The notes under the pieces: generated by a model
The model's database searches: none
Seen by the model: only the letters and a program-made list of their open reading frames with translations
Told to the model about the DNA's origin: nothing
From: a virus
Lineage: Duplodnaviria; Caudoviricetes
DNA: 64,000 bases
Strand: one strand, 5' to 3'
Virus record (IMG/VR): IMGVR_UViG_3300025372_000001
Part shown: positions 1 through 64,000 of the stretch, piece by piece
Layout of the letters: each line of letters begins with the position of its first letter
How positions within the stretch are numbered: position 1 is the first letter of the stretch
Made by a program: the position numbers and the translations under genes

Positions 1-938
1 ACAACTAAATCTTCATTAGTATTGAAAATAATTTCATCTTCATTATGATTAGCAACATCTTTAATAGGTTTATCAGCAATCAATTTCTCTCCTAATACAA
101 TTTTATTACATTTTCCATATTTCATATTCCTAATGATGGAATTGAACATATCAACCGTTGCATTGGTCCATGCAATAACCTTGGCATGATTAGCATCCTT
201 ATCAAATGCTTCTGAACAAAAATAATGTCTCAATAAAGTATTAAGAATCTGCTTATCACCATTAAGCATCACTACTCCAGTTTTATCAACTAATTCCTTT
301 TGTCCAGGAATAAAATTAAATTTATCAGTTAAAATACTTTGGGAACATTTAATGATAGGATTTCCTGCTGCTTGACGAACAATTTGAGTCAATTGAAAAT
401 GTGAAATATTGTATAATGCTCTTTTTTCTTCAAGCATAGGAATTGCATGTGTGTGATTAACCGGATTAATCTGATTAGCATCTCCTACAAATAGAACCTT
501 GGTGCCTCTAAAATTCTGCTTTTCGATTTCATGAAATAATTCATCGGAAACCATTGATGCTTCATCGACAATAATCAAATCATAGAAAGAAAGTTTACAG
601 GGAGATTTAGCATCTTTCTTATAAATCTCTTTACCATCTTTAGTAATTAAGTGTTTAAGACCTAAAAGAGAATGTAAAGAAGAGAAATCAATTCTATCTT
701 TATTTTCGTCTTTGCACATGGCTTTTGCAACTTTAACAGCTTTATTCGTAGTTGCCGTTAGAGCAATTTTGCCGAATAGGCCATGATTAACCATATAATC
801 AACAATTAACGAACATAAAGTAGACTTACCACTTCCAGCTTGGCCAGCAAGCAATGCCATATCATTATCTCCCCTTTCAATAAAATTAATAATATTATCG
901 TATGCTTTTTGTTGGTCCTCTGTTAAGACAATATCCAT
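1..938 (-). CDS. Dda/RecD-like SF1B helicase (N-terminal part; runs off the left window edge; not in ORF track)
   Basis: Manual translation from ATG at 938: MDIVLTEDQQKAY...LAGQAGSGKST (Walker A), ALTATTNKA, IIVDEASMV (Walker B), LFVGDANQINPV, LTQIVRQ. Confidence 0.9.
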   Translation of the reverse strand, partial: MDIVLTEDQQKAYDNIINFIERGDNDMALLAGQAGSGKSTLCSLIVDYMVNHGLFGKIALTATTNKAVKVAKAMCKDENKDRIDFSSLHSLLGLKHLITKDGKEIYKKDAKSPCKLSFYDLIIVDEASMVSDELFHEIEKQNFRGTKVLFVGDANQINPVNHTHAIPMLEEKRALYNISHFQLTQIVRQAAGNPIIKCSQSILTDKFNFIPGQKELVDKTGVVMLNGDKQILNTLLRHYFCSEAFDKDANHAKVIAWTNATVDMFNSIIRNMKYGKCNKIVLGEKLIADKPIKDVANHNEDEIIFNTNEDLV

Positions 939-951
939 ACTCAACTATACA

Positions 952-1968
952 TTAATGAACACTTGGTATCAATTTATTAATATAATCTTTTACAGTATCC
1001 ACTAATCCATCTTCAATTTTAATCAATGGTTCCCATCCTAATTCCCTCTTTGATTTACTATAATCAATTAAATATGTTTTATCATAACCGGGACGATCTT
1101 TAACAAATGTCTTCAAGGTATGATAACTTTTTTCTTTGGGATGAGTTTTATCAAAATAATCACAAATAATATCACAGATGTTTAGATTGGTTACATTCTT
1201 ATTTGTTCCAAATAGATAAGACTCTCCATTCTTACCGGCTTGTATTGCTCTTATAATGCCTCTACAATGATCCGTAACATGAATCCAATCCCTTTGGTGC
1301 AGACCGTCCCCATGAAGCGGAATTTCCTGCCAATTAACGCAACTATCAATAATCTTGGGAATCAACTTCTCTGTGTGTTGTCCCAATCCATAATTATTGG
1401 AACAATTAGTCACAATAACTGGAAAATTATAGGTATTATAATAAGCCTTTGCAATATGATCTGCTGCGGCTTTTGATGCAGAATAAGGATTATTAGGATG
1501 ATAAGGAGTTTCTTCAGTAAATGCTTTTCCTCCTTGATCTTCAACTGAGCCAAAGCACTCGTCCGTACTAACTGCTATCATTTTTCCTTGAATATTTTCA
1601 TCTGTCCAATAATATCTTGCTTCTTCTAAGATATTATATGTTCCCCAGATGTTAGATTCTAAGAAAGGTTTTGGTCCTTCAATAGAATTACAAACGTGTG
1701 TTTGGGCAGCAAAATGAACAATTAAATCAATCTTATATTTGCTTAAAATTTTATAAACAACATCAGTTGTGATATTGCCTCGAACAAATTCATATCTTTC
1801 ATCATACCAAGGTTCATGAGAAGGATTAGTTGCTGCATAATTCAGAATATCTAAATTAACAACTTTATTGAATTTAATTGGTTCTTCTTTGAAAAGAAGT
1901 TTAAGAAAATTCCATCCAATAAATCCACATCCACCTGTTACCAATACATTAAATCTTTTTTGTTCCAT
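952..1968 (-). CDS. rmlB: dTDP/UDP-glucose 4,6-dehydratase
   Basis: GGCGFIG, HFAAQTHV, STDECFG, YSASK, TNCSNNYG, RDWIHV motifs; TAAATA at 1982-1987. Confidence 0.95.
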   Translation of the reverse strand: MEQKRFNVLVTGGCGFIGWNFLKLLFKEEPIKFNKVVNLDILNYAATNPSHEPWYDERYEFVRGNITTDVVYKILSKYKIDLIVHFAAQTHVCNSIEGPKPFLESNIWGTYNILEEARYYWTDENIQGKMIAVSTDECFGSVEDQGGKAFTEETPYHPNNPYSASKAAADHIAKAYYNTYNFPVIVTNCSNNYGLGQHTEKLIPKIIDSCVNWQEIPLHGDGLHQRDWIHVTDHCRGIIRAIQAGKNGESYLFGTNKNVTNLNICDIICDYFDKTHPKEKSYHTLKTFVKDRPGYDKTYLIDYSKSKRELGWEPLIKIEDGLVDTVKDYINKLIPSVH

Positions 1969-2801
1969 GAGTCTAATGTTTTATTTAGGGACTCATATAT
2001 ATCAGGTAAAGGGATACCAAGATTAATTATTTTAGAAGAATCAAGAGTACAATTTGACCTTGGTACTTTTTCAATCTTTTTAATTTCATTAATATCGTCT
2101 AATATTTCCCATTTCCTATTTTTAGGAACTAATCCTTTTTCTTTTAACAAATTAGCAATATCTTGTGCTCTAACCTTTCCAGGATTAGTTACATTATATA
2201 CCCCGTAGGGGTGTTTATTAAGATAACATTCGGTTGTTGCCCTAACAAAATCATTAATATTAGAAATAGAATTATATTGATTTGTTAATTTATCAAATTT
2301 AATTATTTTAGAAATGAAATTCTTGGGATGATCGATATAATCAAAAGGAATACGTAGTCGCCAAATATAAGAATTATCTAAATAAAAAAATTTAATACCT
2401 TTCTCTCCTCCTATCTTGGTGGAAGAATACCACGATTTATCAAAATTAGGAATATCTTCTTCATTGAAATTATCATCACCGGAATATATGCAACCGGAGG
2501 AGACATGACCGAATCCAATTCCAAGGATTTTACAAGCCCATGCAAGAGTATGAGGAAGATAAGTGTTTGCATCTAAGCAAACGTGTTTATTATCTTCACA
2601 TGCATCAACATTAGGGATTCCTGTATATCCTGAACAATTGATAACAAATGATGGATTATATTTGGAAATTAAATCAAGAATTTCTCCTTTTAGGAAATTT
2701 TCATATCGAATAGATTCTGTTTTATATGGAATATTTTTAAATTTAAAATATTCTTGGTACTTCTTTCCTACGTAACCTGTTGCGCCGAATAATAAAATCA
2801 T
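1938..2801 (-). CDS. NDP-4-keto-6-deoxyglucose 3,5-epimerase/4-reductase (NRS/ER, UER1-like; RmlD superfamily)
   Basis: GATGYVG, GYTGIPNVDACE, SSGCIY, EEDIPNF, WYSSTK, RLRIPF, KNFISKI, YNVTNPG, PRSNCTLDSSK. Confidence 0.8.
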   Translation of the reverse strand: MILLFGATGYVGKKYQEYFKFKNIPYKTESIRYENFLKGEILDLISKYNPSFVINCSGYTGIPNVDACEDNKHVCLDANTYLPHTLAWACKILGIGFGHVSSGCIYSGDDNFNEEDIPNFDKSWYSSTKIGGEKGIKFFYLDNSYIWRLRIPFDYIDHPKNFISKIIKFDKLTNQYNSISNINDFVRATTECYLNKHPYGVYNVTNPGKVRAQDIANLLKEKGLVPKNRKWEILDDINEIKKIEKVPRSNCTLDSSKIINLGIPLPDIYESLNKTLDSWNKKDLMYW

Positions 2802-2998
2802 GGGTATTTATATATAAAAGTTTTATTATTATTATTAATATCGTTATCAATAAAAGTTTTAGCTTCAGCAAGAGTCGGAAAATGAATTACTTTTAATGAA
2901 GGAGATGGCTGATAAAATTTCCATCCCCATAGAAACCATTTAATTTTATACTGAGGATAAAATTTTGATCCTTGTTGAAAAATTCTATATGAATACAT
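2798..2998 (-). CDS. small hypothetical protein, paralog of 3318-3512
   Basis: Shared YRIxQxGxxFYP start and LxEAKxxID end. Confidence 0.7.
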   Translation of the reverse strand: MYSYRIFQQGSKFYPQYKIKWFLWGWKFYQPSPSLKVIHFPTLAEAKTFIDNDINNNNKTFIYKYP

Positions 2999-2999
2999 A

Positions 3000-3314
3000 T
3001 TAAAAAATTAATGCTTTGTTTAGTTTCTTTTCTTCTATTAATTTAATTAATACTCCTCCATGACATTTATTCTCTGATTGACACCAACAAAGTAAATCTT
3101 TATCTTCTAATTCCTCTAATGAATCCCATAGTTCAGGGGTATTTCTTACTCTTTCTTCATATAAATTTAAATTTTCATCCAATGTCATTTCAGAAGTAAT
3201 TGGATTAGGATTGTGCCACTTTGACTCACTTACCCCATAAGTTACATTCTTACGTCCAATATAAATTACATTATCGGAAGGTCTAATATTATTTCTTATA
3301 TTTAAGACTTTCAT
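3000..3314 (-). CDS. DUF4326-like protein
   Basis: VIYIGR...SKWHNP...LEELEDKDLLCWC...CHGGVL. Confidence 0.8.
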   Translation of the reverse strand: MKVLNIRNNIRPSDNVIYIGRKNVTYGVSESKWHNPNPITSEMTLDENLNLYEERVRNTPELWDSLEELEDKDLLCWCQSENKCHGGVLIKLIEEKKLNKALIF

Positions 3315-3317
3315 TGA

Positions 3318-3512
3318 TTAGTAAGGGTGTATAATCTCTTTAAGATGGTATTGTTTAAGTTTGAAATGATCAATTTTATTTTTAGCTTCGTTAAGAGAAC
3401 TACATTTTACATATTCATGTTTTTCATCATCCCAGAAACGAGAATAAATTATTCCCCAATTACTCCATTCAGGATAAAAAGTATATCCTTTTTGACTTAT
3501 TCTATATTTCAT
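3318..3512 (-). CDS. small hypothetical protein
   Basis: Likely start MKYRISQKG at 3512; paralog of 2798-2998. Confidence 0.65.
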   Translation of the reverse strand: MKYRISQKGYTFYPEWSNWGIIYSRFWDDEKHEYVKCSSLNEAKNKIDHFKLKQYHLKEIIHPY

Positions 3513-3516
3513 AATT

Positions 3517-3990
3517 TTAATTAATAACACTAAAATTCTTTTGATAAACAGATTGAACCAATTTATCCACATAATCGTTCCAACTATTGTTATTTTGATG
3601 CGCTTTTATCCACTTAAACTTTACATTTGGAAATTTTTGTAATAGTTCCCATAATACTTTCCAATGTTTTGCATTAGGAATATCTTCTGTACCATTTTTC
3701 CTAGTAAAGTTCTTTGTTGCCCATTTATTAATCCAATTCAAATTAATTGCATTTACCACATAATTACTATCACACCTAATTAAAATTTCTTCATTTTTAT
3801 CAGATAATGATTGTAAGGCAGAAATAACACCTAATAATTCCATTTCATTATTTGTAGTGTTGTTTACTTTCTTAACTGATTCTCTCATTTTAATTCCAGA
3901 TTCATTAATAATGGCATAAGCATATCCACCAATATTATTTGCTCCTCTTCGATTAATATCGCATCCTCCATCTGTAAAAATTGTTATCAT
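3517..3990 (-). CDS. rnhA: ribonuclease HI
   Basis: IFTDGGC, TTNNEMELLGV, CDSNYV, FKWIKAH, NDYVDKL. Confidence 0.95.
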   Translation of the reverse strand: MITIFTDGGCDINRRGANNIGGYAYAIINESGIKMRESVKKVNNTTNNEMELLGVISALQSLSDKNEEILIRCDSNYVVNAINLNWINKWATKNFTRKNGTEDIPNAKHWKVLWELLQKFPNVKFKWIKAHQNNNSWNDYVDKLVQSVYQKNFSVIN

Positions 3991-4137
3991 ATACAACTAA
4001 TATAACCTATTCGTCAACTTATTTCCACATTTTTCTCCATCAAATTTCGTTATGGAAATTATAAAATCAGCTAATAATATTCTAATATTTTAATTATATA
4101 TTCTAATATATTAGTTACATTTTATTTCAAGGTTTGT

Positions 4138-4249
4138 TTGCGACTGTTTTCTGATTCAGTTTTAACAATGGAAATCCCTACCTTTTAAAAAAATTTTATT
4201 AATTAAAAAGTAGTAACCATTGTTAAAACTGAATCAGAACCAGAAGCAA
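4138..4249. repeat. long inverted repeat / hairpin
   Basis: Perfect 23-bp arms TTCTGATTCAGTTTTAACAATGG (4149-4171) and its reverse complement (4217-4239), with imperfect inner and outer extensions. Confidence 0.9.
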
Positions 4250-4390
4250 TATGCCACTTGTTACTTTCATCAGGGAAACCGTTCTGCATACGTAAGTCAA
4301 CCAATTAACACTTAGAACGTTTTCCTTAATCCAGACTGCAAATCCCTAAAAGCTTGTTCTAGAGTTGAGTTTATGAATGTATGCATAGAC

Positions 4391-4419
4391 AATTTAAACA
4401 AGTAAAACCAGGTTGTCAA
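4391..4419 (-). promoter_or_regulatory. sigma70-type promoter pointing into the structured non-coding region
   Basis: TTGACA-17nt-TAAATT on the minus strand. Confidence 0.55.
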
Positions 4420-4456
4420 CAATTATTTTAACTTTTTCGTCATAAATATTAGCATC

Positions 4457-4909
4457 ATGAGTTATTTTAACGAAACAATAGAAAAAATCCTTCAAGAAGA
4501 GAAAAGCCGCACAGATGCCCTTATTCTTGAGTTAAACCAAGGCAAAGGCGGAATGGCTAACCAATCAGGCACAACCACTCCAAATGCGTCAAATCCAGCG
4601 CAAATGCAAAATAGCCCTAATCCAGCAAATACAACAGGAAGTCCTAGTACAAATCCTGCTTCTTCTAACACTAATACTCCTGTGACGGCTAATTCCAATC
4701 AACCCACTGCTAATACTGGAATGAATACTAACCAAACCTCTCAAAATACAGGAAATCCACAAGAAGATGAAACAACTGAATTTAATAATTTGGTGGCAAT
4801 GCAACAAAAGAATCCGGCAATGTTCAATCAACAAGCAAAAATATTAGCAGGTGATCCTAATAAGTTTAGTCGGTTTATTGCTCATTTGACTCAACCAATG
4901 AACGGTTAA
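4457..4909 (+). CDS. late low-complexity (N/T/P/Q) protein, candidate internal head protein
   Basis: TAAATA 4443-4448; N-terminus MSYFNETIEKILQEE. Confidence 0.75.
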   Translation: MSYFNETIEKILQEEKSRTDALILELNQGKGGMANQSGTTTPNASNPAQMQNSPNPANTTGSPSTNPASSNTNTPVTANSNQPTANTGMNTNQTSQNTGNPQEDETTEFNNLVAMQQKNPAMFNQQAKILAGDPNKFSRFIAHLTQPMNG

Positions 4910-4929
4910 TTATAAATAGGATTAATAAA

Positions 4930-5610
4930 ATGAAAAAATTTCTTGCAGAATATCAAAGATTATTAACAGAAGCAGAACAACCACCTTCTCCTCCTGGAGC
5001 AAATAGTATGGGACAAGCCCCTGCTCCCAACGAAGGCGAACAAGGAAGTCAATCTGCTGATGAAGATAATTTAGATGAAGAACCTATTACGGACGTAGAA
5101 GATCGTCCTGTTTCTCCTGAAGAAATTGAATTGGCAAAATTAGCAGTAAGGGCATTATATTTTAATACTGATTCAAAAGATGTTCATCAATTTTCCCTTA
5201 AAGTAGGAGATGATCGTATTCCTTTTGAAAAGATTCCTGATTTCTATGAAGCAACTAAACAATGGAAACCAGTTATTGCTTTCGTTGAATATGTAATGGA
5301 TAAATTTGAAGGCTTTTCTTCTAAATGGACCGAACAAGATGATATTAAAGGAAAGAATATTTTAGATAAAATTAAATTGTTTAATAAGAAAGCAAAAGGT
5401 GATGAAAAATTAGACAATGGCAAAAGATTATATTGGATAAGAATTATTCTTAATTGTCTGTTACATGGAAAACCTACGGAGAATTTAACTATTGCAGATG
5501 TTAATGAGAAGAATATTAATGAAATATTTGATATGTTGAAAATGCATTATGGTATGGATACCAGAGGATTAACCCCTGGAAAAGATGTACGTGCTCCCGG
5601 TATTTTCTAG
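4930..5610 (+). CDS. late hypothetical protein, candidate internal head protein
   Basis: TATAAATA 4911-4918; N-terminus MKKFLAEYQRLLTEAE. Confidence 0.8.
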   Translation: MKKFLAEYQRLLTEAEQPPSPPGANSMGQAPAPNEGEQGSQSADEDNLDEEPITDVEDRPVSPEEIELAKLAVRALYFNTDSKDVHQFSLKVGDDRIPFEKIPDFYEATKQWKPVIAFVEYVMDKFEGFSSKWTEQDDIKGKNILDKIKLFNKKAKGDEKLDNGKRLYWIRIILNCLLHGKPTENLTIADVNEKNINEIFDMLKMHYGMDTRGLTPGKDVRAPGIF

Positions 5611-5659
5611 AATTGTCTTGAAACTGTTATTGTGGTCGGTTATTATGTAAATAACCATC

Positions 5660-6967
5660 ATGGCAACTTCAAACGAGTCCACATTACAGGTATCAAAAGA
5701 TTATATTTTTAATCCAAAAACAAATAAATATGTTTTTCAAACAGAGAAAAAGTTTGGGAGAAATTTAGTTTTTTCCAAGGACAAAATTGATACAATTATT
5801 AAGTTGTATTCAAATTTTGATAAGCAACCAGCAACGGCAGGAGAGATTGCATTAAAAATGGGTATTCCAAAAGAAACCATTGTGCATATTCTCCGTGTAT
5901 TAAAAATTACACATGATGCATTGCCCTTCTCTAAGGAAAAAATTGAAGAAGTGGAAGAAGATGTATTGGTGGAAGAAATGGCGAATTCTAAGTCATTTAA
6001 TATTCAACAGAAGTTTGAAAAGAGGGATTGGAAACAGACACAAGAAGATGCCGAGAAATGGCGGGAATTACAGTATAATGTGATTCAACCAATTGAGAGA
6101 AAATTAAGTAATTGGAATCCCCCAAAGTATATCCCGCTTAAAAAGAAAGTAACAAAGGGCAAAGTTGATATTATTTGCGCTCTCAGTGATTTACATGTGG
6201 GGGAATTTACCAATAGTGAGAAATTATTTCATGGAAGAGATTATAATAGTCAGATTGCAGAAAAGATTATTAATGATTACTGTGAGAATGTTATTTCTGA
6301 TTTAAAGGAAAAGAATCAATCGGTGGATACTGCTTATTTGTGTGTGTTGGGTGATTTTTTGCATTCGGCATTTAATGGAACTACTGCCCAAGGAACAAAG
6401 TTGACCAGTGATTTGATCAATGAAGAACTTTTTGAAAAAGGACTGAATATTTTAACTAAGTTTATTAGTAGATTTAATGAAGCCTTTCCAAAAGTGGTGG
6501 TTAAGGTCCAGCGCGGCAATCACGAGGGGGTAGTTGCATCATATATTGGATATGCTCTGCAACAATATTTTAGATTAGATAAGGCTATTGATATTGAAGT
6601 GGTTAAATCATGGGCAACCATTTTTAAAGTTAAGAAGTTAGCAGTATTAGCATTTCATGGCGGAAGTGATACATTAAAACATGCAAATGTTCCTAGACAA
6701 GATGGGCAAATGCGGTCATATATTCAGGAATTGTTTTTAGCTAAACAGAAGGATATTGCTGATTGTACTGACCGGATAGTTATTTCTGGTCATACGCATG
6801 CCTTTACTCATAAAGACATGGGATCATTTGATTTCTATGTCATGGGAACAAGTGTCATTGGAGATTGTTATGCTGATACAATGAATTTTCCTAGATCAAA
6901 GGCTAGACAAAATTGTCTTATTATTAAGGATAGTAAAGTAGCAGAAACTCTTCATTATTACTTTTAA
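5660..6967 (+). CDS. calcineurin-like metallophosphoesterase/nuclease with N-terminal HTH-like region
   Basis: SDLHVG, LGDFLH, GNHE, FHG, GHTH; TAAATA 5648-5653. Confidence 0.85.
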   Translation: MATSNESTLQVSKDYIFNPKTNKYVFQTEKKFGRNLVFSKDKIDTIIKLYSNFDKQPATAGEIALKMGIPKETIVHILRVLKITHDALPFSKEKIEEVEEDVLVEEMANSKSFNIQQKFEKRDWKQTQEDAEKWRELQYNVIQPIERKLSNWNPPKYIPLKKKVTKGKVDIICALSDLHVGEFTNSEKLFHGRDYNSQIAEKIINDYCENVISDLKEKNQSVDTAYLCVLGDFLHSAFNGTTAQGTKLTSDLINEELFEKGLNILTKFISRFNEAFPKVVVKVQRGNHEGVVASYIGYALQQYFRLDKAIDIEVVKSWATIFKVKKLAVLAFHGGSDTLKHANVPRQDGQMRSYIQELFLAKQKDIADCTDRIVISGHTHAFTHKDMGSFDFYVMGTSVIGDCYADTMNFPRSKARQNCLIIKDSKVAETLHYYF

Positions 6968-6968
6968 T

Positions 6969-7583
6969 ATGGGCGAATCGTTTAAAGAATTTTTTCTTAC
7001 CAGAAATCCTGAAATGCGAAAGATTTATCAGGTTATTCAGGAAATGTCTGCCCAGATAACTGAATATCGGGACATTCTAAAGGATAATTATGAGAATTTG
7101 GTTATTACCAAAAAAGTAGTAGAAGAAGGAGATTATATCGGCACATTTGAATGGAATCAAAATAAATTAGAGATTTATGAATATGATTTTTCGGAAACCG
7201 GGACAGACGAAAGAAAATTATTTTTTGTTTTGAATAAACAGATTACATATGTGAAATTATTTTTCTTTGAACATAAAGGCGCAGCATATATTAATGATGT
7301 AAATTCAAGGGGAGGGGATTTTAGAAGAATTGTTCCCGAAATTTATATTAGATATTTGTTGACTAGAAATGATCGTATTATTTCCGACAATATTCAGACT
7401 CGAAGCGGATTTAATATGTATCGATATATGTTGTTAGAGAAAGAACGATATGATATTGTAATGAATGTATTAGATGTACGAACAAATAAAGAGATTCCTA
7501 TTAATGACGTTACAGAATTGGAGAAATATTTCGGGGATGCAACAGAGTTTGTTAACTATAGATTTGTAATCAGAAAGAAATAA
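6969..7583 (+). CDS. hypothetical protein, possible GNAT-like C-terminus
   Basis: 204 aa; MGESFKEFF start; ISDNIQTRSGFNMY segment. Confidence 0.65.
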   Translation: MGESFKEFFLTRNPEMRKIYQVIQEMSAQITEYRDILKDNYENLVITKKVVEEGDYIGTFEWNQNKLEIYEYDFSETGTDERKLFFVLNKQITYVKLFFFEHKGAAYINDVNSRGGDFRRIVPEIYIRYLLTRNDRIISDNIQTRSGFNMYRYMLLEKERYDIVMNVLDVRTNKEIPINDVTELEKYFGDATEFVNYRFVIRKK

Positions 7584-7604
7584 TATGGGAAGAAGCATGA
7601 TAAC

Positions 7605-7949
7605 ATGGATTTAACTAATTTTACAGAATTCGATGTATTCGATTTAAATCCGAAAACTTTTAATCTCCTCACCTTAAGAGATTATAAAGAATAATTAGAT
7701 GATTATATGTTAGATGATTGTTCTAAATTGGTGAGGATTTTCAGGAAATATGATTTATTTATCAATCCTATGCAAGCCTATTTTATATGGCTTGAACGAT
7801 CCGCTGCATATAATGCAACATGGTTAATTGATATTGAAGAAGTTACTGATATTAATGATAAGAATCAAACTGATGCAATCATGCGCAGTATTATCCGCTT
7901 TACAGATTATTTGATTTATGAACCTTATAAGGAGGGTTACAATGATTGA
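7605..7949 (+). pseudogene. hypothetical gene split by in-frame TAA (7692-7694)
   Basis: ATG 7605 reads 29 codons, then TAA, then continues in the same frame as the 7707-7949 ORF. Confidence 0.5.
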
Positions 7950-8460
7950 TTTGCTATATCAATATAAAATGTGTGAGGAGAACGGCCATGATTGGAGTAT
8001 CTCATTTGAGAAAACTCAACAATGTACTAAGTGTAGAGGAATACGATTTCGTGAAAATGGGTTATCTTTTTTAGATAATTTTCAAAAATCAGCTAAAGAT
8101 GAATTGGATAAAATACTATCTAATCCTTTTCATAAAAAGTTATATAATTATATTCGCAATGACTTATCTGGTATTCTTAACGGTTTAGGAGATAAATTTG
8201 CCACTTTTGAATATAACGATTTTCTAATATCAGAAAAGTTTCAGATGAAGATGGTGGAATTATTTCAGTTAAATAATTTTCATGAACAGCGTTTTGATAA
8301 AAGAAAGTTAAAAGAAGAAATAATAGATTTTTTGATGGAATCACAGTTAAATGAAGAGTTTATTATTGGCGATAAACAAGTGTCTTTCTTTGATATTTGG
8401 CCATTTAATGATAGAGAGTTGAATTTTTTTACATATATTAAAAATAATTATGAAATTTAA
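7942..8460 (+). CDS. hypothetical protein with N-terminal Zn-ribbon-like Cys motif
   Basis: CEENGH...CTKC; AGGAGG upstream of ATG 7942. Confidence 0.7.
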   Translation: MIDLLYQYKMCEENGHDWSISFEKTQQCTKCRGIRFRENGLSFLDNFQKSAKDELDKILSNPFHKKLYNYIRNDLSGILNGLGDKFATFEYNDFLISEKFQMKMVELFQLNNFHEQRFDKRKLKEEIIDFLMESQLNEEFIIGDKQVSFFDIWPFNDRELNFFTYIKNNYEI

Positions 8461-8836
8461 TATTGATGAATTAGTAGTTTTTAGTCCTAAAGTATATGCT
8501 CCGCCATATAAACCTTATTATGATAATTATGTTGAGCAGATTTTTAAAATTGTTGCCTTTCATGAAGGGGATCATATAGAGTTAGAATGTATATCTGATA
8601 GTAATATCATTGTAAACGGTTATATTCATCCCGACGAAATTCTTAATATTTCTGATTATTTTCAGATTCTTTCCGAATATCATAATTCAGGATGGCAGGA
8701 TTTATGGTTAAATATGAGTGAATATATTAATGCTTCTAATGAAAATAAAGAAAACTTCAAAAAATCATTTACTGGAATAATCATAGAAAGAATTAACAAA
8801 TTATTGGATTATCATAATTCGATAAAAGCCATTTAA
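8450..8836 (+). CDS. hypothetical protein
   Basis: ORF track; overlaps upstream gene in operon fashion. Confidence 0.7.
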   Translation: MKFNIDELVVFSPKVYAPPYKPYYDNYVEQIFKIVAFHEGDHIELECISDSNIIVNGYIHPDEILNISDYFQILSEYHNSGWQDLWLNMSEYINASNENKENFKKSFTGIIIERINKLLDYHNSIKAI

Positions 8837-8839
8837 AAT

Positions 8840-9319
8840 ATGCCGAAAGTAATATATAATTTCCTAAAAAATGCTGATAAAATTGTTTCCCTTGCTAAAG
8901 AGCATGATTCATTATTTGTGAAACGTTCGGGAGAAGATGCCCATGCAGGATTTATTCCAGGAGTTTGTTCCCGTTTCCAAACTCTTAAAGATGAACATAT
9001 GTCTGCTGAATTAAAAGAAGCAATTTTTGATGAAGCAAATGAATGGGACGAAGATACCCGAGATTTCTGGGAATTTATTCAAATACAAAAATATGAACCA
9101 GGAGATTATATTGTTCCTCACCGGGATTCATATCGTGTTAGAAAACTTCATTTAATTACCTTGACAAGTGGTAAATTTGATGGATTAGTATGTGAGAAAG
9201 ATCAAGAACTTATTTTTATTCCAGATGAAGCAGGACAATATGTGGACTTTCCTTATACGGCAGCACATTATGTTTCCCCTGTTAAAGAGTTAAGATATAG
9301 TTTAGTTATGGGAATTTAA
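8840..9319 (+). CDS. 2OG-Fe(II) oxygenase
   Basis: QIQKYEPGDYIVPHRD (HxD), AAHYVSPV (distal His), RYSLV. Confidence 0.85.
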   Translation: MPKVIYNFLKNADKIVSLAKEHDSLFVKRSGEDAHAGFIPGVCSRFQTLKDEHMSAELKEAIFDEANEWDEDTRDFWEFIQIQKYEPGDYIVPHRDSYRVRKLHLITLTSGKFDGLVCEKDQELIFIPDEAGQYVDFPYTAAHYVSPVKELRYSLVMGI

Positions 9320-9687
9320 TGAAAATATCTAAAATATTATATACCGATGATAGGTCTTATACGGCTGCATTCAGTCTCGCCCATAAAAGAATATTTGCTA
9401 ATGTGGAAAATATTATATTGAATGGGCAGTACGGATTTACCTTTAAATCGACTATAAGACATGAGTTAATTCATTATCTTCAAGATAAAAAAGGTTACGA
9501 TTTACATCATCCTTTAATATTATTTGGATGCGAATTTGTTGCGAATTGGAAATCACAGAGGAGAGAGCGAGATATATTTTATAGGGTGAAAAATATACCA
9601 AACTATATAGAACGTTCCATGCTATCCTTTTCATACGTCTATAAAAGGGCAGGAAAACTAAAAAGGTTGTTTAATTTAAAATCATGA
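9319..9687 (+). CDS. small HExxH (zincin-like) protein
   Basis: TIRHELIHYLQ. Confidence 0.55.
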   Translation: MKISKILYTDDRSYTAAFSLAHKRIFANVENIILNGQYGFTFKSTIRHELIHYLQDKKGYDLHHPLILFGCEFVANWKSQRRERDIFYRVKNIPNYIERSMLSFSYVYKRAGKLKRLFNLKS

Positions 9688-10067
9688 ATGTAGATAAACT
9701 AATATTAAAATATAATCTGAAAGCAGATTCGTACTATACCGAAAGTCCTTATAAAAAGCCACGAAACGTGGAGGAATCACAATATGTTTTTAGTGAGATA
9801 AAGCGACTTAATGAGAAATACAAGAAGCATATTCCTAAAGGTTGGACCGGTTTTAATGGACTTGGTTATCCCATGCCTTTATTCTGGATTTCCGTATTAG
9901 AAGAATTTACGGATGACTTGGTGGAGAATTTTCCCGATATTGAATTATACCAACAAAAGATAAAATTTGGGGGTTTAAGATACTATACAAATAATAATTC
10001 TCCAGAAGTAAGAGAAGATATTTCTAAATTAGAAAAGGTACTAAGTGATAAACATTTAATTTACTGA
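9684..10067 (+). CDS. conserved phage hypothetical protein
   Basis: QQKIKFGGLRYY, resembling the common phage QxKEKFGxLRxY motif. Confidence 0.7.
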   Translation: MNVDKLILKYNLKADSYYTESPYKKPRNVEESQYVFSEIKRLNEKYKKHIPKGWTGFNGLGYPMPLFWISVLEEFTDDLVENFPDIELYQQKIKFGGLRYYTNNNSPEVREDISKLEKVLSDKHLIY

Positions 10068-10071
10068 GATT

Positions 10072-10629
10072 ATGATTAACTATAAACTTTTAGATGATTC
10101 TATCAGCTTTTATACCTCGAAAGGTTATAACAGAATCGAAGCACCCTGGACCACTTCTGAGTATATTAATAATATTACTGCTCCGAAAGGAGTAACACAA
10201 TTTCAATTTAAACATAATGATAAATGTTTAGTTGCATCAGGAGAACAATCGTTTTTATATCTTTATCTTAAAGGGTTTCTCCCTAAAGGTAAGTACCAAA
10301 CGACCACTCCGTGTTTCCGAATGGAAACATTCGATCTTACTCATACCAAATACTTCATTAAGAATGAGTTAATTATTACTGATGATGTAAATTTGGACAA
10401 TTTGTTAGATATGGTTTCATATGCTAAAACGTTTTATTCTCGCTATTTAAACAATGTTACCAAAGAAAAGACTGAGAATGGGTATGATTTGGTATGTAAG
10501 GGCGTTGAATTAGGCTCTTATGGAATTAGACGCTGCGAATTCTTAGAATGGATATATGGTACTGGATGCGCAGAACCGAGGTTATCCACCGTTATTAAAT
10601 TACAAAATAAAAGATATGGGCTATCATAA
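10072..10629 (+). CDS. minimal class II aminoacyl-tRNA-synthetase-like catalytic domain
   Basis: Motif 1-like KGYNRIEAPW, motif 2 PCFRME...YFIKNEL, GVELGSYG, motif 3 GTGCAEPRL; only 185 aa. Confidence 0.75.
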   Translation: MINYKLLDDSISFYTSKGYNRIEAPWTTSEYINNITAPKGVTQFQFKHNDKCLVASGEQSFLYLYLKGFLPKGKYQTTTPCFRMETFDLTHTKYFIKNELIITDDVNLDNLLDMVSYAKTFYSRYLNNVTKEKTENGYDLVCKGVELGSYGIRRCEFLEWIYGTGCAEPRLSTVIKLQNKRYGLS

Positions 10630-10861
10630 AACACAAATTCCTAAAGGAACTATTGGACAATTTTCCAAAATCGAAGAAGAATTTTTGGAATTAAAAGACG
10701 GAGTTGAACAGGGAGATAAAATTCTTCAAATAGTAGAATTAACTGATTTGATTGGAGCAATTGATTCTTATGGTTTTTATCAATTTGGTCTTTCTTTAGA
10801 AGATTTAATTAAATTCACACGGAAAACTCAACAAGCCTTTAAAGATGGAAGCCGAGAATAA
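10616..10861 (+). CDS. MazG-like all-alpha NTP pyrophosphatase
   Basis: Start MGYHKTQIPKG at 10616; SKIEEEFLELKD...VELTDLIGAI (EExxE...ExxD). Confidence 0.65.
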   Translation: MGYHKTQIPKGTIGQFSKIEEEFLELKDGVEQGDKILQIVELTDLIGAIDSYGFYQFGLSLEDLIKFTRKTQQAFKDGSRE

Positions 10862-11002
10862 ACAAAGTGTAACTCTTGAAGAAGCTCTTACTCAAGTAAG
10901 GAAATCTGAAGAAGTACAACGGAAAGCATTTGAAGAAAAACGAAAGAAACAAAGAAACGGATTAATAAGAAGCGGAGAAGCGCATAAAGAAACCGAAAAG
11001 AT

Positions 11003-11031
11003 TTGACTCAAACCCATAAACATGTTATAAT
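11003..11031 (+). promoter_or_regulatory. sigma70-type early promoter
   Basis: TTGACT-17nt-TATAAT with extended TG; ATG 8 nt downstream. Confidence 0.85.
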
Positions 11032-11039
11032 AACTCACG

Positions 11040-13034
11040 ATGAAAATCATTCTTGAAAAAACACAAAACTCTATTAATAAGCCGACTAACTATATCTTTG
11101 TCGGGGACTGCTCAGGCTCCATGTGGTCTTCAATTAAGACTCTCAGAGATACATTGCTTGCCACTAAGAATTTAATTGGGCCACAAGACACTGTTTCCCT
11201 TGGCTGGTTCAGTGGCTATAATAAATTTGACTGGATCATTAAAGGTGCATCTAATCTCACAAACTTTGATGCCCTAATTGAACAAAACGTTTATGCTCGC
11301 GGAGCGACACATTACGAACAAATCCTCAAGAGTATTGACGAAGTTATTCAAAATGTCTCCACTTTAACAGGCCATAACAATATTAATTTCATGTTTCTTT
11401 CAGATGGTCAACCAAATGACCGTTCTTCTGAACGAGACATTCTTTCCATTTGTAAAGAATTAAATGGTAAGTTTGCTTCGGCAAAAATTATCGGTTATTC
11501 TGGTTATTATAACCGTAAACTTCTGCTCGATATGGCAGAAGCAATTGGCGGTCAAATGTCCCACATTTCCGACCATTATGAACTAGATACGGATTATAAG
11601 ACCTTCTTCTCTAATCGTGTTCAAGTTAAGAATATTCCTCTTATCAAGAAATTTGATCTAGTTTGGCAAGTATCTACTAACGATGTTCTACTTCTAAATC
11701 AAAAAGAAGATAATTCTGTTGATATTCAAGATAACGGTGAAGAAAGCGAACTATTTGCTATTGATTATTCTGAATTGAATGGATTAACAAGTATCAATGA
11801 TGCAAAGTTTGTTTATTCTCTCGCTTATATTCTAAGTCAGAAGAATAAGGCGAATCTAGGCGTTCAATTACTTCGGACAGTAGGAGATTATAAGATGGCA
11901 CAATCCCTCCGTAAATCCTTCACTGTTGCTCAGAAAGGTGCAATCGAGAACATGATTCGGACTTTTGCTCTTCTTGGCGGAACACCCGTTATTACTGAAC
12001 AACCTAATACAACCAAACTAGAAACCTTCTTAGAAGAACTGGATTCTAAAGAAGTATATCTAGACACTAGTAATAGTGATTATACTTCTATTTCTCGCAA
12101 AGGAACAAATGTTTCTAAAGTGGAATGGAAATTAACGGATGAAAAGGCAAAGATTATTCAAGTTGTTCCTAATGAGAATCGCCCAAATATTTCTCTTCTT
12201 ACTGTTCGCCAAGGGGAAATTACTAATGTAACTGATGAAGATTTAGCCAATAGAATTACTTCTTTTAATGCTACTGCTCCTAATCCTATTATTTTTCCGA
12301 TCAAATCAACAACATATCGTAACTATTCTTTAGTTGCTAATGGTGATTTTAATTTCAAGAAACTTGTTCTTGAGGAGAACGGACAAACTTCCGTGATTTA
12401 TCCTGATAATGATCTTGATATTTTTGACGAAGAAGTGAAATCAATTCATATCAAGGATTTCGTTAATCTTAATAAGACCTTGATTAAGGAGAAAGCACAT
12501 GTATCTACTTTAAACTTCTTTATTAAGAATAATTCAGAACAAAAGCATGCAGAAGATTGGAGAGTTAGTAATTATGGAGCAGAAGGTGCTAAATTACTTG
12601 AAGAAATGGGCATTGATTATGCTGGACGGTATTCTCCTAAGAAGGAATCTATTCCAGTTGCAGAAGATGGTGATTATTTAGAATTTCTTGAAATTGACGG
12701 ATATATTAAAGGAGCATCTACTGTTTCTGCTTCTGCCTCATTTAAGAAGTGGGAGAAGAAAGCAAAGCCAAATGCTGCTGATGAAATATTATATCCTCTC
12801 TTTGAGAAATATACTGAAATGCAAAAAGCATTATCTAAAGAGCTGTTTGTTGAGATGCTTCAAGGTATTTTAGAAGGAGTTCAAAAGACTACTAAGATTC
12901 TATCCAGAAAATTAGCTGCAATGAAGTTCTATCTTGCTACAACGAATTCGTGGTTCGAAGGAATTGATAAAGCGGATGAATTTGAATATGATGGATTTGT
13001 GGTGAAAGTTAAAACTGCTAAAGAATATATCTAA
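11040..13034 (+). CDS. large vWA-domain protein
   Basis: MIDAS DCSGSMWS, GATHY, FLSDGQPND. Confidence 0.85.
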   Translation: MKIILEKTQNSINKPTNYIFVGDCSGSMWSSIKTLRDTLLATKNLIGPQDTVSLGWFSGYNKFDWIIKGASNLTNFDALIEQNVYARGATHYEQILKSIDEVIQNVSTLTGHNNINFMFLSDGQPNDRSSERDILSICKELNGKFASAKIIGYSGYYNRKLLLDMAEAIGGQMSHISDHYELDTDYKTFFSNRVQVKNIPLIKKFDLVWQVSTNDVLLLNQKEDNSVDIQDNGEESELFAIDYSELNGLTSINDAKFVYSLAYILSQKNKANLGVQLLRTVGDYKMAQSLRKSFTVAQKGAIENMIRTFALLGGTPVITEQPNTTKLETFLEELDSKEVYLDTSNSDYTSISRKGTNVSKVEWKLTDEKAKIIQVVPNENRPNISLLTVRQGEITNVTDEDLANRITSFNATAPNPIIFPIKSTTYRNYSLVANGDFNFKKLVLEENGQTSVIYPDNDLDIFDEEVKSIHIKDFVNLNKTLIKEKAHVSTLNFFIKNNSEQKHAEDWRVSNYGAEGAKLLEEMGIDYAGRYSPKKESIPVAEDGDYLEFLEIDGYIKGASTVSASASFKKWEKKAKPNAADEILYPLFEKYTEMQKALSKELFVEMLQGILEGVQKTTKILSRKLAAMKFYLATTNSWFEGIDKADEFEYDGFVVKVKTAKEYI

Positions 13035-13035
13035 T

Positions 13036-13245
13036 ATGAACACATGGCCCAAACACATGATTAATGATCTTGATCAATTGTATAGTCAACATACGGTAGT
13101 CGGCACTAAAGGGAAATTGAAGTTTTGGAATGAATTAAATCCGAATACTTTTTTCTCGAAAGAGTTAACCGATGAAGGTTATATAGGAGCATTCGAGCAC
13201 GAATATTTATCCAATTTATATCCAGGAGAATTTGAATATTATTGA
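13036..13245 (+). CDS. hypothetical protein
   Basis: ORF track; operon spacing. Confidence 0.6.
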   Translation: MNTWPKHMINDLDQLYSQHTVVGTKGKLKFWNELNPNTFFSKELTDEGYIGAFEHEYLSNLYPGEFEYY

Positions 13246-13248
13246 AAT

Positions 13249-13731
13249 ATGAGTAAAACCGTTATATATGCATTATTCAATCCTAAGAATAAGCAATTCA
13301 CTGCATGGATGAATGACCTCTCTTCAATGCCTGAAGCGGTATTGAATACCCTTCTCTTTCATGAAATCAATTTAGAAGAATACGGTGTTACTGATGCCAT
13401 GTTCAATCCTGAAAGATATAGATGGATTGGCGATTATGATACAGGAAAGTTTACTGATTTATTAGCAGATAATAAAGCCATTGTCACAGAGACAGAAGTG
13501 AATGAAAAATATGATTCAATTTTCTTTAGAAAATATCCAATTAAAGATGTTCTGTTTACTTTAATTGAGAATACTCAGATGAGGACTAAAGAGGGATTGG
13601 AGATGCAAGCTTTTCTGAGAAAGATGTTGCATAGGAAGAAAACAGATGTAGAATATTATAAGACTTCTGGTGTTCATATCTATGAAACCGAAGAAGAACA
13701 GAAACAAAGAGAAAAGAAAGCATTTGAATAA
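13249..13731 (+). CDS. hypothetical protein
   Basis: 160 aa; operon spacing. Confidence 0.7.
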   Translation: MSKTVIYALFNPKNKQFTAWMNDLSSMPEAVLNTLLFHEINLEEYGVTDAMFNPERYRWIGDYDTGKFTDLLADNKAIVTETEVNEKYDSIFFRKYPIKDVLFTLIENTQMRTKEGLEMQAFLRKMLHRKKTDVEYYKTSGVHIYETEEEQKQREKKAFE

Positions 13732-13732
13732 A

Positions 13733-14434
13733 ATGGAAGAATTGACCGCAGATAATATAATCCTAATTGGAGACACTCACGAGCTTACGTTCGTCGATCT
13801 TTTGGAGCATTATAAATTAGAGAATTTCATCATGCTCGGGGTTGGCGATCACGGCCTGGGGTTCGCCCCTCATTTATTCGATATGATTAATATCAATAAA
13901 TTAAATGATTATTGTAAAGAACATAATGGGAAGATATTAGTATGCCGGGGCAATCACGATCTTCCATCTGCATTTATCGAGAATTCTCCATATAATACCG
14001 AATTTGTTAAATTTCTTCCCGATTACACTTATAAACTAATCAACGGAAAAGTATTTCTATTTGCGGGTGGAGCAATATCCATTGATCGGCAATTGAGAAC
14101 AGAAGGAATCGATTATTGGAAAGATGAAGGATTTGTTCTTCCACAGGATTATCAAGAGTTGCCTCCCTGTGACGTTCTAATCACCCATTCTGCGCCTTCT
14201 GACGTTCTTGAGTATGAAGACCTTACTCGTATCTCAGGATGGTTTAAAAACGATCCTAGCCTTAAAGAAGAGCTGATAGAAGAAAGACGATTGATTAGGA
14301 AGTTATATGAACATGTTAATTGTTCTAACAACTGGTTTGGGCATTTCCATGCAGTGTCAAGTGTTCGAATAGATGGAACATGGTTTAGAGGATTAGATAT
14401 TAATGAAGTTTTAGACATTACAAGAGATATTTAA
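13733..14434 (+). CDS. calcineurin-like metallophosphoesterase
   Basis: GDTH, GVGDHG, RGNHD, THSAP, FGHFH; ATG at 13733. Confidence 0.9.
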   Translation: MEELTADNIILIGDTHELTFVDLLEHYKLENFIMLGVGDHGLGFAPHLFDMININKLNDYCKEHNGKILVCRGNHDLPSAFIENSPYNTEFVKFLPDYTYKLINGKVFLFAGGAISIDRQLRTEGIDYWKDEGFVLPQDYQELPPCDVLITHSAPSDVLEYEDLTRISGWFKNDPSLKEELIEERRLIRKLYEHVNCSNNWFGHFHAVSSVRIDGTWFRGLDINEVLDITRDI

Positions 14435-14605
14435 ATTATGAAAATTAAAGAATTAATTGAACGTTTACAGAAATATGATCAAGAGAAAGAAGTTAGGATC
14501 ATATCAAAAAATCATAAATCATGGATGCCTATAACGGAAGCTATTGCCGACGTTACTGTTAGTGTTAATACTAATTTAAATGCAATTTTAATTGAAGGAG
14601 TTTAA

Positions 14606-14821
14606 ATGAACAATAAATTTAAAAAAATAGTAGATTTAGGATTTGACGGAGCAACTTTTTATGCGGACATTCGGATAGAAATACCAAAAAAGAGAATCAC
14701 TCCAGAATTTATCAAAGATTTAATGGATAATAAAGATAAGATCATTAATGGTGAAATTATTATAGGACAGCCTTCTAATTATATCGAAACTCGTCTATTG
14801 GTGGATAATATTGATGGGTAA
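14606..14821 (+). CDS. hypothetical protein
   Basis: ORF track. Confidence 0.55.
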   Translation: MNNKFKKIVDLGFDGATFYADIRIEIPKKRITPEFIKDLMDNKDKIINGEIIIGQPSNYIETRLLVDNIDG

Positions 14822-14873
14822 GATATTCTTAAGTTTCAAAAAGGTATAACGCCTATCTAATAAATACTTCGAT

Positions 14874-15410
14874 ATGAAGTTTTTAGAATTTGTTAAATTG
14901 ATTCAGGAAGGAAGCGCAATTCGATCCTTTTCTTGTTTAATGTTGGATTGTCAGGACTTATATCTACATATTGCCAAGATACATGAGCAGATTGCTCCAG
15001 AAGATGTTTTTGACGATGAACCGGGACACGGGTACGAATTAGAATCACACGTTACTTGCGCGTATGGATTTTCAGAGACTAAACCTCAAGATGTTATCCC
15101 TAAATTAGACCTTGTTCCTTGTAGATATAAGATCAAGGGATTATCATTATTTGAGAATGAGAAGTTTGATGTTTTGAAATTCGATATTCAATCAGCAGAA
15201 TTGAATAAATTAAATAAACAGATTATGGATAATTTTGATATTACCACTTCGCATAAGGTGTATCATGCCCATCTAACGATTTTTTACGCTAAAAAGGGGA
15301 TGGGTGAAAAATATTTAAAAATTAAATCCCCTTTAATTGGTGAAACTTTTATTTCAAATCGCTACATATTTTCTAATCCAAACAGTGAAAAAGTTTGGAT
15401 AGATGTCTAA
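14874..15410 (+). CDS. 2H phosphodiesterase (Acb1/gp57B-like), late
   Basis: SHVTCAYG and AHLTIFY (two HxT motifs); TAAATA 14861-14866. Confidence 0.8.
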   Translation: MKFLEFVKLIQEGSAIRSFSCLMLDCQDLYLHIAKIHEQIAPEDVFDDEPGHGYELESHVTCAYGFSETKPQDVIPKLDLVPCRYKIKGLSLFENEKFDVLKFDIQSAELNKLNKQIMDNFDITTSHKVYHAHLTIFYAKKGMGEKYLKIKSPLIGETFISNRYIFSNPNSEKVWIDV

Positions 15411-15862
15411 TCCTCTTCCCATCTACTCATCATACGTTTGATTCCTTCAAACGGCACACCATGAGTATTCTTCTCCACGAAAACCTTTACATCTTCATCT
15501 GTAAAGGTTTTATCCTTTAGTCGAGGATGAACGTCTTTAAACCAGGGAGAATCAGGAAAAACAATTTCCACTTCATATCCATATTCCTTGGCAAGATTAT
15601 GATAAACTTGTCGATCTTTTCTAGTTATATTTGTATTAGAAACTACTAAAGGAGTATTACCTATCTCCATAGCTTTCCTTACTTCGGATTGACACCATGC
15701 ATGCGCTTTTCCGATTTTTTCAGGAACGAAAAGATATTCTCCAACACAATTGAGCCAATAGTTATCAGCTTCAAAAATGTTTTCAGGAGCAGCAAGAGTT
15801 TTAGCCTTTGTGGTTTTACCACCACCAGCAGGCGAACATAAACAATACAGTATTTTACTCAT
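15407..15862 (-). CDS. P-loop polynucleotide kinase-like (AAA_33/N4BP2-like)
   Basis: PAGGGKTT, FEADNYW, AHAWCQ, VSNTN, THGVP. Confidence 0.85.
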   Translation of the reverse strand: MSKILYCLCSPAGGGKTTKAKTLAAPENIFEADNYWLNCVGEYLFVPEKIGKAHAWCQSEVRKAMEIGNTPLVVSNTNITRKDRQVYHNLAKEYGYEVEIVFPDSPWFKDVHPRLKDKTFTDEDVKVFVEKNTHGVPFEGIKRMMSRWEED

Positions 15863-16427
15863 TGTTTAAATCCTCTCTAACACTCATTAATACTCGTCCT
15901 AATAGGTTGTGCCCTTGCCATGTAGAAACATCGTGAGCAAGGGGATTATCCGCAGATAGACCGCAAGACCATACTGGATCAACGGGATTTGCTTCGCAAA
16001 GTATTAAATGTCCAGTTGATAACAAATATTCTTTCAATTCTGGATTTTGTTGATATTTGAATTTGTTAATTCTCCGAACAGCAGCAAAGCGTTGTTTAGC
16101 CCAAACTTCTTCATTATAGTTTTTGACTTCTCTGCCCAATCGTTTCTGTTCTTTCGGATGTTTTTCTTTTAGAATTTTATCAGCAGTTTCACAGTCATTG
16201 AATAAACATGCTTTATAATACATCATTGCTTGTTCACAGCAATTGAAGGAAATATTACTAGTAATATCTAAACCATCTAGATATGAATATTGTTTAATAT
16301 CAGGAAAGAATAATCGAGGAATCACTAGTTTATGTTCTTGTCCTTTAAATCCTCCGTACCATTGGCTGAAAATTCCACGGAAGAAGAAAAGTATATTATT
16401 GTGAATAGGATAATCGGGTTTAATCAT
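15855..16427 (-). CDS. NADAR (YbiA-like) family protein
   Basis: FSQW, EQAMMYYKACLF, QKRLGREVKNY, KYQQNPEL, EANPVDPVWSCG, GHNLLGRVLMSVR. Confidence 0.92.
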   Translation of the reverse strand: MIKPDYPIHNNILFFFRGIFSQWYGGFKGQEHKLVIPRLFFPDIKQYSYLDGLDITSNISFNCCEQAMMYYKACLFNDCETADKILKEKHPKEQKRLGREVKNYNEEVWAKQRFAAVRRINKFKYQQNPELKEYLLSTGHLILCEANPVDPVWSCGLSADNPLAHDVSTWQGHNLLGRVLMSVREDLNNE

Positions 16428-17209
16428 AAAGGTTTTCTATCTTGTATATGATAGGTATCTGCTAATGTTTTATAAATTTTGTTCAAATCTGCACCATAAA
16501 ATGAACTACATTCAAAGCTGTTAATTTCTAGCAAGTATAAACTACCACGACTTTCACAAATATCAATACAAAAATTTGATATATTTTGAAAATAAGTATG
16601 TTTAGCAATTTCTTTAGCAAACCAAATAACATGTTCAGGAATTTCCGAAGAAATAATCAATTCATCATTAACCATATATTGACTACCCGAACAATATTCA
16701 TTATTGATAAAAATGGTTCGCCATTCTTTATGAATGGATTTAACTGGCGACGACATGCATATAATAGATTCTTTAATATTCTTATTCTTTTGAATAAAAT
16801 TATATTCTTCAATCAGTTTATCCTTAGAAGGAAATACTTGTCCTGAAAAGGTTTTGAAGCCATTAGTAGGACGAAGGAACAGAGGGAAATCGAAAGAACT
16901 ATAATGATCAATGAAGAATTTCAAATCGTTGAAATAAGTGTTTTTCGGAGATAATGTGTAGTTACGTAAAGCCGGAAGCCAATGTAATGCATCAAATTCT
17001 TTGAATTTTTTTCCAATATATTTGGCAATATTTAAAGAATAACGTCCAAATAAAGCATGGCGAAGTTTCTCAGGATTAATGCGAGAACTTACAATACTCA
17101 TCATATCAATTTCTCGAATATCGAAATATTGAGAAATGATAGAAGGAGTATCCTGTCGTTCATCCTCGGTAAACAAATCTTTTTCTAAGTAAATTATAGG
17201 TTTATTCAT
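16424..17209 (-). CDS. ATP-grasp protein, R2K/DUF4343-like
   Basis: FLRPTNGFKTFSGQV, EWRTI, SGSQY, CIDI, LLEINSFECSSFYG. Confidence 0.8.
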   Translation of the reverse strand: MNKPIIYLEKDLFTEDERQDTPSIISQYFDIREIDMMSIVSSRINPEKLRHALFGRYSLNIAKYIGKKFKEFDALHWLPALRNYTLSPKNTYFNDLKFFIDHYSSFDFPLFLRPTNGFKTFSGQVFPSKDKLIEEYNFIQKNKNIKESIICMSSPVKSIHKEWRTIFINNEYCSGSQYMVNDELIISSEIPEHVIWFAKEIAKHTYFQNISNFCIDICESRGSLYLLEINSFECSSFYGADLNKIYKTLADTYHIQDRKPL

Positions 17210-17212
17210 TGG

Positions 17213-17404
17213 TTAAAAAACGGTAGGTTTAATGTCGGAAAGAACAGCATCTTTTAAATAAAATTCGCCAGTAAAATCTCTATAAATCTCGGTTGAAATT
17301 TCAAATAAAATATCAGTAATATAATTTGAACTAAAAGACCATGTAACCATTTCCTCTCCTTTATAAAGATCAGAATACATTAATATAAAAATGGGAATTT
17401 TCAT
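17213..17404 (-). CDS. hypothetical protein
   Basis: ORF track; operon spacing. Confidence 0.55.
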   Translation of the reverse strand: MKIPIFILMYSDLYKGEEMVTWSFSSNYITDILFEISTEIYRDFTGEFYLKDAVLSDIKPTVF

Positions 17405-17406
17405 GG

Positions 17407-17835
17407 TTATTTCATCCAGATATAAGGTTTAACTCCTCCTTTGGAATTGCAAAGCGTAGCGTGAAAATTTTTATCAGGAGGAGGAATATTACAGATTTTA
17501 GCAATGTCGTCTAGTATTTCTCCTCGAACAATTACATACCAATTACGGAAATTCTTAGTAAATCCGCCCATTTTAATAAATGGATCATATTCAAGAGTTA
17601 ACGGAATTCTGCCATATAATCTCCATACTTCATCAAAACTTTCATCAAATACTTTAGTATGTAATTTACTTGAGATTAGGGTTATATGGCTGCCGTGCAT
17701 GGGTAAATTAGAGAATATTTTATATTCTTTATCAACGAATTGTTTATAATATGCAACGAAATCATTCGGAAGTTTAATCCGAATGTTTCCGTTTTCAATT
17801 TCTAATCGTCCTGTTACTGGAAGCCAAGTTTTCAT
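17407..17835 (-). CDS. second 2H phosphoesterase
   Basis: GSHITLI and NFHATLCN motifs. Confidence 0.75.
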   Translation of the reverse strand: MKTWLPVTGRLEIENGNIRIKLPNDFVAYYKQFVDKEYKIFSNLPMHGSHITLISSKLHTKVFDESFDEVWRLYGRIPLTLEYDPFIKMGGFTKNFRNWYVIVRGEILDDIAKICNIPPPDKNFHATLCNSKGGVKPYIWMK

Positions 17836-17836
17836 T

Positions 17837-18601
17837 TTAATGATGATCCAATTTTAGACTAATCTTATGTTTCATAATTTCATTAATTTCTTCGATGGTG
17901 AAGAAGCATGTTCCATTATATTTCTTTGCATTATCAACACCAACATCTAGAATTCTACCTTGGGTATCTTCTGGTTGCGAATCTATTAAATTACCATGGC
18001 TATGCCCATGGATCATATAGGAGTGCTCATATGACATTGTAGGCCAAATAGGAGCAACTATATGCCTCCCATAATAGAAATGATTTCCAATATTAAAGGT
18101 AGCAGATTCCCCCATAAAAGTGATATTATGTTGCATTTTTCTATCCAACTTTTCAGAAGGATGAACAATACCCACTTCTTCTCCTTTTTCAAAAATAGAT
18201 AAAGGATATAATTCGATGAAACGCTTTCTGGTATTTATAATAGGCGACAATTCTTCTGTTACTCCTAATTCATGCCAAAACTTATGCAATGCTTCCCAAT
18301 AAATTTTAGAAGTAAAAGAACAATGATTTCCCCAAATCAAGAGATGTCTTGCCTTAATATTATTAATAATTTCTTTAGTATCTTCCACAGAAGACATTAG
18401 AGTAAAATCGCCTAGATTAATTAGAAGATCATCCTCTGTCAGAGAATATAATTGATCAAGAATCCATTTATCATGTTCTTGAATAGTGTTGAATCCTCTT
18501 GCTTGGACAATCCAAGGACGATTATGACGGATGTGTAAATCTGAACACAGATATATGTTTTTATAATCGTTTCGGTTAATTTTATATGGTTTATCGTTCA
18601 T
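17837..18601 (-). CDS. calcineurin-like phosphoesterase (phage type)
   Basis: SDLHIRH, NLGDF, WGNH, IHGHSHG, LDVGVD. Confidence 0.9.
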   Translation of the reverse strand: MNDKPYKINRNDYKNIYLCSDLHIRHNRPWIVQARGFNTIQEHDKWILDQLYSLTEDDLLINLGDFTLMSSVEDTKEIINNIKARHLLIWGNHCSFTSKIYWEALHKFWHELGVTEELSPIINTRKRFIELYPLSIFEKGEEVGIVHPSEKLDRKMQHNITFMGESATFNIGNHFYYGRHIVAPIWPTMSYEHSYMIHGHSHGNLIDSQPEDTQGRILDVGVDNAKKYNGTCFFTIEEINEIMKHKISLKLDHH

Positions 18602-18612
18602 GATATATTCAT

Positions 18613-18677
18613 ATTATAACATAATTCATCCTCATGTCAAACCATCTCTTGACATTTTCATCTCTTTATAGTAATAT
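18613..18677. promoter_or_regulatory. divergent sigma70-type promoters
   Basis: Minus: TTGACA-16nt-TATAAT; plus: TTGACA-17nt-TAATAT. Confidence 0.75.
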
Positions 18678-18683
18678 AATAAT

Positions 18684-18866
18684 ATGAACGGCAAAGGGTC
18701 AAAACCGAGAAAAGGTGCAAACAATCAAGCATATTACAACAATTATGATTCCATTTTTCGTAAACCGAAGGAATTAACACAAGAAGAAAAAGATGAAATG
18801 GAAGAGAATAAAGCTTCTATGAGTCATTCCGAATTTGTTAAAATAAGTAAAAGAAATGAATACTAA
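18684..18866 (+). CDS. small conserved phage protein
   Basis: MNGKGSKPR...YDSIF motif. Confidence 0.6.
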   Translation: MNGKGSKPRKGANNQAYYNNYDSIFRKPKELTQEEKDEMEENKASMSHSEFVKISKRNEY

Positions 18867-19164
18867 TATTGACAGATATAATGCTGAAACCAAAAAATAT
18901 GAAAATAATAAAGAGGTTTCCGATTTCTTTAAAGATATTTTAAAAGTTATTGATAAGCATAAATTAACGATTGCACATGAAGATGTTCATGGAGCATTTG
19001 TGGTGGTTCCTGCAAATAAACCTGATGTAGATTGGTTATTAAATGCAACATTTAATTTCGGTAAACATAAACCAAATAAGAAAAAAGTGGATAAGCCCGA
19101 AATTCCTAAGATTGATAAGAGAGTAAAGTTTAAATTTTATAAACCAAAAGAAAAAGAGAAATAA
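18856..19164 (+). CDS. hypothetical protein
   Basis: ORF track; IAHEDVHGAF segment. Confidence 0.65.
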   Translation: MNTNIDRYNAETKKYENNKEVSDFFKDILKVIDKHKLTIAHEDVHGAFVVVPANKPDVDWLLNATFNFGKHKPNKKKVDKPEIPKIDKRVKFKFYKPKEKEK

Positions 19165-19202
19165 TTTGATTCTAATATAACAATAGCTTAACTTACCTTT
19201 CA

Positions 19203-19832
19203 ATGAAAAACATCACAGACATTAACATTCTCGTAGACAGAAGCGGTTCAATGACATCAATCGCAAAAGATATGATTGGTGGTTTAATCACCTTTATTCA
19301 AACTCAGCGCGAACTGAAACAAGAAGCAAATATTTCTTATTATCTATTCGATGACCAATATGAAGTAGTATTTGAGAATAAACCTCTAGCAGAAGTGAAA
19401 GATTCTGATGTAACATTGGTTCCCCGTGGATGGACTGCATTGATTGATTCTCTAGGTAAAACCATTAATACAGTGGGAGAACGACTTAGTAAATTGCCCG
19501 AAGAAGATCGTCCTAATCGTGTTCTTATTGTAACTATCACTGATGGAGCAGATAATAGGTCTAAAGAGTTTACTAATGCAAAACTTAAAGAAATGATTCA
19601 ACATCAACGAGATGTATATGCATGGGACTTCGTGTTTCTTGGAGCAAATATTGATTCGTTCTCTACTGGTGGAAGTATCGGTATTACCAAAGGTTCCACT
19701 ATGAATTATTCTGCTGATAGCGCGGGAGTTTGTGTAGCATTCGAATCTCTCACAAGAGACTTTAGTAGTTATTCTGCTTTAGATCGAACTAAAGATCGTC
19801 GTTCCACCTTTGAATTCACAGAAACTAAGTAA
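19203..19832 (+). CDS. single-domain vWA protein
   Basis: DRSGSM, TALIDSLG, ITDGADN, FVFLGANID. Confidence 0.92.
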   Translation: MKNITDINILVDRSGSMTSIAKDMIGGLITFIQTQRELKQEANISYYLFDDQYEVVFENKPLAEVKDSDVTLVPRGWTALIDSLGKTINTVGERLSKLPEEDRPNRVLIVTITDGADNRSKEFTNAKLKEMIQHQRDVYAWDFVFLGANIDSFSTGGSIGITKGSTMNYSADSAGVCVAFESLTRDFSSYSALDRTKDRRSTFEFTETK

Positions 19833-19850
19833 ACTTATAAATATAACAAC

Positions 19851-20528
19851 ATGAGAATTGGAATTGTCGGAACACAAAGCAACGGAAAAACCACATTAGT
19901 TCAAGCCATTAAACAAATTTGGCCTAACTATAAAGTAATCGAAGGAAAATATCGTCAATATGTCACCGAACACCGTGACGAATTAAATCAAAACGGAACA
20001 CTTGAAACTCAAAAGAAATTACGTGATTTTCTTTGTGATGATGCCATTGATAACTCTTCTGAAAAATATACAGTAACAGATCGAACCATTCTAGATAATG
20101 TAGTTTATACTCTTTGGTTAGGCGGAAAAGATAAGTTAACTGATGATGAATTTATTTCCACTTCGATTAATATTTGTCGAGAAACTATTAAGATGTATGA
20201 TCTTATTCTTTGGCTTCCTTTAAATGAAGATATTCTATTGACAGAGGAAAAGGTTAATCGGGATTTAGATGCAACATATCGAGAAGAGATTGATTATATT
20301 TTTCAAGCAGTATATGATGGATATTTGAAGCATGATGGTATTTTATTTGATGTAAACGATCAACCGCCAATGATTCCATTGATGGGGGATTTATCAGAAA
20401 AGATTGCTACATTGAAAGAATATATTGATGAAAACGGGGATTCGATTGTGACAGAGCAATCCGTGTTAGCAGGATTGGAAGATATTTACGATAAAGCTGC
20501 ATTATTTAAACAATTAAGTGGAAAGTAG
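19851..20528 (+). CDS. P-loop NMP kinase-like (AAA_28)
   Basis: GTQSNGKTT, TDRTILD; TATAAATA 19836-19843. Confidence 0.85.
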   Translation: MRIGIVGTQSNGKTTLVQAIKQIWPNYKVIEGKYRQYVTEHRDELNQNGTLETQKKLRDFLCDDAIDNSSEKYTVTDRTILDNVVYTLWLGGKDKLTDDEFISTSINICRETIKMYDLILWLPLNEDILLTEEKVNRDLDATYREEIDYIFQAVYDGYLKHDGILFDVNDQPPMIPLMGDLSEKIATLKEYIDENGDSIVTEQSVLAGLEDIYDKAALFKQLSGK

Positions 20529-20567
20529 TTGAATGAGACATAACATCAATGGTAAATAATTGGTGTT

Positions 20568-20768
20568 ATGCAATTTCTAAATCCTGCTCAATCCCGTGTC
20601 CTATTATGCTGCCGTGCCGGTTCATGCCCCATTGTTGAACGTGTAGATGATAAAGAGTTTACCATTACTGATGATTATAATGGTAAAGTCCGAATCACTC
20701 ACGAAGAAATGGGTATTCTGAAACGAACCATTGAACACTTTGAATCCAAAGGTGAACTGTCAGTTTAA
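20568..20768 (+). CDS. small late protein
   Basis: LCCRAGSCPIVE; TAAATA 20553-20558. Confidence 0.7.
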   Translation: MQFLNPAQSRVLLCCRAGSCPIVERVDDKEFTITDDYNGKVRITHEEMGILKRTIEHFESKGELSV

Positions 20769-20795
20769 AATAAATTAAAATAAAGATTAAATCAA

Positions 20796-20841
20796 AGCCG
20801 CCCCGCCTCTTCAAGAATGCGTAATTGGGCGGCTCTTTTTT
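20796..20841 (+). terminator. intrinsic terminator with a large structured loop
   Basis: AGCCGCCC/GGGCGGCT stem followed by a T-run. Confidence 0.75.
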
Positions 20842-20871
20842 GTTGATTTTAGTATCATTCTGTGGTAAATA

Positions 20872-20931
20872 ATACTTAACAATACCCCCGACGGCTCTTC
20901 ATATCCGCACCACCGGGGGTTACTCTTTTTT
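20872..20931 (+). ncRNA. candidate small RNA (promoter, hairpin, terminator)
   Basis: TTGATT-17nt-TAAATA upstream; ACCCCCG/CGGGGGT stem; T-run; no ORF. Confidence 0.45.
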
Positions 20932-20965
20932 GTTGACAGATGATTGTTTTGGGTTAAAGTGGAGT

Positions 20966-21304
20966 ATGGAAACGCTCACAAGAAAACAGGCAATCAATAT
21001 TTTACGTTCAAATAAATGGAAATATTGTGGGTGTGAAACCGTATCACAAGATGATATTTGGTCGATTTTTTATGATGGTGTTCTAGTCGAACCCACTTTA
21101 TATTTTAAGTATAAAGGGGTATCAGTAGGAGATTTCCGGTTAAAAACGACAGGTTGGTTTATTTTTAAGAAACTTGCTCCCGACGATGAATTATATATTG
21201 AATATTTAGCGGTTCTAACTGAAATTGAACAGGAAAAAGACGATCAACGAATTGCCAAGAGGAATCAAATGCTAAAAGAAATCGAACAAACTTATTTTAG
21301 ATAA
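20966..21304 (+). CDS. hypothetical protein
   Basis: Likely ATG 20966, behind TTGACA...TAAAGT promoter. Confidence 0.65.
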   Translation: METLTRKQAINILRSNKWKYCGCETVSQDDIWSIFYDGVLVEPTLYFKYKGVSVGDFRLKTTGWFIFKKLAPDDELYIEYLAVLTEIEQEKDDQRIAKRNQMLKEIEQTYFR

Positions 21305-21307
21305 TTT

Positions 21308-21589
21308 ATGGACAAAACCAAATTAAATTTCTTCACTGTTGAAGAAATGACAACACCAAAGGAAGGATACGTATGCTATCTCAATAGACATTGGTGTTTA
21401 TCAGAAGATAGTAGAATTATATGCTATAAAACCTATTCATGGCAATGTAATCCAAACGAGAAAATAGCTAAACAAATTTCTAAGAAATTGTACAGTGGCA
21501 ATACTATATTTCTTCCTATTGCATATGTTCCAAATGAATTCATGGAAACTTATAATCAGCCTTGTTATCCGTCTTGTTATCAACCGTAA
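21308..21589 (+). CDS. hypothetical protein
   Basis: ORF track; QCNPNEKIA segment. Confidence 0.65.
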   Translation: MDKTKLNFFTVEEMTTPKEGYVCYLNRHWCLSEDSRIICYKTYSWQCNPNEKIAKQISKKLYSGNTIFLPIAYVPNEFMETYNQPCYPSCYQP

Positions 21590-21595
21590 TCAATT

Positions 21596-22600
21596 ATGGC
21601 TAAATCTACCATCATTTCAAATTTAGAAGAACTTTATAAGCCTCTTGATAATAAATGGGTCAGTCAAAACTCTCTTGTTATCAACTATGCAAAAGGCGCA
21701 GGATTATCAGTAGGAGGATCAATTGCAATGGCTATTTCTAATAGAAAGCCTCATAAGATTCCTGGTGATTTTGATTTCTTTACAGATGATAATGAAAAAT
21801 CTTTGAAATTTATTCAAAATATTATTTTCTGGTTATCTCAAAGAGCAAATACTCATTATAAGATTCAGTTTAATACCAAGACTGAATTTACTCTTCCTGG
21901 TGTTTCGCATCATGTTAGAATTACTGTTCCTTTTTGGAAACCGATTTGTGTAATGACATTAGAAAATCCAATTAGATCATTCTTCTATCACGGACTGAAA
22001 GTTCAGTATTTCGATGATGTCGTTCAAGCAGCAAAAGAAGCAACTGCAAAAGATGGAAAGAAAAGAATTACTTTTGATGAAGAAGAGGCGAAAAAGAATA
22101 TTAGAGCGCGGTATTGTGAAAGAGGAACATACGACATAAACAATGATAGTACTTCTCCGATTAGAGAGAATTCAACTCCTTCTAGGAGGTTAGCTACTAG
22201 ATGGGCAGAAGAACTAGCACAAGATATTGAAAGAGTATATGATCCATTAACCGGAGATTTGCAAGGAGTGGCGACTAATAATATAGTTGATTGGAATCAG
22301 GAGTATCGCGCAATTCCTGCCATTTCTTCAAGAGTTGACGAAGATAATTTCTATTCGTCTATTGAAGCAGCATCAAATAGGATTAATGAAGCAAGAAGAA
22401 ATGGTCCTGCTATAGAATTTCCGACAATAGATAATACTCAACTAGAAAGATGTGAAAATGATGCTCCCGACACATCATTACCCACCGGGACAGCATATTT
22501 TCCAACAATAAATCAAGACAATAATCTATATTCGAGAATAGTTATACCGGCCAACAGACTTAATGCAGCAAGAAGAGGTGAAGATAATTTAACTTCCTAA
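21596..22600 (+). CDS. Pol-beta-superfamily nucleotidyltransferase-like N-domain with repetitive C-terminal tail
   Basis: LSVGGSIAM...PGDFDFF (hG[GS] and DxD). Confidence 0.6.
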   Translation: MAKSTIISNLEELYKPLDNKWVSQNSLVINYAKGAGLSVGGSIAMAISNRKPHKIPGDFDFFTDDNEKSLKFIQNIIFWLSQRANTHYKIQFNTKTEFTLPGVSHHVRITVPFWKPICVMTLENPIRSFFYHGLKVQYFDDVVQAAKEATAKDGKKRITFDEEEAKKNIRARYCERGTYDINNDSTSPIRENSTPSRRLATRWAEELAQDIERVYDPLTGDLQGVATNNIVDWNQEYRAIPAISSRVDEDNFYSSIEAASNRINEARRNGPAIEFPTIDNTQLERCENDAPDTSLPTGTAYFPTINQDNNLYSRIVIPANRLNAARRGEDNLTS

Positions 22601-23314
22601 CTTTTCGATTTCTCCAACAACAAATTTACAAAATTCACTTCTTTTAATATCTTCGACACTGAATTGTCTGCAATAGATACCAAAACTTTGTGCTCTTTCT
22701 GTATCGAAAATTTTATTAAATTTAAGAATATCTTGTTGAACCGCTTTTGATTTTAAATCAGATTGTTTAGGATCATAAATAAAGATAATCTTTGATTTCT
22801 CTCCAATTCTAGTAATTAAACTGGTTAAACTATGTAGATCAAGATTTTGGGCTTCATCAACAATAACTAAGGCATTTTTCATGGTTTTACCCCGAATAAA
22901 TGATGTAGAAATAGTCATTAGCTTTCCTTCTGCAAAGAGATTCTTAGTTTGTTCTTCTGTAAGAATTTGATCTAAGGTATCATATAGAACTTCCATATAA
23001 GGAGCTTCTTTATCAGAAAGTGTTCCCGGTAAGAAACCCATTGGATTGTGAGAGGCTTCAACAATACTTCTAACATAAATGACTTTTTCAATTAAGTTTT
23101 GTTGTAGAAGAAGTAAACCAGCAAAAATGGTTAAATGGGTTTTACCTGTTCCCGGTTTTCCCGCAATAAAGACAGATTTGGTAGAGTCTTCTCTAATTAG
23201 ATCAATTATCTCTTGTTGTTTTTCCGTCCATTGAAACGGTTCAGATAATAATAGATCGCTTTTATATTTTTTACCCTTGATGCCTGACTTTCTGCGGTGG
23301 TATTGTGTTGCCAT
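22589..23314 (-). CDS. phoH: PhoH family ATPase
   Basis: GKPGTGKT, GFLPGTL, FIRGKT, VDEAQN, RIGEKSK, DPKQSD. Confidence 0.93.
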   Translation of the reverse strand: MATQYHRRKSGIKGKKYKSDLLLSEPFQWTEKQQEIIDLIREDSTKSVFIAGKPGTGKTHLTIFAGLLLLQQNLIEKVIYVRSIVEASHNPMGFLPGTLSDKEAPYMEVLYDTLDQILTEEQTKNLFAEGKLMTISTSFIRGKTMKNALVIVDEAQNLDLHSLTSLITRIGEKSKIIFIYDPKQSDLKSKAVQQDILKFNKIFDTERAQSFGIYCRQFSVEDIKRSEFCKFVVGEIEKLGS

Positions 23315-23342
23315 TTGATAAAATTGTTGGACTATCTATAAC

Positions 23343-23825
23343 TTATTTACCTATGATTTGATCAATGTTCTTTTCTGTGATGATAAGGAAATCAATCTTT
23401 CTTCCTTTTTTAGTTTGCTCTTGACACCACTTTTTTGCTGCTTCCCATTTACATTGATTATTAGAAAATTCAATAGCCGCATATGCAACCGTACTAGGTT
23501 TGGCACGACTACTGTACTCCTTTAACACGGTCTGGTTTGAAGGCTTTGTTTCCACTATATATTCCTTAATTTCTTCTCCTATTTTAATAGCAAAATAAAA
23601 ATCTACAAAGTAACGAGCCATGCGGTTTTCTGTCTTTTTGAAGTAAGGTAAAACTATACTTTCACTCGACCACTTCACGACATTTGGGTTTGAATCTAAA
23701 ATAACCATCAATTGACTTTCTAAGCCACTTCTAAAAACAGGAAGAGTTTTATTTAAACATTTGGATTTATTCTTAGGAGTAAAAATACCTTGTTTAAATT
23801 CTCTGAAAGTTCTCTTCTTTCCCAT
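23343..23825 (-). CDS. head completion nuclease (T4 gp4 / TnsA-like)
   Basis: FKQGIFTPKN, FRSGLE, WSSESIVLPY, RYFVDF, VETKP, NQCKWEAA; late promoter. Confidence 0.9.
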   Translation of the reverse strand: MGKKRTFREFKQGIFTPKNKSKCLNKTLPVFRSGLESQLMVILDSNPNVVKWSSESIVLPYFKKTENRMARYFVDFYFAIKIGEEIKEYIVETKPSNQTVLKEYSSRAKPSTVAYAAIEFSNNQCKWEAAKKWCQEQTKKGRKIDFLIITEKNIDQIIGK

Positions 23826-23844
23826 GGTTATATTTATAAAAGAA

Positions 23845-23872
23845 AAAGTCGATATATTTCTATATCGACTTT
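23845..23872 (-). terminator. intrinsic terminator
   Basis: AAAGTCGATATA/TATATCGACTTT stem; T-run on the minus strand. Confidence 0.7.
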
Positions 23873-23904
23873 CGAGGGATAGAATATTAATTAATTAATT
23901 AACA

Positions 23905-24246
23905 TTATAGATGAACGGCAAGAGCATCATTAGCAACACTGAGAACGGTTTGAGCATTAGTTACTGGAACTGCCCCAACAGAAGCAACAGATACACCGGA
24001 ACTTACAGTTAAACCAAAGATAGGTGCATACTTTTCTGCAAGAGATTTGATTGTATTTAGAGAACCAATGGCAGTAGGTAGATATTTATCTAGTTCTTTT
24101 GCAACAGGAGTTCCTGCGATTTGTTGATCAACTACTTGAAGAACGACAATGAGTTTACCAATAACTTCATAGCTTGCTTGCACAGCCGCTTTGATTTTAG
24201 AGATATTCGATAATACAGAGAAGGCACTTAATAGGGAGGAAAACAT
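23905..24246 (-). CDS. late hydrophobic Ala/Val-rich protein
   Basis: TAAATA 24270-24275; distinct codon usage. Confidence 0.65.
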   Translation of the reverse strand: MFSSLLSAFSVLSNISKIKAAVQASYEVIGKLIVVLQVVDQQIAGTPVAKELDKYLPTAIGSLNTIKSLAEKYAPIFGLTVSSGVSVASVGAVPVTNAQTVLSVANDALAVHL

Positions 24247-24320
24247 AATTTTAATTTCTTTCTAATAGATATTTACCAGTTTCGTCTTGACAATCGAAAA
24301 GAATGGGTTAATATACTCTT

Positions 24321-24857
24321 ATGAAAACAATTATTACATCTATTTTATTTCTATTAACCCTAAATCTCTTTGCGGATGATTTGACTGATTTACAAAATCA
24401 GTATAACCGAGCAATTGCAAAAGTATCTGAGCCTATTAATAAAGTATATGTGAAAGAATTACAAGCATTATTAGAAAAGGTTTCCAAAGAGGGCAATCTG
24501 GATAAAGTTGCAGCGGTTACTACGGAATTGAAAAAGTTCTCAGAAGGAGAGAGTAGAGGGATTTTACTAGTAACCGAAAAAGGCAAAATTGAACGATTCT
24601 TTGTGGATAAGAAATGGCGAACCCCTTTTGGTACTACTTTTTGGTTTCAGAAAAACGGTCAAGGAATGAAAACTACTGGAACGGATACTTCTCCTTTTAC
24701 TTGGAGAATCATTGAAAATGGTATTGTTGAATATAATGGTCGAGTAGTTTCTTCCGAACCCATTAAAACTGAATATATTAAATTTCTTTCAAAGAAAGAA
24801 GCATACATAGGTAAATCTTCAGATAAAATTGATATTCCCCTTAGTCCCGGAAATTAG
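24321..24857 (+). CDS. secreted/periplasmic protein with signal peptide
   Basis: MKTIITSILFLLTLNLFA|DD; helical N-domain; sigma70 promoter immediately upstream. Confidence 0.75.
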   Translation: MKTIITSILFLLTLNLFADDLTDLQNQYNRAIAKVSEPINKVYVKELQALLEKVSKEGNLDKVAAVTTELKKFSEGESRGILLVTEKGKIERFFVDKKWRTPFGTTFWFQKNGQGMKTTGTDTSPFTWRIIENGIVEYNGRVVSSEPIKTEYIKFLSKKEAYIGKSSDKIDIPLSPGN

Positions 24858-25773
24858 ACGCATATGAGAAATCATCATTCATAGGAAACAAATCACAAGA
24901 TTCACTAAAATGTTTGATCATTTTAGTGAATTTTTCTTTAGAAACATCTTTTTTATAACAGTAACGATGTATCAAGAAATCTGGTAATTTATGTGCATCA
25001 GGAAGATTATTAATTGTTGAAGGAAAGGTATGATTGGAATAGTTTACGCCAAAAGTATTATAGAATGTTCCTAAACCATATTGAACATATGGAACATCTC
25101 GAAGGATACAATCAATGACAAAAGATGAATTATATGCAATTACAAATTCACAATTATCAATTACTGACATATTAGTTATCCCGTAAGGACAATTGTATTT
25201 GTTTGCTATTTCTGAAATTAGCTGATATGATTCTCCTCGATTCCAAGGATGCAATTTCAAAAATAAATTTTTCCCATAGAATTTACAGCAGTCTTCTATA
25301 AATTCATAATATTTTTTTGTACTAGTTACACTTTGAATAGCTCTGTCAGTTGGATGTTGAACAGCCAAAATTATTTTATCCCATACCAAATTCCTTTTAC
25401 CGTTTTCATGGTATTCTGTATCAAATTTTGATTGCAAATTTTTAGGTAAGCCGAATACAATGTCCTTGGCGCTTTTTCTATTTCCTAAATCAAAATTTGA
25501 AATAGTATCATATGCAGATTTGGTATTCAACGAAGAAGTGTGATAATTTCCGATAGTATCAATATATGCTGCTTCATTGAAAAATCCGGTTTCCATTATA
25601 CCATATTTCCTACCATGATTAGGAATAAATTCTTTATTGCCCCAATAAATAACATAATTGAATTCTTTATAAGGAACATTTTGGGTAGTTACTCCATATG
25701 AAATAACTTCTGCTTCAGTTTTAAAAGGCATTAAATTATAATTTAATGCATAATCAGGTATGAGAATATCCAT
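24841..25773 (-). CDS. capsule-biosynthesis-type (KpsS/KpsC-like) GT-B glycosyltransferase
   Basis: METGFF...IDTIG, LAVQHPTD, LKLHPW, VIAYNSS...DCILRDVP. Confidence 0.65.
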   Translation of the reverse strand: MDILIPDYALNYNLMPFKTEAEVISYGVTTQNVPYKEFNYVIYWGNKEFIPNHGRKYGIMETGFFNEAAYIDTIGNYHTSSLNTKSAYDTISNFDLGNRKSAKDIVFGLPKNLQSKFDTEYHENGKRNLVWDKIILAVQHPTDRAIQSVTSTKKYYEFIEDCCKFYGKNLFLKLHPWNRGESYQLISEIANKYNCPYGITNMSVIDNCEFVIAYNSSFVIDCILRDVPYVQYGLGTFYNTFGVNYSNHTFPSTINNLPDAHKLPDFLIHRYCYKKDVSKEKFTKMIKHFSESCDLFPMNDDFSYASNFRD

Positions 25774-26621
25774 TATACGTTATATAATTTCTTAGCATTT
25801 TCAAAAAGTTTATCCATTGTTGCCTTTGGTACTTCTTTAAATTCTTCAAAAATCTTTGGAAAGATTTGATGATTCGGATTCTTGGTTATTTCCATCCATC
25901 CCACGAAATAATTCCAAACTCTATCTTCTAATATATTAGTATAAGGTACTCCCAATGGTCGATCAAATCTGTGATTCCATTTGACATCAGGCAAGCACAT
26001 ACACCTATTTCCCGCATCTCTAAACTTTTGATGAATATACCCTTCTTCTCCCCCAAATCCTTTAAAATGGGGATTAAACCCTAACCATGCATCTTTCTTA
26101 CAAGAGAACATACCAAGTCCCATCATAGGTATTTCAAAAGGAACATTCATATCCAATGCAAAGGAATTAGTTGCCCAAACACCAAACATATGACTTCTCC
26201 AAATAGGATCAAAATGAGTAGAAATATTCTTTAAATCATCATAAATTAATGGTCCTTGAATCAAATCTTTTGTATTTGGATTTTTTTGATAATAACTTAA
26301 AAGGTTTTGAATTGCATAAGGTTCAAATAACACATGAGAATCTATACATAAAACAAATTCCCCTTGAGCATGTTTAAAGATTTGTTCTCTGGAAGAAGTA
26401 CTTTGTTTATCAATATAAGGAATATATTTCGTTCCACTGGATAAACAAAAACGTCGCAAGGCATCCGAATGTTTACCGTTTGGATTATTGTCAATGACAA
26501 TGATTTCTACTAAATGTTCTAATCCTTTTAATTGATAAAGGCGAAGGGATTGAATGGTGAAGAAAACACCATCATAATCATCATATGTTGCCATACCAAT
26601 AGTTAACCATTTTTGATTCAT
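25773..26621 (-). CDS. GT2 family glycosyltransferase, late
   Basis: LTIGMATYDD, IIVIDNNP, LCIDSH (DxH), GFGGEEGYI; TAAATA 26633-26638. Confidence 0.88.
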   Translation of the reverse strand: MNQKWLTIGMATYDDYDGVFFTIQSLRLYQLKGLEHLVEIIVIDNNPNGKHSDALRRFCLSSGTKYIPYIDKQSTSSREQIFKHAQGEFVLCIDSHVLFEPYAIQNLLSYYQKNPNTKDLIQGPLIYDDLKNISTHFDPIWRSHMFGVWATNSFALDMNVPFEIPMMGLGMFSCKKDAWLGFNPHFKGFGGEEGYIHQKFRDAGNRCMCLPDVKWNHRFDRPLGVPYTNILEDRVWNYFVGWMEITKNPNHQIFPKIFEEFKEVPKATMDKLFENAKKLYNV

Positions 26622-26666
26622 AATTTGACAATTATTTAATATGTCAAAGGCTGACTAGCTATTGAA

Positions 26667-28730
26667 TTAAGGCGAATAACCACAACTTATATCATTAGCA
26701 TTAATGAGTTCGTCATAGGTGTTACAAAATCCATCTGCATAATTCCCATGTAAATCAAACCCGACACAAAAAGTAGACATCAATGTTCCGGCTGGAGGAC
26801 AAGTAGTAGTGGTTGTGGTAGTTGTCGTAGTTGTGGTGGTTGTTGTAGTAGTAGGAGCAATTGTTGTCGTAGTTGTCGTAGTTGTGGTGGTTGTTGTAGT
26901 AGTAGGAGCAATTGTTGTCGTAGTAGGTGGAGGAGTTGTTGAGGTTGTGGAACAAGATGCTCCCACGGAATAACAACCGGCTTCTACGTGTAAATTAGTA
27001 CTACCTGCAACACAATTTGAACTATGAACAGAAAAAGGAGTTCCTGTTGAAGGTCCAATGGTTATAGGGAATAATGGATTACTATAAGGACTATACACCA
27101 TACTAATATTACCGTATCCATCAAAAGAGAAAGTATAAGTGGCAGTAGAACCTACGGCGAAATCACCTACAGGACATGGAGTTGGAGTGGTAGAAGAGGT
27201 TGTAGTTGTAGTTGGTGGAACATAATAATAACAAGTTTTTGTTCCAAATCCACCTGCACAAGATACAACAATATCAGCATAATTTGATCCCCAACTACCA
27301 TCTGGAGCAGGCAAATAACCATAAGTCGAACAACATTCAGGAGGAACAGTAGTGGTAGTCGGCATAGGACAACTTCCCGTAACACTGATAAGTCCTCCAA
27401 CTATTTCATATTTTGTTCTTCCTGGATAATTAGTACCGTAAACAATTACACCATCCACCACACCAGAAGGAACGCTATCAGGATTAGTTGGATCATAATT
27501 GGCACAATCACTCGGTTCAAAGAAATAAACACCCGATTTGACATAATAGGTGACAGTACTTGCCCCTTCTGTGCAATCTAAATAATATGTTTCGGTAAAA
27601 CATGCAGGACATACTGATAAAGACACTACTACTCCTGATGCAAAAACATATTTATTACCATCTTTGCTATATGTTCCTGTCACTAATTTATCAGGGGCAG
27701 GAGGAGTATTGGTGTACCAATAAGGCCCACATTGATAAAGCGTAGAAGTTCCTCCTGTTTCCCCACAGTTATTGAAGAACGTAGTTCCAATACAAGGAGG
27801 AGGAGTCGTGGTAGTACACATAGTTCCATCCCCTTGAATAACTCCGCCAACGAATTGATACCTATATCCTCCTCTATAACCATAACCATCATATTTGCTC
27901 ATTCCTTCATAGAAATAACCACAACAATAAGATAAGGTAAATCCTTCATCACTCTCAGGAGGAAAACATTCTGAATAGAAAAGATAGTTAGTGCATGGAC
28001 AAGGAGTTGTTGTAGGAGCAGGAGTAGTTGTTACAGGAATTAATGGATCAGTCCATTGATTATAAGGAGGAGTATGCCCCGCTGCACTAATACAAGAAAG
28101 ACTCGTATGCGTAATACTTCCGTCTGTAAATGTATAAACTCTTGAATAATTGATCCAATTACCATTTACTAAATCTCCTAAGAAATTATTATAACGATAT
28201 AAATGATCTTCTAAACTATAATTGAATAAATTATCGGGACGAATACCACATGCAGTTGCAAAATATTGTTGAGTTCCCAGCCATATTTTATTTTCACTAT
28301 AAGCAGTATTACATAAACCGGTGACTCCGACACCATAAGTTGAACCGTTATCTTCTAATACTACTGGAGGAATGACAAAATTATCAGCAGTTGCTCCATA
28401 TATATTAGTTCCATTATGGTTCCATTGATAAACCAATCCGGCAGTATTTCCTCTAGTAGTTATAGATAATCTAGCTCTATCCCCTAATGCTAAATATTGT
28501 TCTTGTACCCCGTCCCAAATAACGAACGTTGCAGAACATGGCGGACAATCTTGTATAGTTGCTAATCCTAATAAATGATATTGATTATTCAATAATATTG
28601 CAGAAGAAGGATATACTAATGTATTATCCACGGGCTGAATAGTGAATTTCTTATGTGTTCCTTCTAGATCAACAATGACGAATTTGTTGATATAATCTTG
28701 TAAATCGACATTAGCACTTATACGATTCAT
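26667..28730 (-). CDS. Cys-rich, Thr-rich mucin-like virion protein with one Ig-like segment
   Basis: Several (T)n-P tracts, many Cys; YQWNHNGTNIYGATADNFVIP...DNGSTYGVGVT resembles an Ig domain. Confidence 0.7.
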   Translation of the reverse strand: MNRISANVDLQDYINKFVIVDLEGTHKKFTIQPVDNTLVYPSSAILLNNQYHLLGLATIQDCPPCSATFVIWDGVQEQYLALGDRARLSITTRGNTAGLVYQWNHNGTNIYGATADNFVIPPVVLEDNGSTYGVGVTGLCNTAYSENKIWLGTQQYFATACGIRPDNLFNYSLEDHLYRYNNFLGDLVNGNWINYSRVYTFTDGSITHTSLSCISAAGHTPPYNQWTDPLIPVTTTPAPTTTPCPCTNYLFYSECFPPESDEGFTLSYCCGYFYEGMSKYDGYGYRGGYRYQFVGGVIQGDGTMCTTTTPPPCIGTTFFNNCGETGGTSTLYQCGPYWYTNTPPAPDKLVTGTYSKDGNKYVFASGVVVSLSVCPACFTETYYLDCTEGASTVTYYVKSGVYFFEPSDCANYDPTNPDSVPSGVVDGVIVYGTNYPGRTKYEIVGGLISVTGSCPMPTTTTVPPECCSTYGYLPAPDGSWGSNYADIVVSCAGGFGTKTCYYYVPPTTTTTSSTTPTPCPVGDFAVGSTATYTFSFDGYGNISMVYSPYSNPLFPITIGPSTGTPFSVHSSNCVAGSTNLHVEAGCYSVGASCSTTSTTPPPTTTTIAPTTTTTTTTTTTTTTIAPTTTTTTTTTTTTTTTTTCPPAGTLMSTFCVGFDLHGNYADGFCNTYDELINANDISCGYSP
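26821..26922. repeat. exact 51-nt tandem duplication (2 copies) in the Thr tract
   Basis: 26821-26871 is identical to 26872-26922; encodes TTTIAPTTTTTTTTTTT. Confidence 0.9.
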
Positions 28731-29764
28731 GGTATTAGAGTTTCTCCATAAGATGCATTAGGCAATTCACACTCAATAAGTTCAAATGTCGCTGCATATT
28801 TGCAATTTCTATCATTATAAATTTTATCTAAATCAACATAATCAAAACAAGAATTACAGTTAATAACTTGTGGAACAGAAGATAAAATATTAGGAATATA
28901 TTGCCACGTTCCTTTGTCATTCACAAAAGTAAAATGCCCAACAAAATTAGTATAAATGAATTTATTATCAAACATTATTAATACATCCGCAGGAATATCT
29001 GTTGCAACAGATAGCAAGCCTTTTTGCTTAGGAACGAACAAGGTATAATGTTGATCTAATAAACTATAAATTAATTGAATATCAGAAATACTAAAATTAG
29101 TTAATAAACTAGTACTAGAGAAAACATTATTAGAGAATACTATATCATTGAAGATCAAAAGTAATTGATCAGGAGTAGTGACTAATAGATCAGGACGTTT
29201 ATTTCTAACTAGAATAGCATTAACGGCATTGACGACTGTTGCCATTTGATTAGTAACACATAGATAATCTGTAATATCTTTCACCGAATGTCCGTAACTA
29301 TTAGCAATAGCAGTTAAGGAAGTGTAAGATAATTCTCCAATCGGATAGTTATCCATAATAACTGGATCATAAGATTTAATTAAAAATTCTAAACGAATAT
29401 GTTGATTATCAAGAAAGTTGGAAGCAGGAAAGGTGTTATTTAACCATAATAATGCATCCACATAATTTCCTACTGTTGCAAATCCTGGTCCATAAACAAT
29501 ATTAATCGGTTCTTTCCAAAATTCTTGAGAATTAAATACAATATTAGAAGTATCAGTATATCTTTGTTTATTTCTATCTAGGAAATTCTTTTGATCAATT
29601 AAATCATTTTTGATACTGTTAATAGTGTCAGAGAAACTTTGCCATTTATTAATGGTTTGTTGCAGAACACAAATACGATTATTCATTAGATGGAAATTAC
29701 GATTAATATCCTCTAATGTATTGCCAATTGGCGTGTATTCTGTTAATTCAGTAATCGTTGACAT
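28727..29764 (-). CDS. putative virion/tail protein, paralog of 29768-30472
   Basis: Shared IGNxLxxIxxNF, FWxxPIxIxY and WLNxxFP. Confidence 0.7.
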   Translation of the reverse strand: MSTITELTEYTPIGNTLEDINRNFHLMNNRICVLQQTINKWQSFSDTINSIKNDLIDQKNFLDRNKQRYTDTSNIVFNSQEFWKEPINIVYGPGFATVGNYVDALLWLNNTFPASNFLDNQHIRLEFLIKSYDPVIMDNYPIGELSYTSLTAIANSYGHSVKDITDYLCVTNQMATVVNAVNAILVRNKRPDLLVTTPDQLLLIFNDIVFSNNVFSSTSLLTNFSISDIQLIYSLLDQHYTLFVPKQKGLLSVATDIPADVLIMFDNKFIYTNFVGHFTFVNDKGTWQYIPNILSSVPQVINCNSCFDYVDLDKIYNDRNCKYAATFELIECELPNASYGETLIP

Positions 29765-29767
29765 TTA

Positions 29768-30472
29768 TTAATTAAAAAGAAGCGTATCTTGTTGCCAGAC
29801 CAAATTGATTGGATCAATGATATATTTATAACCTACTAATCTATCAATATATTTGTCAGGAACATCAATGGAAGCAGTGATACTTCCACAATCAACATTA
29901 CCATAGTTGACATAAGAATAAGTTCCTCGTTTGATACAAGAACAGAAACAATTAACCCCAACAGTCTTAATACCTTGATTTACTGTTTTGGTTAAATAAC
30001 GGTTGATTTCTTGATATTCTGGCGTAAAAATGTATAATTCTTGTCCTACAATAAAATTGAAACATAATCCATTTCTAATAGGGAAATTCTCATTTAACCA
30101 TGCAGTTACATTAGCCGTAATTTGATCAGTGTTGTTTGCATCAAATGGAAAAGGATAAATGATAGTGATCGGTTTTAACCAAAATGCCGAAGATTGTGAA
30201 ACAGTCGTAAATGTTTCTTGCCAACAAGAACTAAGGGTTGCAACGGTTTGTTGAGATTGAACCCAATTTGCACTAAGATTAGCAAAGGTATTAAAGGCAG
30301 AATTCCATAGATTTGTTGCACTGTATTCCAAATTACAAGTTTGAATATCTAAATTACGGAAATTATAAGTGATAGATGAAAGAGAATTACCGATACTTTC
30401 TCCATATGCAATAGGAATAACGTGTTGGCAAGTATCATCTACTTTACAAAGTTGATTATTTAAATAGTTCAT
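29768..30472 (-). CDS. putative virion/tail protein
   Basis: Same motifs as 28727-29764. Confidence 0.7.
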   Translation of the reverse strand: MNYLNNQLCKVDDTCQHVIPIAYGESIGNSLSSITYNFRNLDIQTCNLEYSATNLWNSAFNTFANLSANWVQSQQTVATLSSCWQETFTTVSQSSAFWLKPITIIYPFPFDANNTDQITANVTAWLNENFPIRNGLCFNFIVGQELYIFTPEYQEINRYLTKTVNQGIKTVGVNCFCSCIKRGTYSYVNYGNVDCGSITASIDVPDKYIDRLVGYKYIIDPINLVWQQDTLLFN

Positions 30473-30480
30473 TGTTTAAA

Positions 30481-33400
30481 TTATTTACAGAGGTCGATGC
30501 AGTTATCAAAGATTTCATAAGGTTGTTGGCAGCAATTATTTTCCAAATCTTTCCACGATTTAGTGAATCGTGTTCCTGGTAAGGTGTCATCCCAAGTAAC
30601 AGGATGGATACATTGGCAACACATTTGTTCCCAAACCCAACAAATAGGAAATTGATTATCTATTCCTGGTTGAACGAAAGAAATATTTCCCCATGTAATT
30701 CCACTAACATCAGGATTAATCACAGATTGCACATCAGTTAATTCTTTCCATGTATAAGGATTCTTGTATTTGCTAGTAAATTGTGGTCCGCTGATTCTAT
30801 GATAATCCCACGTCCAAATAATATTAGAAGCCGTAACACAAACAAATCTAACATCCAACATCCCCCGCAATGCTTCCAAATTATCCCTAATGATACCAAA
30901 ATTTCTATTAATGGTTTCCCAGTTAACCACCTCATTAACCCCTAATAATTGTAAACCAGATAATGTAGGTATCTCATTACTGTTAATAGGAAGAATAGAT
31001 TGACTAATAAAGTTACCTAATGCATCTGTATTATACACGAACTTATAATTAATATCATTCTTGAAATTACAAATATTATTATAAATCTTTTGAAAGCTAT
31101 TATTGAAGGTTACATCGGAAACCATTTCATCTGCAACAATCTCACAAGCAGAAACATTCCAAGAACTTAAAGTGTAATTAGGTGTTAATACCGAACTAGT
31201 AGTCAAGTAATCAATTGCTTTAATAATGATTCCGTCACAAACAATATATAACTCTTGATTCTTAACTTTAATAGAATTAATGGTTGTAACATTGGTTAAG
31301 GATTGACTACCTAAATATGATCCATTTAGATAATAGAAATACAAAGTATTGCCGTCAAATGTGATGATTCGATAGGAATGATTATCAGGAATAATAAATC
31401 CGGTTCCTTGAATATTGTTTAGAATGTTAAGGAGATTATGGTTACTATCCAGAATAATGATGGTTTGATTATCAGTTAGAATATAAATGTTATCTTGAAA
31501 GAAGTCAATAGCAACAGGCAAGTCGGAGACGGAATAATCAGTAAGAGTGATTGATTGGGTCCAATTGAGATATTTGTTATAAACCTTGATATTTCCGCTG
31601 TCTTTATCAACAACGTATAGATTGCCCGTAGAATCCATTTTAAAGTCCGTAGGATTGTTTAAACGGGTGCGACTGTCTCGTTTACCTACTCCTCCCCAAT
31701 AATGCGTTAAAACCACCGTACTATTCAAAGAATCAATATTGAAAACAAATACCTGTTTAAGAGTATTATCTAATAAAAATAATCTATCATCTTTAACCAG
31801 CATTCTTGTTGGATTGGTGAATAATTCTGCATTAGGAATACGATCAACTTCAAAGATTTCAGAAAGATGAATATCATCATTTTGGAAGGTTACTTTGTTA
31901 TCAGCAAGAAGCACATAATTATCCCCAAAGAAAGCCAAGTCTTTGATATTTTTTAAAGTGTAATTTTGGTATTCGGTTTGATAAGAATTGTCGAATCTCC
32001 ATTTAATAATTCCGCGACGTTCGCCATACCAACTTATATTATATTTCGGAAAAGTAGGATTAACAATCGTATGATTGTTGTTTAAGGTATTGAAATTATC
32101 AAATACTTTATTAACTTGATTATTGAATGTGGAAGCGAATTGCCAATCATCTGCATTGATTCCAATGTTATTGAAAGGAAGAGTAATATTGTCAGGAATT
32201 TCTCGGAATAAACCGGGATTATAATTTTCAAAAGAATCTTTAACAACTAATAGATCAGTATATTTCTTAGAAGATGGCGCATATAACCTATTGAAACTGG
32301 TGACAGAAGGACTGTATGTTCCCGCAGAAAGATACCTAGCAGTAATAGTGGTATTATTTGTAAATGAATATAAATTACCTAATCCATCATCTAATCTATA
32401 AGCATAATAATACCGAGATTGTGGAAAGTTTGTAGTTATATGAACTAATTCCCCGGAAGAAAGAAGATTCTTATTGACATAAATGTCCAATGATGGATAA
32501 TCAAATGCAGAAATATTGATAGAATTTGTTAGGAAATTCTCTGCAATAGGACACATAGTTGAATTAGCCAGTTTCTTCAGAACTGTTCCACTTGCCCAAA
32601 AAGTAAAGGATGTATCAGTATTTTCCTTAATAGATAAAACTCTGGTTGGATTAGAAGTAAACCTGGTGATATATGATTTATCATTTAAATGAACAGGATA
32701 AGTCCGAGAACCATCATTGACCATTAAATCATAATCAATAGAAACGATTTCGAATGGATTATGTTCAATTTCAAAATCAACATAATCGAGTGTTCTATTG
32801 ATGAAGAACCGATCAGCATTGGCTGATAAGGTTGCATTAAAAGGAGGAAGGTCTTCAAATCTTAATAATTGTTTATAGATTGAACTATCATCAGCAGATG
32901 CAACATTATAAATGGTTAAGTAATCTTCTGGTCCAAAATATTGATTAAATGCTTTAATATTGATTGGAGAAGCAGATAATACAGATAAGGCATTATTATC
33001 AATAGGATAATAGAATAAGGAAGAGTTGGAGGTTAGAGAAGGGCCATTAGTTACTTCATAAACATATTGATCAAAGCCGGGAGCAGCAGAGAATACAATA
33101 GAATTGGTATAACAAGGAACATTATAAGAAGTTAATCCGCTAGAAGAAACAGCATAGTTACTAACATTTAATTCTATTTGAGGATCATAGGCATATTGCG
33201 GAAAGCTGATATAATCAAAGGGTTGAATTCCGGTTAGAAGGAATACACACATACTTTCTTCAAAGTTATATGCTTTAAAATTACCGAAGATAGGAGTTGC
33301 TCCGAAAGCAGTGACACTTGCACAAATGGAACTAACTAAAGGCATTGCCACGGATAATCCTGAATAGTTGACATTATTAATTGTCCAAAGAATATTAGAA

Positions 33401-36240
33401 GGAATAGAAGAAACCGCAGAGATACCAGTTGAGCCAAGGCTGGTGATTTGCCAATTAAGGGCGGCAATATCAGCAATAAGAACAATATCCGCCGTTGCAG
33501 GGAATACAGTATTGACGAAGTTTTTACTATTGATATAAACTCCATTATCAGCAGAAAGAATGATGGAAAAATTACAATCAGGGAATTGACGGAAATTAAA
33601 TAATTTATCCGTAGTCATATTGTAATATTTTTGAGAGATATTACAATCGACATTGAAGGGAATTAGATTCGGATCATTATGGGATTTGATTGTGGAGAAA
33701 ATAGGAACAATGTGGGAATCTTGATAAGAAGCAGGATGAATGACATTTTCGGTTAAATTGACACGGTTCCAATCTTGCAGATGGAAGATTCCTTTAGGAT
33801 TGTGAAGGGTTTCTTTCCATGAGATATGAGCATCAAGAGGAACACGATAATTGAGTTGATTATAAACACACCATGCAGAAATGGGCACATGATTAATATA
33901 ATTCATATCGTATACATTTCCTTGTAATGTTCTTATATCAGTTGTAAGAGTCAATCCTACATTCTGCCATATACCTGTTACAGGAGGATACCATGTAACT
34001 GCTCCTGATATATCATATTCTTGAGAATAAAGTGTAAGAGTAGTTCTATCTACGCCTAGTCTATCCACATAGACATTTAAAGGTCCAGCAGGAATTAATG
34101 TATTAGTGGGAACAAATTTAGTTGTGGAGGTTGGAGGAGGAATAGTTAATACCTTCCAGAATCCATTCCAACCAACAGAAACTCCTGGTTCAGTACCACC
34201 GACTGATACGCTTGGTCCATAAGAAGCAAAATTAGAATTTACACATTCATAAGTTACTCCATTATGAAATACTTGATAACCCCCTAAATCAACACCTACT
34301 TCATCACTGGCATTAGAGGTATATTCAATACCTGCGATCCAATCAGGTTTAGTTGAAGAAGTTGCATATCCAATCGTTCCTATTTTCCATGCATTTTGCC
34401 ATTGATTACCTACTTCAGGAGCATAATCACTGCCATAATGAGCATTAATACTTTCATATAATGTTCCATTATACATGACTTGTGAACCTCTTTGATAAAT
34501 TCCAACAGATGCGCCTTCCCCAAGATAAGGAGGAAAGGTAGGATCATATGGAGGAATATAACTACTTGCATTAGATACAAATTCGGTTGTTTCAGATAAT
34601 CTAACATTTTCTGGAGGAAATATATCCCAAGAAATATTCATATTAGGATCATAATTCGGAAACATTGATACATTTAAATAAATTTGTGTATCAGATAAGG
34701 ACGAAATAGCAAAACTAATAGATGCTAAATTTTTATTAAGAATAAAATTAAATTGATCAGAATAATAATAAGAACCTGTAAATGAACTTATTTCAAATAC
34801 AACTGTGTGATTATTTGCGACATGATTATTATATAAACTAATATTTTGATTTAAAGGAAACCATTCTCCTTGAAGATATAATTCATTAGTAACTAGGTTC
34901 TTAGCACTTAATGTAGGATCATTGGTTAGTTCTTGGAATTTGGCCCGAATTTTATCTGTTCCTTCTGTAATTGCAAAAGTATTTTGGAAATAATTATCCA
35001 TCATATATGCAGACAATTGAACAGAAGATAGATTAGAATTATAGATAGTAAAATCTGGCCGGAAATGAATAGAACAACCTGAATAACTTTTTCCTGTGAC
35101 ACTTAGAGCAGAGGTCGTGAAATCAAAAGTAGAGAAATAAATACTTTCCGCCGAACTTAATGTATAAACATTCGGACTGGTATTATTGATGGAGAACTTA
35201 GTAATATCTGTGGCAGATGTTCGGGTTTGATAAGTGACATGAACAGGAGTATTTCTTGTAATATAAACATTATTATCAAGGGCAATATTAACTAAACCAG
35301 TATTATAGTTAATATTACTAGCTGGATCAACATAAGGATAAGGGATATTATACCCTTCATTAGGATAAAGACTATTGGTTTGTTCCAATTGTCTTCCGAC
35401 TAATTGAGTGTTATTAGCAGGATTTCCCCATACTGTATAATCATATGTTCGAGCAGCCAGATAATTAAGATCGATGGGTAATCCTACGAAGAAGCTATTA
35501 TTTCCTTGTGAACCGGTATAAGGATCAATTCTATTGTACCAGCGATAGGTTTGATTGTATTGAACTGCACTTTGATATGCCCAATATGCTCCTGGTGCCA
35601 TATTCAATGCAGTAATAGTTTTAAATGAAATAGATAATGATTCAGGAATGATATTATTATCCAATTGTAATTGTAAAGTATTGGCAGGATTTTGCATATA
35701 ATATGCAACATAATCCTTCTTTAATGCTGAATAATAGGCAGAAGTACAAACAATCTGACAATTATAACTACTTGGAGCAATAAGAGTTGGACTGGTATTA
35801 AGTTTTCTAAATTGTTCTTTAGAAATATCATCATTAATAACGAAAGGGGGAAGGAAACCGGAACTGACAACGATGGAATGGTTATCTAGTTTAGTTATGG
35901 CAGGATGAACATGGGTGGGAAAGACGGTGAAGGCAGAAACACCCGCAGAGAAAGAACCGTACAGATATTGATCAGGAGATTTAACTGTCCATGTTAAAGG
36001 GAAATTATCAGGAAGATTAATGAAACAAGAAGGAGTGGTAAAAGTAGTGTACGGCGGATTAACATTTTGTAATCCATAAGTGGAATCGAGGCTGAAACGT
36101 TCCACCCCAACATCATAATTACTATTAAAGAAATAAAGGCCGAGACGTTCTTGAACGGCAGCAACATCAATAGGATTCAAAGTAATTTGTAATACTTCTG
36201 TCGGAAATCCACTTAAAGCTGAAACACTATTGATAATCAT
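30481..36240 (-). CDS. 1919-aa late multidomain virion protein (CBM5/12-like repeats, PKD-like, NHL beta-propeller)
   Basis: YQRGSQVMYNGTLYES...W and VFHNGVTYEC...W; YLSAGTYSPSVT; LNNPTDFKMDSTGNLYVVD; TAAATA 36247-36252. Confidence 0.75.
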   Translation of the reverse strand: MIINSVSALSGFPTEVLQITLNPIDVAAVQERLGLYFFNSNYDVGVERFSLDSTYGLQNVNPPYTTFTTPSCFINLPDNFPLTWTVKSPDQYLYGSFSAGVSAFTVFPTHVHPAITKLDNHSIVVSSGFLPPFVINDDISKEQFRKLNTSPTLIAPSSYNCQIVCTSAYYSALKKDYVAYYMQNPANTLQLQLDNNIIPESLSISFKTITALNMAPGAYWAYQSAVQYNQTYRWYNRIDPYTGSQGNNSFFVGLPIDLNYLAARTYDYTVWGNPANNTQLVGRQLEQTNSLYPNEGYNIPYPYVDPASNINYNTGLVNIALDNNVYITRNTPVHVTYQTRTSATDITKFSINNTSPNVYTLSSAESIYFSTFDFTTSALSVTGKSYSGCSIHFRPDFTIYNSNLSSVQLSAYMMDNYFQNTFAITEGTDKIRAKFQELTNDPTLSAKNLVTNELYLQGEWFPLNQNISLYNNHVANNHTVVFEISSFTGSYYYSDQFNFILNKNLASISFAISSLSDTQIYLNVSMFPNYDPNMNISWDIFPPENVRLSETTEFVSNASSYIPPYDPTFPPYLGEGASVGIYQRGSQVMYNGTLYESINAHYGSDYAPEVGNQWQNAWKIGTIGYATSSTKPDWIAGIEYTSNASDEVGVDLGGYQVFHNGVTYECVNSNFASYGPSVSVGGTEPGVSVGWNGFWKVLTIPPPTSTTKFVPTNTLIPAGPLNVYVDRLGVDRTTLTLYSQEYDISGAVTWYPPVTGIWQNVGLTLTTDIRTLQGNVYDMNYINHVPISAWCVYNQLNYRVPLDAHISWKETLHNPKGIFHLQDWNRVNLTENVIHPASYQDSHIVPIFSTIKSHNDPNLIPFNVDCNISQKYYNMTTDKLFNFRQFPDCNFSIILSADNGVYINSKNFVNTVFPATADIVLIADIAALNWQITSLGSTGISAVSSIPSNILWTINNVNYSGLSVAMPLVSSICASVTAFGATPIFGNFKAYNFEESMCVFLLTGIQPFDYISFPQYAYDPQIELNVSNYAVSSSGLTSYNVPCYTNSIVFSAAPGFDQYVYEVTNGPSLTSNSSLFYYPIDNNALSVLSASPINIKAFNQYFGPEDYLTIYNVASADDSSIYKQLLRFEDLPPFNATLSANADRFFINRTLDYVDFEIEHNPFEIVSIDYDLMVNDGSRTYPVHLNDKSYITRFTSNPTRVLSIKENTDTSFTFWASGTVLKKLANSTMCPIAENFLTNSINISAFDYPSLDIYVNKNLLSSGELVHITTNFPQSRYYYAYRLDDGLGNLYSFTNNTTITARYLSAGTYSPSVTSFNRLYAPSSKKYTDLLVVKDSFENYNPGLFREIPDNITLPFNNIGINADDWQFASTFNNQVNKVFDNFNTLNNNHTIVNPTFPKYNISWYGERRGIIKWRFDNSYQTEYQNYTLKNIKDLAFFGDNYVLLADNKVTFQNDDIHLSEIFEVDRIPNAELFTNPTRMLVKDDRLFLLDNTLKQVFVFNIDSLNSTVVLTHYWGGVGKRDSRTRLNNPTDFKMDSTGNLYVVDKDSGNIKVYNKYLNWTQSITLTDYSVSDLPVAIDFFQDNIYILTDNQTIIILDSNHNLLNILNNIQGTGFIIPDNHSYRIITFDGNTLYFYYLNGSYLGSQSLTNVTTINSIKVKNQELYIVCDGIIIKAIDYLTTSSVLTPNYTLSSWNVSACEIVADEMVSDVTFNNSFQKIYNNICNFKNDINYKFVYNTDALGNFISQSILPINSNEIPTLSGLQLLGVNEVVNWETINRNFGIIRDNLEALRGMLDVRFVCVTASNIIWTWDYHRISGPQFTSKYKNPYTWKELTDVQSVINPDVSGITWGNISFVQPGIDNQFPICWVWEQMCCQCIHPVTWDDTLPGTRFTKSWKDLENNCCQQPYEIFDNCIDLCK

Positions 36241-36294
36241 TACCTTTATTTATTAACGATAGAAACCGGAGATGGATTATGATATATAGTAATA

Positions 36295-36522
36295 ATGTTA
36301 TTCTGGATCATTTTATTAATTTTAATTTATTCTTTTGGCGGTTTTTATTTTATGCGGGATTACTATCAAAGATGTTATCTTTCAGGAAGTTTACCTTTTA
36401 ATGGTTCAATGATAAAATTCGTAGGATTTTCTTTGATGTTGGGAGTTTTCACGGCATATTTGTGTATTGTTTCGTTTGTTGTGATATTTTGGCGGTTGTT
36501 GAACGAAATTTGTAAAAAATAA
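36295..36522 (+). CDS. small membrane protein (2 TM)
   Basis: Two hydrophobic segments. Confidence 0.6.
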   Translation: MLFWIILLILIYSFGGFYFMRDYYQRCYLSGSLPFNGSMIKFVGFSLMLGVFTAYLCIVSFVVIFWRLLNEICKK

Positions 36523-36553
36523 TTGACATTGGATAATATAGGTGATATAGTGA

Positions 36554-36698
36554 ATGGCACTGGTAAGCCTCTCTCATCAGGAGGCGGATGATGAAGAACA
36601 CTGAAAATATACAAAATTGTTAATTTGAAAACATAATAATCTAGTAAAAAGTTTTCCTTTTTGTAGAAAATAAGAGAATGTTCATCCAGTGTAACCAT
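36554..36698 (+). ncRNA. candidate structured ncRNA
   Basis: TTGACA-17nt-TATAGT upstream; 5'/3' ends pair (CACTGG/CCAGTG); GCCTC/GAGGC hairpin; GGATGA/TCATCC. Confidence 0.4.
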
Positions 36699-36910
36699 TT
36701 CAGAAAATAATTAAAAAATAATTGACATGAAGAATAAATATGGTAACGTATAGACGTTGTTAGTTGGTAGTAGTTCTTGATAAAGCATTCCTACGAGATG
36801 AACATCTGGCTAAAATAATCAAGAGGGTCTTGATGTTGATGCCGCTTAATTTGGACAAAAATAAGATGCTGTGAATGTTAGCAAAATTCGTAACAAAGGT
36901 AAATTTAAAT

Positions 36911-37002
36911 AGCAGGGTAGAGAAACAGTTGATCTCGTCGGGTTCATATTCCGAAGGCTACTCAAAAGCGCATAATTGGTGCAACACCAGCCCCTGCAAC
37001 CA
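36911..37002 (+). tRNA. atypical initiator-type tRNA-Met(CAT) with a 20-nt variable region
   Basis: AGCAGGG/CCCTGCA acceptor with 1:72 mismatch, ACCA end, TCGGG-TTCATAT-TCCGA anticodon arm; degenerate T loop TGCAACA. Confidence 0.75.
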
Positions 37003-37850
37003 TTCAATAAAAATATCAAATTCTTTTTGGACAAATTTGGGATTAAATTTACCCATGTCTTTTATGGTGTACGCGGTATAACCAACCTTTTCTATTTCGC
37101 TAATTTTTATTTTATCTCTGTTTTGAACTTGAGCGACCGAATGTTTATCTTTAATTTTCTTATAGTGCCATGCTCCGTTCCATAGTATAGCGATTCCGTA
37201 GTATGGAATAATTACATCTGCGTCCCACCCATTAAAAATAGGTTGATTTGTTTTAATATGTAGTCCGACTTGTTCGCATTTCTCCGCAAAAAGCGTTTCA
37301 TTCTTGCTTCTTCTTGTGTGCTTTTGAGAAGCGGCAGAGTTTCGACCACCTCTTCGTGCTCCGTCTAACCTAATAGAATTAGTGCATTCTATGCTACAGG
37401 TTTTCTTTAAACGGGTAGTTGCGATAAAATCTTTCTTACAGCACTCGCATTTCTTAAGAATATTGAAAAACGAACTAGGTTTTTTATATAGAGGTTTGCA
37501 TTCGGTACAAACCCTGCCATTTTTTCGAGAATTTGGTGAAACAGTAATGTTATTATTACAGTTAACACAATTTGTTTCTATAAATTTACCCTTTAATGTA
37601 AATCCTTTTTTAATACGTTCCGCATTATTATGGATTGCTCCACAAGATAATGAACAAAATAAACTATTTTTATATTTAACGAGATAGGGGGTATTACATT
37701 GTTTACATTCTGCATATTTGTGTTCTTTTTAGGCGGAACATAATTTTTAAAATTACAATGAAATTTTCCATTACAGGATTTAGAACAAAATAAATTAGGT
37801 TGTCCAGGTTTATCAGAAAAGAAAGTATTACAGAATTTACAATTAGCCAC
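36958..37850 (-). pseudogene. Zn-finger-repeat PD-(D/E)xK/Vsr-like homing-type endonuclease, frameshifted near 37728
   Basis: GTG 37850 frame joins a 256-codon open -1 frame (37728-36958) with RSKNE...WDADVII...ILWNGAWHY...QVQNRD; four CxxC..CxxxC repeats across both frames. Confidence 0.8.
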
Positions 37851-37958
37851 AAAGATATTTACCTTGACATTTGGTTAAATCACTAGTATAGTTCTATTAA
37901 GTCAGTGCGATTCTGACACGTTTGCAACATCATTCAATAATAAATAATAATAAATAAT

Positions 37959-38369
37959 ATGAAAAAAGTATCATTGTTTTCGAATATTTCATCGAAAACA
38001 TTAACTAATTATGAATTACATAATAGAGCATTTAAACCTACTTTCTATCTTGAATTGGAAGGAGAAGAATTTAAGTCCCAATATAAATTAGAGGTTGAAT
38101 CTTTTTATACATTATATAATTCTTTTAAAAAATGTGCGGAAATATTTGAAAATTACGAGAGAAAATTATCCGATTATAATATCGCAAAAAATCTCGGAAA
38201 GAAATTTGAATATACTGGTGAAGTTGATTTTGGCGGAGGTATAGGAAGATATACAATAGTTTCTTCGGAAACTTCGGAAGAAGAAATTAATAAGTTGATT
38301 TTAGATGCAGCACATACCAATAGTCAAAGTGCATATGTGTCAAGATACAGTATTACCAATATTCAATAA
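37959..38369 (+). CDS. hypothetical protein
   Basis: ORF track; TTGACA-17nt-TATAGT upstream. Confidence 0.65.
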   Translation: MKKVSLFSNISSKTLTNYELHNRAFKPTFYLELEGEEFKSQYKLEVESFYTLYNSFKKCAEIFENYERKLSDYNIAKNLGKKFEYTGEVDFGGGIGRYTIVSSETSEEEINKLILDAAHTNSQSAYVSRYSITNIQ

Positions 38370-38388
38370 TAACCAATAATTAAAAAAT

Positions 38389-38823
38389 ATGTTTAATAAA
38401 ATCTTCAAATTCCTCGGAATTGGAAATAAACGATCTATGGGAGGACGGGTTAAACCCTCCAATATATACCCTGTCCCTCTTCCGCATGAATATGTTGAAC
38501 CGGAAAATACTACTTCTAAGTCTTTAACTGAAAAGGTTTTGAAGGATTTGGATGCTTGTCCAGCTTATCAGTGGAGTCGAGAACGTTTAAAGTATAATTA
38601 TTGGAGTTTTAACACATTACCATATTGTTTAGTAGTAGATGATGTTCAACGTTTAGCATTTCCGACTACTTTAGAATCTAAGTATAACTCTTTACAAGAA
38701 GTGTTGACCGAAAAACATCAGAAAGAGATTTATAAGAAATTCTGCGAACAACAGAGACAACACGAAACTACACTTTCCCTAAAAGAACAAAACGAACTAT
38801 TACAGCTTTTTAAGCTTAGGTAA
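38389..38823 (+). CDS. hypothetical protein
   Basis: ORF track. Confidence 0.65.
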   Translation: MFNKIFKFLGIGNKRSMGGRVKPSNIYPVPLPHEYVEPENTTSKSLTEKVLKDLDACPAYQWSRERLKYNYWSFNTLPYCLVVDDVQRLAFPTTLESKYNSLQEVLTEKHQKEIYKKFCEQQRQHETTLSLKEQNELLQLFKLR

Positions 38824-38831
38824 ATAATTCT

Positions 38832-39443
38832 ATGAAGTTTAAAGATTTCTTTAACGAAAGAGAATTATTAGCAGAATATAAAGTTAATATAAGTAATGGA
38901 GCAGAATGGTCCAGGTTAATTCCTAAACAGTTAGACAATATTAGTAAATTGATTGGGCTTGAGCTTAATTCTAAATTTCCTTGGTTTATTTTTAATATTG
39001 ACGGACAAGAATATATTTGTGGTTATATTACCATTAATCATAATTTTACTTTCTTTAATTTGACTCAAGCAATAGAAGCGAGGGAAATATCCTTAGCCGA
39101 TCTTTCAGTATTATCTAAAAATAGTATAATTAAATTTATTAATACTATTTGTTCTATTTTAGAATGGTTAAGCCGAAAGAACATTAATAAATTTGTTTTT
39201 CAACATGACGATAAAAAACGAACAGATTTATATTTGAAATTCTTAGAAAAGAGTTTACCTTCATTTCTACCTGAGTTTAAGGTAATGAAGATGGATAAAA
39301 GAATTCTTTTATATAGGCCATTAGGAGATGATTTAAGATTAGATGAATCCTTTAAAGGTGAAATATTTAGACGAGACGAAGAAAGAGGATTAAGTATGTT
39401 TAGAAACTTTAAACCTTATACTTTTCAAAAATACAATTCATGA
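38832..39443 (+). CDS. late protein, candidate internal head protein
   Basis: TAAATA 38821-38826; MKFKDFFNERELLAEY. Confidence 0.75.
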   Translation: MKFKDFFNERELLAEYKVNISNGAEWSRLIPKQLDNISKLIGLELNSKFPWFIFNIDGQEYICGYITINHNFTFFNLTQAIEAREISLADLSVLSKNSIIKFINTICSILEWLSRKNINKFVFQHDDKKRTDLYLKFLEKSLPSFLPEFKVMKMDKRILLYRPLGDDLRLDESFKGEIFRRDEERGLSMFRNFKPYTFQKYNS

Positions 39444-40159
39444 AATATCGAAGTTTATTTATTTCCGACGTTCATTTAGGCGTTCAGCATACTCATTTGG
39501 ATAAACTTTTAAAAGTTCTAAAAGATAATGAATTTGAATATTTGTATTTGGTTGGAGATATTGTTGATTTCTGGAAATTAAGAAGAAAACTAGAATGGGG
39601 AGAATTAGAAAACACTTTTATTCAAAAGATTTTCCGATTAGCCCGAAAAGGTGTTAAGATATATTATCAACCGGGGAATCATGATTGGGAAATGGAAAAA
39701 TTCCAAGATCAACATTTTGGTAATATTGAAATTCTAGAAAGAATTGTTCACACCACTTTACAAGGAGAAAAGATATTAATTCTTCATGGACATCAATTTG
39801 ATGGAATTGTGGAACATAATAAATGGATTCAACATTTAGGATCAGTGTTATATGAATGGCTACTGGTTTTCAATGTTAATTTCAATTGGATTAGATATAA
39901 ATTAGGATTAGGATATTGGTCTATCAGCAAATATCTTAAAAGTAAGACGAAGGAAGCAGTTAATTATGTTTCTAAGTATGAAGAAACTTTAATTGAATAT
40001 GCAAAAAGTCACCATGTTAATAGTATCATGTGCGGACATATTCATACCCCCGCTCTTAATAGAGGCACGATCAACTATTATAATACAGGCGATTGGGTTG
40101 AGAATTCTTCTTTTCTTGTTGAAGATTTGAATGGTAATGTTATATTGATGGAAGTCTAA
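39440..40159 (+). CDS. LpxH-like UDP-2,3-diacylglucosamine hydrolase family metallophosphoesterase
   Basis: ISDVHLG, LVGDIVDFW, PGNHD, LHGHQFD, CGHIH, YNTGDWVENSS. Confidence 0.85.
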   Translation: MKYRSLFISDVHLGVQHTHLDKLLKVLKDNEFEYLYLVGDIVDFWKLRRKLEWGELENTFIQKIFRLARKGVKIYYQPGNHDWEMEKFQDQHFGNIEILERIVHTTLQGEKILILHGHQFDGIVEHNKWIQHLGSVLYEWLLVFNVNFNWIRYKLGLGYWSISKYLKSKTKEAVNYVSKYEETLIEYAKSHHVNSIMCGHIHTPALNRGTINYYNTGDWVENSSFLVEDLNGNVILMEV

Positions 40160-40173
40160 TACAAAAATAATAA

Positions 40174-41343
40174 ATGAAATTTAAAACACTATATGCTCGC
40201 ACCAGCACAGGTGCCATCCAAGAATGGACAATTCTTGTCGAAGATAACTATTATTATACCATTTATGGTCAAAAAGATGGACAATTAGTTACTACGCTTC
40301 CTTCTTATTGCGAAGGAAAGAATATTGGTAAAAAGAACGAAACTTCTCCAAACGCCCAAGCTCTTAAAGAAGCAAAAGCAATTTATAATAAAAAACTAAA
40401 AGAAGGTTATAAAGAAAACGTAGAAGATATTGATGAAGAAACTTTCTTTCAACCAATGTTGGCAAAGAAATTCGTTGACTATCAACATAAAGTTGTTTAT
40501 CCGGTAATCGTAGACAATAAACTTAACGGTATAAGAATTATTCTTAAGAAAGATGGTGCATTTTCTCGAACAGGAGAAGAGTTTCATTGTCTTGATCATA
40601 TTAAAGAGGAATTAGCTCCTTTATTTGAAAGGTATCCTTCTCTTATTTTAGATGGAGAATTATATAATGAATCATTAAAAAATGAGCTTAATGCTATCGC
40701 TTCATTAGTAAGCGTTAATCGTAAAGAATTAGATGTTACAGAGGACGATAGAGAAAATGCAAAGAGGTTAGTTCAATTCCATGTATATGATGGATATAAT
40801 TTCTATGACACTGATCTTAATTATCGAGTCTTAAGAGAAACAGATCATGTTTTTCGTAGAATGGGTATTAGAACAATGTTTGAATCAATATCATTATCAT
40901 TAAAGTACACCTTTGCGCATCCTTATGCAATGGTTGATTCTTTTGAAGAAATTGCTGCAATGATGGAAGTGGTTAAACAAGAAAAACGAGAAGGCTTAGT
41001 TATTAAAAATCCTAATGCTCCTTATGAAAATAAACGTTCCAAACACATGCTTAAACTTAAAGTGTTTATGGATGAAGAATTTGAAGTAGTTGGCTTCTTA
41101 GAAGGAACTGGTAATTGGGCAGGAAAAGTTAAGAAAGTAGTTTGTAAGCTCAATGTTCCTGCTACTAATGGTAAAACTACATTTGAATCTAATATTAGAG
41201 GTTCCATGCCTCAATTAGAAGAATTATGGAATAACCGGGATCAACATATCGGTAAAAAAGTAACAGTTGACTTCCAAGAGTATTCGCCCTACTCGATTCC
41301 CCTTATTCCTTATTGTGAACCGTTTTTTAGAGATTATGAATGA
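40174..41343 (+). CDS. ATP-dependent DNA ligase
   Basis: PMLAKK, KLNGIR, LDGELY, FHVYD, EGLVIK, MLKLK. Confidence 0.95.
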   Translation: MKFKTLYARTSTGAIQEWTILVEDNYYYTIYGQKDGQLVTTLPSYCEGKNIGKKNETSPNAQALKEAKAIYNKKLKEGYKENVEDIDEETFFQPMLAKKFVDYQHKVVYPVIVDNKLNGIRIILKKDGAFSRTGEEFHCLDHIKEELAPLFERYPSLILDGELYNESLKNELNAIASLVSVNRKELDVTEDDRENAKRLVQFHVYDGYNFYDTDLNYRVLRETDHVFRRMGIRTMFESISLSLKYTFAHPYAMVDSFEEIAAMMEVVKQEKREGLVIKNPNAPYENKRSKHMLKLKVFMDEEFEVVGFLEGTGNWAGKVKKVVCKLNVPATNGKTTFESNIRGSMPQLEELWNNRDQHIGKKVTVDFQEYSPYSIPLIPYCEPFFRDYE

Positions 41344-41767
41344 TATAGTCCGCATTTTCAAAAAAGATTTAGTTGATTTTGTTTTAAGACAAAACACCAA
41401 ACGTATTCGTCAAACTTCGATTGATTTCTATAGACATGCAGAAGATGAAAAAGACTTCATATCTCTTGGAATATATCAAGATAGTACTTTATTTGGAGTA
41501 ACCGCAGGAGAATTCAGTAATCAATTCGGTATTACTTTAATTGATGAACAATTTAGAAATAAAGGATATGGAACGCTTCTTTTACAACATAAAATAAACT
41601 TCTTTCGTGAGAAGAAAATATCTTATAGAACTTTAGTAGCAGAGGATAATCTTCAAAGTAGAAGAATGTGTGAAAAAGTGAAACTATCAATTGTTGATAT
41701 TACAGAAGGAATGCGCTCATCAGGAAAATATAACATATATCACTATATTGACAAAAATTATGAATAA
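41336..41767 (+). CDS. GNAT acetyltransferase
   Basis: IDEQFRNKGYGTLLL, VAEDNLQSRRMCEKV; ATG 41336. Confidence 0.85.
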   Translation: MNDIVRIFKKDLVDFVLRQNTKRIRQTSIDFYRHAEDEKDFISLGIYQDSTLFGVTAGEFSNQFGITLIDEQFRNKGYGTLLLQHKINFFREKKISYRTLVAEDNLQSRRMCEKVKLSIVDITEGMRSSGKYNIYHYIDKNYE

Positions 41768-41918
41768 AGAAACTTTCAATGACATAGATAAAGAACTTTT
41801 TAAGCAATGTAAAAAGTTCTTGCCTTCTCTCCAGAAAGATGATAGTTTGGTTGATACATTAAGTTTAATGTTAGACGAGATTAAAAAAGAAATGGAAAGA
41901 GTTAGAGGAAAAGTATGA
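41760..41918 (+). CDS. small hypothetical protein
   Basis: ATG 41760 overlaps the upstream stop. Confidence 0.5.
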   Translation: MNKETFNDIDKELFKQCKKFLPSLQKDDSLVDTLSLMLDEIKKEMERVRGKV

Positions 41919-42163
41919 TTACAGAAAAACAATTAATTGAATTACACAATAAAGGCACAGTTTCTAAATTTGAGAGTTTTTATTATGTTCTAATTGATAC
42001 AATTCCAACTTATTCAGATATTATGAAAGCCAATTCATTACAGATTGCATTATCTGAATGGATGGAAATTTATTATATCAGATATGGAAAATTGGTAAAA
42101 AAAGGAATTCCGTATGGTGTTCCTATTATTTCCGAAGAAGAATGTTATGCAATGGGATTATGA
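41915..42163 (+). CDS. hypothetical protein
   Basis: ATGA overlaps at both ends. Confidence 0.6.
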   Translation: MITEKQLIELHNKGTVSKFESFYYVLIDTIPTYSDIMKANSLQIALSEWMEIYYIRYGKLVKKGIPYGVPIISEEECYAMGL

Positions 42164-42471
42164 AAGCAGTTGATATTTATATTCATCCTTCTAATTTTAT
42201 GAAGGAAGGAACACCAGTAAAAACTCATATTCTTTCTTATTTGCCTAAGAAAGATATTCCTGTTAATTTTATAGTATCTAACAGAGATTTAAATAATTTA
42301 CAGCAGGCATTAGCTGAAATGAATATTCGTAACAAGTATGAATTTGATATTTATCAATCAGAAACACGGCAAGAAGCTTCTGATAGAGTTAAGAAGATTG
42401 TACCTAAAGGACGTGTTCCGTCTTGGATGATTGATGCAGCCTTGCGTCAATTCAATAAAGAATTGAAGTAA
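42160..42471 (+). CDS. hypothetical protein
   Basis: ATG 42160. Confidence 0.6.
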   Translation: MKAVDIYIHPSNFMKEGTPVKTHILSYLPKKDIPVNFIVSNRDLNNLQQALAEMNIRNKYEFDIYQSETRQEASDRVKKIVPKGRVPSWMIDAALRQFNKELK

Positions 42472-42951
42472 ACAATATTATGAACGAAACCAATGAATAT
42501 TTGCTTAAAAAAGAAAAAGATTTTTATATTCTTAGAGATGCAATGATCGAATTGACGCTTGCTCCTTTTGATGATCCTGATTGGTTCAGACAAAGAGCAA
42601 GAGCAGTATTAATCGAAATTGGATATATTGTAGAATAATATGAACGACGATAGAACAGAAAATGAATTACCTATCCCTTTATGGGAACACATTATCTTAT
42701 TCACAGAGGAAGAAGTGAAATTGGTAAATTGGGATAAAGTTTTTGACGAATGGTAAAAATATGAATTTAGTAAAAATATTATCCTTATTAGGTCTTTCCA
42801 AGAAAGAGGCGGTTCTTCGTTTAAGAAATAATCAAATTCGAATCAATGGGGAAATACATAATCTTAACGATCTTCTGAAAGTAGAAGATAAATATATTGA
42901 TCCTCCTCATACAGCATATTGTCAGATTTGTTGGAAATTTTTATTTAAAAA

Positions 42952-43248
42952 ATGAATACTTTAGTAGAACTATCTAGTTTTAAGAATGGGCTTCCTTATG
43001 CTTTTGATAAAAAAATGGTTTGCCCGTTATGTAGTATTTCGACTATCTCTAATTGGAAATCCGAAAGACAAATTAACGAACCCGTTTTTCTAATAATCAG
43101 AACGAATAAAACTACTAATCAGAAATTTTTAGGTTGTCCGAATTTTCCTAAATGTAAACATTCTGATGATATTCTTTCTATTAGAAAAGAGAAACAAGAA
43201 AATGAGAGATTTAATTTCGATTGGAATGATGAATTAAGAGATTTTTAA
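42952..43248 (+). CDS. topoisomerase-type C4 zinc-ribbon protein
   Basis: CPLC...KFLGCPNFPKCKHS. Confidence 0.75.
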   Translation: MNTLVELSSFKNGLPYAFDKKMVCPLCSISTISNWKSERQINEPVFLIIRTNKTTNQKFLGCPNFPKCKHSDDILSIRKEKQENERFNFDWNDELRDF

Positions 43249-43505
43249 CTTGACTCAACTTCTTCTTGTGTTATTATACAAATATAACCTTCATTCCTTA
43301 CCAGTTTAAATAGAAAATATGGAACCATATAGATACTCACCTTTCGATAAAAATAGTTGTTTTCGATTACATAATCCTGAAAATAATGTAACACAACAAA
43401 ATACACAGTATCATCATAGAGATGAAGAATATTCTGAATGTGATATAGAAGAAGAGGCTAAGATGATGTTTTCGTGGTTTGGAATTAAGATAGAAACATA
43501 ATTTT

Positions 43506-43895
43506 ATGACTTATAAACAATGGTTTTTAGATAAATTTAAAGCCTATCCTGGTGCTTCTTGTCGTTTTGACTTCATTCTGGAAAGTTTAGTCAAAAGAAA
43601 AGGGTTTCATGGGTTTATTCCAAAATTAGAAGAACCTTGTTTCCGTTGTTCTGGTTATGGCGGTTATAAGGTTTCAAGTGGTCCATATGATTGTTGTGAT
43701 TGGGAAACTTGTGATTTATGTAAAGGATCAGGTAAGTTGCTTAAACATTATTATAAAACTTGGTTCAAGGAATTTAAAGAAAAAGAAAAAGAACGAAAAC
43801 TTAAAGAGAGAAATATTGCTAAGGAGTTGACCCGAATTAAATCGAAGATTACTAAAAAAGAATTAGAATTTTTATTGACCCATATCGAAAAATGA
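43506..43895 (+). CDS. DnaJ-type zinc-finger protein
   Basis: CFRCSGYGG...CDLCKGSGK. Confidence 0.7.
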   Translation: MTYKQWFLDKFKAYPGASCRFDFILESLVKRKGFHGFIPKLEEPCFRCSGYGGYKVSSGPYDCCDWETCDLCKGSGKLLKHYYKTWFKEFKEKEKERKLKERNIAKELTRIKSKITKKELEFLLTHIEK

Positions 43896-44531
43896 TTACG
43901 AAAGAACAATTAAGTTTTAGTTTTGATACGAGTCATTTGAAATGGACTCCTGTTCCTGATTATCCTTCCACTATTGACGAAAATGTAACAGAGGAAGATA
44001 TTCAAAAAGCCATTGATTTACATCGTTCAAAATGTAAAGAACGTTATGATGCTTATAGAGATTTGTTAGATTCCTTATGAAACAAGAACACATTCAACAT
44101 TATTTGGAAGATTTAAAATCAACTTGGGATTTTACTCAGGAAGAATTAAATGATATTAGAGATAAAATGGCTAATTATGCATTAGCTGCTCTCATGGATT
44201 CAAAAGTGAGAGAAGAAGCATTTGAAATTTGTAAAGAATATTAACATGAAAAATTTGTAAAATAATATGGGATTCATGGCAGAACGATCCGAAGATAAAT
44301 GGTTAAATTTAACCTCAACAGAATCAATTATGAAAAATTTATTTTTAGTTGTATATGATAGTGACCAATCTCCTATTGGGATTTTTGATTATGCAACTTT
44401 ATGTATAGAGTTTAACATTTCTCGAACAGAAGAAGAATTAACTATGGTTTATCGTTGGTATCGAGAATATTACAATGAAACTTTGATTAATGTTATTCAT
44501 ATTAGAGGAAATAGATGGTTGCCTTAATAAT

Positions 44532-44852
44532 ATGTTTTCTTTAAAAGCTATACCCCCTGAACATGAAGATACTTCAATTGTTCGTGTTAAAACATCTGCA
44601 TGGATTTCTGATAAAGGAATTATCTCTCTAAGAAAAGATATTATTCCCGTTAAACGAAAGTCTAAAGGTTATCAAATCTTACAAGAAGATGCGGCAAATA
44701 TTGGTGCATTGGATGTTGTCGATAAGATTATCAATCTAGATGAAATCTCTGATGGATTATATGAAGTAATAACTGTTAATGAATTTCGAGATTGGGAAAG
44801 CGGTTATATAGAAGATTATGACTATAAGTTAATTCCTTTCGATAATAAGTAA
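44532..44852 (+). CDS. hypothetical protein
   Basis: ATG 44532; RDWESGYIEDYD motif. Confidence 0.6.
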   Translation: MFSLKAIPPEHEDTSIVRVKTSAWISDKGIISLRKDIIPVKRKSKGYQILQEDAANIGALDVVDKIINLDEISDGLYEVITVNEFRDWESGYIEDYDYKLIPFDNK

Positions 44853-44858
44853 AATATT

Positions 44859-45458
44859 ATGAATAAAAGAACCTTTATTAAAAATTTATCATTAACAGTA
44901 TTAACAAGTTTATTACCTAATATTGCTATCTCTTCTCAATCATATAATGTTCCTACGAAAGAAATTATGACGAAGTGGTATCCTATATTAGCATTCAAAG
45001 ATAATACTATTAATCCCTTAGTTAAACTAGAAACAGCTATTCCTTTAAAGGATCAAGAGTATATCTATGATTATTCTTTCCTTATTCCAAAGGAACAAGT
45101 GTATCAATGTGTGAACGAAATGGAGACGCTTGAAATTAAATGTAAAGCTTTAGAGAAATTAGAATTATCCCGACAAATTAGAAGAGTACTACATTTAGGT
45201 ATTCCTTCAATTCGTCGTAGATTTGGTAAAAAAGATAATATAGAAACCGATTCTTTGATTCTTTTTAAAGAGGTAAACGAGAAAGGTATTTTAGTTAATT
45301 TAGAAAAATCTAAATGGGATGATCTTTTTATTAGTTGGAATGCATGGATACTCGCAAAAGATATTACTTCTTGGACTTCTATGCCATATGATACCGTCTT
45401 CGTTGATTATATCAGGGACGAACAATATCGGTTGACACCAGTGAATAAGGTGGTATAA
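44859..45458 (+). CDS. hypothetical protein with Tat-like leader
   Basis: MNKRTFIKNLSLTVLTSLLP. Confidence 0.6.
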   Translation: MNKRTFIKNLSLTVLTSLLPNIAISSQSYNVPTKEIMTKWYPILAFKDNTINPLVKLETAIPLKDQEYIYDYSFLIPKEQVYQCVNEMETLEIKCKALEKLELSRQIRRVLHLGIPSIRRRFGKKDNIETDSLILFKEVNEKGILVNLEKSKWDDLFISWNAWILAKDITSWTSMPYDTVFVDYIRDEQYRLTPVNKVV

Positions 45459-45464
45459 TCCTTC

Positions 45465-46025
45465 ATGAACCTTTCTGCTCTTCTAAAGAAACTTGCTATT
45501 TTTAATCATATTGAAGATAGTCCTTCTGAACAAAAATTTAAACCTGTGAAAACATCCACCCTCCGTGAATTAGTAGATAACTATCTAATTGCTGAAACCC
45601 TTGAAGATAAAGAGCGTCTTTTAAAGTTAATTAAAGATCGTTTGGAAGATTTTTTCGATAAAGTTTATCAGTTATATAAGGCTCATGGAGTTGTTCCGAT
45701 AAAATGGAATTTTTATCAGGGTAAACCTAGTTCCGCTTATTCCTCTTATGGATATGGTTATTGGACAAACCTTCATATCGGAATTAATAAAATTTATCAT
45801 GAACATCGTTCTGGTTACTCATATAATAATGTTATCGCTGAATGGTTTACTATTGATGAAGTAGATAATTTTGGTTCATGCGAATTACAAGTGGGACTTA
45901 AAAAGAAACAAATTGAGCTTCTTCAACAAGAAGTAGAGGAGATTAAAAGTAGATGTCCTGCCACTATCAAAGAAAAAGAACAAAAAATAGAGAAACTTAA
46001 AAAGGCGCTTGACACTGGTAAATAA
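45465..46025 (+). CDS. hypothetical protein with coiled-coil C-terminus
   Basis: ORF track. Confidence 0.6.
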   Translation: MNLSALLKKLAIFNHIEDSPSEQKFKPVKTSTLRELVDNYLIAETLEDKERLLKLIKDRLEDFFDKVYQLYKAHGVVPIKWNFYQGKPSSAYSSYGYGYWTNLHIGINKIYHEHRSGYSYNNVIAEWFTIDEVDNFGSCELQVGLKKKQIELLQQEVEEIKSRCPATIKEKEQKIEKLKKALDTGK

Positions 46026-46048
46026 AGTGGTATAATAACTCTCATTAA

Positions 46049-46122
46049 GACGGTGTAGTTTATTGGTAAAACAGTCCCCTTTCACGGGACTGAACCGAGT
46101 TCGATTCTCGGCTCCGTCGCCA
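46049..46122 (+). tRNA. tRNA-Glu(TTC)
   Basis: GACGGTG/CTCCGTC acceptor, GTCCC-CTTTCAC-GGGAC anticodon arm, GTTCGATT T loop, encoded CCA; TTGACA-16nt-TATAAT upstream. Confidence 0.93.
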
Positions 46123-46140
46123 ATTTAAACAAATTCAATA

Positions 46141-46864
46141 ATGAATAGTAAAGAAACATTAGAACAAGTTCGTAATCTCTTATCCCGAATGTGGTTTCAC
46201 GATCAAGACGGTTCTACATTATATCCTGTTCCCGCTAGATATTGGGATTCCCCTACTCATTTCGATTGGGCGAAATATTCCCAAGCCCGTAATAGTTACG
46301 AAGAAATTCATAATAAAGAGGCTAATGAATCCTTTCTTTTTGAAATCATTCATAATGAAGTTCTACCTTTAATTGATAAACAACTTTCAAATTTGACTAA
46401 TAATGAATAGTAAATTTGAAACCAATCATCCTGCTAAGTTTGGATATTACTGGATCAAGAAAAACGAAGATGCTTGTTTTGAGCTTTATAAATTAACTCC
46501 TTCAAAACAATTTACAAACGATAATAGAAGTGTCGAAATTTGGGAATGTCCCGGAATAGGGCGAACATATCTTGATTGGAATAATTTTCCTTCTTGGCAA
46601 TGGATTCCAATAGAATTGCCAGCTAACAGCTCCTAATATATGATATTTCTACGAAAGAAAGATAATAGTGAAGTTATTCACAACATCTGGCGTGCCATTC
46701 ATACAGGAGAAGATGTTGTCATTGACGATTTAGATATTTTAGATACGATCATCTTTGATCCTGATTGCCCTTCTGATTTAAGATTTAAAGGTAGAAATGA
46801 ATATACTCTTGGACTTACCAGTGTTAAAGGTATGAGAGAGTTTGGATATGACGTTTTAGAATAA
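46141..46864 (+). other. three small hypothetical CDS (46141-46410, 46403-46636, 46640-46864)
   Basis: ORF track; tight packing. Confidence 0.55.
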
Positions 46865-46865
46865 A

Positions 46866-47312
46866 ATGAAAACTTTAATAACAGGACATAGATTACATAA
46901 ACTGTTATCGTATGATATTGAATGGATCAAACTGGCTATTGGAGAAGCATTAGATTCCACATTTCTTGATTATACAACTTATGGTCTATCAGGAATGGCA
47001 AGTGGCGTTGATTTATGGTTCTGCAAAGAATTAAAAGAAAGAGTGATACCTTATGCTGCCTGTATTCCATTTGAAGGGCAAGAGGAAACGATGGATGAAG
47101 AGTCTGCTACTTGGAGACGGATTTTAATCAAACGTGCAGCAGAAGTGCTTTCTATTAGAAATTCAGCCATGGTGGAGAAAGCTGATGCTGCCTTAGTAGT
47201 TTGGGATGGAAACAAAGGCGGAACACATAATGTTTTTCAACAATTGGTAGAACATAATAAACCTTTCGTTTGGATCAATCCTGTCGGAAAAAAGATTTTT
47301 GAAATAAGATGA
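46866..47312 (+). CDS. SLOG family (YspA/DUF1273-like) protein
   Basis: ITGHR, SGMASGVDLW, CIPFEGQE, RNSAMVEKAD, VWDGNKGGT. Confidence 0.88.
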   Translation: MKTLITGHRLHKLLSYDIEWIKLAIGEALDSTFLDYTTYGLSGMASGVDLWFCKELKERVIPYAACIPFEGQEETMDEESATWRRILIKRAAEVLSIRNSAMVEKADAALVVWDGNKGGTHNVFQQLVEHNKPFVWINPVGKKIFEIR

Positions 47313-47514
47313 GAACCCAACGACAACTAGAAGCCATTGAAGAATTGAAACAATGGATTAAAAAATATGATGTGGAATTTGAAGCTGATGATCCTCTTTG
47401 TTCCGTATATGCAGTGTTTAATGGTATTGATGGGCCACATAGACTTCTTTGGTTAAAGAGAGAAATACTTTTTAAAGATGAAACAGAATAATCTTTGTGT
47501 TATATTAGTTCATC

Positions 47515-47730
47515 ATGAAAACAGAAAATGTTAAACTAACTGGCAATATCACCGCCGCTCATGGCAACGGTTTCTATCGTGTCCAATGTGATAAACTCCC
47601 CAATGGAGTTATTTGCACCCTTGCAGGTAAAATGTCTAAAGGTTACAATAAACCTGATGTAGGCGATAATGTCAAATTTGAAGTAAGTCCCACTGATGTA
47701 TCAAAAGGAAGAATCATTGCAAAATGGTAA
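47515..47730 (+). CDS. infA: translation initiation factor IF-1
   Basis: GNITAAHGNGFYRVQ...ICTLAGKM...GDNVKFEVSPTDVSKGRII. Confidence 0.9.
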   Translation: MKTENVKLTGNITAAHGNGFYRVQCDKLPNGVICTLAGKMSKGYNKPDVGDNVKFEVSPTDVSKGRIIAKW

Positions 47731-47755
47731 TTCTTCCTTAAAGATAAATAAAGGT

Positions 47756-48490
47756 ATGAACTTCACAGAACATTTCCTTTTACACGAAAGACAACATTTT
47801 ATTAAACTTGCTAAACTTACTGAAATTATCATTTCTAAGTTAGAAGAGAAAATTCGTCAGAAGAAAAACGGTGTTCGTTCAGGAACAACTTTCACTATTC
47901 CTATTGGAAAATTTTATGACTTAGATATTAAGTTTTATAAAGGATATTCTAGGCGAACCCATGCACAAAGAAAAGAACATGCATGGGGAGATACTAATGT
48001 TCAAGCCATTTATTATCCCGAAACCACCGAAACCAATGGAACAATTGAAATTTATTTCAATCCTGCAAAATCAGGAGAATATTATTATAAAGATAAAAAA
48101 TTTGAAGACATTATAGATGGTTCTCTTCCTAAATTCATCAAAGATGCATTAAGACATGAAATTTCTCATGCATACGAAGATATAGTTAAAAACGTATCAA
48201 AATATAAAGAAAATGATTATTCCGTAACAAATGATTATTACAATCAAGATGAAGAATTAAATGCAAATCTAAGTCAATTCCTTAATTCTGAATTATCCGT
48301 TAATGCAGATATTATGTATAAAATTTCCGAAGGAGATATTAATGGAGCAGTAAATGCATATATCAGAAAACTTAAAACTTCTGAATTCATTAAACATGTT
48401 ACTCCGCAAAATAAAATTTGGATCATTAAAACCATTTATACTTTTGTAACAGGTTTAGTTGAACAAAGCAAAGCCAAATTACCTTCTTAA
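47756..48490 (+). CDS. late zincin-like (HExxH) protein, candidate internal head protein
   Basis: TAAATA 47745-47750; MNFTEHFLLHER; LRHEISHAY...YYNQDEELNA. Confidence 0.7.
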   Translation: MNFTEHFLLHERQHFIKLAKLTEIIISKLEEKIRQKKNGVRSGTTFTIPIGKFYDLDIKFYKGYSRRTHAQRKEHAWGDTNVQAIYYPETTETNGTIEIYFNPAKSGEYYYKDKKFEDIIDGSLPKFIKDALRHEISHAYEDIVKNVSKYKENDYSVTNDYYNQDEELNANLSQFLNSELSVNADIMYKISEGDINGAVNAYIRKLKTSEFIKHVTPQNKIWIIKTIYTFVTGLVEQSKAKLPS

Positions 48491-48545
48491 TTGTCATAAT
48501 AAAGATTGAAAAATATCTAATTGTTGTTAATAAGTAGGAATTAAT

Positions 48546-49598
48546 ATGGCATTCCTCTCTGATATTCTTTTCATTCTAAAACGACGTGATGGTTATAATC
48601 CTCAAACAGATTACACCCATTCCTTAAGTACTGGACTTAGTAATTCTTGTTCTTTCATTGATACAATGTTGAAGAACAATGATGTTCTTTCTAATATTGA
48701 AATCGTCAATGATAATAATGATATTGACCGAGTTGTTACTCTTCATAAGCCAAGACGGGTTATTATAGAAGCCTTATGGGTTACGCCTGAAAAGTTTAAA
48801 GTTCTAAATAAACTACATCCAGATGTAATATGGGTTGTACGGCTTCATAGTGAAATTCCTTTCCTTGCCAATGAAGGTATTGCTATTCAATGGATCAATC
48901 AATATCTAACATATCCAAATGTCTATGTTGCTGCTAATTCAGATGTCATCTTTGAAGAACTTCAACATTATGTTAAATCATATAGAAAGGGATATAATAA
49001 AAAATTAGTTTATCTTCCTAATCATTATGAATTAAAAGATATAACAAAATATATTAAAATAATTGATAAAGATTGGATTGATGTTTCATGTTTTGGAGCA
49101 ATCAGACCTTTGAAGAATCATATGATTCAAGCATTAGCGGCTTTGAAGTTTGCTAATAAGATTGGTAAGAAATTGAGATTTCATATTAATTCGGAAAGAA
49201 CGGAACAAAAAGGTGATTCGATTTTAAAGAATTTGATTAGTTTCTTCGATGGATTAAAAGGGCAAGGGCATGAATTAGTGATGCATGAATGGAAGACTTA
49301 TGAAGAATTTTTAATTTTGTGTAGAAGTATGGATATAGGAATGCAATGTAGTTTTTCTGAGACATTTAATATTGTTGCAGCGGACCATATTAATATGGGT
49401 GTGCCCGTGGTTGTTACTGATGAAATTCCTTGGGCATGTTCCTTGTTTACTGCCAATGCAACTAATAGTGATGATATTTGTAAGAAATTAAGAAGAGCAT
49501 ATAAATGGGCAGATTACAATGTTTACTTTAATAAGAAAAATATTAAAAAGTATAATGAAGAAGCAGAAGAATATTGGATGAAGTTTCTCTTGCATTAA
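48546..49598 (+). CDS. GT-B (GT4-like) glycosyltransferase
   Basis: FGAIRPLKNHMIQA, MDIGMQCSFSETFNIVAAD, GVPVV. Confidence 0.85.
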   Translation: MAFLSDILFILKRRDGYNPQTDYTHSLSTGLSNSCSFIDTMLKNNDVLSNIEIVNDNNDIDRVVTLHKPRRVIIEALWVTPEKFKVLNKLHPDVIWVVRLHSEIPFLANEGIAIQWINQYLTYPNVYVAANSDVIFEELQHYVKSYRKGYNKKLVYLPNHYELKDITKYIKIIDKDWIDVSCFGAIRPLKNHMIQALAALKFANKIGKKLRFHINSERTEQKGDSILKNLISFFDGLKGQGHELVMHEWKTYEEFLILCRSMDIGMQCSFSETFNIVAADHINMGVPVVVTDEIPWACSLFTANATNSDDICKKLRRAYKWADYNVYFNKKNIKKYNEEAEEYWMKFLLH

Positions 49599-49604
49599 GA
49601 GCGA

Positions 49605-50090
49605 ATGAGGTTATGTTTGTGTATGACTGCGGAAAATTTTGAACAAACGCGACAATTCTTACAAGAGAACACCCAAACATACGATCAAGTAATTGAGGAT
49701 ATGAAGCAGCATAAAGAGCAATATAGTCCTACGGAAGGAAATATTGTTAGTTTTCTTCCTATTCTACATAATAAAAACGTATTGTTAATGCAATTCTATG
49801 GATATTCTATTAACTTGAATGCAGATGGAACGTGGATTTTTGAGGATACTGCTGGATAATATATGAAAAATCTTAAGAAAGTCGTGTGGTTCCATTACAA
49901 CAAGCCCTATTCTAGAAAATACGGTGTTGATAAATGGACGGTTCATTGGCAAGGAAGTTGTCACATTGTCGATCAAATTCATTGTTATATTCCCACCTTT
50001 TCTAAAAATAGAAAAACTCAACCAAAAGTAGTAATGCGAGGAATGGCATCAGAAGTCCTCATAGAAGATGGAATAATTACCATTCGTTAA
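49605..50090 (+). other. two small hypothetical CDS (49605-49859, 49863-50090)
   Basis: ORF track; second has FHYNKP...WTVH. Confidence 0.55.
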
Positions 50091-50094
50091 CAAT

Positions 50095-50129
50095 AAAAAA
50101 AAAGCCGGAAATTTCTTTCCGGCTTTTTT
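50095..50129. terminator. bidirectional intrinsic terminator
   Basis: AAGCCGGAA/TTCCGGCTT stem flanked by A- and T-runs between convergent genes. Confidence 0.9.
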
Positions 50130-50150
50130 GTTTTTATATATTATAATTTA

Positions 50151-50825
50151 TTAAGGTGTAGTAATGCCACAATTAGTTCCACCAGTATTATTAAGAATAG
50201 TATTCTCATAACCAGCATATACTAGATCAGTAGTAGATAATGCACTAGTATCAATTGAACCACTATCAAAATTGAGAACGGGACGCCACATTTGATATTG
50301 TAATCCAACAGTAAATTGAGTCTTTTGAATTTCAGTTTGATCATATTCAATAGGACCAACACTTTGAGGGAATACCCCAATTAAACGATACACACGTATG
50401 ATTTTACACTGTGGAGACAGAACCGCTATGTCGATACTGGAAGAGTCACAAGGGAAGTTAAACTGCCCACAAGACGTATCCTCGTTGATGGTGGCAAAAG
50501 ACCAGCGTTCAAAGGCATTACGCACAAGATAGTCACCAGGAGTAGAGAAGGTGATTTGCCATGGATTAGGTTCATAACTGGCTTGACCTGGAATCTTAAA
50601 TTTAAATCCTTGATAAGGAATATCAATACTATCAATATTGCGACCTGGAATTGAGTAAGTGGTAGCATAAAGATAACCACCTGCTCCTACTGGATTATCA
50701 ATTAATTCTGCCCTGACATAAGCAGGAACCCCAGGACCGACATCAAGAATACGCACTTGATTCTGTCTAGAGAAATCGTGTTGTTGAAAAATCTGTTTTG
50801 CTTTTTGAATAGAACCGAGAGCCAT
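50151..50825 (-). CDS. T4 gp19-like tail tube / tube-initiator protein
   Basis: YSIPGR...IPYQGFKFKIPG...WQITF...RNAFERW...LIGVFP...FTVGLQYQMW; late promoter. Confidence 0.8.
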   Translation of the reverse strand: MALGSIQKAKQIFQQHDFSRQNQVRILDVGPGVPAYVRAELIDNPVGAGGYLYATTYSIPGRNIDSIDIPYQGFKFKIPGQASYEPNPWQITFSTPGDYLVRNAFERWSFATINEDTSCGQFNFPCDSSSIDIAVLSPQCKIIRVYRLIGVFPQSVGPIEYDQTEIQKTQFTVGLQYQMWRPVLNFDSGSIDTSALSTTDLVYAGYENTILNNTGGTNCGITTP

Positions 50826-50870
50826 GATTATAATTATTTATCATGGTTTTCCTCATTTCAGAAAAAACAA

Positions 50871-50908
50871 AAAAACCATAAGAGGAACTAGCCCCTTATG
50901 GTTTTTTT
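50871..50908. terminator. intrinsic terminator downstream of hsp20
   Basis: AAAAACCATAAG/CTTATGGTTTTT stem. Confidence 0.75.
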
Positions 50909-50929
50909 GACTTATACTATTATCTGTTA

Positions 50930-51382
50930 TTAACCGATATTAATATTTGTTTTTGTTGATTTCTTTTCTTCTGGTTTTTTAACCGGAAGGGTGATCTTAA
51001 GTAAACCATCTTCAAATACTGAAGAGATTTTACTTTGTTCAAAATGGTCGTCGATATACCATTTCTGTGTAATAGCCTTCTTACGAATAGACTCTTTCAC
51101 ATATTGAACGTCTTTAACTTTGTCATGTTTCTTGACAGAGAGAACAAGAGAACCATCCTCAATTGAGAGAGAAATGTCTTCTTTCTTGTATCCTGCAAGA
51201 GGAACTTCGACAATAAGATTACCTTCTTTGTTGTAATATTGATCAGTTGGATAGGGATCAGTATTTAATGAATTGAAGATACTTTGAAAATCTGATCCAA
51301 ATAGATCAGAAACAAATTTATCTAATTCAGTTGTGCTTGTCCAAAATGGAAAAGCCCGATTTGTTAGGTTTAGTGTATTCAT
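50930..51382 (-). CDS. small heat-shock protein (Hsp20)
   Basis: VEVPLAGYKKEDI, FEDGLLKITLP. Confidence 0.92.
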   Translation of the reverse strand: MNTLNLTNRAFPFWTSTTELDKFVSDLFGSDFQSIFNSLNTDPYPTDQYYNKEGNLIVEVPLAGYKKEDISLSIEDGSLVLSVKKHDKVKDVQYVKESIRKKAITQKWYIDDHFEQSKISSVFEDGLLKITLPVKKPEEKKSTKTNINIG

Positions 51383-51452
51383 TTTTTGTTTGTTTTTGTT
51401 TATCAGATAATTTTCCCTTTCGGCAAAAATTATCCATAAAATCTTTTTTTAT

Positions 51453-51821
51453 TTATTCGCTTTGCCAAATTTTATTTTTAAACATTTGGCGATTTTCTAG
51501 GCATTTAAAATATTGATTATTAAAGTTATCTTTTAACTTTTGCTCCCATGTTTCGATTTCCTTATAAGTTTTAAACTTTTTACAGAATTCAACTAATTCA
51601 TTAAAATTATCAGATAAATGTGGTTGATTTATGCTCCATAATTCAGGAAATTGATTACCTGCCATAAAAGGATCAATAAAATTATGCCAAGACCATCCTT
51701 TATAATATTGAGCAATATAATAAAATTGTCCATATGCAATAACTCTAGTCTTCACCTTCGTCTCCTTCTCAGGAGGAACATAACCAACTACTTTCAATAA
51801 TGGTTTTAATAAATTATACAT
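51453..51821 (-). CDS. hypothetical protein (first residues repeated in 51824-52012)
   Basis: Both ORFs start MYNLLK. Confidence 0.55.
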   Translation of the reverse strand: MYNLLKPLLKVVGYVPPEKETKVKTRVIAYGQFYYIAQYYKGWSWHNFIDPFMAGNQFPELWSINQPHLSDNFNELVEFCKKFKTYKEIETWEQKLKDNFNNQYFKCLENRQMFKNKIWQSE

Positions 51822-52013
51822 AATTAAATTTTAAAAATAAAAGAGTTACTGAACAATTTACTGAAATCTTTCGAATAGTGATAGTATTGAATATCAAAAT
51901 ATCCTTTACCTTTATTGACTACTCTACAATTCATTCTATTGTGAATATTTCCATCAGTGATATATCTTACGTCTGTAAAAAATTCTTTAAGCTGCTTTAA
52001 TAAATTATACATA

Positions 52014-52331
52014 TTAGGTTAAATGATAATCAATTTCCGTAATATTTCTCGCTTCTTCTTGTTCACATGATAATGAATATTTCATAGGAATACCATTATT
52101 AACCTTTAAACAGGATCGCATATCTCCCGAAACAGTTTGAACATAATTATATAATGCCTTATAAGGAATATCATTTTCCGTAACTTCTTCCTTGAACAAG
52201 TCTTCTCCTACGTTGACAAATTTAATTGCATTACAAAAAGCAAACCAAAGAGACAATTCAGTGTCATTCATTTCTTTTGCAGGTTTAGCATGAGAACTAT
52301 TCAAATTTAAGTCGAGAATTAACGGATTCAT
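52014..52331 (-). CDS. hypothetical protein
   Basis: ORF track. Confidence 0.65.
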   Translation of the reverse strand: MNPLILDLNLNSSHAKPAKEMNDTELSLWFAFCNAIKFVNVGEDLFKEEVTENDIPYKALYNYVQTVSGDMRSCLKVNNGIPMKYSLSCEQEEARNITEIDYHLT

Positions 52332-52851
52332 AGGGTTGTAAGGTTAGAGTTCCAATAAAGGGTAGATTACGTAGTTTTAGAGTTTTAACAAGGAATCCTC
52401 TAGCGGCTGGTTCCGTGCCATATTCAACAGTCCTTGGATCAATAAAAGCTTCTCCTAAGAAAGAATTGACCATGTTTTGAAGAGTAACTATTTCGGAATT
52501 ACCTCGATTAGAAGCATTAAAAACTTCAAATGCTGCCTTAATTTTACGAGTTAATGTTTGAAAAAGTTCTCCATGTTTTGCCCAAAATTTAAATTGGTTT
52601 TCTTTCATAGAGACTTCACAATCTTTACACATGAATTCTCTGGCAAGTTTTTCTTCATCTCCCCAATAATCAAACCGGGCTTGATATTGATCAGGATTAA
52701 GAATCTTTTCTGTTGCACAGAATGCACAAGGAATAGTTCTATTCGTTCTAGTTAAACGCGGGCGTTCTTCTAAAATCTGTTTTGGTTCTTTTTTCTCTTT
52801 TCTTTTTCGTTGTTTCATTTCAGGAACAACGAATTCGCTAGTGTTTTCCAT
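52297..52851 (-). CDS. Zn-binding hypothetical protein
   Basis: CAFC...CKDC. Confidence 0.7.
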   Translation of the reverse strand: MENTSEFVVPEMKQRKRKEKKEPKQILEERPRLTRTNRTIPCAFCATEKILNPDQYQARFDYWGDEEKLAREFMCKDCEVSMKENQFKFWAKHGELFQTLTRKIKAAFEVFNASNRGNSEIVTLQNMVNSFLGEAFIDPRTVEYGTEPAARGFLVKTLKLRNLPFIGTLTLQPYESVNSRLKFE

Positions 52852-52856
52852 AAATT

Positions 52857-53775
52857 TTATAATTGTTCAAAGAATTGAAGATGAGCAAAATTGTTTTCGT
52901 CTTTATCGTCAATTGGTGGATATTCTTCTAACCAGACTGCGCACCAAGAACCATACACTTCACATTTAGAAACTGTATAAATTTCTCCTACTTTAAAATA
53001 ATTTTTTACTCGTTCAATAATATTAGTAAAGTGAGGATAAACAAAGGCAGGAATGCCTTTAAATTTAAGTTTATCACCGGGTTTGGGCCAATTAGTTTTC
53101 ATATTGTTAGTGTAAATCGTTCATGGGATAATCGTTAGCATCATTACATCCACAATTCCCACTACAACACGGGTTTTCCTTTGAAACTGAAGGAAATTTC
53201 AAAATATTATCAGTACGTTCTAGATAATCTTGATCTGTTTCATACCCTTTACTAGTGGGATTTTGGCACCATGTTGGACCCATTCCACAAGGGCAATTAC
53301 TATTCGGACAAGAATAACACATGACCCCAGATAATTCTAATCCACATTTACTACATCCGGCTAATGTATGAGGTCGGGGAATTTCTACAGGAGGGCGGAA
53401 AGGAAAAGCTTTCATATGGTCATTCTTTTCTTTTTCGTGTTTCTTAAAAGCCTCTTGAATTTTTCTTGCTATTTCCGCTTGTGCATTATGCACTTCCGAA
53501 CCATTATAATCTGCAATCATCTTTATTTCAGGAACAACCGTTTCAATGACAAACAACAAAACAATATCAGTATTAATATTCAACCACTGACTACTATGTT
53601 CGTCCTTAACTTTGATATAATAACTAAATGCATCAGTTACTTTCCATTGTTCCTTATAAAATGTTGGGTCGTTTTTACGATAAAATACCACTTCATGTCC
53701 TACTAATTTAGCAGTTTCTAAATTGACAAGACTTCCTGTATAATACTCTTCAATTGCTCTCTTTATATTGCTCAT
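52857..53775 (-). other. two hypothetical CDS (52857-53102, 53107-53775); second has a Cys-rich C-terminus
   Basis: ORF track. Confidence 0.6.
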
Positions 53776-53780
53776 AATTA

Positions 53781-55114
53781 TTATAAAATACCTTCTAGTA
53801 TTCCCAGAAGATATACCAAGAACACAGTATTGTCAACGGATTCTTTGTTAAATTGTGACACATCGACACTCTTCAATTGCTCAATTGTGCCAACAATATC
53901 AATATCTCTTCCTCCTGACACATTAGTCATTGCCTGAATAAAGAAATCTCTCACTAATTCCCAATGATGAATAATATCTCTATTATTTTTACAAGTCTTA
54001 GCAGTAATATTTGCCAATTTATATTTCTTAATATCTTCTGGCTTAAAGTTTAAAGAAAATTTCCGAATAGTTTCTTTTAGTTGTTCTAGACTTGCCGATT
54101 CTTCTGCAACAGGAACTTCTGCTTGAATAGCAGAATTAGGTCGAAAATAGTGGATAGAACTATTTTGAATAGGATTAAAGTCTGGAATCAATCGAGACAT
54201 TATAATGCATTAGTGTTGACCGGAGTTTGAACAGCAGCAGTAAGAAAAGTCACATGTACTGCATTTCTTTTCCCACAATTGCCACATTGATATTCCGTAT
54301 CATTTAAATCTAAATTCATTGTTGCCACATTTCCACAATGCTGACATGCTGTATCAATAGCATATTGCTTAAAAGGCTTGCTATTATATTCATCTAATAC
54401 TTTCTTAATCGTATATTTCTCGTAAAAGAAATTACTAATTTTAGGAAGTATTAGTTGTAGACCAATTAAGGAATAGAAAATGTGCCAAAAGGGATATGCA
54501 AGAAAATACTGTAATCCTAATGCTAATGATGCTGCGATTAATGCAACAAGACACAAGGATACTAATACTATTAATATTCTTTTAGAGGTTTTCATGAATT
54601 ACTTGGATGGTTCAGAGAGGATTTGAGTAACTCCTTGTTTACAGAAAGAACCGCAATTGGTGCAGCGCCATGTACAATTCATTACTTTCTTTCCAGAGGA
54701 TTCAGTGACTGATTGTTCTCTGCCGTACACCGTACCGCTACAACTTTGACATCTAATGGGGACATTTCTAATAAGGTTCATATTTTTCTATTTATTATCG
54801 AATGGCTCGAATATCTTCTTCAATCTGACATAGTCAGCATATTGTTGTTTTCTGCGTTTTTCTTCTTGCCATTTATATACATCCGTTCGTTTAAGGAATT
54901 CCTCATCTGTTTCTTTTCGATGTCCCACAAATATTAATTTGAGAGATTCGTAATCATAGCTTAACTTAATCTTATTAAGACCTTGTTTTGCTCCTTGTCT
55001 CGCCGCTTTTTCAAAAAGATTTCGCAATAAAGAAACTGCTTCTTCTTCATATACATCATCAAATTCAAAATTGTTTAGTTCACAAATTTCAAGTTGTTTA
55101 ATTTCTTTTTCCAT
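53781..55114 (-). other. four hypothetical CDS (53781-54200; 54200-54595 with 2 TM and Zn ribbon; 54599-54781 Zn ribbon; 54788-55114)
   Basis: ORF track; CxxC pairs. Confidence 0.65.
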
Positions 55115-55120
55115 ATTTTT

Positions 55121-56041
55121 TTATAGTGAAAGGTTATCTATCCAATTCTCGCAATCTTGATCATTGGTGATTTTAGAGAATAATTGTTGCCAAGAACCAA
55201 TTTGTCTTAATACACTTGTTCCGCCATATTCATTCATCAAATCAATAAATTCTTTACGATTGAATTTACTATCTCTCTGTTCGTTGATCTGTTGTTCCGC
55301 ATGAAGCATATCATCTGAACAATTCTTCATTCCGTAAGAAATGTCAACGACCTTTAAATTATTTCTAATTAATTCTTTCTGTTCGTCCGTCAGTTTATCA
55401 TATTCTTCTAAAGAACTTTTATTAATTTCTTCTGCAAGGGTACATGCTCTCTTATCCCCAAATTTAGGCAATCCTTCAATGTTATCGGAAACATCTCCTT
55501 TAATTGCTTTGAATAGAATATAACTTTCCAAAGAACAACCTGCAAACTCCACAAAATTATTAATATCAACTATTCCTCGATTAGGAAGCAATTGATCAGT
55601 TTTATGAGAAACTAATTGTAATAAATCTCTATCCGAAGAAACAATTAAATTATTTCCTTCTAATACAGAACAAAGATAATAAATGACATCGTCTCCTTCC
55701 AGACTATATGGTAATATAGTTTTAATTCCAAGGGTATTACAAATATTAATTATAATAGGGAAATACGTGTGAATCTGTCTAGTATCGTCTGATTCAACAC
55801 GTTGTTCTTTGTAAGAGGAAACTAAGGTTCTACGAAAGTTAACGGCATCTGGATTGGAACGTTTATCCCATGTGATATAAACATTGTTTGGGGTATATTC
55901 TTCCATGAGATTCTTAAGCATTGTTAAGAATTTATGAATTGGGGCAATATTTAAACCATTATGAAATTTAGGATATTTCTTTTGAGCAAAATATGCACGA
56001 TATAAAAAATTGTTTCCATCTATGATAAGATTGTTATACAT
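55121..56041 (-). CDS. 5'-3' exonuclease / flap endonuclease (T4 RNase H-like)
   Basis: IIDGNNFLYR, YKEQR, LEGDDVI, VSSDRDLLQL, KGDVSDNIEGLPKFG. Confidence 0.95.
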   Translation of the reverse strand: MYNNLIIDGNNFLYRAYFAQKKYPKFHNGLNIAPIHKFLTMLKNLMEEYTPNNVYITWDKRSNPDAVNFRRTLVSSYKEQRVESDDTRQIHTYFPIIINICNTLGIKTILPYSLEGDDVIYYLCSVLEGNNLIVSSDRDLLQLVSHKTDQLLPNRGIVDINNFVEFAGCSLESYILFKAIKGDVSDNIEGLPKFGDKRACTLAEEINKSSLEEYDKLTDEQKELIRNNLKVVDISYGMKNCSDDMLHAEQQINEQRDSKFNRKEFIDLMNEYGGTSVLRQIGSWQQLFSKITNDQDCENWIDNLSL

Positions 56042-56057
56042 GGAGACAACTTACTCT

Positions 56058-56342
56058 TTAGTTTGGGTTTTGCAATTTATTATTTTCCCAAACGGCATGC
56101 ATTTCTTGAACAATATTATGTGGTAAAATCTCAATAAAAACTATATCTTTTTCTTTAATTCGTTTATCCAATTCGGATTTTGGTAAGGAGAAATTGATAT
56201 TTCCATCAATTAAAAGTTTTACTCCTTCGATATTTTTGTCATTTTCTTCTAAACAAATTAGGCCAACTCCTCTTTGGTGAATATCTTCGTTTAAATTGAC
56301 GGTTATACCGTAAGCAACATTTTTGTATTTCGAGCGAAACAT
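56058..56342 (-). CDS. hypothetical protein, late
   Basis: ORF track; TAAATA upstream. Confidence 0.6.
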   Translation of the reverse strand: MFRSKYKNVAYGITVNLNEDIHQRGVGLICLEENDKNIEGVKLLIDGNINFSLPKSELDKRIKEKDIVFIEILPHNIVQEMHAVWENNKLQNPN

Positions 56343-56385
56343 ATTGTTTTATTATTTATTTAAAGATTGAAAAGAGGTAAAGGAA

Positions 56386-56589
56386 GTGATAAAGTACTAC
56401 TCTATGTATAATACTATAGCAGGCAATTATGTCAAGGTAACAGTGGGAAATCAAGTATTTGAAATTCCGTCCGATAAAGCACAAGAAGTATTTTCCTTAC
56501 TATCAAGGTTACAAAGTATTTCTATTCATTCAGAAAACAATCCTTCCCCGGTTCTATCGTATCAAGGAAAATCGTTAATTTGTGGTTAA
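56386..56589 (+). CDS. small hypothetical protein
   Basis: ORF track; start uncertain. Confidence 0.5.
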   Translation: MIKYYSMYNTIAGNYVKVTVGNQVFEIPSDKAQEVFSLLSRLQSISIHSENNPSPVLSYQGKSLICG

Positions 56590-56714
56590 TATGAAACAAT
56601 TATATAAAGTTGGGGGATGGTCATGCTTACTGGTGGGTTTGTGGAGTATTTGGGGATTTGGAGCAGCAGCAATCTTTATTGGCTTGACATTGTTTGTCAT
56701 CGGTGCTACATTAG

Positions 56715-57638
56715 ATGATGCAAAATGCTACAAGTGAACAGTTACTATCTAATGTTTGGACATTAAAATATGCACCAACAACTATTGACGATCTTCTTCT
56801 ATCCGAGGAAAATCGTCAATTTTTTTCATCCCTTACCGGATTAAATAATAATTTATTGTTCATCTCTAGCCCAGGAGGAGGGAAAACTTCCACAGCCAAA
56901 ATTCTATCTAAGAAATTTTCTCCCTTCTCTTACATTTATATCAATGCATCAGAAGAAAATGGAATTGATGTAGTACGAACTAAGATTAGTAATTTCATTT
57001 CTATTCAATCATTCGATGGTAATCCTAAAGTGGTTATCCTTGATGAAATTGATGGAGCAACTACAAACTTTCAACAAGCATTGAGAGGCGTAATGGAAGA
57101 ATACCTAGAAGATGTTAAATTTATTCTTACCGGAAACTTTAAACATAAAATTTTAGAAGCCATTCAAAGCAGATGTCAAACCTTTGATTTTTCTTTGAAT
57201 ATTAAAGACGTTTTTGCTCGAATGATTTATATTCTTAAGCAAGAAAAGATTACTATTCTTGAAGAAGATAAGAAAGCTCTTGTAACTCTTCTCAAGTCTC
57301 ATTTTCCTGATATTCGTAAGACTATCAATGAATTACAAAAATGTTGTATTACAGGTAAATTCATTCCTAATATCAAGAAAGAAGAAACCCTTTCTTCTAC
57401 TATTGTGGAAAGATTAAAAAATAAAACAAATGTGTGGGAAATTAGGAAATACGTGCTTGCGCATGAACAAGATTTCAATAGTGATTATCATTTCTTAATG
57501 AAGAAATTGTTTGATCATTATGTCTTAGAAGAGAATGCAGGAAAGGTATTATTGATTGTTGACGCCATGTATAAACACAGTATTGTTGCAGATGCAGAGG
57601 TAAACTTTGCAGGTCTTTTAATCAATTTAGCAAAATAA
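56715..57638 (+). CDS. sliding-clamp loader ATPase subunit (RFC / T4 gp44-like)
   Basis: WTLKYAP, SPGGGKTS, INASEENGID, ILDEIDG, AIQSRC, FPDIRKTINELQ. Confidence 0.95.
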   Translation: MMQNATSEQLLSNVWTLKYAPTTIDDLLLSEENRQFFSSLTGLNNNLLFISSPGGGKTSTAKILSKKFSPFSYIYINASEENGIDVVRTKISNFISIQSFDGNPKVVILDEIDGATTNFQQALRGVMEEYLEDVKFILTGNFKHKILEAIQSRCQTFDFSLNIKDVFARMIYILKQEKITILEEDKKALVTLLKSHFPDIRKTINELQKCCITGKFIPNIKKEETLSSTIVERLKNKTNVWEIRKYVLAHEQDFNSDYHFLMKKLFDHYVLEENAGKVLLIVDAMYKHSIVADAEVNFAGLLINLAK

Positions 57639-57641
57639 AAT

Positions 57642-58672
57642 ATGAAAGTTATTATCATTAATAATCCTGAAATTCTCTCTTCTATTAAGAACAATGTTGA
57701 ACAGCTTCTTCTTGATATTGAAGAAGGAAAAGTTGCTCGATTAAAACATGCTCAAGATGATTGGAATAATTTATCTAGATTTGGGCAATGGTGGGATGAA
57801 AATTTTACCGCTACGTTTAAATCTAAAAAATATAAACTAATTTTGACTCAAAAATCAAATGATATGTGGTGTTTGGGTCAAAAGTTGATTTGTTTGGATT
57901 TTCTTAAGAAATTGAATTCAGGAAAAACGTCCTTTCAGTTTTCAGAAAGTGATTGTGAAAAATTATCAATTATGGATTTGTGGGAAAAGTATCCTGCCAA
58001 AACCGTTAAGAGGGATCATTAATATGCAAGAATTAAAATTATATTTTTTAAACCGGGTCAAATTTCTGTCTATTTTCGGTGGATTATCTGATGAAGAAGC
58101 ATTGAAACTTTGGGAAAGTCCGTTAGAGTGGTGGAACCGAAACAACGATTATTCACAAAATATTTTACGGGATAATCTGAACACATTAAACACTATCAAA
58201 GAATTGATTAGAATTCTTCGAGACAAGAATGATCCTGAATTAAATGCAATCATTAAGAAATTAATAGATGTTTAATAAAAAATAATATATGGAAAATTAT
58301 TTCATTTTTGTAGAACACCACGGATTTGATAAACTTAAATTTTATAAAATCCCATCCTCTATTCCGTATAGACAGTTAATTTCTTTAGGAGGATTTCGGA
58401 ATCGGCAGCATCTCTTTATAAGGGAAACATGGTTTTACCATCTATTCCAAAATGAATATGAGGAAATGGTGCAAGGATTTAATAAGGCTGATAAGAATCA
58501 TACATTATATACATTGTATCAAAATTATTTGAGTCTTCCTATTATTGATTGTATTGATCTTTATGATTTCTATGACAAAGTAGGATGGGATAAGAAAAAG
58601 AAGAAATTTATCAATCCTCAAAAATTATTTGCTCGCGCAGTAAATATGTATTATGAGACGTGTTACCCCTAG
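57642..58672 (+). other. three hypothetical CDS (57642-58022, 58024-58275, 58289-58672)
   Basis: ORF track. Confidence 0.6.
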
Positions 58673-58955
58673 CTTTGTAGAAAATAATGAAAGAAATATT
58701 GCCATTTGGACAGAAATGCAAGTAGGCGGCATGGGCTTCGATATTATCAATGACACGAATTTTCATACAGGAAATTATTATGAAATAATTCCTCTTAGTA
58801 CTACTGCTACAGTTGCATCTGCCACATTCTATCCAGGCTATTCAGGGAGTCCGTTACTTTCTGCTGTTCCTCTTCCTCAAGGACTTCGTTTTAAAGCAGA
58901 TTTCACCGGGATTAAACTATCTTCGGGTTCAGTTGTAGGTTATTACCTGTACTAA
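58653..58955 (+). CDS. small late beta-rich virion protein
   Basis: TAAATA 58641-58646; FTGIKLSSGSVVGY. Confidence 0.65.
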   Translation: MRRVTPSFVENNERNIAIWTEMQVGGMGFDIINDTNFHTGNYYEIIPLSTTATVASATFYPGYSGSPLLSAVPLPQGLRFKADFTGIKLSSGSVVGYYLY

Positions 58956-59170
58956 TTTTATATAAGGAATAGAAGTATTGGGGATATTCATTACTTCCTC
59001 CACAACGTATTTTTTGAAACGGATACAAAATCCGATTTTCTTCTTGTTTAAATTGATATTTTCCTTCAAAAATATCTTCAGATTTTTCGATAAAGCCTGT
59101 TAAGTTTTCCCATTCGGTTTCCATTTACATAATTTAGCATCTTGCCGAGCCAAAGTAAATAGTAATAATA

Positions 59171-60280
59171 ATGGCGAATCAAGAAATTAAAATCTCTGCA
59201 CTTTCTGCGAATAATAATTTAAATCAACAACACTCTTATTTTGTGATGTTGGATACTGGAAACACTACGCAAAGTGTTAGTGGTTCAACCATGAAAACTC
59301 CTGGTAGTGCTCTATCTACAATGGTTTGGAGTAATTCTAGTCATTATGGATTAGATAGTTTAAAAGAAGTAACTAATGTTGTACAGACCTATAGTGGAAA
59401 TACAAATCTCATTAGAAATGACATTTGGGGTTATCCTAATGATGCAGTGCGGATGACTCCTTATGAATGGGGTCAAGCTATTATAATGGCATCCAGTTCT
59501 AATAGCATTGTTAGATGGCATGCAAGAGAATCTTCATATGGAAACACTAATATATTAGGTGTTATTAATATTGTTACGGATGGATATACTTGGGTAACAT
59601 ATAATATAGGTCCACAAGAATATCCATTGCCTACTGGTTATCATTATTATGTTTATGCCGACAATAGTGATTATTCAGGATATGTATATGCTACCGATTC
59701 TGATATTTCTACTATTACGTTACGTTATAGTAGTGCTCCTCCTAGCGAGTTTTCCGGGGGAGGATATATTAGTGTTCCTTCATTATACAATCAAGTTCAA
59801 GCACAATCTAATGGTGTTTATATCAAAGCAGCTAACTGGACAGAAACACCAACATATAGCTATAATTGGTTGTTTGGCACGGATGGAACATTCAAGGTTC
59901 CTGCTCCTGGTATTATTGATCATAACAATAAACCAATTGGAAAAAGGACTTCCACTGTTTATGAAAACATAAACGAATCAGGAAATATTGGAGTAGATGC
60001 ATCATCTTATGATGAATATGTCATTCCTTTGAGTGCATCGGGATTATCGGCTAATTTTCTTCCTCCTTCTAATGCATATGATTCACAAATAATTATGTGG
60101 AATATTCGGTATTTACATAATACGGATTCTGTAACTCTTGATTCACATTTCAGAGTACCAATGACGACCTTAAATTGGTCATTATCGGCAGGGCGAATGG
60201 ATATTTTTGCGGCTAAGTATAATGGGCCTGATAATAAATGGGATGTAATTAGTTTTGCTCCTGGATATATTATTTTTTAA
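59171..60280 (+). CDS. tail fibre-like late protein
   Basis: MANQEIKISALS; WLFGTDGTFKVP; LSAGRMDIFAAKY; TAAATA 59156-59161. Confidence 0.65.
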   Translation: MANQEIKISALSANNNLNQQHSYFVMLDTGNTTQSVSGSTMKTPGSALSTMVWSNSSHYGLDSLKEVTNVVQTYSGNTNLIRNDIWGYPNDAVRMTPYEWGQAIIMASSSNSIVRWHARESSYGNTNILGVINIVTDGYTWVTYNIGPQEYPLPTGYHYYVYADNSDYSGYVYATDSDISTITLRYSSAPPSEFSGGGYISVPSLYNQVQAQSNGVYIKAANWTETPTYSYNWLFGTDGTFKVPAPGIIDHNNKPIGKRTSTVYENINESGNIGVDASSYDEYVIPLSASGLSANFLPPSNAYDSQIIMWNIRYLHNTDSVTLDSHFRVPMTTLNWSLSAGRMDIFAAKYNGPDNKWDVISFAPGYIIF

Positions 60281-60284
60281 TTAA

Positions 60285-61781
60285 ATGGCAGATTTTTATT
60301 TTTATAATAATGGAAGCGGTGACACTGATTGGAACAATCCCAACAATTGGTGGCTGGATAGAGCTTATAGTAATCCAGTGGGAAGTGTTCCTACCCCTTC
60401 TTCCGGGCAACTAGTCGAAATTGATTCTAATTTAGATACCAATATTCCAAATTGGACGTTTGATGTATATATCGGCGTTGCATACGTTACTTTAACATTA
60501 GATGTTGGAAGTTTTGGTACAGTAACTTTGGGAGCTAATTCGGTGCTAACAATTCAGAGCGGAACGCTTACATTAGGCGGTAATCTTTCTAATGGGGGAA
60601 CCATAGATTTAATTGGAGGGAATATTAGTATTCTAGAAGGTAGTATTAGTAATACATATAGTATCAATATATCTGTAGGAACAACACTATTGAATTATGG
60701 AGGAATATTAGATAATAGTGCAGGTTATCTGGTTAACTACGGAACCTTTAATAATTCAGGATTTTTTGCACAAGGCAACTTTTTTAATTATGGAACATAT
60801 ATTAACAACTATTATTATTACAATAATTTAGGAGAAACCGGTTGGAATGCGGGAAACTCTTGGTGGTTCGACCCTTCTTATAGTTTTCCAGTTGATGAAG
60901 TTCCTACTTTTATTCCAAATCAAGATGTTGCTAACATATATTCTAATATTGATACCAATATTCCACAAACATTAAATATTCCTGTCAATCTTTATGCAAA
61001 TTTTACTATAGACACTAGCTTATGTTATATTTCTAGTGTTATTAATGTTTATAACTATAGTTTATTCATTATAAACAATTATGTGAATAATACAGGAACT
61101 ATTAATTTATATAATTATTCTCAATTACAAAATTTTAGTCTTATAGAAAACAATAATAGTTTAATTGTTAATAACAATGGAACTTTTACTAATAATGGTA
61201 AGCTACAAAATAATCAATCAATACAGATATTAGATAATGGAACATTGACGAGCACGTCAGGATATTTTAATAATCTCGGTGTATTTTCTATATCTTGGGG
61301 AGCATTAATTTATATAGATCAAACAAAATATTTAGGAAATTTATTTTGTAATGGCGTATTTTCGGCATCATACATTTTTTATGACAATACTCTACAACAA
61401 GAGATTGCTTCCTTGGATTATGTGTCATATAATCCAGGTATATTTCTTAATATAGTTGCTCCTAGTACTTTAGGTAGTACCATATGTCCCATTATTAATT
61501 ATAGTGCCTTAACATATACAGGGGATCAAGTGTTTTATCCTTTGATTAATAATGGTACTTTAACTACAACTAATACAGTGAATTTAAATCAACCGTTCAC
61601 TAACAATGGTTCTGTTATCAACAACGGTTCTCTTACAATATCCAGCACATTTACTACAGTGCCCTCTGCAACCCTTATTAATAATGGAACATTTGCTTAT
61701 GGAAGTTATACAACAAATTTTAAAGGACCGATTTATCCACAAGTTCCTTCTTCTGCATCATGGGGGAATATTTTCATCTAA
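60285..61781 (+). CDS. Asn/Gly-rich beta-helix-like adhesin / receptor-binding protein
   Basis: Repeated NNGTL/NNGSL; duplicated WW-containing module. Confidence 0.7.
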   Translation: MADFYFYNNGSGDTDWNNPNNWWLDRAYSNPVGSVPTPSSGQLVEIDSNLDTNIPNWTFDVYIGVAYVTLTLDVGSFGTVTLGANSVLTIQSGTLTLGGNLSNGGTIDLIGGNISILEGSISNTYSINISVGTTLLNYGGILDNSAGYLVNYGTFNNSGFFAQGNFFNYGTYINNYYYYNNLGETGWNAGNSWWFDPSYSFPVDEVPTFIPNQDVANIYSNIDTNIPQTLNIPVNLYANFTIDTSLCYISSVINVYNYSLFIINNYVNNTGTINLYNYSQLQNFSLIENNNSLIVNNNGTFTNNGKLQNNQSIQILDNGTLTSTSGYFNNLGVFSISWGALIYIDQTKYLGNLFCNGVFSASYIFYDNTLQQEIASLDYVSYNPGIFLNIVAPSTLGSTICPIINYSALTYTGDQVFYPLINNGTLTTTNTVNLNQPFTNNGSVINNGSLTISSTFTTVPSATLINNGTFAYGSYTTNFKGPIYPQVPSSASWGNIFI

Positions 61782-61816
61782 AAGTTAAAACGAAATGATA
61801 AATAGATACTAAGATC

Positions 61817-62092
61817 ATGGCTCAAATTACTTCTTCAACTCCTATCAGTGCTGCTCCTTTTAATCAATATTGGGTTCAGTCTTTAAACATCAATGGTTCT
61901 CCTGCCGGTAAAACAACTGCAACTGTTATGCTTAAACCCTTCAATGGTACATTAACTCTTGATTCTTTCAAGGTTCTAAACATTCCTGATGTATTTGGGC
62001 TTGCTGCCACTGATCCAACTTTTGCTGCCGTAGTTACTAGCTTAATCAACGAAATTGAACGTCAGGCAAAACTTAAAGGTGTAATTTCTTAA
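61817..62092 (+). CDS. small late virion protein
   Basis: TAAATA 61799-61804. Confidence 0.65.
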   Translation: MAQITSSTPISAAPFNQYWVQSLNINGSPAGKTTATVMLKPFNGTLTLDSFKVLNIPDVFGLAATDPTFAAVVTSLINEIERQAKLKGVIS

Positions 62093-62361
62093 ACAGCAAC
62101 AGGCATTGTTACTTTGCCCAAAGATTGATAGTTTTCTAAAATAGAATCAGAATATTGCCAATCAAAAATGTTAGTAAAATTCGGAGTTTGAATTCGTGGT
62201 AATTCAAACTCCGTTTTTCTTTTTAAGATTTCTTCAACTCCATCCAATTGATTTTCATAGATATGAACATTGGAAAGAAATCCGGTTAACATACCTTCTT
62301 CCAGGCATGATTCTTTTGCAAGAATATTTCATTTATTAAAGGGAATACCATAAATATAATC
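62089..62361 (-). pseudogene. thyA: 3' remnant of thymidylate synthase A
   Basis: One frame reads DYIYGIPFNK*NILAKESCLEEGMLTGFLSNVHIYENQ...IFDW...LENY...MPVAV; in-frame TGA 62329-62331 and about six codons missing relative to ThyA. Confidence 0.85.
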
Positions 62362-63126
62362 ATGGACAAGATAAAAGGAATATATGCAATAGTTAATATA
62401 GTAAATCATAAAAAATACATAGGTAGTTCGAAAAATATTAAGAAAAGATGGACTTCGCACAAAACTCGCCTCAATAGTAATATACATCATTCGGATTTCA
62501 TGCAAAGAGCATGGAACAAATACGGTAAAGACAATTTCAAGTTAACGATATTGGAAGTTTTAGATGTAGAAAGTAGTGCTAATGATTTGTTTGCTAAAGA
62601 ACAAGAATGGATTAATAAGTTAAATCCAGAATATAATGTAGGATCAGTTGGCGGGGGAGATAATTTGACTAATCATCCTCGTCGAGAGGAAATTATTGAA
62701 AAAATAACTAAATCTTCTCAAGAAAGAATGGATAATATGACCGAAGAGGATAAAGAGAAAATGCGTCAAAATTCTTTAGGTGATAAAAATCCTAATTGGA
62801 GAGGTGGAATATCAAAGATTAAAGGAGCATGTGTGGATTGCGGAACAGAAATTTGGAAAGATCGTATAAGATGTGTTCTATGTTCAAAAAAAGGAACAAA
62901 TAACCCTTTTTTCGGAAAACAGCATTCTGAAGAAACAAAAAAGAAAATGACAGATTCCCATAAAGGTAAACCTAATATTGCACAACGTAAAGCAATTATT
63001 ATAGATGGTGTATATTACGCATCATATAATGATGCAGCGTTAGCATTAGGAGTAACGGGTGCTATGATTACATATAGAGTGAAAAAGAATACACCTGGTT
63101 ATATAACCGTTCCCAATAAGTCATAA
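62362..63126 (+). mobile_element. free-standing I-TevI-like GIY-YIG homing endonuclease
   Basis: GIYAI...KYIGSS; HPRREEIIEK; CVDC..CVLC; NPFFGKQHSEETK (NUMOD3); DGVYY..AALALG...ITYRVK; TAAATA 62351-62356. Confidence 0.92.
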
Positions 63127-63807
63127 TTTAAATGCTTCGATGCTATATTGAAACGGGTTTCCATTAATCTGCTTAACAAGATTAAGCATTTCTTCAGCAA
63201 TTTCCCTAATTTCTAATTGGGCATCTAATTTATTACGTAATCCTTGAAAATGTATAAATGATCGCCAGTTAAACATTACGTCAATTTGTATTTGACTGTT
63301 ATATGTTTTGAAAAAACGAGCTGATTCTTTTGCACGTTTTCGCCCTATTACAGGTTCTAAATCTTTTAATGCTGAATGATATAATCTATTACTTAATTCA
63401 GTGTATTCTTGAAGAAGAGTTGCCCAGTCCTTATTTTCAAAAGTATCATTGGTGGTATCATCTGAATTTATATGAAAATATGACGATGATTGAACATTTT
63501 TCCAATCATTAGGAATATAGAATTTATCTTCTTTCAATTCTTTATATCTAGCACTTTCGCCATTTATAGAAACTCCGATTCTATGTTTAAGAAAATGAAT
63601 ATGAGAAGCAATATCGCTATCTACAAGAAAATGTAAAGAACTCTTTTCAAAAGGAGTATGATGCCCTTTTTCCGCTAACATTTTTAAAATAGCAGGGATT
63701 CTTTCCTTTTTTTCATTTGTTAAATTACGTGTAGTACTAGTCCATGCCGAACAAGCATGACTTTCATCCCCGCCATAATACCCAATTAATTCTACTTTAT
63801 TATTCAT
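63121..63807 (-). CDS. thyX: flavin-dependent thymidylate synthase
   Basis: HHTPFE, KHRIGVSINGESARY, NWRSFIHF..LR, AQLEIREIA. Confidence 0.95.
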   Translation of the reverse strand: MNNKVELIGYYGGDESHACSAWTSTTRNLTNEKKERIPAILKMLAEKGHHTPFEKSSLHFLVDSDIASHIHFLKHRIGVSINGESARYKELKEDKFYIPNDWKNVQSSSYFHINSDDTTNDTFENKDWATLLQEYTELSNRLYHSALKDLEPVIGRKRAKESARFFKTYNSQIQIDVMFNWRSFIHFQGLRNKLDAQLEIREIAEEMLNLVKQINGNPFQYSIEAFKL

Positions 63808-63995
63808 TTGTTATTTTTCTGTCTTACTTTTTCTCGATGAAGATTGAAACATTCTGCGCATCTCCAATTACGAATACCATTATAAGGCAAGGTATCCTTG
63901 TTTTCAACAACTACATGAAAAGGAGGTTTTTTATGACACGGTTCTTCATTTGGAAGAATACCTGATCCTACACAAATTTTCCAAACCTCTTTCAT
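63804..63995 (-). CDS. small Cys-containing hypothetical protein
   Basis: ORF track. Confidence 0.5.
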   Translation of the reverse strand: MKEVWKICVGSGILPNEEPCHKKPPFHVVVENKDTLPYNGIRNWRCAECFNLHREKVRQKNNK

Positions 63996-64000
63996 AATAT

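Follow-up and report, generated by a model that had tools for sequence, protein, structure and literature searches.

What would a tailed phage do with the bare catalytic core of a class II aminoacyl-tRNA synthetase (aaRS), and why would the gene for a small MazG-like protein overlap it? A locus of this kind lies in a 64,000-nucleotide stretch of DNA from a virus of the Caudoviricetes (IMG/VR record IMGVR_UViG_3300025372_000001), which was analysed whole and is referred to below as the window. No published study of the core/MazG pair was found in the literature searched.

Two overlapping genes in the window

The class II core gene (PHROG 4806) occupies 10072..10629 on the plus strand, from an ATG at 10072 to a TAA at 10627-10629, and encodes a 185-residue protein of the seryl-tRNA synthetase (SerRS) type, referred to here as mini-SerRS or mini-core. 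Its last 14 nt (10616..10629, plus strand; ATGGGCTATCATAA) are shared with a MazG/HisE-type gene (PHROG 6408) at 10616..10861 on the same strand, which is read in the +1 frame and encodes an 81-residue, all-alpha protein resembling NTP pyrophosphohydrolases. The mechanically called ORF of this second gene begins at 10556; we set its start at 10616 because the N terminus M-G-Y-H, conserved in 43 of 43 aligned relatives, matches the ATG at that position. The 185- and 81-residue ORFs and their overlap are as the first-pass annotation described them, and the two-gene observation in this window is confirmed.

In relatives, the two genes either overlap slightly (-1, -4, -14, -17 or -20) or are separated by a few bases. 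Inspection of the 14-nt overlap sequence revealed no slippery heptamer. A programmed frameshift yielding a fusion protein in this window was considered and rejected, given the lack of a slippery site and overlap lengths in relatives that vary as in ordinary coupling.

Both gene matches are far beyond chance: PHROG 4806 matches the core at E 1.2e-39, PHROG 6408 matches the 81-residue protein at E 1.3e-25, and the core family comprises 1488 clusters at 50% identity (E ≤ 0.001). In NCBIfam and PADLOC, neither protein was matched by any family or defence-system model.

The 185-residue protein is a stand-alone class II core closest to SerRS

The AF2 model of the 185-residue protein (pLDDT 95.3) displays the class II core fold with its antiparallel beta-sheet. 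A Foldseek search with this model gave 500 or more PDB matches with E ≤ 0.001, with class II aaRS chains in all 50 top rows and SerRS at E about 1e-10. In the VIA comparison, SerRS is the best structural match, with Z scores of 19.7, 18.5 and 18.4 over 183-185 residues at an rmsd of 2.4-2.5; the other class II proteins reach Z 16.7 (Bll0957, 3mey), 15-18 (HisRS/HisZ), 13.5 (GenX) and 13.0-13.2 (AsnA). The core family profile finds SerRS chains in the PDB at E 1.6e-6, and hhalign places residues 6-181 onto SerRS 173-395 when the family is aligned with five SerRS sequences (probability 97.4%, E 9.1e-12). Single-sequence PDB searches with either protein gave nothing meaningful, SerRS being reached only by the core family profile, and the score of the core against the serS model (TIGR00414), 11.5 bits, is below the cut-off of 301.65.

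The 185-residue protein is a minimal stand-alone class II core, closest to SerRS by structure and profile. Fold and motifs agree with the first-pass proposal of a minimal class II aaRS-like enzyme; the fold had been singled out for checking, and both the AF2 model and the structural searches give a class II fold. The nearest relative is SerRS, ahead of EpmA and AsnA, which were mentioned at that stage as truncated class II paralogs (Z 19.7 versus 13.0-13.5).

The full 185 residues correspond to the catalytic core alone (SerRS positions 173-395). No further domain was detected in the protein by Pfam, which gave weak class II core matches alone (tRNA-synt_2, E 2e-5, below the cut-off), so that the reported absence of an anticodon-binding or editing domain also holds. 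Relative to SerRS, the mini-core lacks the N-terminal coiled-coil tRNA arm, which serves the long variable arm of tRNA-Ser. Its motif 2 loop is shorter by ~7 residues in the alignment, and the segment inserted in SerRS between the ExxS strand and motif 3 is missing; the mini-core spans ~185 residues against a SerRS stretch of ~220 (173-395) within a protein of 407-436 residues.

The label of the core protein in PHROGs, "histidyl tRNA synthetase," is misleading and probably stems from a HisZ/HisE-like resemblance; the sequence similarity of the mini-core is to SerRS, not HisRS. Databases name members of the core family histidyl-, seryl-, aspartyl- or phenylalanyl-tRNA synthetase, with the result that phage genomes are credited with translation genes that are probably absent.

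The adenylate site is conserved throughout the family

The class II signature motifs 1 (..P), 2 (fRxE..F) and 3 (GxGxGxxR) are all present in the 185-residue protein, as had been claimed, and are conserved across 79 relatives. Motif 1 (G18-Y-N-R-I-E-A-P25; 10123..10146, plus strand, as are all features below) aligns to SerRS motif 1; P25 is kept in at least 90% of the 79 relatives, and W26 is invariant. The segment S56-G-E58-Q59 (10237..10248) corresponds to T-x-E, the motif with which SerRS binds its amino acid, and aligns to the SerRS T/S-x-E. Motif 2, with its shortened loop, reads F82-R83-M-E85...H91...F95-I-K97-N-E99 (10315..10368) and aligns to SerRS fRxE...FxKvE. The strand D139...E146-L-G-S149-Y-G-I-R153 (10486..10530) combines the SerRS ExxS position with a family-specific invariant arginine; hhalign pairs E146 and S149 with the SerRS E..S, and D139 is invariant and aligned to the corresponding SerRS motif position. 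Motif 3 (G163-T164-G-C-A-E-P-R170; 10558..10581) aligns to SerRS N-x-T-x-x-x-x-R.

Invariant among the 79 relatives are W26, S56, E58, Q59, P80, R83, F95, K97, E99, D139, E146, G148, S149, Y150, G151, R153, T164, P169 and R170. Every SerRS adenylate-site position that can be aligned is thereby kept without exception in the core family (S56/E58, R83, F95/K97/E99, E146/S149, T164 and R170), with roles that we take to be those seen in the T. thermophilus SerRS structures. The likeness to SerRS extends across motifs 1-3, T/SxE, FxKxE, ExxS and the threonine preceding the motif 3 arginine, all invariant; the mini-core differs in the additional invariant residues W26, Q59, Y150 and R153.

R153, which is not a SerRS residue, bears on the choice of amino acid. 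HMMER gives a weak alignment (E 0.12) of core residues 114-153 with positions 450-489 of the AspRS model, which places R153 at position 489, presumably the arginine that binds the Asp side chain. Because of this weak match, the activated amino acid may be one other than serine.

The same strand is relevant to the idea that the core works as a small-molecule ligase of the AsnA type, in which ammonia, an amine or a thiol attacks the activated carboxylate to yield an amide or thioester and the MazG partner plays a supporting part. AsnA is itself a class II core that works without a macromolecular acceptor, and the D139...E146-x-x-S149-x-x-x-R153 spacing resembles the AspRS/AsnA strand through the weak AspRS alignment, giving the two a similar E-x-x-S-x-x-x-R pattern. 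AsnA also stands among the aaRS paralogs in a 2022 review (PMC9437257). We nevertheless consider an AsnA-like reaction highly improbable, as the structural match to AsnA (Z 13.0-13.2) falls behind that to SerRS (18-19.7), the profile similarity is to SerRS, and an obligate pyrophosphatase partner would be left without a reason.

The partner probably belongs to the HisE/MazG superfamily

The 81-residue protein carries the acidic motif E21-E22-x-x-E25-x-x-D28...E41-x-x-D44 (10676..10747), in which all six acidic residues are invariant among 43 relatives and which is in register with the EExxE...ExxD of the MazG protein SSO3215 (1vmg). In a PDB search with the partner family profile, this MazG reached an E value of 0.29, short of significance. 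The Pfam family PRA-PH (PF01503) matches the copy in this window at E 0.013 (16.3 bits against a curated cut-off of 21.3) and is matched by 17 of the 43 relatives at E ≤ 0.01, with a best value of 1.5e-5; other families were not recurrent. The model of the protein consists of three helices (pLDDT 94.8). Its top 26 Foldseek rows are nearly all HisE or MazG, at weak E values of 0.2-1.8, and in VIA the HisE/MazG chains score Z 5.3-5.9, intermixed with unrelated helical hairpins that score as high.

Judged by its motif and profile matches, the 81-residue protein is probably a member of the HisE/MazG superfamily, in line with the MazG-like nature first claimed for it (acidic motif invariant in 43 relatives, PRA-PH matches), and it is probably active as a putative pyrophosphohydrolase. 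The alternative that it is what remains of the N-terminal arm of SerRS was rejected, since its EExxExxD/ExxD motif is invariant and its family matches PRA-PH. Separately, a complex prediction of the two proteins returned a score of 0.00, which carries no weight for or against binding.

A pyrophosphohydrolase next to an intact ATP site is what one would look for if the pair made and turned over dinucleoside polyphosphates (Ap4A/Ap4N), with the aminoacyl-adenylate as intermediate, the MazG-like half cutting or trimming these or related non-canonical nucleotides, and control of an alarmone or RNA-cap nucleotide as the outcome. Ap4A is formed as a side reaction by class II aaRS such as LysU and SerRS; such a reaction makes a macromolecular acceptor unnecessary, which fits a bare core, and a pyrophosphohydrolase would be its natural counterpart. 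However, the Ap4A hydrolases known to us are ApaH or Nudix enzymes, none of them MazG-type, and the strict conservation of the residues on the amino-acid side (S56, E58, E99 and T164) suggests a role for the amino acid beyond that of a catalytic cofactor. Dinucleoside polyphosphate turnover is for us an improbable explanation.

The two genes stay together and are fused in some genomes

In all 102 viral loci examined (75 unique), the two genes are direct neighbors with the same orientation, and both gene orders occur. In-frame fusions make up 6 of the 150 best representatives; 2 viral loci have a fused pair, as do 11 of the 35 genome-assembly loci, which come mostly from metagenome-assembled genomes (MAGs) of CPR bacteria and DPANN archaea. 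The MazG-like gene was not seen within the available locus sequence in 4 of these 35. The family ranges over large phages of many hosts, a giant-virus MAG, and CPR and DPANN genomes, and a full SerRS is also encoded in all five pair-carrying CPR/DPANN genomes tested. A check of linkage in relatives had been proposed at first pass, and the genes stay linked throughout the 102 viral loci. The two-gene module postulated then stands, with adjacency, both orders and natural fusions behind it; it is not restricted to phages, as the genome-assembly loci, mostly CPR/DPANN MAGs, show.

Clustering of ORFs of at least 60 residues from the 75 unique viral loci revealed no conserved third gene, the best candidate occurring in 14 of 75, and the genome-assembly loci likewise have none. 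Alternative fusion partners were not found: the only protein of at least 325 residues and the remaining extended core forms are without recognisable extra domains.

This constancy of a single small companion is of interest for the view that the core attaches amino acids to a protein or carrier in the manner of EpmA/GenX or of the ligases that load carrier proteins with amino acids (aa:CP ligases), acting on a host or phage protein or possibly on the MazG-like partner itself. The aa:CP ligases, e.g., Bll0957, were reportedly described by Mocibob et al. in 2010. They and the mini-core are truncated SerRS-related class II cores without a tRNA-binding domain (Bll0957, 3mey, Z 16.7 with 183 residues aligned), and by analogy the mini-core is predicted to share their use of a non-tRNA acceptor. 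Protein loading has precedent, since the amino-acid-transferring truncated class II paralogs studied so far use proteins as acceptors, EpmA acting on EF-P and aa:CP ligases on carrier proteins (PMC9437257). The aa:CP ligases are, however, zinc-dependent proteins of ~300 residues whose gene lies beside that of the carrier protein (PMC9437257), whereas here the partner is of the pyrophosphatase type, no carrier domain was seen among the annotated recurrent neighbours of the pair, and no gene for a carrier protein, EF-P or an EpmB-like protein is conserved nearby in the 75 unique loci. The full acidic catalytic motif of the partner is what one expects of an enzyme, not of a carrier. AsnA and EpmA/GenX, which are likewise stand-alone, class IIb-derived cores with non-tRNA acceptors, are larger (~300-330 residues), have no MazG partner and match the structure less well (Z 13.0-13.5; 13.5 for GenX). 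We see a very slim chance of a protein acceptor.

Gene neighborhoods lean toward nucleotide metabolism

Ribonucleotide reductase (RNR) genes lie near the pair in the phAPEC8 locus, and NrdH and glutaredoxin genes in the Lazarus and XacN1 loci; other neighbors in viral loci are NMNAT-Nudix, NAMPT and metallophosphoesterase genes. In CPR/DPANN genomes the neighbors comprise NrdR, a radical SAM enzyme (resembling MoaA, viperin and NrdG), AAA_28, a uridine-kinase-like protein and Nudix. The recurring neighbors lean toward nucleotide metabolism.

Some neighborhoods are more suggestive of RNA. In an rV5-like phage, a CCA-adding/repair enzyme and a nucleotidyltransferase are encoded just upstream of the pair, in Caulobacter phage C2 the pair is located within a tRNA array, and in this window a metallophosphoesterase and a weak 2H-phosphoesterase match lie 3-4 kb downstream. 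Class II aaRS target the 3'-OH of the A76 adenosine. These observations would fit a pair that acts on tRNA or RNA 3' ends, aminoacylating CCA without an identity arm while the partner processes a nucleotide or end modification, in the service of phage tRNA maintenance and counter-defence. The neighborhood in rV5/Mydo phages (a MazG-superfamily pyrophosphatase, tRNA ligase, kinase and calcineurin-like phosphoesterase) has been read as RNA repair (Iyer et al. 2022, PMC9503650).

A tRNA lies within 5 kb of the pair in 19 of 78 viral loci. Against a background of ~9-30% per 10-kb window in five huge-phage contigs, enrichment near the pair is not clear, as 2 loci were observed where ~0.9 would be expected by chance. 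Further points against an RNA-end function are that the core family has neither an RNA-binding appendage nor a fusion to one, that the motif 2 loop, which contacts the acceptor stem, is shortened, and that the 75 unique loci share no RNA-repair gene. Members of the family are acidic, with a median pI of 5.2 and a net charge of ~-5, and their conserved basic residues are confined to the active site. On balance, we rate action on RNA 3' ends as rather unlikely.

Discussion

The reading that we favor, and to which we give somewhat less than an even chance, is that both genes encode halves of one obligate two-part enzyme, made as a single fused polypeptide in some organisms, which would couple serine-like activation to the cleavage of a nucleotide pyrophosphate in a non-canonical pathway. 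The core half, with its conserved residues, would convert ATP and a serine-like small amino acid to an aminoacyl-adenylate and then load the amino acid so activated onto a non-canonical acceptor. For the core family, adenylation, amino-acid identity and acceptor are predictions; the acceptor class is most likely a nucleotide-type adenosine 3' end, either of a free nucleotide or of an RNA CCA end. The MazG/HisE half, whose intact acidic motif is of the kind that binds metal in the MazG/HisE superfamily, would most likely act on a nucleotide serving as substrate or product in the same pathway and cut its alpha-beta pyrophosphate bond. The chemistry suggested at first pass, with a module that would make or clear an aminoacylated nucleotide or signal, or modify a protein or DNA base, is a set of conjectural options. 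The missing tRNA-binding arm, the shorter motif 2 loop and the retention of a normal SerRS, alongside which the mini-core with its MazG-like partner coexists, lead us to infer that it works outside housekeeping tRNA-Ser charging.

A precedent for the combination is HisZ-HisG-HisE of histidine biosynthesis, where a class II aaRS paralog (HisZ) operates in one nucleotide pathway together with a pyrophosphohydrolase of the HisE type, with PR-ATP as the substrate. The likeness extends to structure, with HisRS/HisZ at Z 15-18 for the core, HisE chains at the top of the Foldseek rows of the partner and PRA-PH as its only recurring Pfam match. HisZ, however, is without adenylation activity (PMC9437257), whereas the catalytic residues of the mini-core are invariant, and no HisG-like gene is conserved nearby in the 75 unique loci.

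A pyrophosphohydrolase working with a second enzyme is also the logic of T4 gp56 with gp42 and of MazZ with PurZ in Z-genome phages. The parallel would be one of function only, in that an all-alpha NTP pyrophosphohydrolase (in T4, the gp56 dCTPase) makes an NMP for the second enzyme, which in those pairs is thymidylate-synthase-like or PurA-like rather than a class II aaRS core. We know of no fusions in the gp56/gp42 or MazZ/PurZ pairs, and the alteration of a base by the core/MazG pair would be conjecture.

A more specific proposal is that the pair or fusion is a tRNA-independent aminoacyl-nucleotide synthase, which would place a serine-like residue onto the ribose of a free nucleotide in place of tRNA A76, with the HisE/MazG half stripping pyrophosphate before or after. 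We hold this to be a long shot. If true, an aminoacylated mononucleotide could be a precursor for nucleic-acid modification, a signal or a decoy, and the pair would represent a new class of aaRS-derived chemistry common to large phages, giant viruses, CPR bacteria and DPANN archaea.

Returning to the two-part enzyme, we know of no natural class II aaRS-type enzyme smaller than ~180 residues. At this size, with all adenylate-site residues kept, the core would be the smallest of its kind, similar in length to the "urzymes" engineered as models for the origin of aminoacylation. In the table of aaRS paralogs of the 2022 review, only SLIMP and aa:CP ligases appear under SerRS (PMC9437257). Identification of the product would add one more aaRS paralog with non-translational chemistry to a list that is so far short, and would probably reveal an unrecognised nucleotide or RNA-end step that parasites and symbionts with minimal genomes have retained.

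The core is a minimal class II synthetase-like protein related to SerRS

Within a tight array of plus-strand genes in the AT-rich window (32% G+C), two overlapping genes encode a 185-aa core protein (10072-10629, +) and its 81-aa partner (10616-10861, +). The mechanical ORF of the partner gene starts at 10556. Because 43 of 43 aligned partner relatives begin with M-G-Y-H, which corresponds to the ATG at 10616, we take the partner to be 81 aa long, to end at 10861, and to overlap the core gene by 14 nt. The ORF reading and this conserved start agree with the first-pass annotation in its coordinates and description of the two genes. Its proposal that the core has a minimal class II aaRS-like fold is borne out by the conserved motifs and by an AlphaFold2 model (pLDDT 95.3), built from an alignment of 79 diverse core members, whose listed Foldseek matches are class II synthetases only, with SerRS, PylRS, and PheRS-alpha at E values of about 1e-10.

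Family databases place the core less precisely: its matches to Pfam class II core families are all sub-threshold (tRNA-synt_2, E 2e-5; also 2d and 2b), NCBIfam has no family model for it, and the PHROGs match (phrog_4806, E 1e-39) carries the automatic label "histidyl tRNA synthetase". The core family comprises 2026 clusters at the 90% identity level; at 50%, there are 1488 representatives with E<=0.001. In the 79-member alignment, 19 positions are invariant, including W26 of motif 1 (with P25 kept in at least 90% of members), the element S56-x-E58-Q59, motif 2 (R83 ... F95-x-K97-x-E99), positions on the strand D139 ... E146-x-G-S149-Y-G-x-R153, and motif 3 (T164 ... P169-R170).

A second structural ranking independent of Foldseek, the all-against-representatives search VIA, places SerRS first (Z 19.7, 18.5, and 18.4; 183-185 residues aligned at an rmsd of 2.4-2.5), followed by HisRS/HisZ (Z 15-18), PylRS (17.1), the amino acid:carrier-protein ligase Bll0957 (16.7), GenX (13.5), and AsnA (13.0-13.2). 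The core family HMM likewise matches SerRS chains (E 1.6e-6), and hhalign against five SerRS sequences from CPR/DPANN genomes aligns residues 6-181 with SerRS 173-395 (97.4% probability, E 9e-12). Aligned in this way, S56/E58 match the SerRS T-x-E, R83/E85 motif 2, F95/K97/E99 F-x-K-v-E, and E146/S149 E-x-x-S, while T164 corresponds to the Thr that precedes motif 3 and R170 to the Arg within that motif. We take these to be the positions that bind ATP, Mg, and the amino and hydroxyl groups of serine in T. thermophilus SerRS. The fold and family relations are thus established. In contrast to SerRS, the tRNA-recognition parts are absent: the core lacks the N-terminal tRNA arm and the insertion before motif 3, and its motif 2 loop is ~7 residues shorter. 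Because R153 is invariant in the core family yet is not a SerRS residue, and residues 114-153 align weakly with AspRS model positions 450-489 (HMMER, E 0.12), the amino-acid pocket may not be purely serine-type.

The partner carries a pyrophosphohydrolase motif

The partner matches PHROG 6408 (E 1e-25), a family labeled as of unknown function. Its match to Pfam PRA-PH (HisE) falls below the cut-off (E 0.013), whereas 17 of the 43 partner relatives reach E<=0.01 against this family, the best of them 1.5e-5, and no other Pfam family recurs among the relatives. Residues E21, E22, E25, D28, E41, and D44 are invariant in the 43 aligned relatives and in register with MazG SSO3215; they make up EExxE..D/ExxD, the metal-binding signature of all-alpha NTP pyrophosphohydrolases (Moroz et al. 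2005). Catalytic positions are conserved in both proteins of the pair. The partner model has three helices (pLDDT 94.8), and its best 26 Foldseek rows are almost all HisE and MazG chains, but at E values of 0.2-1.8; in the VIA search, HisE/MazG are not separable from generic hairpins. Motif and profile matches, rather than the fold, thus suggest membership of the all-alpha NTP pyrophosphohydrolase superfamily. Some relatives are extended, by an N-terminal segment in the rV5-like phage UPEC06 (L146:4487-4990, in locus-extract coordinates; ~85 aa) and by a C-terminal one in Acinetobacter phage Lazarus (L002:3357-3980; ~110 aa); no family is assigned to either segment.

The two genes are obligately linked and sometimes fused

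Among cultured phages, tblastn places the core in 276 records and the partner in 213. Carriers include phAPEC8-like and rV5-like coliphages, T4-like Acinetobacter phages, Caulobacter and Brevundimonas jumbo phages, Microcystis phages, XacN1, and 600-kb megaphages, the last being the closest phage relatives (61% identity). Conservation of the gene pair across phages, a check proposed in the first-pass annotation, proved complete in our viral sample: the partner adjoins the core on the same strand in all 102 fetched loci (75 with distinct cores), including one that first seemed partnerless and whose partner was recovered by a stop-to-stop search. The order is core-then-partner in 71, partner-then-core in 29, and an in-frame fusion in 2, with spacing mostly between -20 and +13 nt. 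When the 150 best representatives at 50% identity are considered, 6 are fusions, and longer core relatives show no fusion partner other than the MazG-like half. The pair has no conserved third gene: the most frequent candidate (14/75 loci) is an antisense artefact.

A search of prokaryote assemblies (185,579 species genomes) gave 36 matching loci, of which 35 had a core ORF, many from MAGs of Saccharibacteria, Woesebacteria, WWE3, Magasanikbacteria, Woesearchaeota, and Nanoarchaeota. In 11 of the 35 the two genes are fused, in 20 they are adjacent, and the other 4 have no partner within the locus DNA examined. The pair coexists with real SerRS, a full-length copy scoring above the family cut-off in 5/5 pair-carrying CPR/DPANN genomes checked. 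A 271-aa fused form also lies on a contig labeled as a giant-virus MAG (L076:4998-5813; IMGVR_UViG_GVMAG-S-1004661-13_000001), and the module therefore reaches eukaryotic-virus bins too.

Neighborhoods of the pair

Downstream in the window, a 53-aa, highly charged ORF (10845-11006, +) without a family match overlaps the end of the partner gene by 17 nt. It is followed by a gene for a 664-aa protein (11040-13034, +; PHROG 2426, E 4e-57, function-unknown label) with an N-terminal DCSGSM motif (DxSxS, vWA/MIDAS-like). Because a near-consensus sigma-70-like site (11003-11031; TTGACT-17-TATAAT with TG) precedes this gene, the pair may form the end of a transcription unit, as the sequence suggests. 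Within 5 kb of the pair lie genes for a calcineurin-like metallophosphoesterase (13757-14434, +; PHROG 1649, E 5e-17), a weak match to the 2H-phosphoesterase/2'-5' RNA ligase superfamily (14874-15410, +; Pfam E 3e-4; PHROG 755 "RNA ligase", E 5.5e-5), and an SbcD-like exonuclease (5660-6967, +), end-processing enzymes of a kind known from phage RNA-repair neighborhoods. The same array also encodes, upstream of the pair, a protein of 159 aa that weakly matches 2OG-Fe(II) oxygenases (8840-9319, +; Pfam E 0.015; PHROG 61, E 8e-6). An R2K-clade ATP-grasp (16424-17209, -; Pfam R2K_2, E 6e-9; PHROG 7313, E 8e-28) belongs to a group of predicted ligases of amino acids to proteins. Elsewhere, an unusually long tRNA-Met (36911-37002, +; 92 nt, ARAGORN) may contain an intron or insertion.

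Across loci the neighbors vary, but a few themes recur, among them nucleotide metabolism. RNR genes lie directly downstream of the pair in phAPEC8, NrdH and glutaredoxins near it in Lazarus and XacN1, and NrdR, AAA_28 kinase-like, uridine-kinase-like, and wHTH-Nudix genes in CPR loci. Viral loci carry NAD/ADP-ribose genes (NMNAT-Nudix, 8; NAMPT, 6; NADAR, 5), and XacN1 has a macro domain. A small radical SAM gene is the immediate same-strand neighbor of the fusion in six DPANN/CPR loci and in most of them overlaps it (L114:5794-6477, L117:5810-6475, L118:5786-6472, L136:5810-6475, and L112:4237-5007, from DPANN archaea and Woesebacteria; products of 221-256 aa); a member of this gene family is also present in the sixth, L109. 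The radical SAM gene matches best, over part of its length, MoaA, a tungsten-cofactor maturase, viperin, and NrdG; in Woesebacteria it has NrdR beside it, and it is possibly a third pathway member in cellular carriers.

Other neighbors bear on the main rival reading, that the pair acts on RNA 3' ends, which we consider unlikely. A CCA-adding enzyme and a nucleotidyltransferase lie near the pair in one rV5-like phage, the pair sits inside a tRNA array in Caulobacter phage C2, and metallophosphoesterases recur across loci. Iyer et al. (2022; PMC9503650) assign an rV5/Mydo neighborhood that includes a MazG-superfamily pyrophosphatase to RNA repair and do not mention the synthetase-like gene. A tRNA lies within 5 kb of the pair in 19 of 78 viral loci, which is not clearly above the roughly 9-30% expected by chance from the 15-55 scattered tRNAs per phage.

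Discussion

In its mode of action, the pair may resemble truncated aaRS paralogs such as the amino acid:carrier-protein ligases, AsnA, or EpmA. It differs from SerRS proper, in that the core lacks the tRNA arm and scores below the family cut-off, from amino acid:carrier-protein ligases, in that no carrier gene is conserved beside it, and from HisZ, in that the core keeps its catalytic residues. Neither full-text literature searches nor a 2022 review of aaRS paralogs (PMC9437257) yielded a study of the pair.

Roles in Ap4N metabolism, as an AsnA-like ligase, or as a protein ligase rank, in that order, after action on RNA 3' ends. We favor instead a nucleotide-type acceptor or substrate, because ATP derivatives and NTPs are the substrates of the families nearest to the partner, because fusion implies that the two halves share a substrate or act in sequence, because the core family is acidic (median pI 5.2) with no conserved basic surface, and because the most repeated neighbors are nucleotide enzymes. 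The core would use ATP and a serine-like amino acid to form an aminoacyl-adenylate and would hand the activated amino acid to a non-canonical acceptor, while the partner, as part of that pathway, would cleave a pyrophosphate bond in a nucleotide.

Follow-up and report, generated by a model that had tools for sequence, protein, structure and literature searches.

A candidate phage operon pairing a poly-threonine protein with a ppGalNAc-T-like glycosyltransferase, proposed to build a self-glycosylated surface protein

Mucin-type O-glycosylation is started in animals and Toxoplasma by the ppGalNAc-T enzymes (family GT27). The GT60 polypeptide alpha-GlcNAc-transferases, in turn, are lectin-less and include the cytoplasmic Skp1 Gnt1. 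In Gram-positive bacteria, serine-rich-repeat adhesins combine a Ser-rich acceptor with a GT-B (GT4) initiator, GtfA/GtfB, and accessory Sec export. Viruses also encode glycosyltransferases (GTs) that act on their own surfaces. Mimivirus fibrils and chloroviruses, for example, have surface structures decorated by virus-encoded GTs and nucleotide-sugar enzymes (review PMC9614988). A passage of PMC12619734 that relays Freeman et al. (2023, Cell Host Microbe) describes mycobacteriophages that, inside the cytoplasm of the host, use their own GTs to O-glycosylate their structural proteins, and the same passage places the glycans at the C-termini of capsid and tail-tube subunits.

The window analysed here (the whole stretch of DNA, 64,000 nucleotides) belongs to a large freshwater T4-like phage, and a search of sequencing runs matched its sequence in freshwater DNA runs only. 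ORF calls place a six-gene block on the minus strand (36240–24841) with the 5' to 3' order p1919, p234, p345, a Thr/Cys-rich protein, GT2 and a second GT. The same-strand succession of Thr/Cys-rich protein, GT2 and KpsS/KpsC-like GT proposed by an earlier, sequence-only reading is thus recovered, all six ORFs included, at these positions:

36247–36252, minus strand: TAAATA before p1919, 12 nt from the start
30481–36240, minus strand: p1919, 1919 aa, first gene of the block (ORF call)
30482–30487, minus strand: TAAATA before p234 (motif scan)
29768–30472, minus strand: p234, small protein with an N-terminal domain paralogous to that of p345
28727–29764, minus strand: p345, paralogue of p234
26667–28730, minus strand: Thr/Cys-rich mucin-like protein, 687 aa, proposed glycan acceptor
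26772–26957, minus strand: main mucin-like Pro/Thr/Ser tract (aa 592–653), with two runs of 14–17 Thr
26633–26638, minus strand: TAAATA before GT2, 17 nt from the start, between 6-nt inverted repeats (TTGACA/TGTCAA)
25773–26621, minus strand: GT2, 282 aa (Pfam PF00535, E 6.7e-10)
24841–25773, minus strand: second GT, 310 aa, KpsC/KpsS/WbbB-like by fold and motifs
24321–24857, plus strand: convergent gene, 178 aa; signal-like peptide at the N-terminus, sigma-70-like promoter
1938–2801, minus strand: RmlD-family reductase (family match), own TAAATA
952–1968, minus strand: rmlB-like NDP-glucose 4,6-dehydratase (TIGR01181, 343.6 bits), own TAAATA

The block is tightly packed, with overlaps of 4 nt between p345 and the Thr-rich gene and 1 nt between the two GT genes. 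The convergent gene accompanies it in relatives as opposite-strand homologues (loci L001, L221 and L222). The rmlB gene and NRS/ER-type enzyme reported earlier from elsewhere in the window are present as the rmlB-like and RmlD-family genes. They lie about 23 kb from the cassette and could possibly supply a 6-deoxyhexose. No link between them and the cassette was seen, and the rhamnose-containing, possibly capsule-like coat of the earlier reading is speculative. The GT4-like gene reported with them was not recovered, as no ORF of at least 200 aa in the window matched Glycos_transf_1 (GT4) in Pfam.

The proposed acceptor has a mucin-like composition (16.9% Thr, 7.9% Pro) together with 31 cysteines. 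Its longest Pro/Thr/Ser tract is the one listed above and further tracts map to 27990–28052, 27795–27824, 27339–27386 and 27171–27218; inspection by eye revealed no signal peptide. Homologues occur in L006, L220 and L222. L221 instead encodes a 589-aa fusion of a p345-like domain to a Thr-rich region, with the poly-Thr/Pro tracts after the domain.

GT2 resembles the ppGalNAc-Ts in fold and in active-site motifs. Its AF2 model (pLDDT 94.9) is a single GT-A domain for which the best 50 PDB and best 30 Swiss-Prot matches in Foldseek were all ppGalNAc-Ts (E ~1e-14, TM 0.70–0.76). An independent aligner, VIA, scored GalNAc-T1 (Z 22.8) and TgGalNAc-T3 (Z 21.7) above all other families (Z at most 18.7; TarP 16.3, GtrB 14.1), a top rank that does not have the power to fix the acceptor because GT-A folds are mutually related. 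A profile comparison with PDB sequences aligned the DxH, WGGE-type motif and third His of GT2 with GalNAc-T10 (E 1e-6). The DxH residues D94-S-H96 (26334–26342) and H217 (25971–25973), which align with the DSH and third His of GalNAc-T10, are invariant in 55 homologues. The motif GFGGEEGY (G188 to Y195; 26037–26060) is nearly invariant in them and aligns with WGGEQYE of GalNAc-T10, with F in place of W. We found in GT2 no C-terminal ricin-type lectin domain, type II membrane anchor or further Pfam domain, and no membrane segment by eye. With neither anchor nor secretory pathway, the enzyme would act in the bacterial cytoplasm. The model is consistent with a lectin-less ppGalNAc-T (GT27)-like enzyme, and we propose that GT2 is an initiating polypeptide O-glycosyltransferase. 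The GT60 enzymes may be a closer analogue than the ppGalNAc-Ts; we know of no solved GT60 structure.

What points to a polypeptide acceptor for GT2 is its genomic linkage to poly-Thr ORFs. Across 80 viral GT2 loci (1602 ORFs), GT2 is preceded on the same strand, at position -1 or -2, by 26 of the 34 poly-Thr ORFs, and these 26 fall into at least eight unrelated protein clusters. An additional locus, found through the second GT, again has the order poly-Thr, GT2, KpsC-like. GT2 relatives were found in 424 of ~185,000 species genomes and in more than 1100 fused bacterial proteins. The bacterial homologues are chromosomal and stand beside exported Thr-rich proteins: a Thr-rich protein with a Tat/Sec-like leader lies upstream of the GT2 homologue in 20 of 80 loci, and stand-alone GT2s come after giant mucin-like ORFs, one of them 41% Thr. 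The recurrence of the pairing in many unrelated phages and bacteria points to an undescribed system for coating proteins with sugars; a literature search found no published description of poly-Thr/GT2 glycosylation pairing. Bacterial homologues are also fused to HPr-kinase-like domains. In the single bacterial locus inspected for it (L257), a PqqD-like ORF was noticed nearby by eye. Such fusions and such a neighbour resemble peptide-modification clusters.

A reverse search recovered the pairing, with GT2 in 4 of 80 random poly-Thr loci (immediately downstream in three, 2.3 kb downstream in the fourth); GT2 was absent from the fetched flanks of the other 76. About half of the 80 viral loci have GT2 among replication genes (RecA, DnaB, DnaG, dNMP kinase, nuclease, Pol III alpha) and lack a neighbouring poly-Thr gene. 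An 8-Thr run occurs elsewhere in 5 of 10 contigs with this arrangement, and one 100%-complete contig has none. The 76 poly-Thr loci without GT2 and the GT2 loci without a nearby poly-Thr gene would be expected if the adjacency had no functional meaning, with poly-Thr serving as flexible linkers and GT2 acting on an unrelated small molecule or glycan. Against this stand the position of the poly-Thr ORFs directly before GT2 among 1602 ORFs, at least seven context changes forced on the GT2 tree, and the independent occurrence of the pairing in bacteria. We give meaningless adjacency scarcely any credence.

The replication-module loci also suggest that GT2 might glycosylate phage DNA, hypermodifying a hydroxymethylated base as do the T4 glucosyltransferases and metavirome DNA GTs. 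GT2 lies between dNMP kinase plus PD-(D/E)XK nuclease and Pol III alpha in ~40 of the 80 viral loci, the dNMP kinase adjoins it in L013-type loci, and a neighbour in L008 gives a weak TET-associated GT signal. Of the known DNA GTs, T4 beta-GT has a GT-B fold, and the GT-A DNA transferases of Pyle et al. resemble JGT/TarP and carry R...DDD...EDY/F motifs (bioRxiv 10.1101/2023.12.21.572611). GT2, however, is structurally closer to ppGalNAc-Ts than to TarP (Z 22.8 versus 16.3) and has a DxH...H metal site instead of DDD. Furthermore, GT2 copies from replication modules and copies next to poly-Thr genes are intermixed on the tree in a single family, the bacterial homologues are chromosomal and neighbour exported Thr-rich proteins, and the window ORFs scanned include no base hydroxymethylase, TET/5mYOX or C5-MT gene. 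DNA glycosylation by the cassette is unlikely, and we rate base hypermodification by GT2 as very improbable.

Relatives of the p1919 block extend the comparison to the enzymes that follow GT2. All five retain both the Thr-rich gene and GT2; the pattern that the earlier reading had named as contrary to it, a Thr-rich protein in relatives that lack the GTs and rhamnose genes, was not among them. Downstream of GT2 the relatives differ, with a KpsC-like enzyme, GT25 plus Fringe, GT11 plus Fringe, GT29 plus an MTase-GT2 and APS kinase, or none. Such a variable cassette fits a conserved initiator followed by variable extenders.

In the window, the enzyme after GT2 folds like a retaining ulosonic-acid (beta-Kdo-type) transferase. 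Its AF2 model (pLDDT 93.2) has KpsC and WbbB as its best 21 structural matches in the PDB (E 4e-9 to 5.5e-5; TM 0.57 for the match at E 4e-9), and a structure search of Swiss-Prot returned LpsZ, KpsC, LipA, FixF, KpsS and LipB. The residues Q139, D143, H175 and P176 are invariant in an alignment of 44 homologues and form the motifs Q139xxxD143 (25345–25359) and H175-P176 (25246–25251). QxxxD, with its Asp nucleophile, and HP are the invariant motifs of retaining beta-Kdo transferases (PMC10148158). Fold and motifs therefore bear out the original KpsS/KpsC-like label, and Pfam matches stay below threshold: searches gave no Pfam Capsule_synth or NCBIfam match, and PF07388 (polysialyltransferase) scored 23.1 bits, just under its cut-off of 23.3. 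A KpsC-like gene is also present in other phages without this GT2.

The KpsC-like fold normally uses lipid- or glycan-linked acceptors (PMC10148158), a weak PHROG match is to GtrB-like O-antigen conversion, and the many GTs of aquatic T4-like phages have been assigned to cell-surface modification (PMC12801897). These observations would suit GTs that both remodel host LPS or capsule, for example against superinfection or adsorption to debris. The Thr-rich neighbour would then be incidental, because accessory genes commonly insert where fibre operons end. GT2, however, shows no membrane segment by eye, and its best fold matches are polypeptide transferases (Z 22.8) and not polyprenol-phosphate GT2s (GtrB, Z 14.1). 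The linkage is, moreover, specific to poly-Thr ORFs in tail contexts, non-tail contexts and bacteria alike. We regard remodeling of the host envelope as improbable.

The operon carries promoter-like motifs consistent with late transcription. TAAATA lies 12–17 nt ahead of three block genes and is kept in relatives, 12–21 nt upstream of p1919 homologues (L220, L221, L222), 12–15 nt upstream of GT2 homologues (L006, L222, L002, L003) and at the same position before the p234 homologues of diverged relatives. The window contains 85 copies on both strands, and ~22 of its 93 ORFs have one 8–20 nt before the ATG, including GT2, p1919, p234 and the rmlB-like and RmlD-like genes. The promoter-like motif ascribed earlier to GT2 is thus placed above chance in the window and conserved in position. 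Non-structural genes (Metallophos, AAA_28, GIY-YIG) have TAAATA upstream as well, and we therefore infer late expression of the TAAATA genes from the T4 paradigm.

Late-type promoters, together with the analogy to tail-fibre-linked poly-Thr genes of distant phages, suggest that the Thr-rich protein is probably a virion fibre component. In other phages, poly-Thr genes stand among tail-fibre and virion-structural genes (Mtd_N/PTR fibre, phrog_4492, 523, 6002, 11355), and the proteins in tail-fibre modules carry fn3, discoidin or FGE/C-type-lectin-like domains. Within the block, p1919 is a candidate fibre protein. Its homologues (30–96% identity) are always the first gene of the same block, and its Pfam matches are sub-threshold, with weak NHL and CBM5/12 signals. 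The paralogy of p234 and p345 is well supported (hhalign 98.3%, E 1.9e-14), and p234 is kept in L006, L220, L221 and L222. The sequence-only reading had taken p1919, p234 and p345 for virion proteins and spoken of tail adhesins. Family and fold searches matched none of the three to a known virion family or fold, and comparison of T4 gp34–38 with p1919, p234, p345 and the N-domain of the Thr-rich protein gave hhalign probabilities of at most 6.7% in all 20 pairs. Of its wider claim, decoration of the Thr-rich protein rather than DNA is strongly supported by the GT2 fold and poly-Thr linkage; the tail adhesins found no support, and the GT4-like gene was not recovered in the window.

The lack of a virion family match for block proteins would also be consistent with a glycosylated Thr-rich protein that is released at lysis or stays in or on the infected cell as a decoy, matrix/adhesion factor or debris shield. 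The bacterial counterparts are indeed exported with Tat/Sec-like leaders, and a gene for a secreted-type protein accompanies the block. Yet the phage poly-Thr proteins inspected by eye have no signal peptides, those of distant phages reside inside tail-fibre modules with the domains named above, and the p1919 operon has late-type promoters. Such a non-virion product is, in our judgment, unlikely.

Taken together, the folds, motifs, gene linkage, cassette variability and promoter-motif conservation established computationally make it reasonably probable that these genes form an operon, transcribed late, whose product is a phage surface protein glycosylated by the phage itself and built into a virion appendage, a model whose acceptor, donor sugars, timing and virion location we infer. 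The 687-aa protein, which has no signal peptide, would be synthesized in the cytoplasm. Soluble GT2 would then draw on a host or phage UDP-sugar and start the glycan at Thr (or Ser) residues of the poly-Thr/Pro tracts. The KpsC/WbbB-like enzyme could next attach an ulosonic acid from a CMP-activated donor, for instance Kdo from the pool of a Gram-negative host, and further GTs encoded elsewhere in the genome may lengthen the chain. Together with p1919, p234 and p345, the glycoprotein would form a fibre or whisker bearing a mucin-like glycan brush, whose composition would vary from strain to strain because the extension cassette is swapped among relatives.

More tentatively, and with confidence a little short of even, GT2 may stand for a large family, so far undescribed, of polypeptide O-glycosyltransferases that resemble ppGalNAc-Ts without their lectin domain and that build mucin-type glycans on poly-Thr domains in bacteria and many phage lineages, with strain-swapped extension enzymes (Fringe/GT31, GT11, GT29, GT25) and sulfation via APS kinase. 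These four extension groups are typical of eukaryotic mucin glycans. If so, mucin-type O-glycosylation would not be confined to eukaryotes, and T4-like and other aquatic phages would carry a strain-variable mucin-like brush on their fibres.

Among known systems, the ppGalNAc-Ts share with GT2 the fold (by two aligners), the DxH and distal His Mn ligands and the spacing of the GGE(E/N) motif. Their acceptor, like the one proposed here, is a Pro/Thr/Ser-rich mucin-like tract, and the enzymes after GT2 in relatives (Fringe/GT31-like, GT11, GT29) belong to mucin-glycan-extending families. The phage enzyme differs in its low identity (14–19%) and in having no ricin-type lectin domain, membrane anchor or secretory pathway. 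The second GT has the fold and invariant QxxxD and HP motifs of KpsC/KpsS (GT107) and WbbB (GT99), but is a single 310-aa module of ~13% identity without the membrane-anchoring C-terminus. Its proposed acceptor is a glycoprotein, whereas theirs is a lipid or O-antigen. Serine-rich-repeat adhesins are alike in logic, not homology, with a repeat-rich acceptor gene, a conserved cytoplasmic initiator and strain-variable extenders. Giant viruses have a comparable GT repertoire with a 4,6-dehydratase and RmlD/NRS-ER-type reductase, but infect eukaryotes and use other GT families and acceptors. Mycobacteriophage virion glycosylation similarly relies on phage-encoded GTs acting on the phage's own protein, as proposed here. 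The proposed system differs from it in its dedicated mucin-like protein, ppGalNAc-T-like initiator and swappable extension cassette, and in its occurrence in Gram-negative-type aquatic phages.

Six co-directional genes fill positions 36240–24841 of the minus strand, which bears out the gene block proposed in the sequence-only reading. They code, in order, for p1919 (1919 aa), p234 and p345 (all named for their length in amino acids), a 687-aa Thr/Cys-rich protein and two glycosyltransferases (GTs), the 282-aa GT2 and a 310-aa second enzyme. Two pairs of neighbours overlap: the p345 and Thr-rich genes share 4 nt, and the two GT genes share 1 nt. The following features of the window are discussed here:

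23343–23825 (−): protein with a TnsA-like endonuclease N-terminal domain
24321–24857 (+): 178-aa protein
24841–25773 (−): second GT, KpsC-like
25773–26621 (−): GT2
26622–26647 (−): inverted repeat before GT2
56715–57638: gp44-like clamp loader, with a Gp44_lid domain

The Thr-rich protein contains 16.9% Thr, 7.9% Pro, 7.6% Ser and 31 Cys residues, and has five mucin-like Pro/Thr/Ser tracts, the longest of which (residues 592–653) includes two runs of 14–17 Thr. A Cys-rich module (CCSVYGY...WG...SCAxGFGxKTCY) lies between poly-Thr tracts (window 26667–28730; L006:2294–3871 and L220:7300–9150 in relatives of the block), with one copy in the window protein and two or three in the relatives; the L220 copy is broken by an assembly gap (N). 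A Hoc-like Ig domain suspected by eye in the N-terminus of the Thr-rich protein was dropped, as Pfam did not support it. The N-terminal domains of p234 and p345 are paralogous (hhalign, 98.3%). A scan of IMG/VR with p1919 returned nothing, and protein-atlas look-ups gave no usable match to p1919 or p345. In phmmer searches of PDB sequences, neither p1919 nor the KpsC-like protein had a match, and the matches to the Thr-rich protein were no more than noise. The 178-aa protein has a signal-like peptide at its N-terminus; its gene has a TTGACA-type promoter, runs convergently to the GT operon and shares 17 nt with the operon's end. In three relatives (L001, L221 and L222) homologues occupy the same place in the same orientation, so the gene travels with the cassette, although its expression appears to differ.

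Pfam assigns GT2 only to the generic Glycos_transf_2 family, and its homologues occur on 116 IMG/VR contigs (~50–97% identity). An alignment of 55 homologues has an invariant or nearly invariant D-x-H motif (D94, H96), a later histidine (H217) and the sequence GFGGEEGY (residues 188–195). With an AlphaFold2 model of GT2 (pLDDT 94.9) as the query, the top 50 PDB and top 30 Swiss-Prot matches in Foldseek were all polypeptide GalNAc-transferases (ppGalNAc-Ts; E ~1e-14, TM by query 0.70–0.76). A scan of 48,161 chains independent of Foldseek placed GalNAc-T1 (Z 22.8, 260 residues aligned, rmsd 3.1) and Toxoplasma GalNAc-T3 (Z 21.7) 3–4 Z units above all other GT-A families, such as TarP and TarS (Z ~16.5) and GtrB (Z 14.1). 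Furthermore, ppGalNAc-Ts made up 14 of the 24 matches to the GT2 family profile, and the alignment to GalNAc-T10 (E 1e-6) spans the DxH, the WGGE-type motif and the third histidine. GT2 lacks a lectin domain, and neither a membrane anchor nor a signal peptide was seen in it. A predicted complex of GT2 with Mn and a poly-Thr tract scored 0.02 and was counted neither for nor against. GT2 is proposed to be a cytoplasmic initiator of the ppGalNAc-T type.

The genomic context of GT2 is consistent with a poly-Thr acceptor. Among 1602 ORFs called and clustered from the window and 80 GT2-bearing viral loci, only 34 contain 8 or more Thr within 12 residues, and 26 of these precede GT2 on its own strand, either directly or with one gene in between. 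The upstream poly-Thr ORFs fall in at least eight unrelated sequence clusters, and some of the proteins carry FGE-sulfatase/C-type-lectin-like or fn3 and discoidin domains. In the GT2 tree, copies adjacent to poly-Thr genes are interleaved with the rest, and well-supported branches force at least seven changes of context. A locus found independently via the KpsC-like protein repeats this arrangement, with tail-fibre genes, a 779-aa poly-Thr protein, GT2 and a KpsC-like gene in that order. In the reverse direction, GT2 was present in 4 of 80 IMG/VR loci chosen solely by a run of 12 ACN codons, directly downstream of the poly-Thr ORF in three and 2.3 kb downstream in one.

Other genes adjoin GT2 in some of these loci. 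A radical SAM/SPASM enzyme (cluster 114) does so in three viral loci, L066 (8952–10004), L016 and L063, and in L066 it is flanked by two poly-Thr proteins; it may further modify Cys/Thr-rich proteins. Phage contigs of the L033 type carry beside GT2 several DUF1501 genes (E 1.8e-109) with Tat-like leaders (L033:10863–12134, with paralogues at L033:231–2761). DUF1501 is typical of Planctomycetes and Verrucomicrobia and may therefore be a clue to the host.

We considered glycosylation of DNA as an alternative because GT2 lies in a replication module in about 40 of the 80 viral loci (in the order PhoH ... RecA ... DnaB, DnaG, dNMP kinase, PD-(D/E)XK nuclease, GT2, acidic protein, Pol III alpha, exonuclease). 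An 8-Thr run is found in only 5 of 10 replication-module contigs and is absent from one rated 100% complete. In the two most complete replication-module genomes (94% and 86%), genes for Thr/Cys-rich proteins are found elsewhere, beside those for virion-structural, tail-spike and tail-fibre proteins. Published GT-A DNA transferases are JGT/TarP-like, with DDD motifs (bioRxiv 10.1101/2023.12.21.572611), a pattern unlike that of GT2. On fold, motif, tree and bacterial context, we rejected DNA glycosylation as the main reading.

The GT2 family extends beyond phages: of ~185,000 species genomes scanned, 424 contained relatives. Most of these are MAGs of Alpha-, Gamma- and Deltaproteobacteria type, but isolates (e.g., Bradyrhizobium, Yoonia and Desulforhopalus) are also among them. 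The bacterial form is a ~600-aa protein with an HPr-kinase-like N-terminal part and a GT2 C-terminal part, often with an added GT25, LicD or sulfotransferase domain. More than 1100 such fusion proteins exist, all unnamed, and a literature search on the HprK-GT2 clusters found nothing relevant. Such fusions are encoded at L257:4240–10846, L286:4993–9961 and some 70 further bacterial loci (L224–L303). A ~400-aa protein family recurs beside the fusion genes, and L257 and L286 have nearby ORFs that we assigned, by eye only, to PqqD, sulfotransferase and nucleotidyltransferase types. Small Thr-rich proteins (15% Thr versus a background of 5.4%) with a conserved Tat/Sec-like leader (RRxALKKI...KWxKPVxxSVxLPAHAQ) are encoded nearby in 20 of 80 bacterial loci, and stand-alone GT2 copies lie downstream of giant mucin-like ORFs, one of 1778 aa with 41% Thr. 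The bacterial setting independently supports a polypeptide acceptor.

The relatives of the block point to the same acceptor. Three further contigs were reached via p1919 homologues (31–62% identity), and all five genomes, L006 included, share the order p1919, p234, p345, Thr-rich protein, GT2, variable segment, p113, TnsA-N-like protein and PhoH. In L221, a p345-like domain and a Thr/Pro-rich region are fused in one 589-aa protein. The segment downstream of GT2 differs in each genome:

Window and L221: KpsC-like GT
L001 (GT2 97% identical): GT25 and Fringe-like
L222: GT11 and Fringe-like
L006: nothing
L220: GT29 fragment, methyltransferase-GT2 fusion and APS kinase

Such a pattern, in which the first enzyme is conserved and those after it vary between strains, is to be expected if the first transferase initiates the glycan and the glycan diversifies. 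The sequence-only reading had named as contrary a Thr-rich protein in relatives that lack the GTs, and we found no such relative. In L220 (9151–12695; a 46%-identity relative), the 673-aa fusion is preceded by a 161-aa fragment of the GT29 sialyltransferase family (E 1.9e-13) and followed by the APS kinase, an arrangement suggestive of glycans that carry sialic acid or sulfate.

The second GT was rightly called KpsS/KpsC-like. Its model (pLDDT 93.2) first matches the beta-Kdo transferases KpsC and WbbB (E 4e-9, TM 0.57), and among reviewed proteins it matches LpsZ, KpsC, LipA, FixF, KpsS and LipB. We found 60 metagenomic homologues; Q139xxxD143, H175-P176 and E61 are invariant in an alignment of 44. 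The QXXXD motif, with its Asp nucleophile, and the HP motif define the retaining Kdo transferases (PMC10148158). In marine phages, the KpsC-like family precedes the terminase gene beside sugar-nucleotide enzymes. In another T4-like phage (L096/L097:4900–8933), a KpsC-like GT is flanked by the major capsid gene (gp23) on one side and the gp15/portal genes on the other, in a head-gene module that also holds a different GT2, a GT11 fucosyltransferase and methyltransferases.

The window (GC ~32%) comes from a 262-kb parent contig and has T4-type replication genes (RNase H, 5'-3' exonuclease, DNA ligase, PhoH, ThyX and a GIY-YIG/I-TevI-like endonuclease). Its clamp loader has at best 36% identity to GenBank phages, namely cyano-, Campylobacter and Vibrio T4-like phages. 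Megablast and tblastn searches of GenBank phages found no relative of the region's DNA, GT2, the KpsC-like protein or p1919. A search of sequencing runs located the region in freshwater metagenomes only, and none of the RNA runs searched carries it. The rmlB-like gene codes for an NDP-glucose 4,6-dehydratase (TIGR01181, 343.6 bits) and its neighbour for a divergent RmlD-family protein. The GT4-like gene claimed for the window was not recovered: no ORF of at least 200 aa has a GT4 domain, and two unannotated ORFs searched against PDB sequences for this purpose matched nothing.

The TAAATA motif has only 85 copies on both strands of the window and precedes the start codon by 8–20 nt in ~22 of 93 ORFs (~1 expected by chance), including those for p1919, p234, GT2, and the rmlB-like and RmlD-like proteins. 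Its position is kept before homologous genes in relatives with diverged flanks. Genes such as the clamp loader have TTGACA-type promoters instead. Since TAAATA also precedes genes for a metallophosphatase, an AAA_28 protein and the GIY-YIG endonuclease, its placement marks it as a real promoter-like element, but one that is called late by analogy with the T4 TATAAATA promoter. The copy before GT2 forms part of the loop that a 6-bp inverted repeat (TTGACA...TGTCAA) encloses. A perfect TATAAATA lies 11 nt upstream of the TnsA-like gene (E 1.4e-14), a gene that all relatives retain, with the GT cassette on one side and PhoH on the other.

The core of the sequence-only reading is thus supported: fold, linkage, relatives and bacterial counterparts favour glycosylation of the adjoining mucin-like protein, rather than DNA, by the predicted GTs of the block. 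The weakest step is the proposed placing of the block proteins in the virion. They matched no virion families, PHROGs or T4 gp34–38. Despite a gene-size order similar to that of the T4 long tail fibre operon, we discarded a T4-type operon of this kind, as hhalign found no homology of p1919, p234, p345 and Thr-rich N-domain families to gp34–38. A virion location is supported by the conserved late-type promoters, the lack of signal peptides in the phage poly-Thr proteins inspected by eye, and the poly-Thr genes of other phages, whose neighbours are Mtd_N/phage-tail-repeat fibres and PHROGs of the tail-fibre or virion-structural kind.

Aquatic T4-like and jumbo phages carry many GT genes, which are usually dismissed as modifiers of DNA or the host surface. 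Our finding offers these GTs a concrete acceptor, the mucin-like poly-Thr protein encoded next door, and a concrete enzyme class, a cytoplasmic ppGalNAc-T-like initiator. Literature searches found no published pairing of a ppGalNAc-T-like enzyme, from phage or bacterium, with poly-Thr proteins, and nothing relevant on phage enzymes of this type or on poly-Thr phage proteins. If true, the proposed glycosylation would account for fast diversification of the phage surface (adsorption, evasion of grazing or defence, stickiness) and would supply compact soluble enzymes for producing mucin-like glycoproteins in bacteria. Glycosylation of phage-particle proteins has been demonstrated experimentally in mycobacteriophages; the system proposed here would be a counterpart, in prokaryotes and viruses, of mucin-type O-glycosylation, one whose extension cassettes can be exchanged.

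Follow-up and report, generated by a model that had tools for sequence, protein, structure and literature searches.

A phage initiator-type tRNA(CAU) with an expanded variable loop and an interrupted T stem

Few bacterial RNAs are as uniform as the initiator tRNA, and neither a long variable loop nor a broken T stem belongs to its textbook description. The identity of the tRNA for methionyl-tRNA synthetase (MetRS) lies in the CAU anticodon and A73, and the determinants of formylation are the lack of a Watson-Crick pair at 1:72, together with 2:71, 3:70, and A11:U24. The long arms of class II tRNAs project from the inner side of the L, which does not prevent these tRNAs from functioning on the ribosome, and EF-Tu binds the T-stem face of a tRNA. 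In phage tRNA clusters, free-standing homing endonucleases of the T4 segB type occur. Unusual T stems have also been described: a single bulged base, 51a, is known in some (8/4) tRNA-Sec and SelC* tRNA-Cys, and irregular tRNAs have been found in phage clusters (PMC5389517). The tRNAs of Lak megaphages contain conserved introns which were called "enigmatic" (Devoto et al. 2019, PMC6784885). A review of non-canonical tRNAs mentions neither initiators nor phages (PMC7609411), and a full-text literature search, with most subscription journals outside its scope, returned no description of the initiator design reported here.

The gene described in this study lies in a 64,000-nt stretch of viral DNA (Duplodnaviria, Caudoviricetes; IMG/VR record IMGVR_UViG_3300025372_000001), which is referred to as the window. 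The gene and its relatives were compared to bacterial tRNA-fMet (E. coli metZWV/metY) and to phage copies of normal length (Caulobacter phage RB23 and Arthrobacter phage Talia1610). Phage initiator tRNAs of normal length are common. The family shares with bacterial-type initiators the CAU anticodon, a CUCAUAA-type loop, the unpaired 1:72 position, G2:C71, C3:G70, and A11:U24, as well as A44 G45 G46, A73, and CCA. It differs from them in its length (83-104 nt compared to 74-77 nt), in the variable loop of its long form (12-15 nt compared to 5 nt), and in a T stem that is broken by a 5-6-nt bulge and a bulged U. The subgroup to which the window copy belongs has A18/G55 where bacterial-type initiators have G18/U55.

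As in class II tRNAs (Leu, Ser, Tyr), the variable loop gains its extra nucleotides between positions 45 and 48, at the inside of the L, but they form no covarying variable-arm helix, the family loop offering at most two to three invariant potential pairs. As in tRNA-Sec, SelC*, and allo-tRNAs (Mukai et al. 2017, PMC5389517), the family leaves a base unpaired at the 51/52 step, on the 5' side of the T stem. Unlike allo-tRNAs, it has a 7/5 acceptor/T split rather than 8/4 or 9/3, an initiator-like body, and CAU, and its T-stem interruption comprises 6-7 nt in two parts instead of the single 51a of tRNA-Sec and SelC*. The inserts resemble the Lak introns in being short and highly conserved pieces in phage tRNA genes with no known route of removal; they differ in that they form two separate pieces, one in the variable loop and one in the T stem, and in that one base covaries as part of a stem pair. 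Similar to the segB type, GIY-YIG, HNH, and PD-(D/E)XK genes adjoin or overlap the tRNA, and the cassette is present in the window and absent from a close relative (contig L011). Unlike the segB type, one endonuclease family runs antisense into the 3' end of one tRNA family in two phages, those of the window and contig L037, that are otherwise unrelated. By these comparisons, the bulged-T-stem design is a new structural variant of phage initiator tRNA.

Layout of the gene and search for relatives

ARAGORN called a tRNA-Met(CAT) of 92 nt at 36911-37002 on the + strand. The original prediction had named this program as a check; 30 shuffled versions of the window with dinucleotide frequencies preserved, 1.92 Mb altogether, gave no call. 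The covariance model built for the family (R1) scored the same positions with 96.7 bits (E ~1e-22). At 36911-37002, the Rfam tRNA model RF00005, with a gathering threshold of 29 bits, gave nothing, even at E<=10. The same model scored the other tRNA of the window (Glu, 46049) with 62 bits, and a family member with a standard T loop (L017) with 32.5 bits. Standard covariance-model annotation would thus miss the gene. The G+C content of the tRNA gene is 50%, compared to about 32% across the window. The locus, including a frameshift in the adjacent endonuclease gene, is identical in at least five independent assemblies from different samples, one of which is a 262-kb contig. The features of the locus are as follows (source of the assignment in brackets).

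36911..37002, + strand: whole gene, 92-nt initiator-type tRNA(CAU) with CCA encoded (ARAGORN; family model R1)
36911..36917, + strand: 5' strand of the acceptor stem, pairing with 36992-36998; A1 opposite A72, unpaired (sequence)
36920..36936, + strand: D arm, stem GAGA/TCTC with A11:U24 and 9-nt loop AACAGTTGA (ARAGORN)
36938..36954, + strand: anticodon arm TCGGG / TTCATAT / TCCGA, with G31.U39 and U32/U38 (sequence, ARAGORN)
36955..36967, + strand: expanded 13-nt variable loop AGGCTACTCAAAA; A44 G45 G46 kept, last base is position 48 (relatives)
36968..36979, + strand: 5' strand of the T stem, interrupted; GC (49, 50), bulge GCATAA, T paired with A63, bulged T, GG (52, 53)
36980..36986, + strand: T loop TGCAACA, read as T54 G55 C56 A57 A58 C59 A60 (ARAGORN)
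36987..37002, + strand: 3' strand of the T stem CCAGC, 3' strand of the acceptor stem CCCTGCA, A73, CCA (sequence, ARAGORN)
36958..37728, - strand: main frame of a homing-endonuclease-like gene, Cys-repeat fingers and Vsr/DUF559-like PD-(D/E)XK end (translation)
37726..37850, - strand: N-terminal part of the endonuclease gene in another frame, start GTG at 37850 (translation)
36713..36728, + strand: second copy of AAAAAATAATTGACAT, resembling the -35 box of a promoter, about 180 nt ahead of the tRNA (sequence)

All features that had been listed in the original prediction (a length of 92 nt, A1.A72, the TCGGG stem, CAT, A73-CCA, the G31-U39 wobble, and the T loop TGCAACA) were found at the site. 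Beneath the unpaired A1.A72, the window copy has six acceptor pairs, with G2-C71 and C3-G70 directly below the mismatch. The anticodon CAT occupies 36945-36947 in a loop of intact length (7 nt), and the discriminator A73 is at 36999. The D loop AACAGTTGA lacks the usual GG and was read as A18 G19. The interrupted T stem pairs 36968-36979 with 36987-36991, and the window copy has neither the 5-nt variable loop nor the uninterrupted 5-bp T stem of class I size. The predicted 20-nt variable region was therefore borne out in its extra bases but not as a single variable arm, as the relatives show a 13-nt loop followed by an interrupted T stem. The more general description as an initiator-like tRNA-Met with extra nucleotides agrees with the sequence and with the relatives.

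Several searches were uninformative. No match in IMG/VR was obtained with two patterns derived from the anticodon arm of the window copy, exact sequence look-ups returned identical copies only, and megablast of a 24-kb query gave no match against cultured phages. The neighboring 136-aa protein is an ORFan, and no relatives were found through it. A DNA ligase gene 3 kb downstream of the tRNA led to four related contigs; in L012 and L013, unusual CAT tRNAs lie directly upstream of the ligase. The first true homologues in IMG/VR were retrieved with a pattern that joined the anticodon, GGCTA, and the 3' end, and further patterns added family members from JGI metagenomes and IMG/VR. Altogether, 34 distinct relatives were collected from phage contigs, the length range of the family being 83-104 nt. 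Among these are members that BLAST placed in two cultured phages, namely an annotated 90-nt tRNA-Met in Microbacterium phage Cece (gene 105) and a shorter form, an 84-nt tRNA-Met, in Streptomyces phage BRock (gp207). In bacterial and archaeal genomes (185,579 species, one genome each), the family-specific pattern gave three chance non-tRNA matches only. As judged from these surveys, the bulged-T-stem initiator tRNA family is phage-specific.

The homologues take ordinary places in arrays of 22-40 tRNA genes, usually with spacings of 8-15 nt. Contig L032, syntenic with the window, carries a 92-nt orthologue between the large structural gene and the ligase gene. The closest relative, L011, has about 90% identity in the flanks and a degenerate 78-nt tRNA-like sequence at the tRNA site.

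Fold, initiator identity, and proposed role

The fold was assessed on two alignments. In the first, a plain MAFFT alignment of 17 hand-checked sequences, the cloverleaf was 99% paired and 13 or 14 pairs had changes on both sides, which none of 500 shuffles reached. In the second, 34 distinct sequences were aligned to the family model, and 99.4% of the cells were paired with compensatory changes in 15 of 20 pairs; none of 500 shuffles was as good, the fit to the model favoring this set somewhat. Slid controls of the 34-sequence set paired at 43-51%. The seven-pair acceptor stem, 1:72 aside, covaries, with covariation across the family at 2:71, 4:69, and 6:67, and so do all five pairs of the anticodon stem.

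The layout of the T stem in the family is G49:C65, C50:G64, a 5-6-nt bulge ending in AA, a pair between the bulge base b6 and position 63, a bulged U, G52:C62, and G53:C61. The b6:63 pair was found in every one of the 34 sequences (GC in 29, GU in two, AU in two, and UA in one, the window). In the variable loop, which is 12-15 nt in the long form, AGGCUA..AAA(C/A) is conserved in 19 distinct long-form relatives, and base 48 changes together with base 15 (G15/C48 to A15/A48). In 14 short-loop relatives, including that of BRock, the T stem has the same bulge and the variable loop is of normal size (5 nt); the bulge is thus the common hallmark and the long loop an addition. Four marine-type members have a hairpin inside the D loop, which is closed by a 4-nt loop (GAAA in three, UAAC in one) and shows a compensatory change from G-C to U-A.

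Other pairings were considered and discarded. A G51:C63 pair fails in the window and is weaker than b6:63; the 14 short-loop relatives, with A or C at position 51, could not form it at all. The continuous TTGG/CCAG T stem (the reading of ARAGORN) and a 6-bp triloop hairpin proposed by RNAfold fit the window copy only and not the relatives. A pairing of ACU in the loop with AGU in the bulge is broken in the window, L037, and L035. CAUAAG lacks the opposite strand needed to be read as a receptor for a GAAA tetraloop, and an 8/4 acceptor/T split fails because T8, opposite C65, cannot add an eighth pair to the acceptor stem. The variable-arm stem GCT/AGC that the original prediction had raised as possible did not hold up either: it shows no covariation and competes with the T-stem pairs 49:65 and 50:64. 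A paired variable arm of three or more pairs was not seen in the family, in which only GC/GC can pair, plus a U-A in the window's subgroup. These possible pairs are invariant and overlap 49:65 and 50:64, and a mutual-information scan for variable-arm pairing detected no covariation.

The insert is the most conserved part of the molecule across the 34 distinct relatives. Some of the retrieval patterns fixed parts of the insert and inflated its invariance, and such rows were excluded from the conservation argument. Eight metagenome members came from a pattern that was unconstrained downstream of GGCTA. All eight carry GCGCA(T/C)(T)AA(G/A)TGG, while all five anticodon-stem pairs and most of the acceptor pairs vary among them. 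We read this as purifying selection on the sequence of the block formed by loop, bulge, and T arm. The acceptor 3' strand, situated between the insert and the endonuclease gene, varies as well, and co-conversion from the side of that gene was therefore rejected as the cause of this conservation.

The features of an initiator are largely kept in the family. CAU is present in 34 of 34 relatives, the loop CUCAUAA in 29, and A73 in 27. Position 1:72 is a mismatch in 29 sequences, a U.G wobble in one, and U-A in four. A11:U24 occurs in 33 of 34 relatives, a part of the set having been retrieved by a pattern that fixed the D arm. The best non-family matches of model R1 were canonical phage initiators (57-59 bits), and other tRNAs scored below 39 bits. 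Three G-C pairs in the anticodon stem are important for P-site selection of bacterial initiators and matter for initiator function in E. coli (PMC6393288). All three (29:41, 30:40, and 31:39) were found in four of the 34 sequences and two of them in 20; the window copy has G29-C41 and G30-C40, but G31.U39.

Our preferred reading, to which we assign a probability of roughly 0.55, is that 36911-37002 encodes a functional initiator-type tRNA(CAU) from a structural class specific to phages, and is an intact variant whose conserved module is compatible with the P site and acts as a specific handle. By the identity rules, host MetRS would charge the tRNA with Met via CAU and A73, and the formyltransferase would act via the 1:72 mismatch, 2:71, 3:70, and A11:U24. 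The two conserved additions, the 13-nt variable loop and the broken T stem, would be placed on the inner side of the L. Class II tRNAs function although their arms leave the L on the same side, and such a module may therefore well fit the ribosome. Binding of EF-Tu would be poor owing to the 1:72 mismatch and the bulge on the T-stem face, and since the additions lie on the very face that EF-Tu binds, the module would be compatible with P-site use and would reinforce the exclusion from elongation.

The conservation of the module sequence while the stems drift points to a specific handle. Speculatively, this handle could be read by a phage factor, or could stop a host enzyme from sensing or attacking initiator tRNA; U38 and U39, which are particular to the window copy, would lie on either side of the VapC cut site on initiator tRNA. 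A further step is doubtful: the module might set the phage initiator apart from that of the host, either through recognition by a factor or as a shield against a host- or phage-made enzyme that destroys initiators, giving a private initiation system spread by endonucleases.

Two observations run counter to an initiator role. All three G-C pairs are present in so few members, and contig L035 carries a canonical 77-nt initiator in addition to the long form, so that the long form may do something else. The folded RNA might not be used for initiation but be a tRNA-shaped decoy or regulator that soaks up or blocks a host anti-phage enzyme or binds a phage protein. An insert that is more conserved than any stem is what would be expected of a binding site, and phage tRNAs that evade anticodon nucleases have been published (PMC10264068). 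A pure decoy, however, would need none of the parts that are kept here as in real initiators (the acceptor end, the discriminator, CCA, and the anticodon loop). Furthermore, in the complete genomes of Cece and BRock, which have near-full tRNA sets, the family member is the only initiator-type tRNA. A role outside initiation is therefore considered unlikely, and decoy and translational functions are not mutually exclusive.

State of the window copy

The family could be functional while the window copy is a pseudogene, a recently disabled hitch-hiker of the endonuclease cassette. Its missing Rfam tRNA match, its unusual D and T loops, G31.U39 and U32/U38, and the frameshift in the neighboring endonuclease gene are compatible with such a history, and L011 shows that a degenerate tRNA-like sequence is possible at this site. 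The comparison with L032 argues against it. Among 16 differences between the two sequences, 10 form five compensatory pairs (2:71, 27:43, 28:42, 29:41, and b6:63); the others are one change from G31-C39 to G.U and five substitutions in loops, and no change breaks a stem.

Similarly, the odd loops appear to be traits of a lineage and not private damage. The A18/G55 loop type is common to the window, L032, L031, and the tRNA-like gene of Lak-C1, and the tertiary pair 19:56 is complementary throughout, with G-C in the window and L032, A-U in L031, and U-A in L028. The elbow of the window's subgroup was consequently read as rewired and not lost, a reading that is less secure than the stem counts, as it is based on our own alignment of short D loops. 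The identity of the sequence in at least five assemblies from different samples also speaks against recent damage. We thus regard a pseudogene as distinctly improbable; on the comparisons above, the window copy has diverged, with an A18/G55 elbow, G31.U39, and U32/U38, but is still intact.

The original prediction had offered a decaying gene as one explanation, had named random decay of the insert and T arm in relatives as evidence against its reading, and had suggested looking for compensatory changes in relatives. Such changes were found in the five pairs listed for L032. Decay was contradicted by an insert that is the most conserved part in 34 relatives with covarying stems, and by a T-loop type that is shared with other lineages and keeps its 19:56 pair. 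Taken together, conservation and covariation indicate that 36911-37002 is a real gene under selection, and neither chance nor decay. The locus as such is in flux, to judge from the non-standard elbow, the rejection by RF00005, and the degenerate sequence in L011.

Endonuclease genes, mobility, and significance

The main frame of the endonuclease gene comprises 256 codons (37728-36961), of which the last 14 sense codons, together with the TAG stop (36958-36960), lie antisense inside the tRNA gene. A -1 shift in CCT AAA AAG (37725-37733) would join both frames, and L002-L006 carry the frameshifted sequence unchanged; owing to the frameshift, the gene is absent from the ORF list of the window. 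The region was not opened by translating TAG as Q in the manner of Lak phages, and the long ORFs of the window are open under table 11. Pfam returned weak NinG and DUF559 matches only. The endonuclease is 38% identical to an ORF in the tRNA island of Prevotella phage Lak-C1 (E 1e-47), where an unannotated initiator-like tRNA adjoins the homologous gene, and 35% identical to an ORF of L037 (E 2e-40). The ORF in L037 overlaps the family tRNA antisense, as in the window, and nothing else is common to L037 and the window.

Endonuclease genes of other families are found next to further members. In L032, a GIY-YIG gene (SegE-like, NUMOD3) lies 8 nt after the tRNA, and homologues of this gene lie just upstream of the tRNA in L018 and L028. 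The tRNA of L031 is flanked by HNH genes. L011 lacks both the endonuclease gene and the gene for the 136-aa protein. From this pattern of presence, absence, and arrangement, the tRNA and the endonuclease gene appear to move as a cassette, and homing-endonuclease genes probably move the family tRNA between phages. Upstream, the first copy of AAAAAATAATTGACAT at 36517-36532 is accompanied by a TATAGT -10 box and scores 11 of 12 in a promoter scan, and the leader 36712-36916 is kept at 69% identity in L011. A promoter role of the AAAAAATAATTGACAT copies is inferred.

The association with endonucleases raises the question of whether the extra bases act on the DNA, by disrupting the site recognized by tRNA-targeting homing endonucleases and making the cassette immune to itself, or are removed as tiny introns. 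Genes of three endonuclease families lie directly beside family members (PD-(D/E)XK in the window and L037, GIY-YIG in L032, L018, and L028, and HNH in L031), the family found in the window also sits on an initiator-like tRNA in Lak-C1, and Lak phage tRNAs hold conserved inserts whose removal is unexplained (PMC6784885). Immunity, however, requires disruption only and not a sequence that is conserved across phages with drifted stems, and many copies lie 8-15 nt from neighboring tRNAs with no endonuclease nearby. Excision of introns would have to occur twice, as there are two inserts (8 and 6-7 nt). We know of no bacterial or phage route for two such excisions from a tRNA. In addition, one of the supposedly inserted bases covaries with position 63, which makes it part of the folded RNA, and the window tRNA has no insert at 37/38 and no Rfam intron match. 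Both the DNA-level and the intron explanation are therefore very improbable, and the simplest view is that the mature RNA still contains the extra bases.

It is hardly credible that the cloverleaf arose by chance and that ARAGORN called a false positive in AT-rich DNA: a blank result of the Rfam tRNA model and the antisense reading of the region by an ORF would fit it, but the 1.92 Mb of shuffles gave no ARAGORN call, 34 distinct homologues have covarying stems, and the local G+C content is 50% compared to 32%.

Returning to the reading as a working initiator-type tRNA, selected additions in a phage-only lineage of at least 34 members would mean that the initiation machinery tolerates, or that the phage exploits, a remodelled initiator. 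Because family members score close to the RF00005 threshold or beneath it, annotations of phage initiator tRNAs are probably incomplete. The link to three homing-endonuclease families suggests that selfish nucleases move a component of translation between unrelated phages. With members in the cultivable phages Cece and BRock, charging, formylation, exclusion from EF-Tu, ribosome binding, and any action against defences that target tRNA are directly testable. If the tentative proposal of a private, phage-supplied initiator is true, it would represent a new layer of translational takeover, spread by homing endonucleases.

Window features near and far from the long tRNA

The endonuclease-like gene (window 36958-37850, minus strand) requires a -1 shift at CCT AAA AAG (37725-37733, minus strand), a slippery run of the A AAG type. 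An assembly error does not account for the frameshift, since the shifted sequence is identical in at least five independent assemblies. Either programmed slippage or a fixed pseudogene is possible.

Two further features were recorded in the window:
36554-36705, unit of high G+C that follows the first of the promoter-like sites (counterpart in the syntenic contig L032, 1762-1916)
10072-10629, plus strand, 185-aa protein with sub-threshold Pfam matches

Within the G+C-rich unit, a strong AGGAGG precedes an ORF of 11 codons (ATG at 36588). The unit shares 84% identity with the L032 counterpart, which is flanked by a GIY-YIG gene and a ligase, and is absent from L011, the closest relative. The sub-threshold matches of the 185-aa protein are to class II aminoacyl-tRNA synthetase cores (tRNA-synt_2, 24.2 bits; tRNA-synt_2d, 18.9 bits).

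A second family of odd CAT tRNA-like genes

Related contigs carry tRNA-like genes of 75-78 nt that form a second family:
L012:9711-9785, plus strand
L032:2716-2792, minus strand
L011:408-486, plus strand, degenerate-looking
L013:9474-9547, plus strand

In relatives of the window phage, such a gene precedes the long tRNA by 9 nt. L012 and L011 have T loops of the UUUGAUU type, and that of L032 is UUCGAUU. The L011 copy looks degenerate, with an anticodon loop of 9-11 nt, and includes CTTAAGTGG, resembling the bulge motif that interrupts the T stem of the long family.

Long-form and initiator-like tRNAs on other contigs

The following genes were recorded on other contigs:
L012:9794-9880, plus strand, positional orthologue
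L013:9556-9642, plus strand, positional orthologue
L001:2889-2971, minus strand, uncalled initiator-like tRNA(CAT) of Prevotella phage Lak-C1 (MK250029.1)
L039:2373-2474, minus strand, family member with D-loop hairpin
L041:33-134, minus strand, the same
L042:1941-2044, minus strand, the same
L043:2339-2440, minus strand, the same
L035:5182-5258, canonical initiator tRNA, 77 nt
L035:7836-7926, long bulged form

The positional orthologues, from two related phages, exhibit C1.A72 and a complete 5-bp T stem, and the family covariance model gives them only 43-44 bits. Their CUAAGU motif is placed in the 14-nt variable loop (UGGCUAAGUCCCUC), not in the T stem. The Lak-C1 tRNA (T loop TGCGACT, D loop beginning AACAG) shares the A18/G55 type with the window copy. 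The Lak homologue of the window's endonuclease is encoded on the same strand, and the 3' end of its gene overlaps this tRNA.

Four members possess an additional D-loop hairpin of 3 bp, with a compensatory G-C to U-A change among them; its 4-nt loop reads GAAA in three members and UAAC in the fourth; ARAGORN called none of the four. Both the canonical and the long bulged form occur in L035, a single phage contig with 40 tRNA genes within 14.9 kb, and their 5' halves are clearly paralogous.

Follow-up and report, generated by a model that had tools for sequence, protein, structure and literature searches.

We describe a locus in a giant freshwater jumbo phage, with a genome of ~262-kb, that is probably an old scar of gene replacement driven by a homing endonuclease, and in which the endonuclease itself still looks active. 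In the 64,000-nucleotide stretch analysed here (the window), the gene order is the tail of a thymidylate synthase gene, thyA, on the minus strand, a GIY-YIG endonuclease gene on the plus strand, and thyX on the minus strand. The sequence was present solely in freshwater DNA metagenomes in a survey of read sets, and no close relative was found among GenBank phages by DNA search. In the founding event as we reconstruct it, an endonuclease of the I-TevI family would have broken the resident phage thyA at a CNNNG site ~23-25 nt upstream of the codons for G|xPFN, and the break would have been healed with a cassette consisting of a complete thymidylate synthase gene followed by a convergent endonuclease gene. 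The 5′ three-quarters of thyA was presumably lost in this process and the 3′ quarter kept. The cassette would have the layout seen in free-standing relatives of the enzyme – synthase gene and endonuclease gene pointing towards each other – with the analogue thyX as the synthase gene. The order of events may have followed either of two routes: capture of the cassette in one step, or a first stage in which the endonuclease entered thyA and a later one in which thyX took the place of the 5′ part. The founding event predates the divergence of the four known jumbo-phage lineages, and the endonuclease gene keeps moving between lineages by gene conversion, producing a mosaic centred on the endonuclease. 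The locus would represent a variant of intronless homing, in which cleavage of thyA is presumed, as would be any homing at the present day.

The endonuclease gene (62362-63126, plus strand) encodes a free-standing, 254-aa protein of the I-TevI type. Its N-terminal GIY-YIG domain (residues 5-92, ~62374-62640; Pfam PF01541, E 2e-14) matches residues 3-88 of the I-TevI catalytic domain (1MK0, E 3.5e-12, over residues 5-93) in a PDB sequence search. The hallmark of this catalytic domain is a set of conserved Tyr, Tyr, Arg, Glu and Asn residues, and the protein has GIY at position 6, YIG at 19, KRW at 28, and EQEW at 80. A linker with a CxxC-x10-CxxC zinc finger (Cys157/160/171/174, ~62830-62883) is followed by the minor-groove helix of NUMOD3 and a helix-turn-helix (~62884-63093); in the C-terminal half Pfam identifies NUMOD3 and I-TevI_DNA-bd (PF20987, residues 203-241), and residues 139-244 match the I-TevI DNA-binding domain (1I3J, E 3.5e-11, PDB sequence search). 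Pfam, the PDB matches and the zinc-finger cysteines all agree with the full I-TevI layout claimed in an earlier, sequence-only reading of this DNA, and identity to the T-even I-TevI is 36-38% across 93% of the length (tblastn).

Convergent with the endonuclease gene, and overlapping it by 6 nt, is thyX (63121-63807, minus strand), which encodes 228 aa. The product aligns with positions 2-188 of the 191-position Thy1/ThyX profile (Pfam PF02511, E 1.6e-30) and contains KHRIGVSINGESARY, in agreement with the ThyX motif (R/K)HR...S....ES.RY; dN/dS values of 0.10-0.18 indicate purifying selection. The full-length Thy1 domain upholds the view that an intact thyX stands in place of the 5′ part of thyA. 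The loci of 29 phage thyX homologues share thyX alone with this phage, and the thyX tree is too poorly resolved to speak for or against a common origin of the four cassette thyX genes.

The thyA tail (62089-62361, minus strand) abuts the endonuclease ATG and comprises the last ~75-90 codons, in the frame DYIYGIPFNK*NILAKES...PVAV. Its distal part, a 67-aa ORF (62089-62292), matches positions 202-266 of the 266-position Thymidylat_synt profile (Pfam, E 1.3e-11) and PHROG 160, and its proximal part (62293-62330) is disrupted by a TGA stop in the thyA frame (62329-62331) and by the loss of 5-6 codons after PFN relative to intact phage ThyA. Complete ThyA proteins are ~264-320 aa long, with a catalytic Cys and N-terminal folate/dUMP sites; because only positions ~202-266 are present and the N-terminal part is absent from the window, the piece is a C-terminal remnant and not a ThyA. 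The stop and deletion had been noted from the sequence alone and stand, but the proposed start of the fragment at DYIYGIPFN does not: the apparent ‘YIY’ is the antisense of the ATAAATA promoter motif, ‘DYIY’ being read off the promoter, so that only the D and G of DYIYG could derive from thyA. Similarly, thyA similarity does reach to the neighbourhood of the ATG, but not exactly to it, as had been claimed; secure homology begins at G|IPFN (62349 downward), ~15 nt off. This is the insertion site of the T-even td intron, the position of which (G|LPFN) we confirmed on phage TuIa td and on a metagenomic intron-bearing thyA (L113).

A boundary at an intron insertion site, and the existence of an intron-encoded relative in L113, would fit a degenerate td-type group I intron, formerly carrying the endonuclease, between thyX and the thyA tail. 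However, the endonuclease gene is antisense to the thyA tail, just ~15 nt separate the remnant from the ATG, and the enzyme's nearest relatives are encoded by free-standing genes on the strand opposite to thyA; positions 61000-64000 contain no Rfam match to a group I intron, and no N-terminal piece of thyA, as a 5′ exon or otherwise, was found by six-frame HMM searches of the 64-kb window and of 13-20 kb from three relatives. The lack of an intron had been anticipated, and both absences together with the antisense orientation identify the enzyme as a free-standing family member and not an endonuclease encoded in a td/thyA group I intron. Given this orientation and no ribozyme, the degenerate intron is in effect refuted.

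The family to which the enzyme belongs is tied to thyA throughout. All six members examined lie in or beside thyA: those of L098, L104, L106 and L112 (47-51% identity) each stand alone and converge with an intact thyA, that of L113 (42% identity) is intron-encoded at G|VPFN, and T-even I-TevI belongs to the td intron. This linkage, with the identity to T-even I-TevI, supports placing the enzyme in a thyA-dedicated I-TevI family. The sister clade includes a syntenic pair in which the endonuclease is present (L098) or absent (L111). The thyA genes next to these endonucleases have odd sites (GNNCN, GGCVN, LPYN), and in endonuclease-free thyA genes the site reads G(I/L)PFN, preceded at 22 nt by CAGCG/CAACG. 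No extra thyA remnants were found beside the free-standing relatives by six-frame HMM search. Co-conversion of the 3′ part of thyA between L098 and L111 was considered and dropped, the identities of the N-part (60%) and C-part (55%) being similar.

The junction between the thyA remnant and the endonuclease gene combines a promoter with half of a homing site. In this phage RTAAATA is a genuine signal ahead of genes: of the 44 copies seen (versus 77 expected), ~24 sit 2-12 nt ahead of start codons. The motif is 10-14x enriched upstream of ORFs, where its usual distance from the ATG is 5-12 nt, and is depleted in the rest of the sequence. At the endonuclease gene the sequence is ccaTAAATAtaatcATG, in which ATAAATA (62350-62356, plus strand) ends 5 nt ahead of the ATG, so that the TAAATA promoter claimed on the antisense of the apparent thyA DYIYG codons corresponds to a genuine signal. 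I-TevI cuts intron-less thyA at CNNNG, 23/25 nt upstream of the insertion site. The 5-mer at that distance is TATCT, within endonuclease codons 3-4, as had been pointed out, so there is no CNNNG at the cut distance; the thyA remnant starts ≤~25 nt downstream of the cut position expected for an I-TevI-type enzyme. What is retained is the half-site GGTATTCCCTTTAATAAAT (G|IPFNK; 62331-62349, minus strand), the counterpart of the region bound by the I-TevI DNA-binding domain. It is near-invariant in the four genomes, as are ~45 nt at the junction overall, and the 45 nt upstream of the endonuclease ATG have 80-84% identity between genomes, versus 20-40% for other genes. A 13-mer, CCCTTTAATAAAT, is common to this junction and the T-even I-TevI operator region, and in L106 a homing-site-like sequence, TTTTTGGGACTACCATTCAATATG, lies 10 nt ahead of the endonuclease ATG.

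I-TevI binds an operator that overlaps its own late promoter and is without CXXXG (PMC2988022). Retention of a DNA-binding half-site without CNNNG suggests self-immunity, and possibly I-TevI-style autorepression, and we propose 62331-62349 as a putative immunity site and operator: beside its TAAATA promoter and with no cleavable CNNNG, the half-site would be bound by the enzyme without being cut, which would give self-immunity and probably autorepression as for I-TevI. The invariance of the junction could also reflect promoter or 5′-end requirements alone. In contrast to the operators of I-TevI and L106, the half-site has the opposite orientation to the endonuclease gene, and unlike the I-TevI operator it is a genuine leftover of the target. 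The presence of half a homing site beside the promoter bears on the possible origin of I-TevI-style autorepression.

The combination of thyX, a GIY-YIG gene and a thyA 3′ remnant, for which the sequence-only reading had suggested a survey, recurs in three other diverged jumbo-phage contigs (L030/L084, L085 and L095; 61-73% amino-acid identity), and the arrangement is therefore old. Other expectations fared less well. A relative with an intact thyA and no endonuclease at the locus was not found in searches with flanking proteins in IMG/VR, in JGI metagenomes, or in protein collections, and none of the contigs encoding the nearest intact ThyA proteins is syntenic with this locus. The sole cassette-less relative, L109, is a deletion derivative that keeps the distal 133 nt of the thyA remnant. 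Nor do thyX and the endonuclease always travel as a unit: between L095 and L085 the endonuclease dS is 0.19, versus a background of ~0.8, and that of thyX is 0.88. The endonuclease is shared between lineages more recently than its surroundings, as is also seen for L084 vs L085 (cassette dS 0.40 vs 0.6-0.9), and sliding identity places the breakpoints of conversion tracts within both the thyA remnant and the endonuclease gene. When the window is compared with the other genomes, the endonuclease and thyX are as diverged as the genome background.

These patterns bear on a scenario that we consider rather unlikely, namely present-day homing, in which the cassette would enter the intact thyA of co-infecting relatives and use the thyA tail as its homology arm on the downstream side. 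Such homing would account for the confinement of the stop, frameshift and deletion to the ~15 codons nearest the endonuclease, which would be the part always co-converted from the donor, and for a pristine distal part, in which the appearance of purifying selection would come from its being copied anew, at every homing event, from the functional thyA of the recipient. Breakpoints of recombination within the remnant fit, as does the comparison of L030 with L085, where divergence is higher in the remnant (dS 1.2-1.35) than in the cassette (0.4). Some remnants are as similar to the intact thyA P0287 (69-72%) as to the window's remnant (61-67%). The remnant ORF starts with ATG, TTG, TTG and ATG at four different positions in the four genomes, and this lack of a conserved start codon would also be consistent. 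However, no syntenic relative with intact thyA came from the IMG/VR, JGI metagenome and protein-collection searches, all four full relatives have a truncated thyA with the same junction and deletion, and the only relative without the cassette is the L109 deletion derivative. The spread is not recent either, because the endonuclease and thyX have diverged like the background between the window and the others, and exchange among cassette-bearing genomes alone explains the mosaic.

The old scar that we favour leaves the thyA remnant with an unexpected conservation, and the earlier description of thyA as destroyed does not hold for its distal part, which is not undergoing simple decay. The proximal remnant contains a 1-nt frameshift in L030 and L085 and has an uninterrupted frame in L095, and distally there is a conserved core of 65-73 codons, ending PVAV and without the catalytic cysteine. 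Purifying selection keeps this distal tail open and protein-like: pN/pS is 0.22-0.46 in 6/6 pairs (Fisher p 5e-4 to 4e-10), codons 1-53 of L030 and L095 differ by 11 synonymous and 0 replacement changes, and the dUMP-contacting His and Tyr (SNVH.Y) are invariant. A 65-73-codon fragment lacking the catalytic cysteine has thereby remained under protein-level selection in lineages that have diverged almost to saturation at synonymous sites. In our preferred reading the tail encodes a small protein that is translated; repeated re-sampling from intact thyA during homing is less likely. No TAAATA motif or evident ribosome-binding site lies upstream of the remnant ORF, and AlphaFold2 gave no confident fold (pLDDT 46, from an alignment of only four sequences).

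The invariant His and Tyr, and the precedent of endonuclease-split genes that retain function (PMC2988022), also raise the question of a split gene, in which the thyA tail would assemble with an N-terminal ThyA polypeptide from another locus of the ~262-kb genome, as happens with the MobE-split NrdA of phage Aeh1. This is very improbable: no such thyA part is present in the 64-kb window or the 13-20 kb of three relatives, none from these phages' contigs is among the best 120 ThyA N-terminal homologues, ThyA would be redundant beside an intact thyX, and in three of the four genomes a stop or frameshift cuts the tail off from the PFN asparagine.

A second, nested scar is seen in L095, where the order is thyA tail, GIY-YIG gene, thyX tail, EndoVII-like gene, full thyX. 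The thyX remnant is followed by TAAATA, the EndoVII-like gene and the complete thyX, and this second endonuclease, found in L095 and L030, matches EndoVII-type PHROG 1035. The EndoVII-like endonuclease appears to have done to thyX what the GIY-YIG enzyme did to thyA, leaving a thyX tail, and the nested scars suggest that the process repeats. They also weigh on the quite improbable notion of coincidence, namely that the endonuclease landed beside an already truncated thyA, or that thyX displaced thyA by illegitimate recombination, with cleavage playing no causal part. Free-standing endonuclease genes do land in many intergenic places, and this locus is prone to rearrangement, as is evident in the L109 deletion, an indel of the flanking 91-aa gene, and the extra EndoVII-like genes. 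Yet the breakpoint is the one thyA site known for this endonuclease family, every sampled relative of the enzyme is linked to thyA, and a second endonuclease has made the same architecture – remnant, promoter, and endonuclease convergent with a full gene – on thyX.

More broadly, and tentatively, it is possible that homing endonucleases drive non-orthologous displacement, with a synthase-plus-endonuclease cassette overwriting the front of any synthase gene that its endonuclease cuts and the victim's tail being retained under selection as a working part of the element. The victims would be thyA, overwritten by thyX, at this locus, and thyX, overwritten by another thyX, in L095; the proximal tail would act as an operator and immunity site, and the distal tail as a translated small protein or homology arm. 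The thyA/thyX pair is a textbook case of analogous genes, and lateral transfer of an unspecified kind is the usual explanation for its patchy distribution. The locus offers a concrete mechanism for the swap, in which a site-specific endonuclease breaks one gene and arrives linked to the other; no description of such a replacement for thyX/thyA was found in a literature search.

Several known systems share parts of this arrangement. I-TevI of the T4/T-even td intron has the same succession of GIY-YIG domain, linker, zinc finger, NUMOD3 and helix-turn-helix, and the same target gene and G|xPFN boundary; the late-type TAAATA promoter directly upstream of the present gene, flanked by a homing-site-like sequence, resembles the I-TevI operator. 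Unlike I-TevI, the endonuclease here is without a ribozyme and antisense to the thyA remnant, and the host gene is replaced by the unrelated thyX, not restored by splicing. Free-standing phage homing endonucleases, intronless homing and marker exclusion are known from T4 SegB/SegF/SegG and MobE (reviewed in PMC2988022). As with these, the gene stands alone in an intergenic place between phage genes, has its own late-type promoter, and shows conversion tracts forming a flank co-conversion mosaic centred on the endonuclease, along with presence/absence in the sister clade (L098 vs L111); unlike in the Seg/Mob systems, the gene is flanked by a truncated target and, on its other side, by a complete analogous gene, and the cargo thyX substitutes for the function of the gene destroyed. 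A related case is the MobE-split nrdA of Aeromonas phage Aeh1, as are the ‘fractured genes’ of Dassa et al. 2009 (PMC2677866), where an endonuclease likewise sits at a conserved site within a nucleotide-metabolism gene, of which the downstream part persists as an ORF. In those cases both halves persist and reassemble, as polypeptides or via split inteins, whereas here the upstream thyA half is absent and there is no intein. F-CphI, from the ‘collaborative homing’ system beside cyanophage psbA (PMC6083498 for the enzyme family), is free-standing and adjacent to the gene whose intron-insertion site it cleaves; the thyA-adjacent endonucleases of L098, L104, L106 and L112 are the thyA/GIY-YIG counterpart of this layout, although F-CphI has another fold and another target gene, with no replacement of the target by an analogue.

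The flanks of the locus have some further features. Upstream of thyX is a 63-aa Cys-rich gene (63804-63995, minus strand) that is conserved in L030 and L085. On the other side, a 91-aa gene with no assigned function (61817-62092, plus strand) converges with the thyA remnant with a 4-nt overlap; it is present in L085 and missing from L030 and L095. An antisense ORF over the 5′ end of the endonuclease gene is open in all four genomes and was rejected as a gene, because its pN/pS of ~0.7 is the value that a coding region should give in its mirror frame. Within the thyA remnant, a 13-bp hairpin with a T-run (62182-62213, plus strand; z -3.65) is likely the terminator of a convergent late operon ending with the 91-aa gene, and L085 has another 13-bp hairpin at other codons of its thyA remnant.

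The thyX-linked cassette in the window points to an endonuclease-mediated replacement of thyA, a reading based on the architecture of the locus, the target of the endonuclease family, the position of the breakpoint and a nested second case. In these respects homing by thyX-for-thyA replacement, as put forward in the sequence-only reading, gains partial support, but the event is not recent and the thyA tail is under selection, and any homing into thyA today is conjectural. A functional analogue carried as cargo would be a new variant of intronless homing, and no description of it was found in the searchable literature.

An I-TevI-type endonuclease gene (62362-63126, plus strand; GIY-YIG, NUMOD3 and I-TevI_DNA-bd domains) converges on a full-length thyX (63121-63807, minus strand) with a 3' overlap of 6 nt. 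Beside it, the minus strand from 62361 to 62089 reads DYIYGIPFNK, a TGA stop and NILAKES...PVAV, and matches the last ~65 positions of the ThyA profile at 62089-62292. The endonuclease shares 36-38% identity with I-TevI of T-even phages across 93% of its length, both solved I-TevI domains (1MK0 and 1I3J) can be aligned to it, and Cys157-174 form a CxxC-x10-CxxC zinc finger. The ORF map, Pfam and these alignments confirm the proposed combination of an I-TevI-layout endonuclease, an intact thyX and an interrupted thyA tail, including its stop and a deletion, which amounts to 5-6 codons 3' of PFN relative to intact phage ThyA proteins. No N-terminal part of thyA was found within the 64-kb window, and no group I intron was detected at the locus.

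Members of the endonuclease family are linked to thyA, as judged on six relatives that were looked up (L098, L104, L106, L112, L113 and I-TevI). In the first four, which come from unrelated phages, the endonuclease (47-51% identity) is free-standing and antisense to an intact thyA whose 3' end it overlaps; that of L113 (42% identity) is intron-encoded between G and VPFN, and I-TevI is located in the td intron. Convergent thymidylate synthase and endonuclease genes with overlapping 3' ends are the usual layout of the family, with thyX replacing thyA in the window. Contig L111 is syntenic to L098 and has no endonuclease, forming a presence/absence pair for the sister clade. Endonuclease-free thyA genes read G(I/L)PFN, whereas those adjoining a free-standing endonuclease (L098:6716-7573, L104:4719-5585 and L106:4734-5834) have odd, non-canonical residues exactly at the site (GNNCN, GGCVN, LPYN) and are candidate cleavage-resistant alleles. 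Among intact ThyA proteins, those nearest to the remnant (L107:3077-4681 and L108:248-1714; 534 and 488 aa) contain an in-frame mid-enzyme insertion of ~200-235 aa, whose W..M..RC...Y..YG..GI.V...W motif is reminiscent of endonuclease-associated DNA-binding domains and which may represent a further mobile insertion within thyA.

The td intron insertion site, between G and LPFN, was verified on phage TuIa, and the same site on the metagenomic intron-bearing thyA of L113. Next to the corresponding codons in the window is the upstream signal of the endonuclease, ccaTAAATAtaatcATG, with a copy of RTAAATA. This motif is under-represented in the window (44 sites versus 77 expected), ~24 copies lie 2-12 nt 5' of start codons, including those of structural genes and the endonuclease (examples are 30482-30488, 59155-59161, 61798-61804 and 62350-62356), and it serves this phage as a true upstream signal. 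The start-codon copies are not accompanied by an obvious Shine-Dalgarno sequence, and the motif looks like a late-type promoter that would yield very short leaders or leaderless mRNAs. As had been suggested for DYIYG, the 'YIY' codons of the thyA frame are the antisense of this motif, so secure thyA homology starts only at GIPFN (62349 downward). That start is the exact intron insertion site, at most 25 nt downstream of the expected I-TevI-like cut; ThyA similarity had been said to end exactly at the endonuclease ATG, and a breakpoint near the ATG stands but the exact coincidence does not. The sequence at the cut-site distance is TATCT, as in the sequence-only reading, inside codons 3-4 of the endonuclease, so the cleavage motif CNNNG is absent there; in same-subtype thyA genes that are intact, CAGCG or CAACG lies 22 nt before the end of the G codon.

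The window is part of a ~262-kb freshwater jumbo-phage contig, and its cassette is shared by L030/L084 (IMG/VR, 15 kb), L085 (IMG/VR, 20 kb) and L095 (wastewater, 274 kb). These three diverged relatives have the same arrangement, with proteins 61-73% identical to those of the window and synonymous sites near saturation; the arrangement is therefore older than the divergence of these phages, and the founding event is ancient. The proximal part of the remnant is uninterrupted in frame in L095, is frameshifted by 1 nt in L030 and L085, and in the window carries the TGA stop and lacks 3 nt. Some relatives had been expected to carry an intact thyA and no endonuclease at this locus, but none with an intact thyA at this position turned up in a search of IMG/VR, JGI metagenomes and protein collections. 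In L109, a fifth contig, the sequence on either side of a 1.8-kb gap matches L085 at 98% nucleotide identity; the gap takes out the proximal half of the remnant as well as the endonuclease, thyX and the 59-aa gene. Its joint (5289-5433) shows microhomology and fuses the start of the 'MTWEEAK' gene, known from L030, to mid-remnant, and the distal 133 nt of the remnant is retained. L109 was rejected as an empty or thyA-bearing site and is a deletion derivative, implying that thyX and the endonuclease are dispensable, at least transiently.

The thyA tail had been taken as part of a destroyed gene, but its substitution pattern indicates that it is under purifying selection and not decaying. All six pairs, compared across 73 codons, have a pN/pS of 0.22-0.46 (Fisher p 5e-4 to 4e-10), in agreement with a distance-corrected dN/dS of 0.11-0.25 (three of the pairs), similar to the values for thyX (0.10-0.18) and the endonuclease (0.22-0.26). 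Codons 1-53 of L030 and L095 differ by 11 synonymous and 0 replacement changes, the SNVH.Y motif has an invariant His and Tyr, and the chance of an open frame under neutral change of the observed size is 0.02-0.14 per lineage. Against a conventional gene are an unconserved start codon and an unconfident AlphaFold2 model, and no TAAATA precedes the remnant start. Alternatively, the distal tail may have been repeatedly re-sampled by homing into intact thyA genes, which fits the finding of lesions only in the ~15 most proximal codons and the excess divergence of the remnant between L030 and L085, although it needs the thyA-bearing relatives that the search did not yield. The remnant also contains a perfect 13-bp hairpin with a T-run in the window (62182-62213, plus strand) and in L085 (8179-8210, minus strand), in both on the same strand as the convergent 91-aa gene and at codons that differ between the two; the L085 hairpin recurs in L095 with 11 bp. 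These are probably terminators that evolved independently within the conserved reading frame.

The 45 nt 5' of the endonuclease ATG in the window match those of its relatives at 80-84% identity, compared with 20-40% for other orthologous genes, and include the homing-site half contacted by the I-TevI DNA-binding domain. I-TevI represses its own late promoter by binding to an operator similar to the homing site but devoid of CXXXG (PMC2988022). The window remnant and the T-even operator region have the 13-mer CCCTTTAATAAAT in common, and in L106 (3960-4000, sense strand) TTTTTGGGACTACCATTCAATATG, 10 nt before the endonuclease ATG, closely mimics the thyA homing site across the insertion point and resembles an operator of the I-TevI type beside a free-standing member of the family. 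We infer that the endonuclease would bind the retained half-site at the window junction without cutting it, conferring self-immunity and probably autorepression; a main caveat is that the window half-site is inverted relative to the endonuclease gene, unlike the I-TevI and L106 operators.

Synonymous divergence, calculated from reciprocal best hits, is mosaic across the locus. Between L095 and L085 dS is 0.19 for the endonuclease, ~0.8 for the background, 0.88 for thyX and 1.03 for the remnant; between L084 and L085 it is 0.40 for thyX and the endonuclease with a background of 0.6-0.9, and between L095 and L084 it is 0.12-0.18 for genes beyond thyX and 0.49 for the endonuclease, so the endonuclease and thyX have not always moved together. 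Sliding identity places breakpoints in the remnant (~62180 and ~62290) and in the endonuclease (~62830), with the junction (62326-62385) being the most conserved segment in every pair, and together with the dS mosaic these identify the endonuclease region as a gene-conversion hotspot. Alleles of thyX appear to have been exchanged across phage groups, as window ThyX is 74% identical to that of L001, an unrelated freshwater phage contig, versus ~70-73% to its own relatives, and the middle part of thyX in L030/L085 is very close to L002/L003.

The nested case is in L095 (10751-12338), where the GIY-YIG endonuclease is followed by a thyX remnant, GTAAATA, an antisense EndoVII-like endonuclease gene (10928-11521; PHROG 1035, E 1e-20) and a complete thyX of a different allele. 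The remnant is C-terminal (51 aa), and its DNA is ~95% identical to the 3' end of L085 thyX. This mirrors the thyA scar, such that the order of remnant, promoter, and endonuclease convergent with a full gene has two origins, one involving thyA and the other thyX. L030 has an extra 181-aa EndoVII/HNH-like endonuclease gene (7424-7969, minus strand) between a 62-aa gene and thyX that is missing in the window and L085, and of which L095 keeps just a C-terminal trace fused upstream of thyX. Genomes of the window clade are rich in endonuclease genes, and a 267-aa gene with a faint LAGLIDADG_3 match (L095:5871-6674) adjoins the clamp-loader gene, a position at which the window's genome lacks it.
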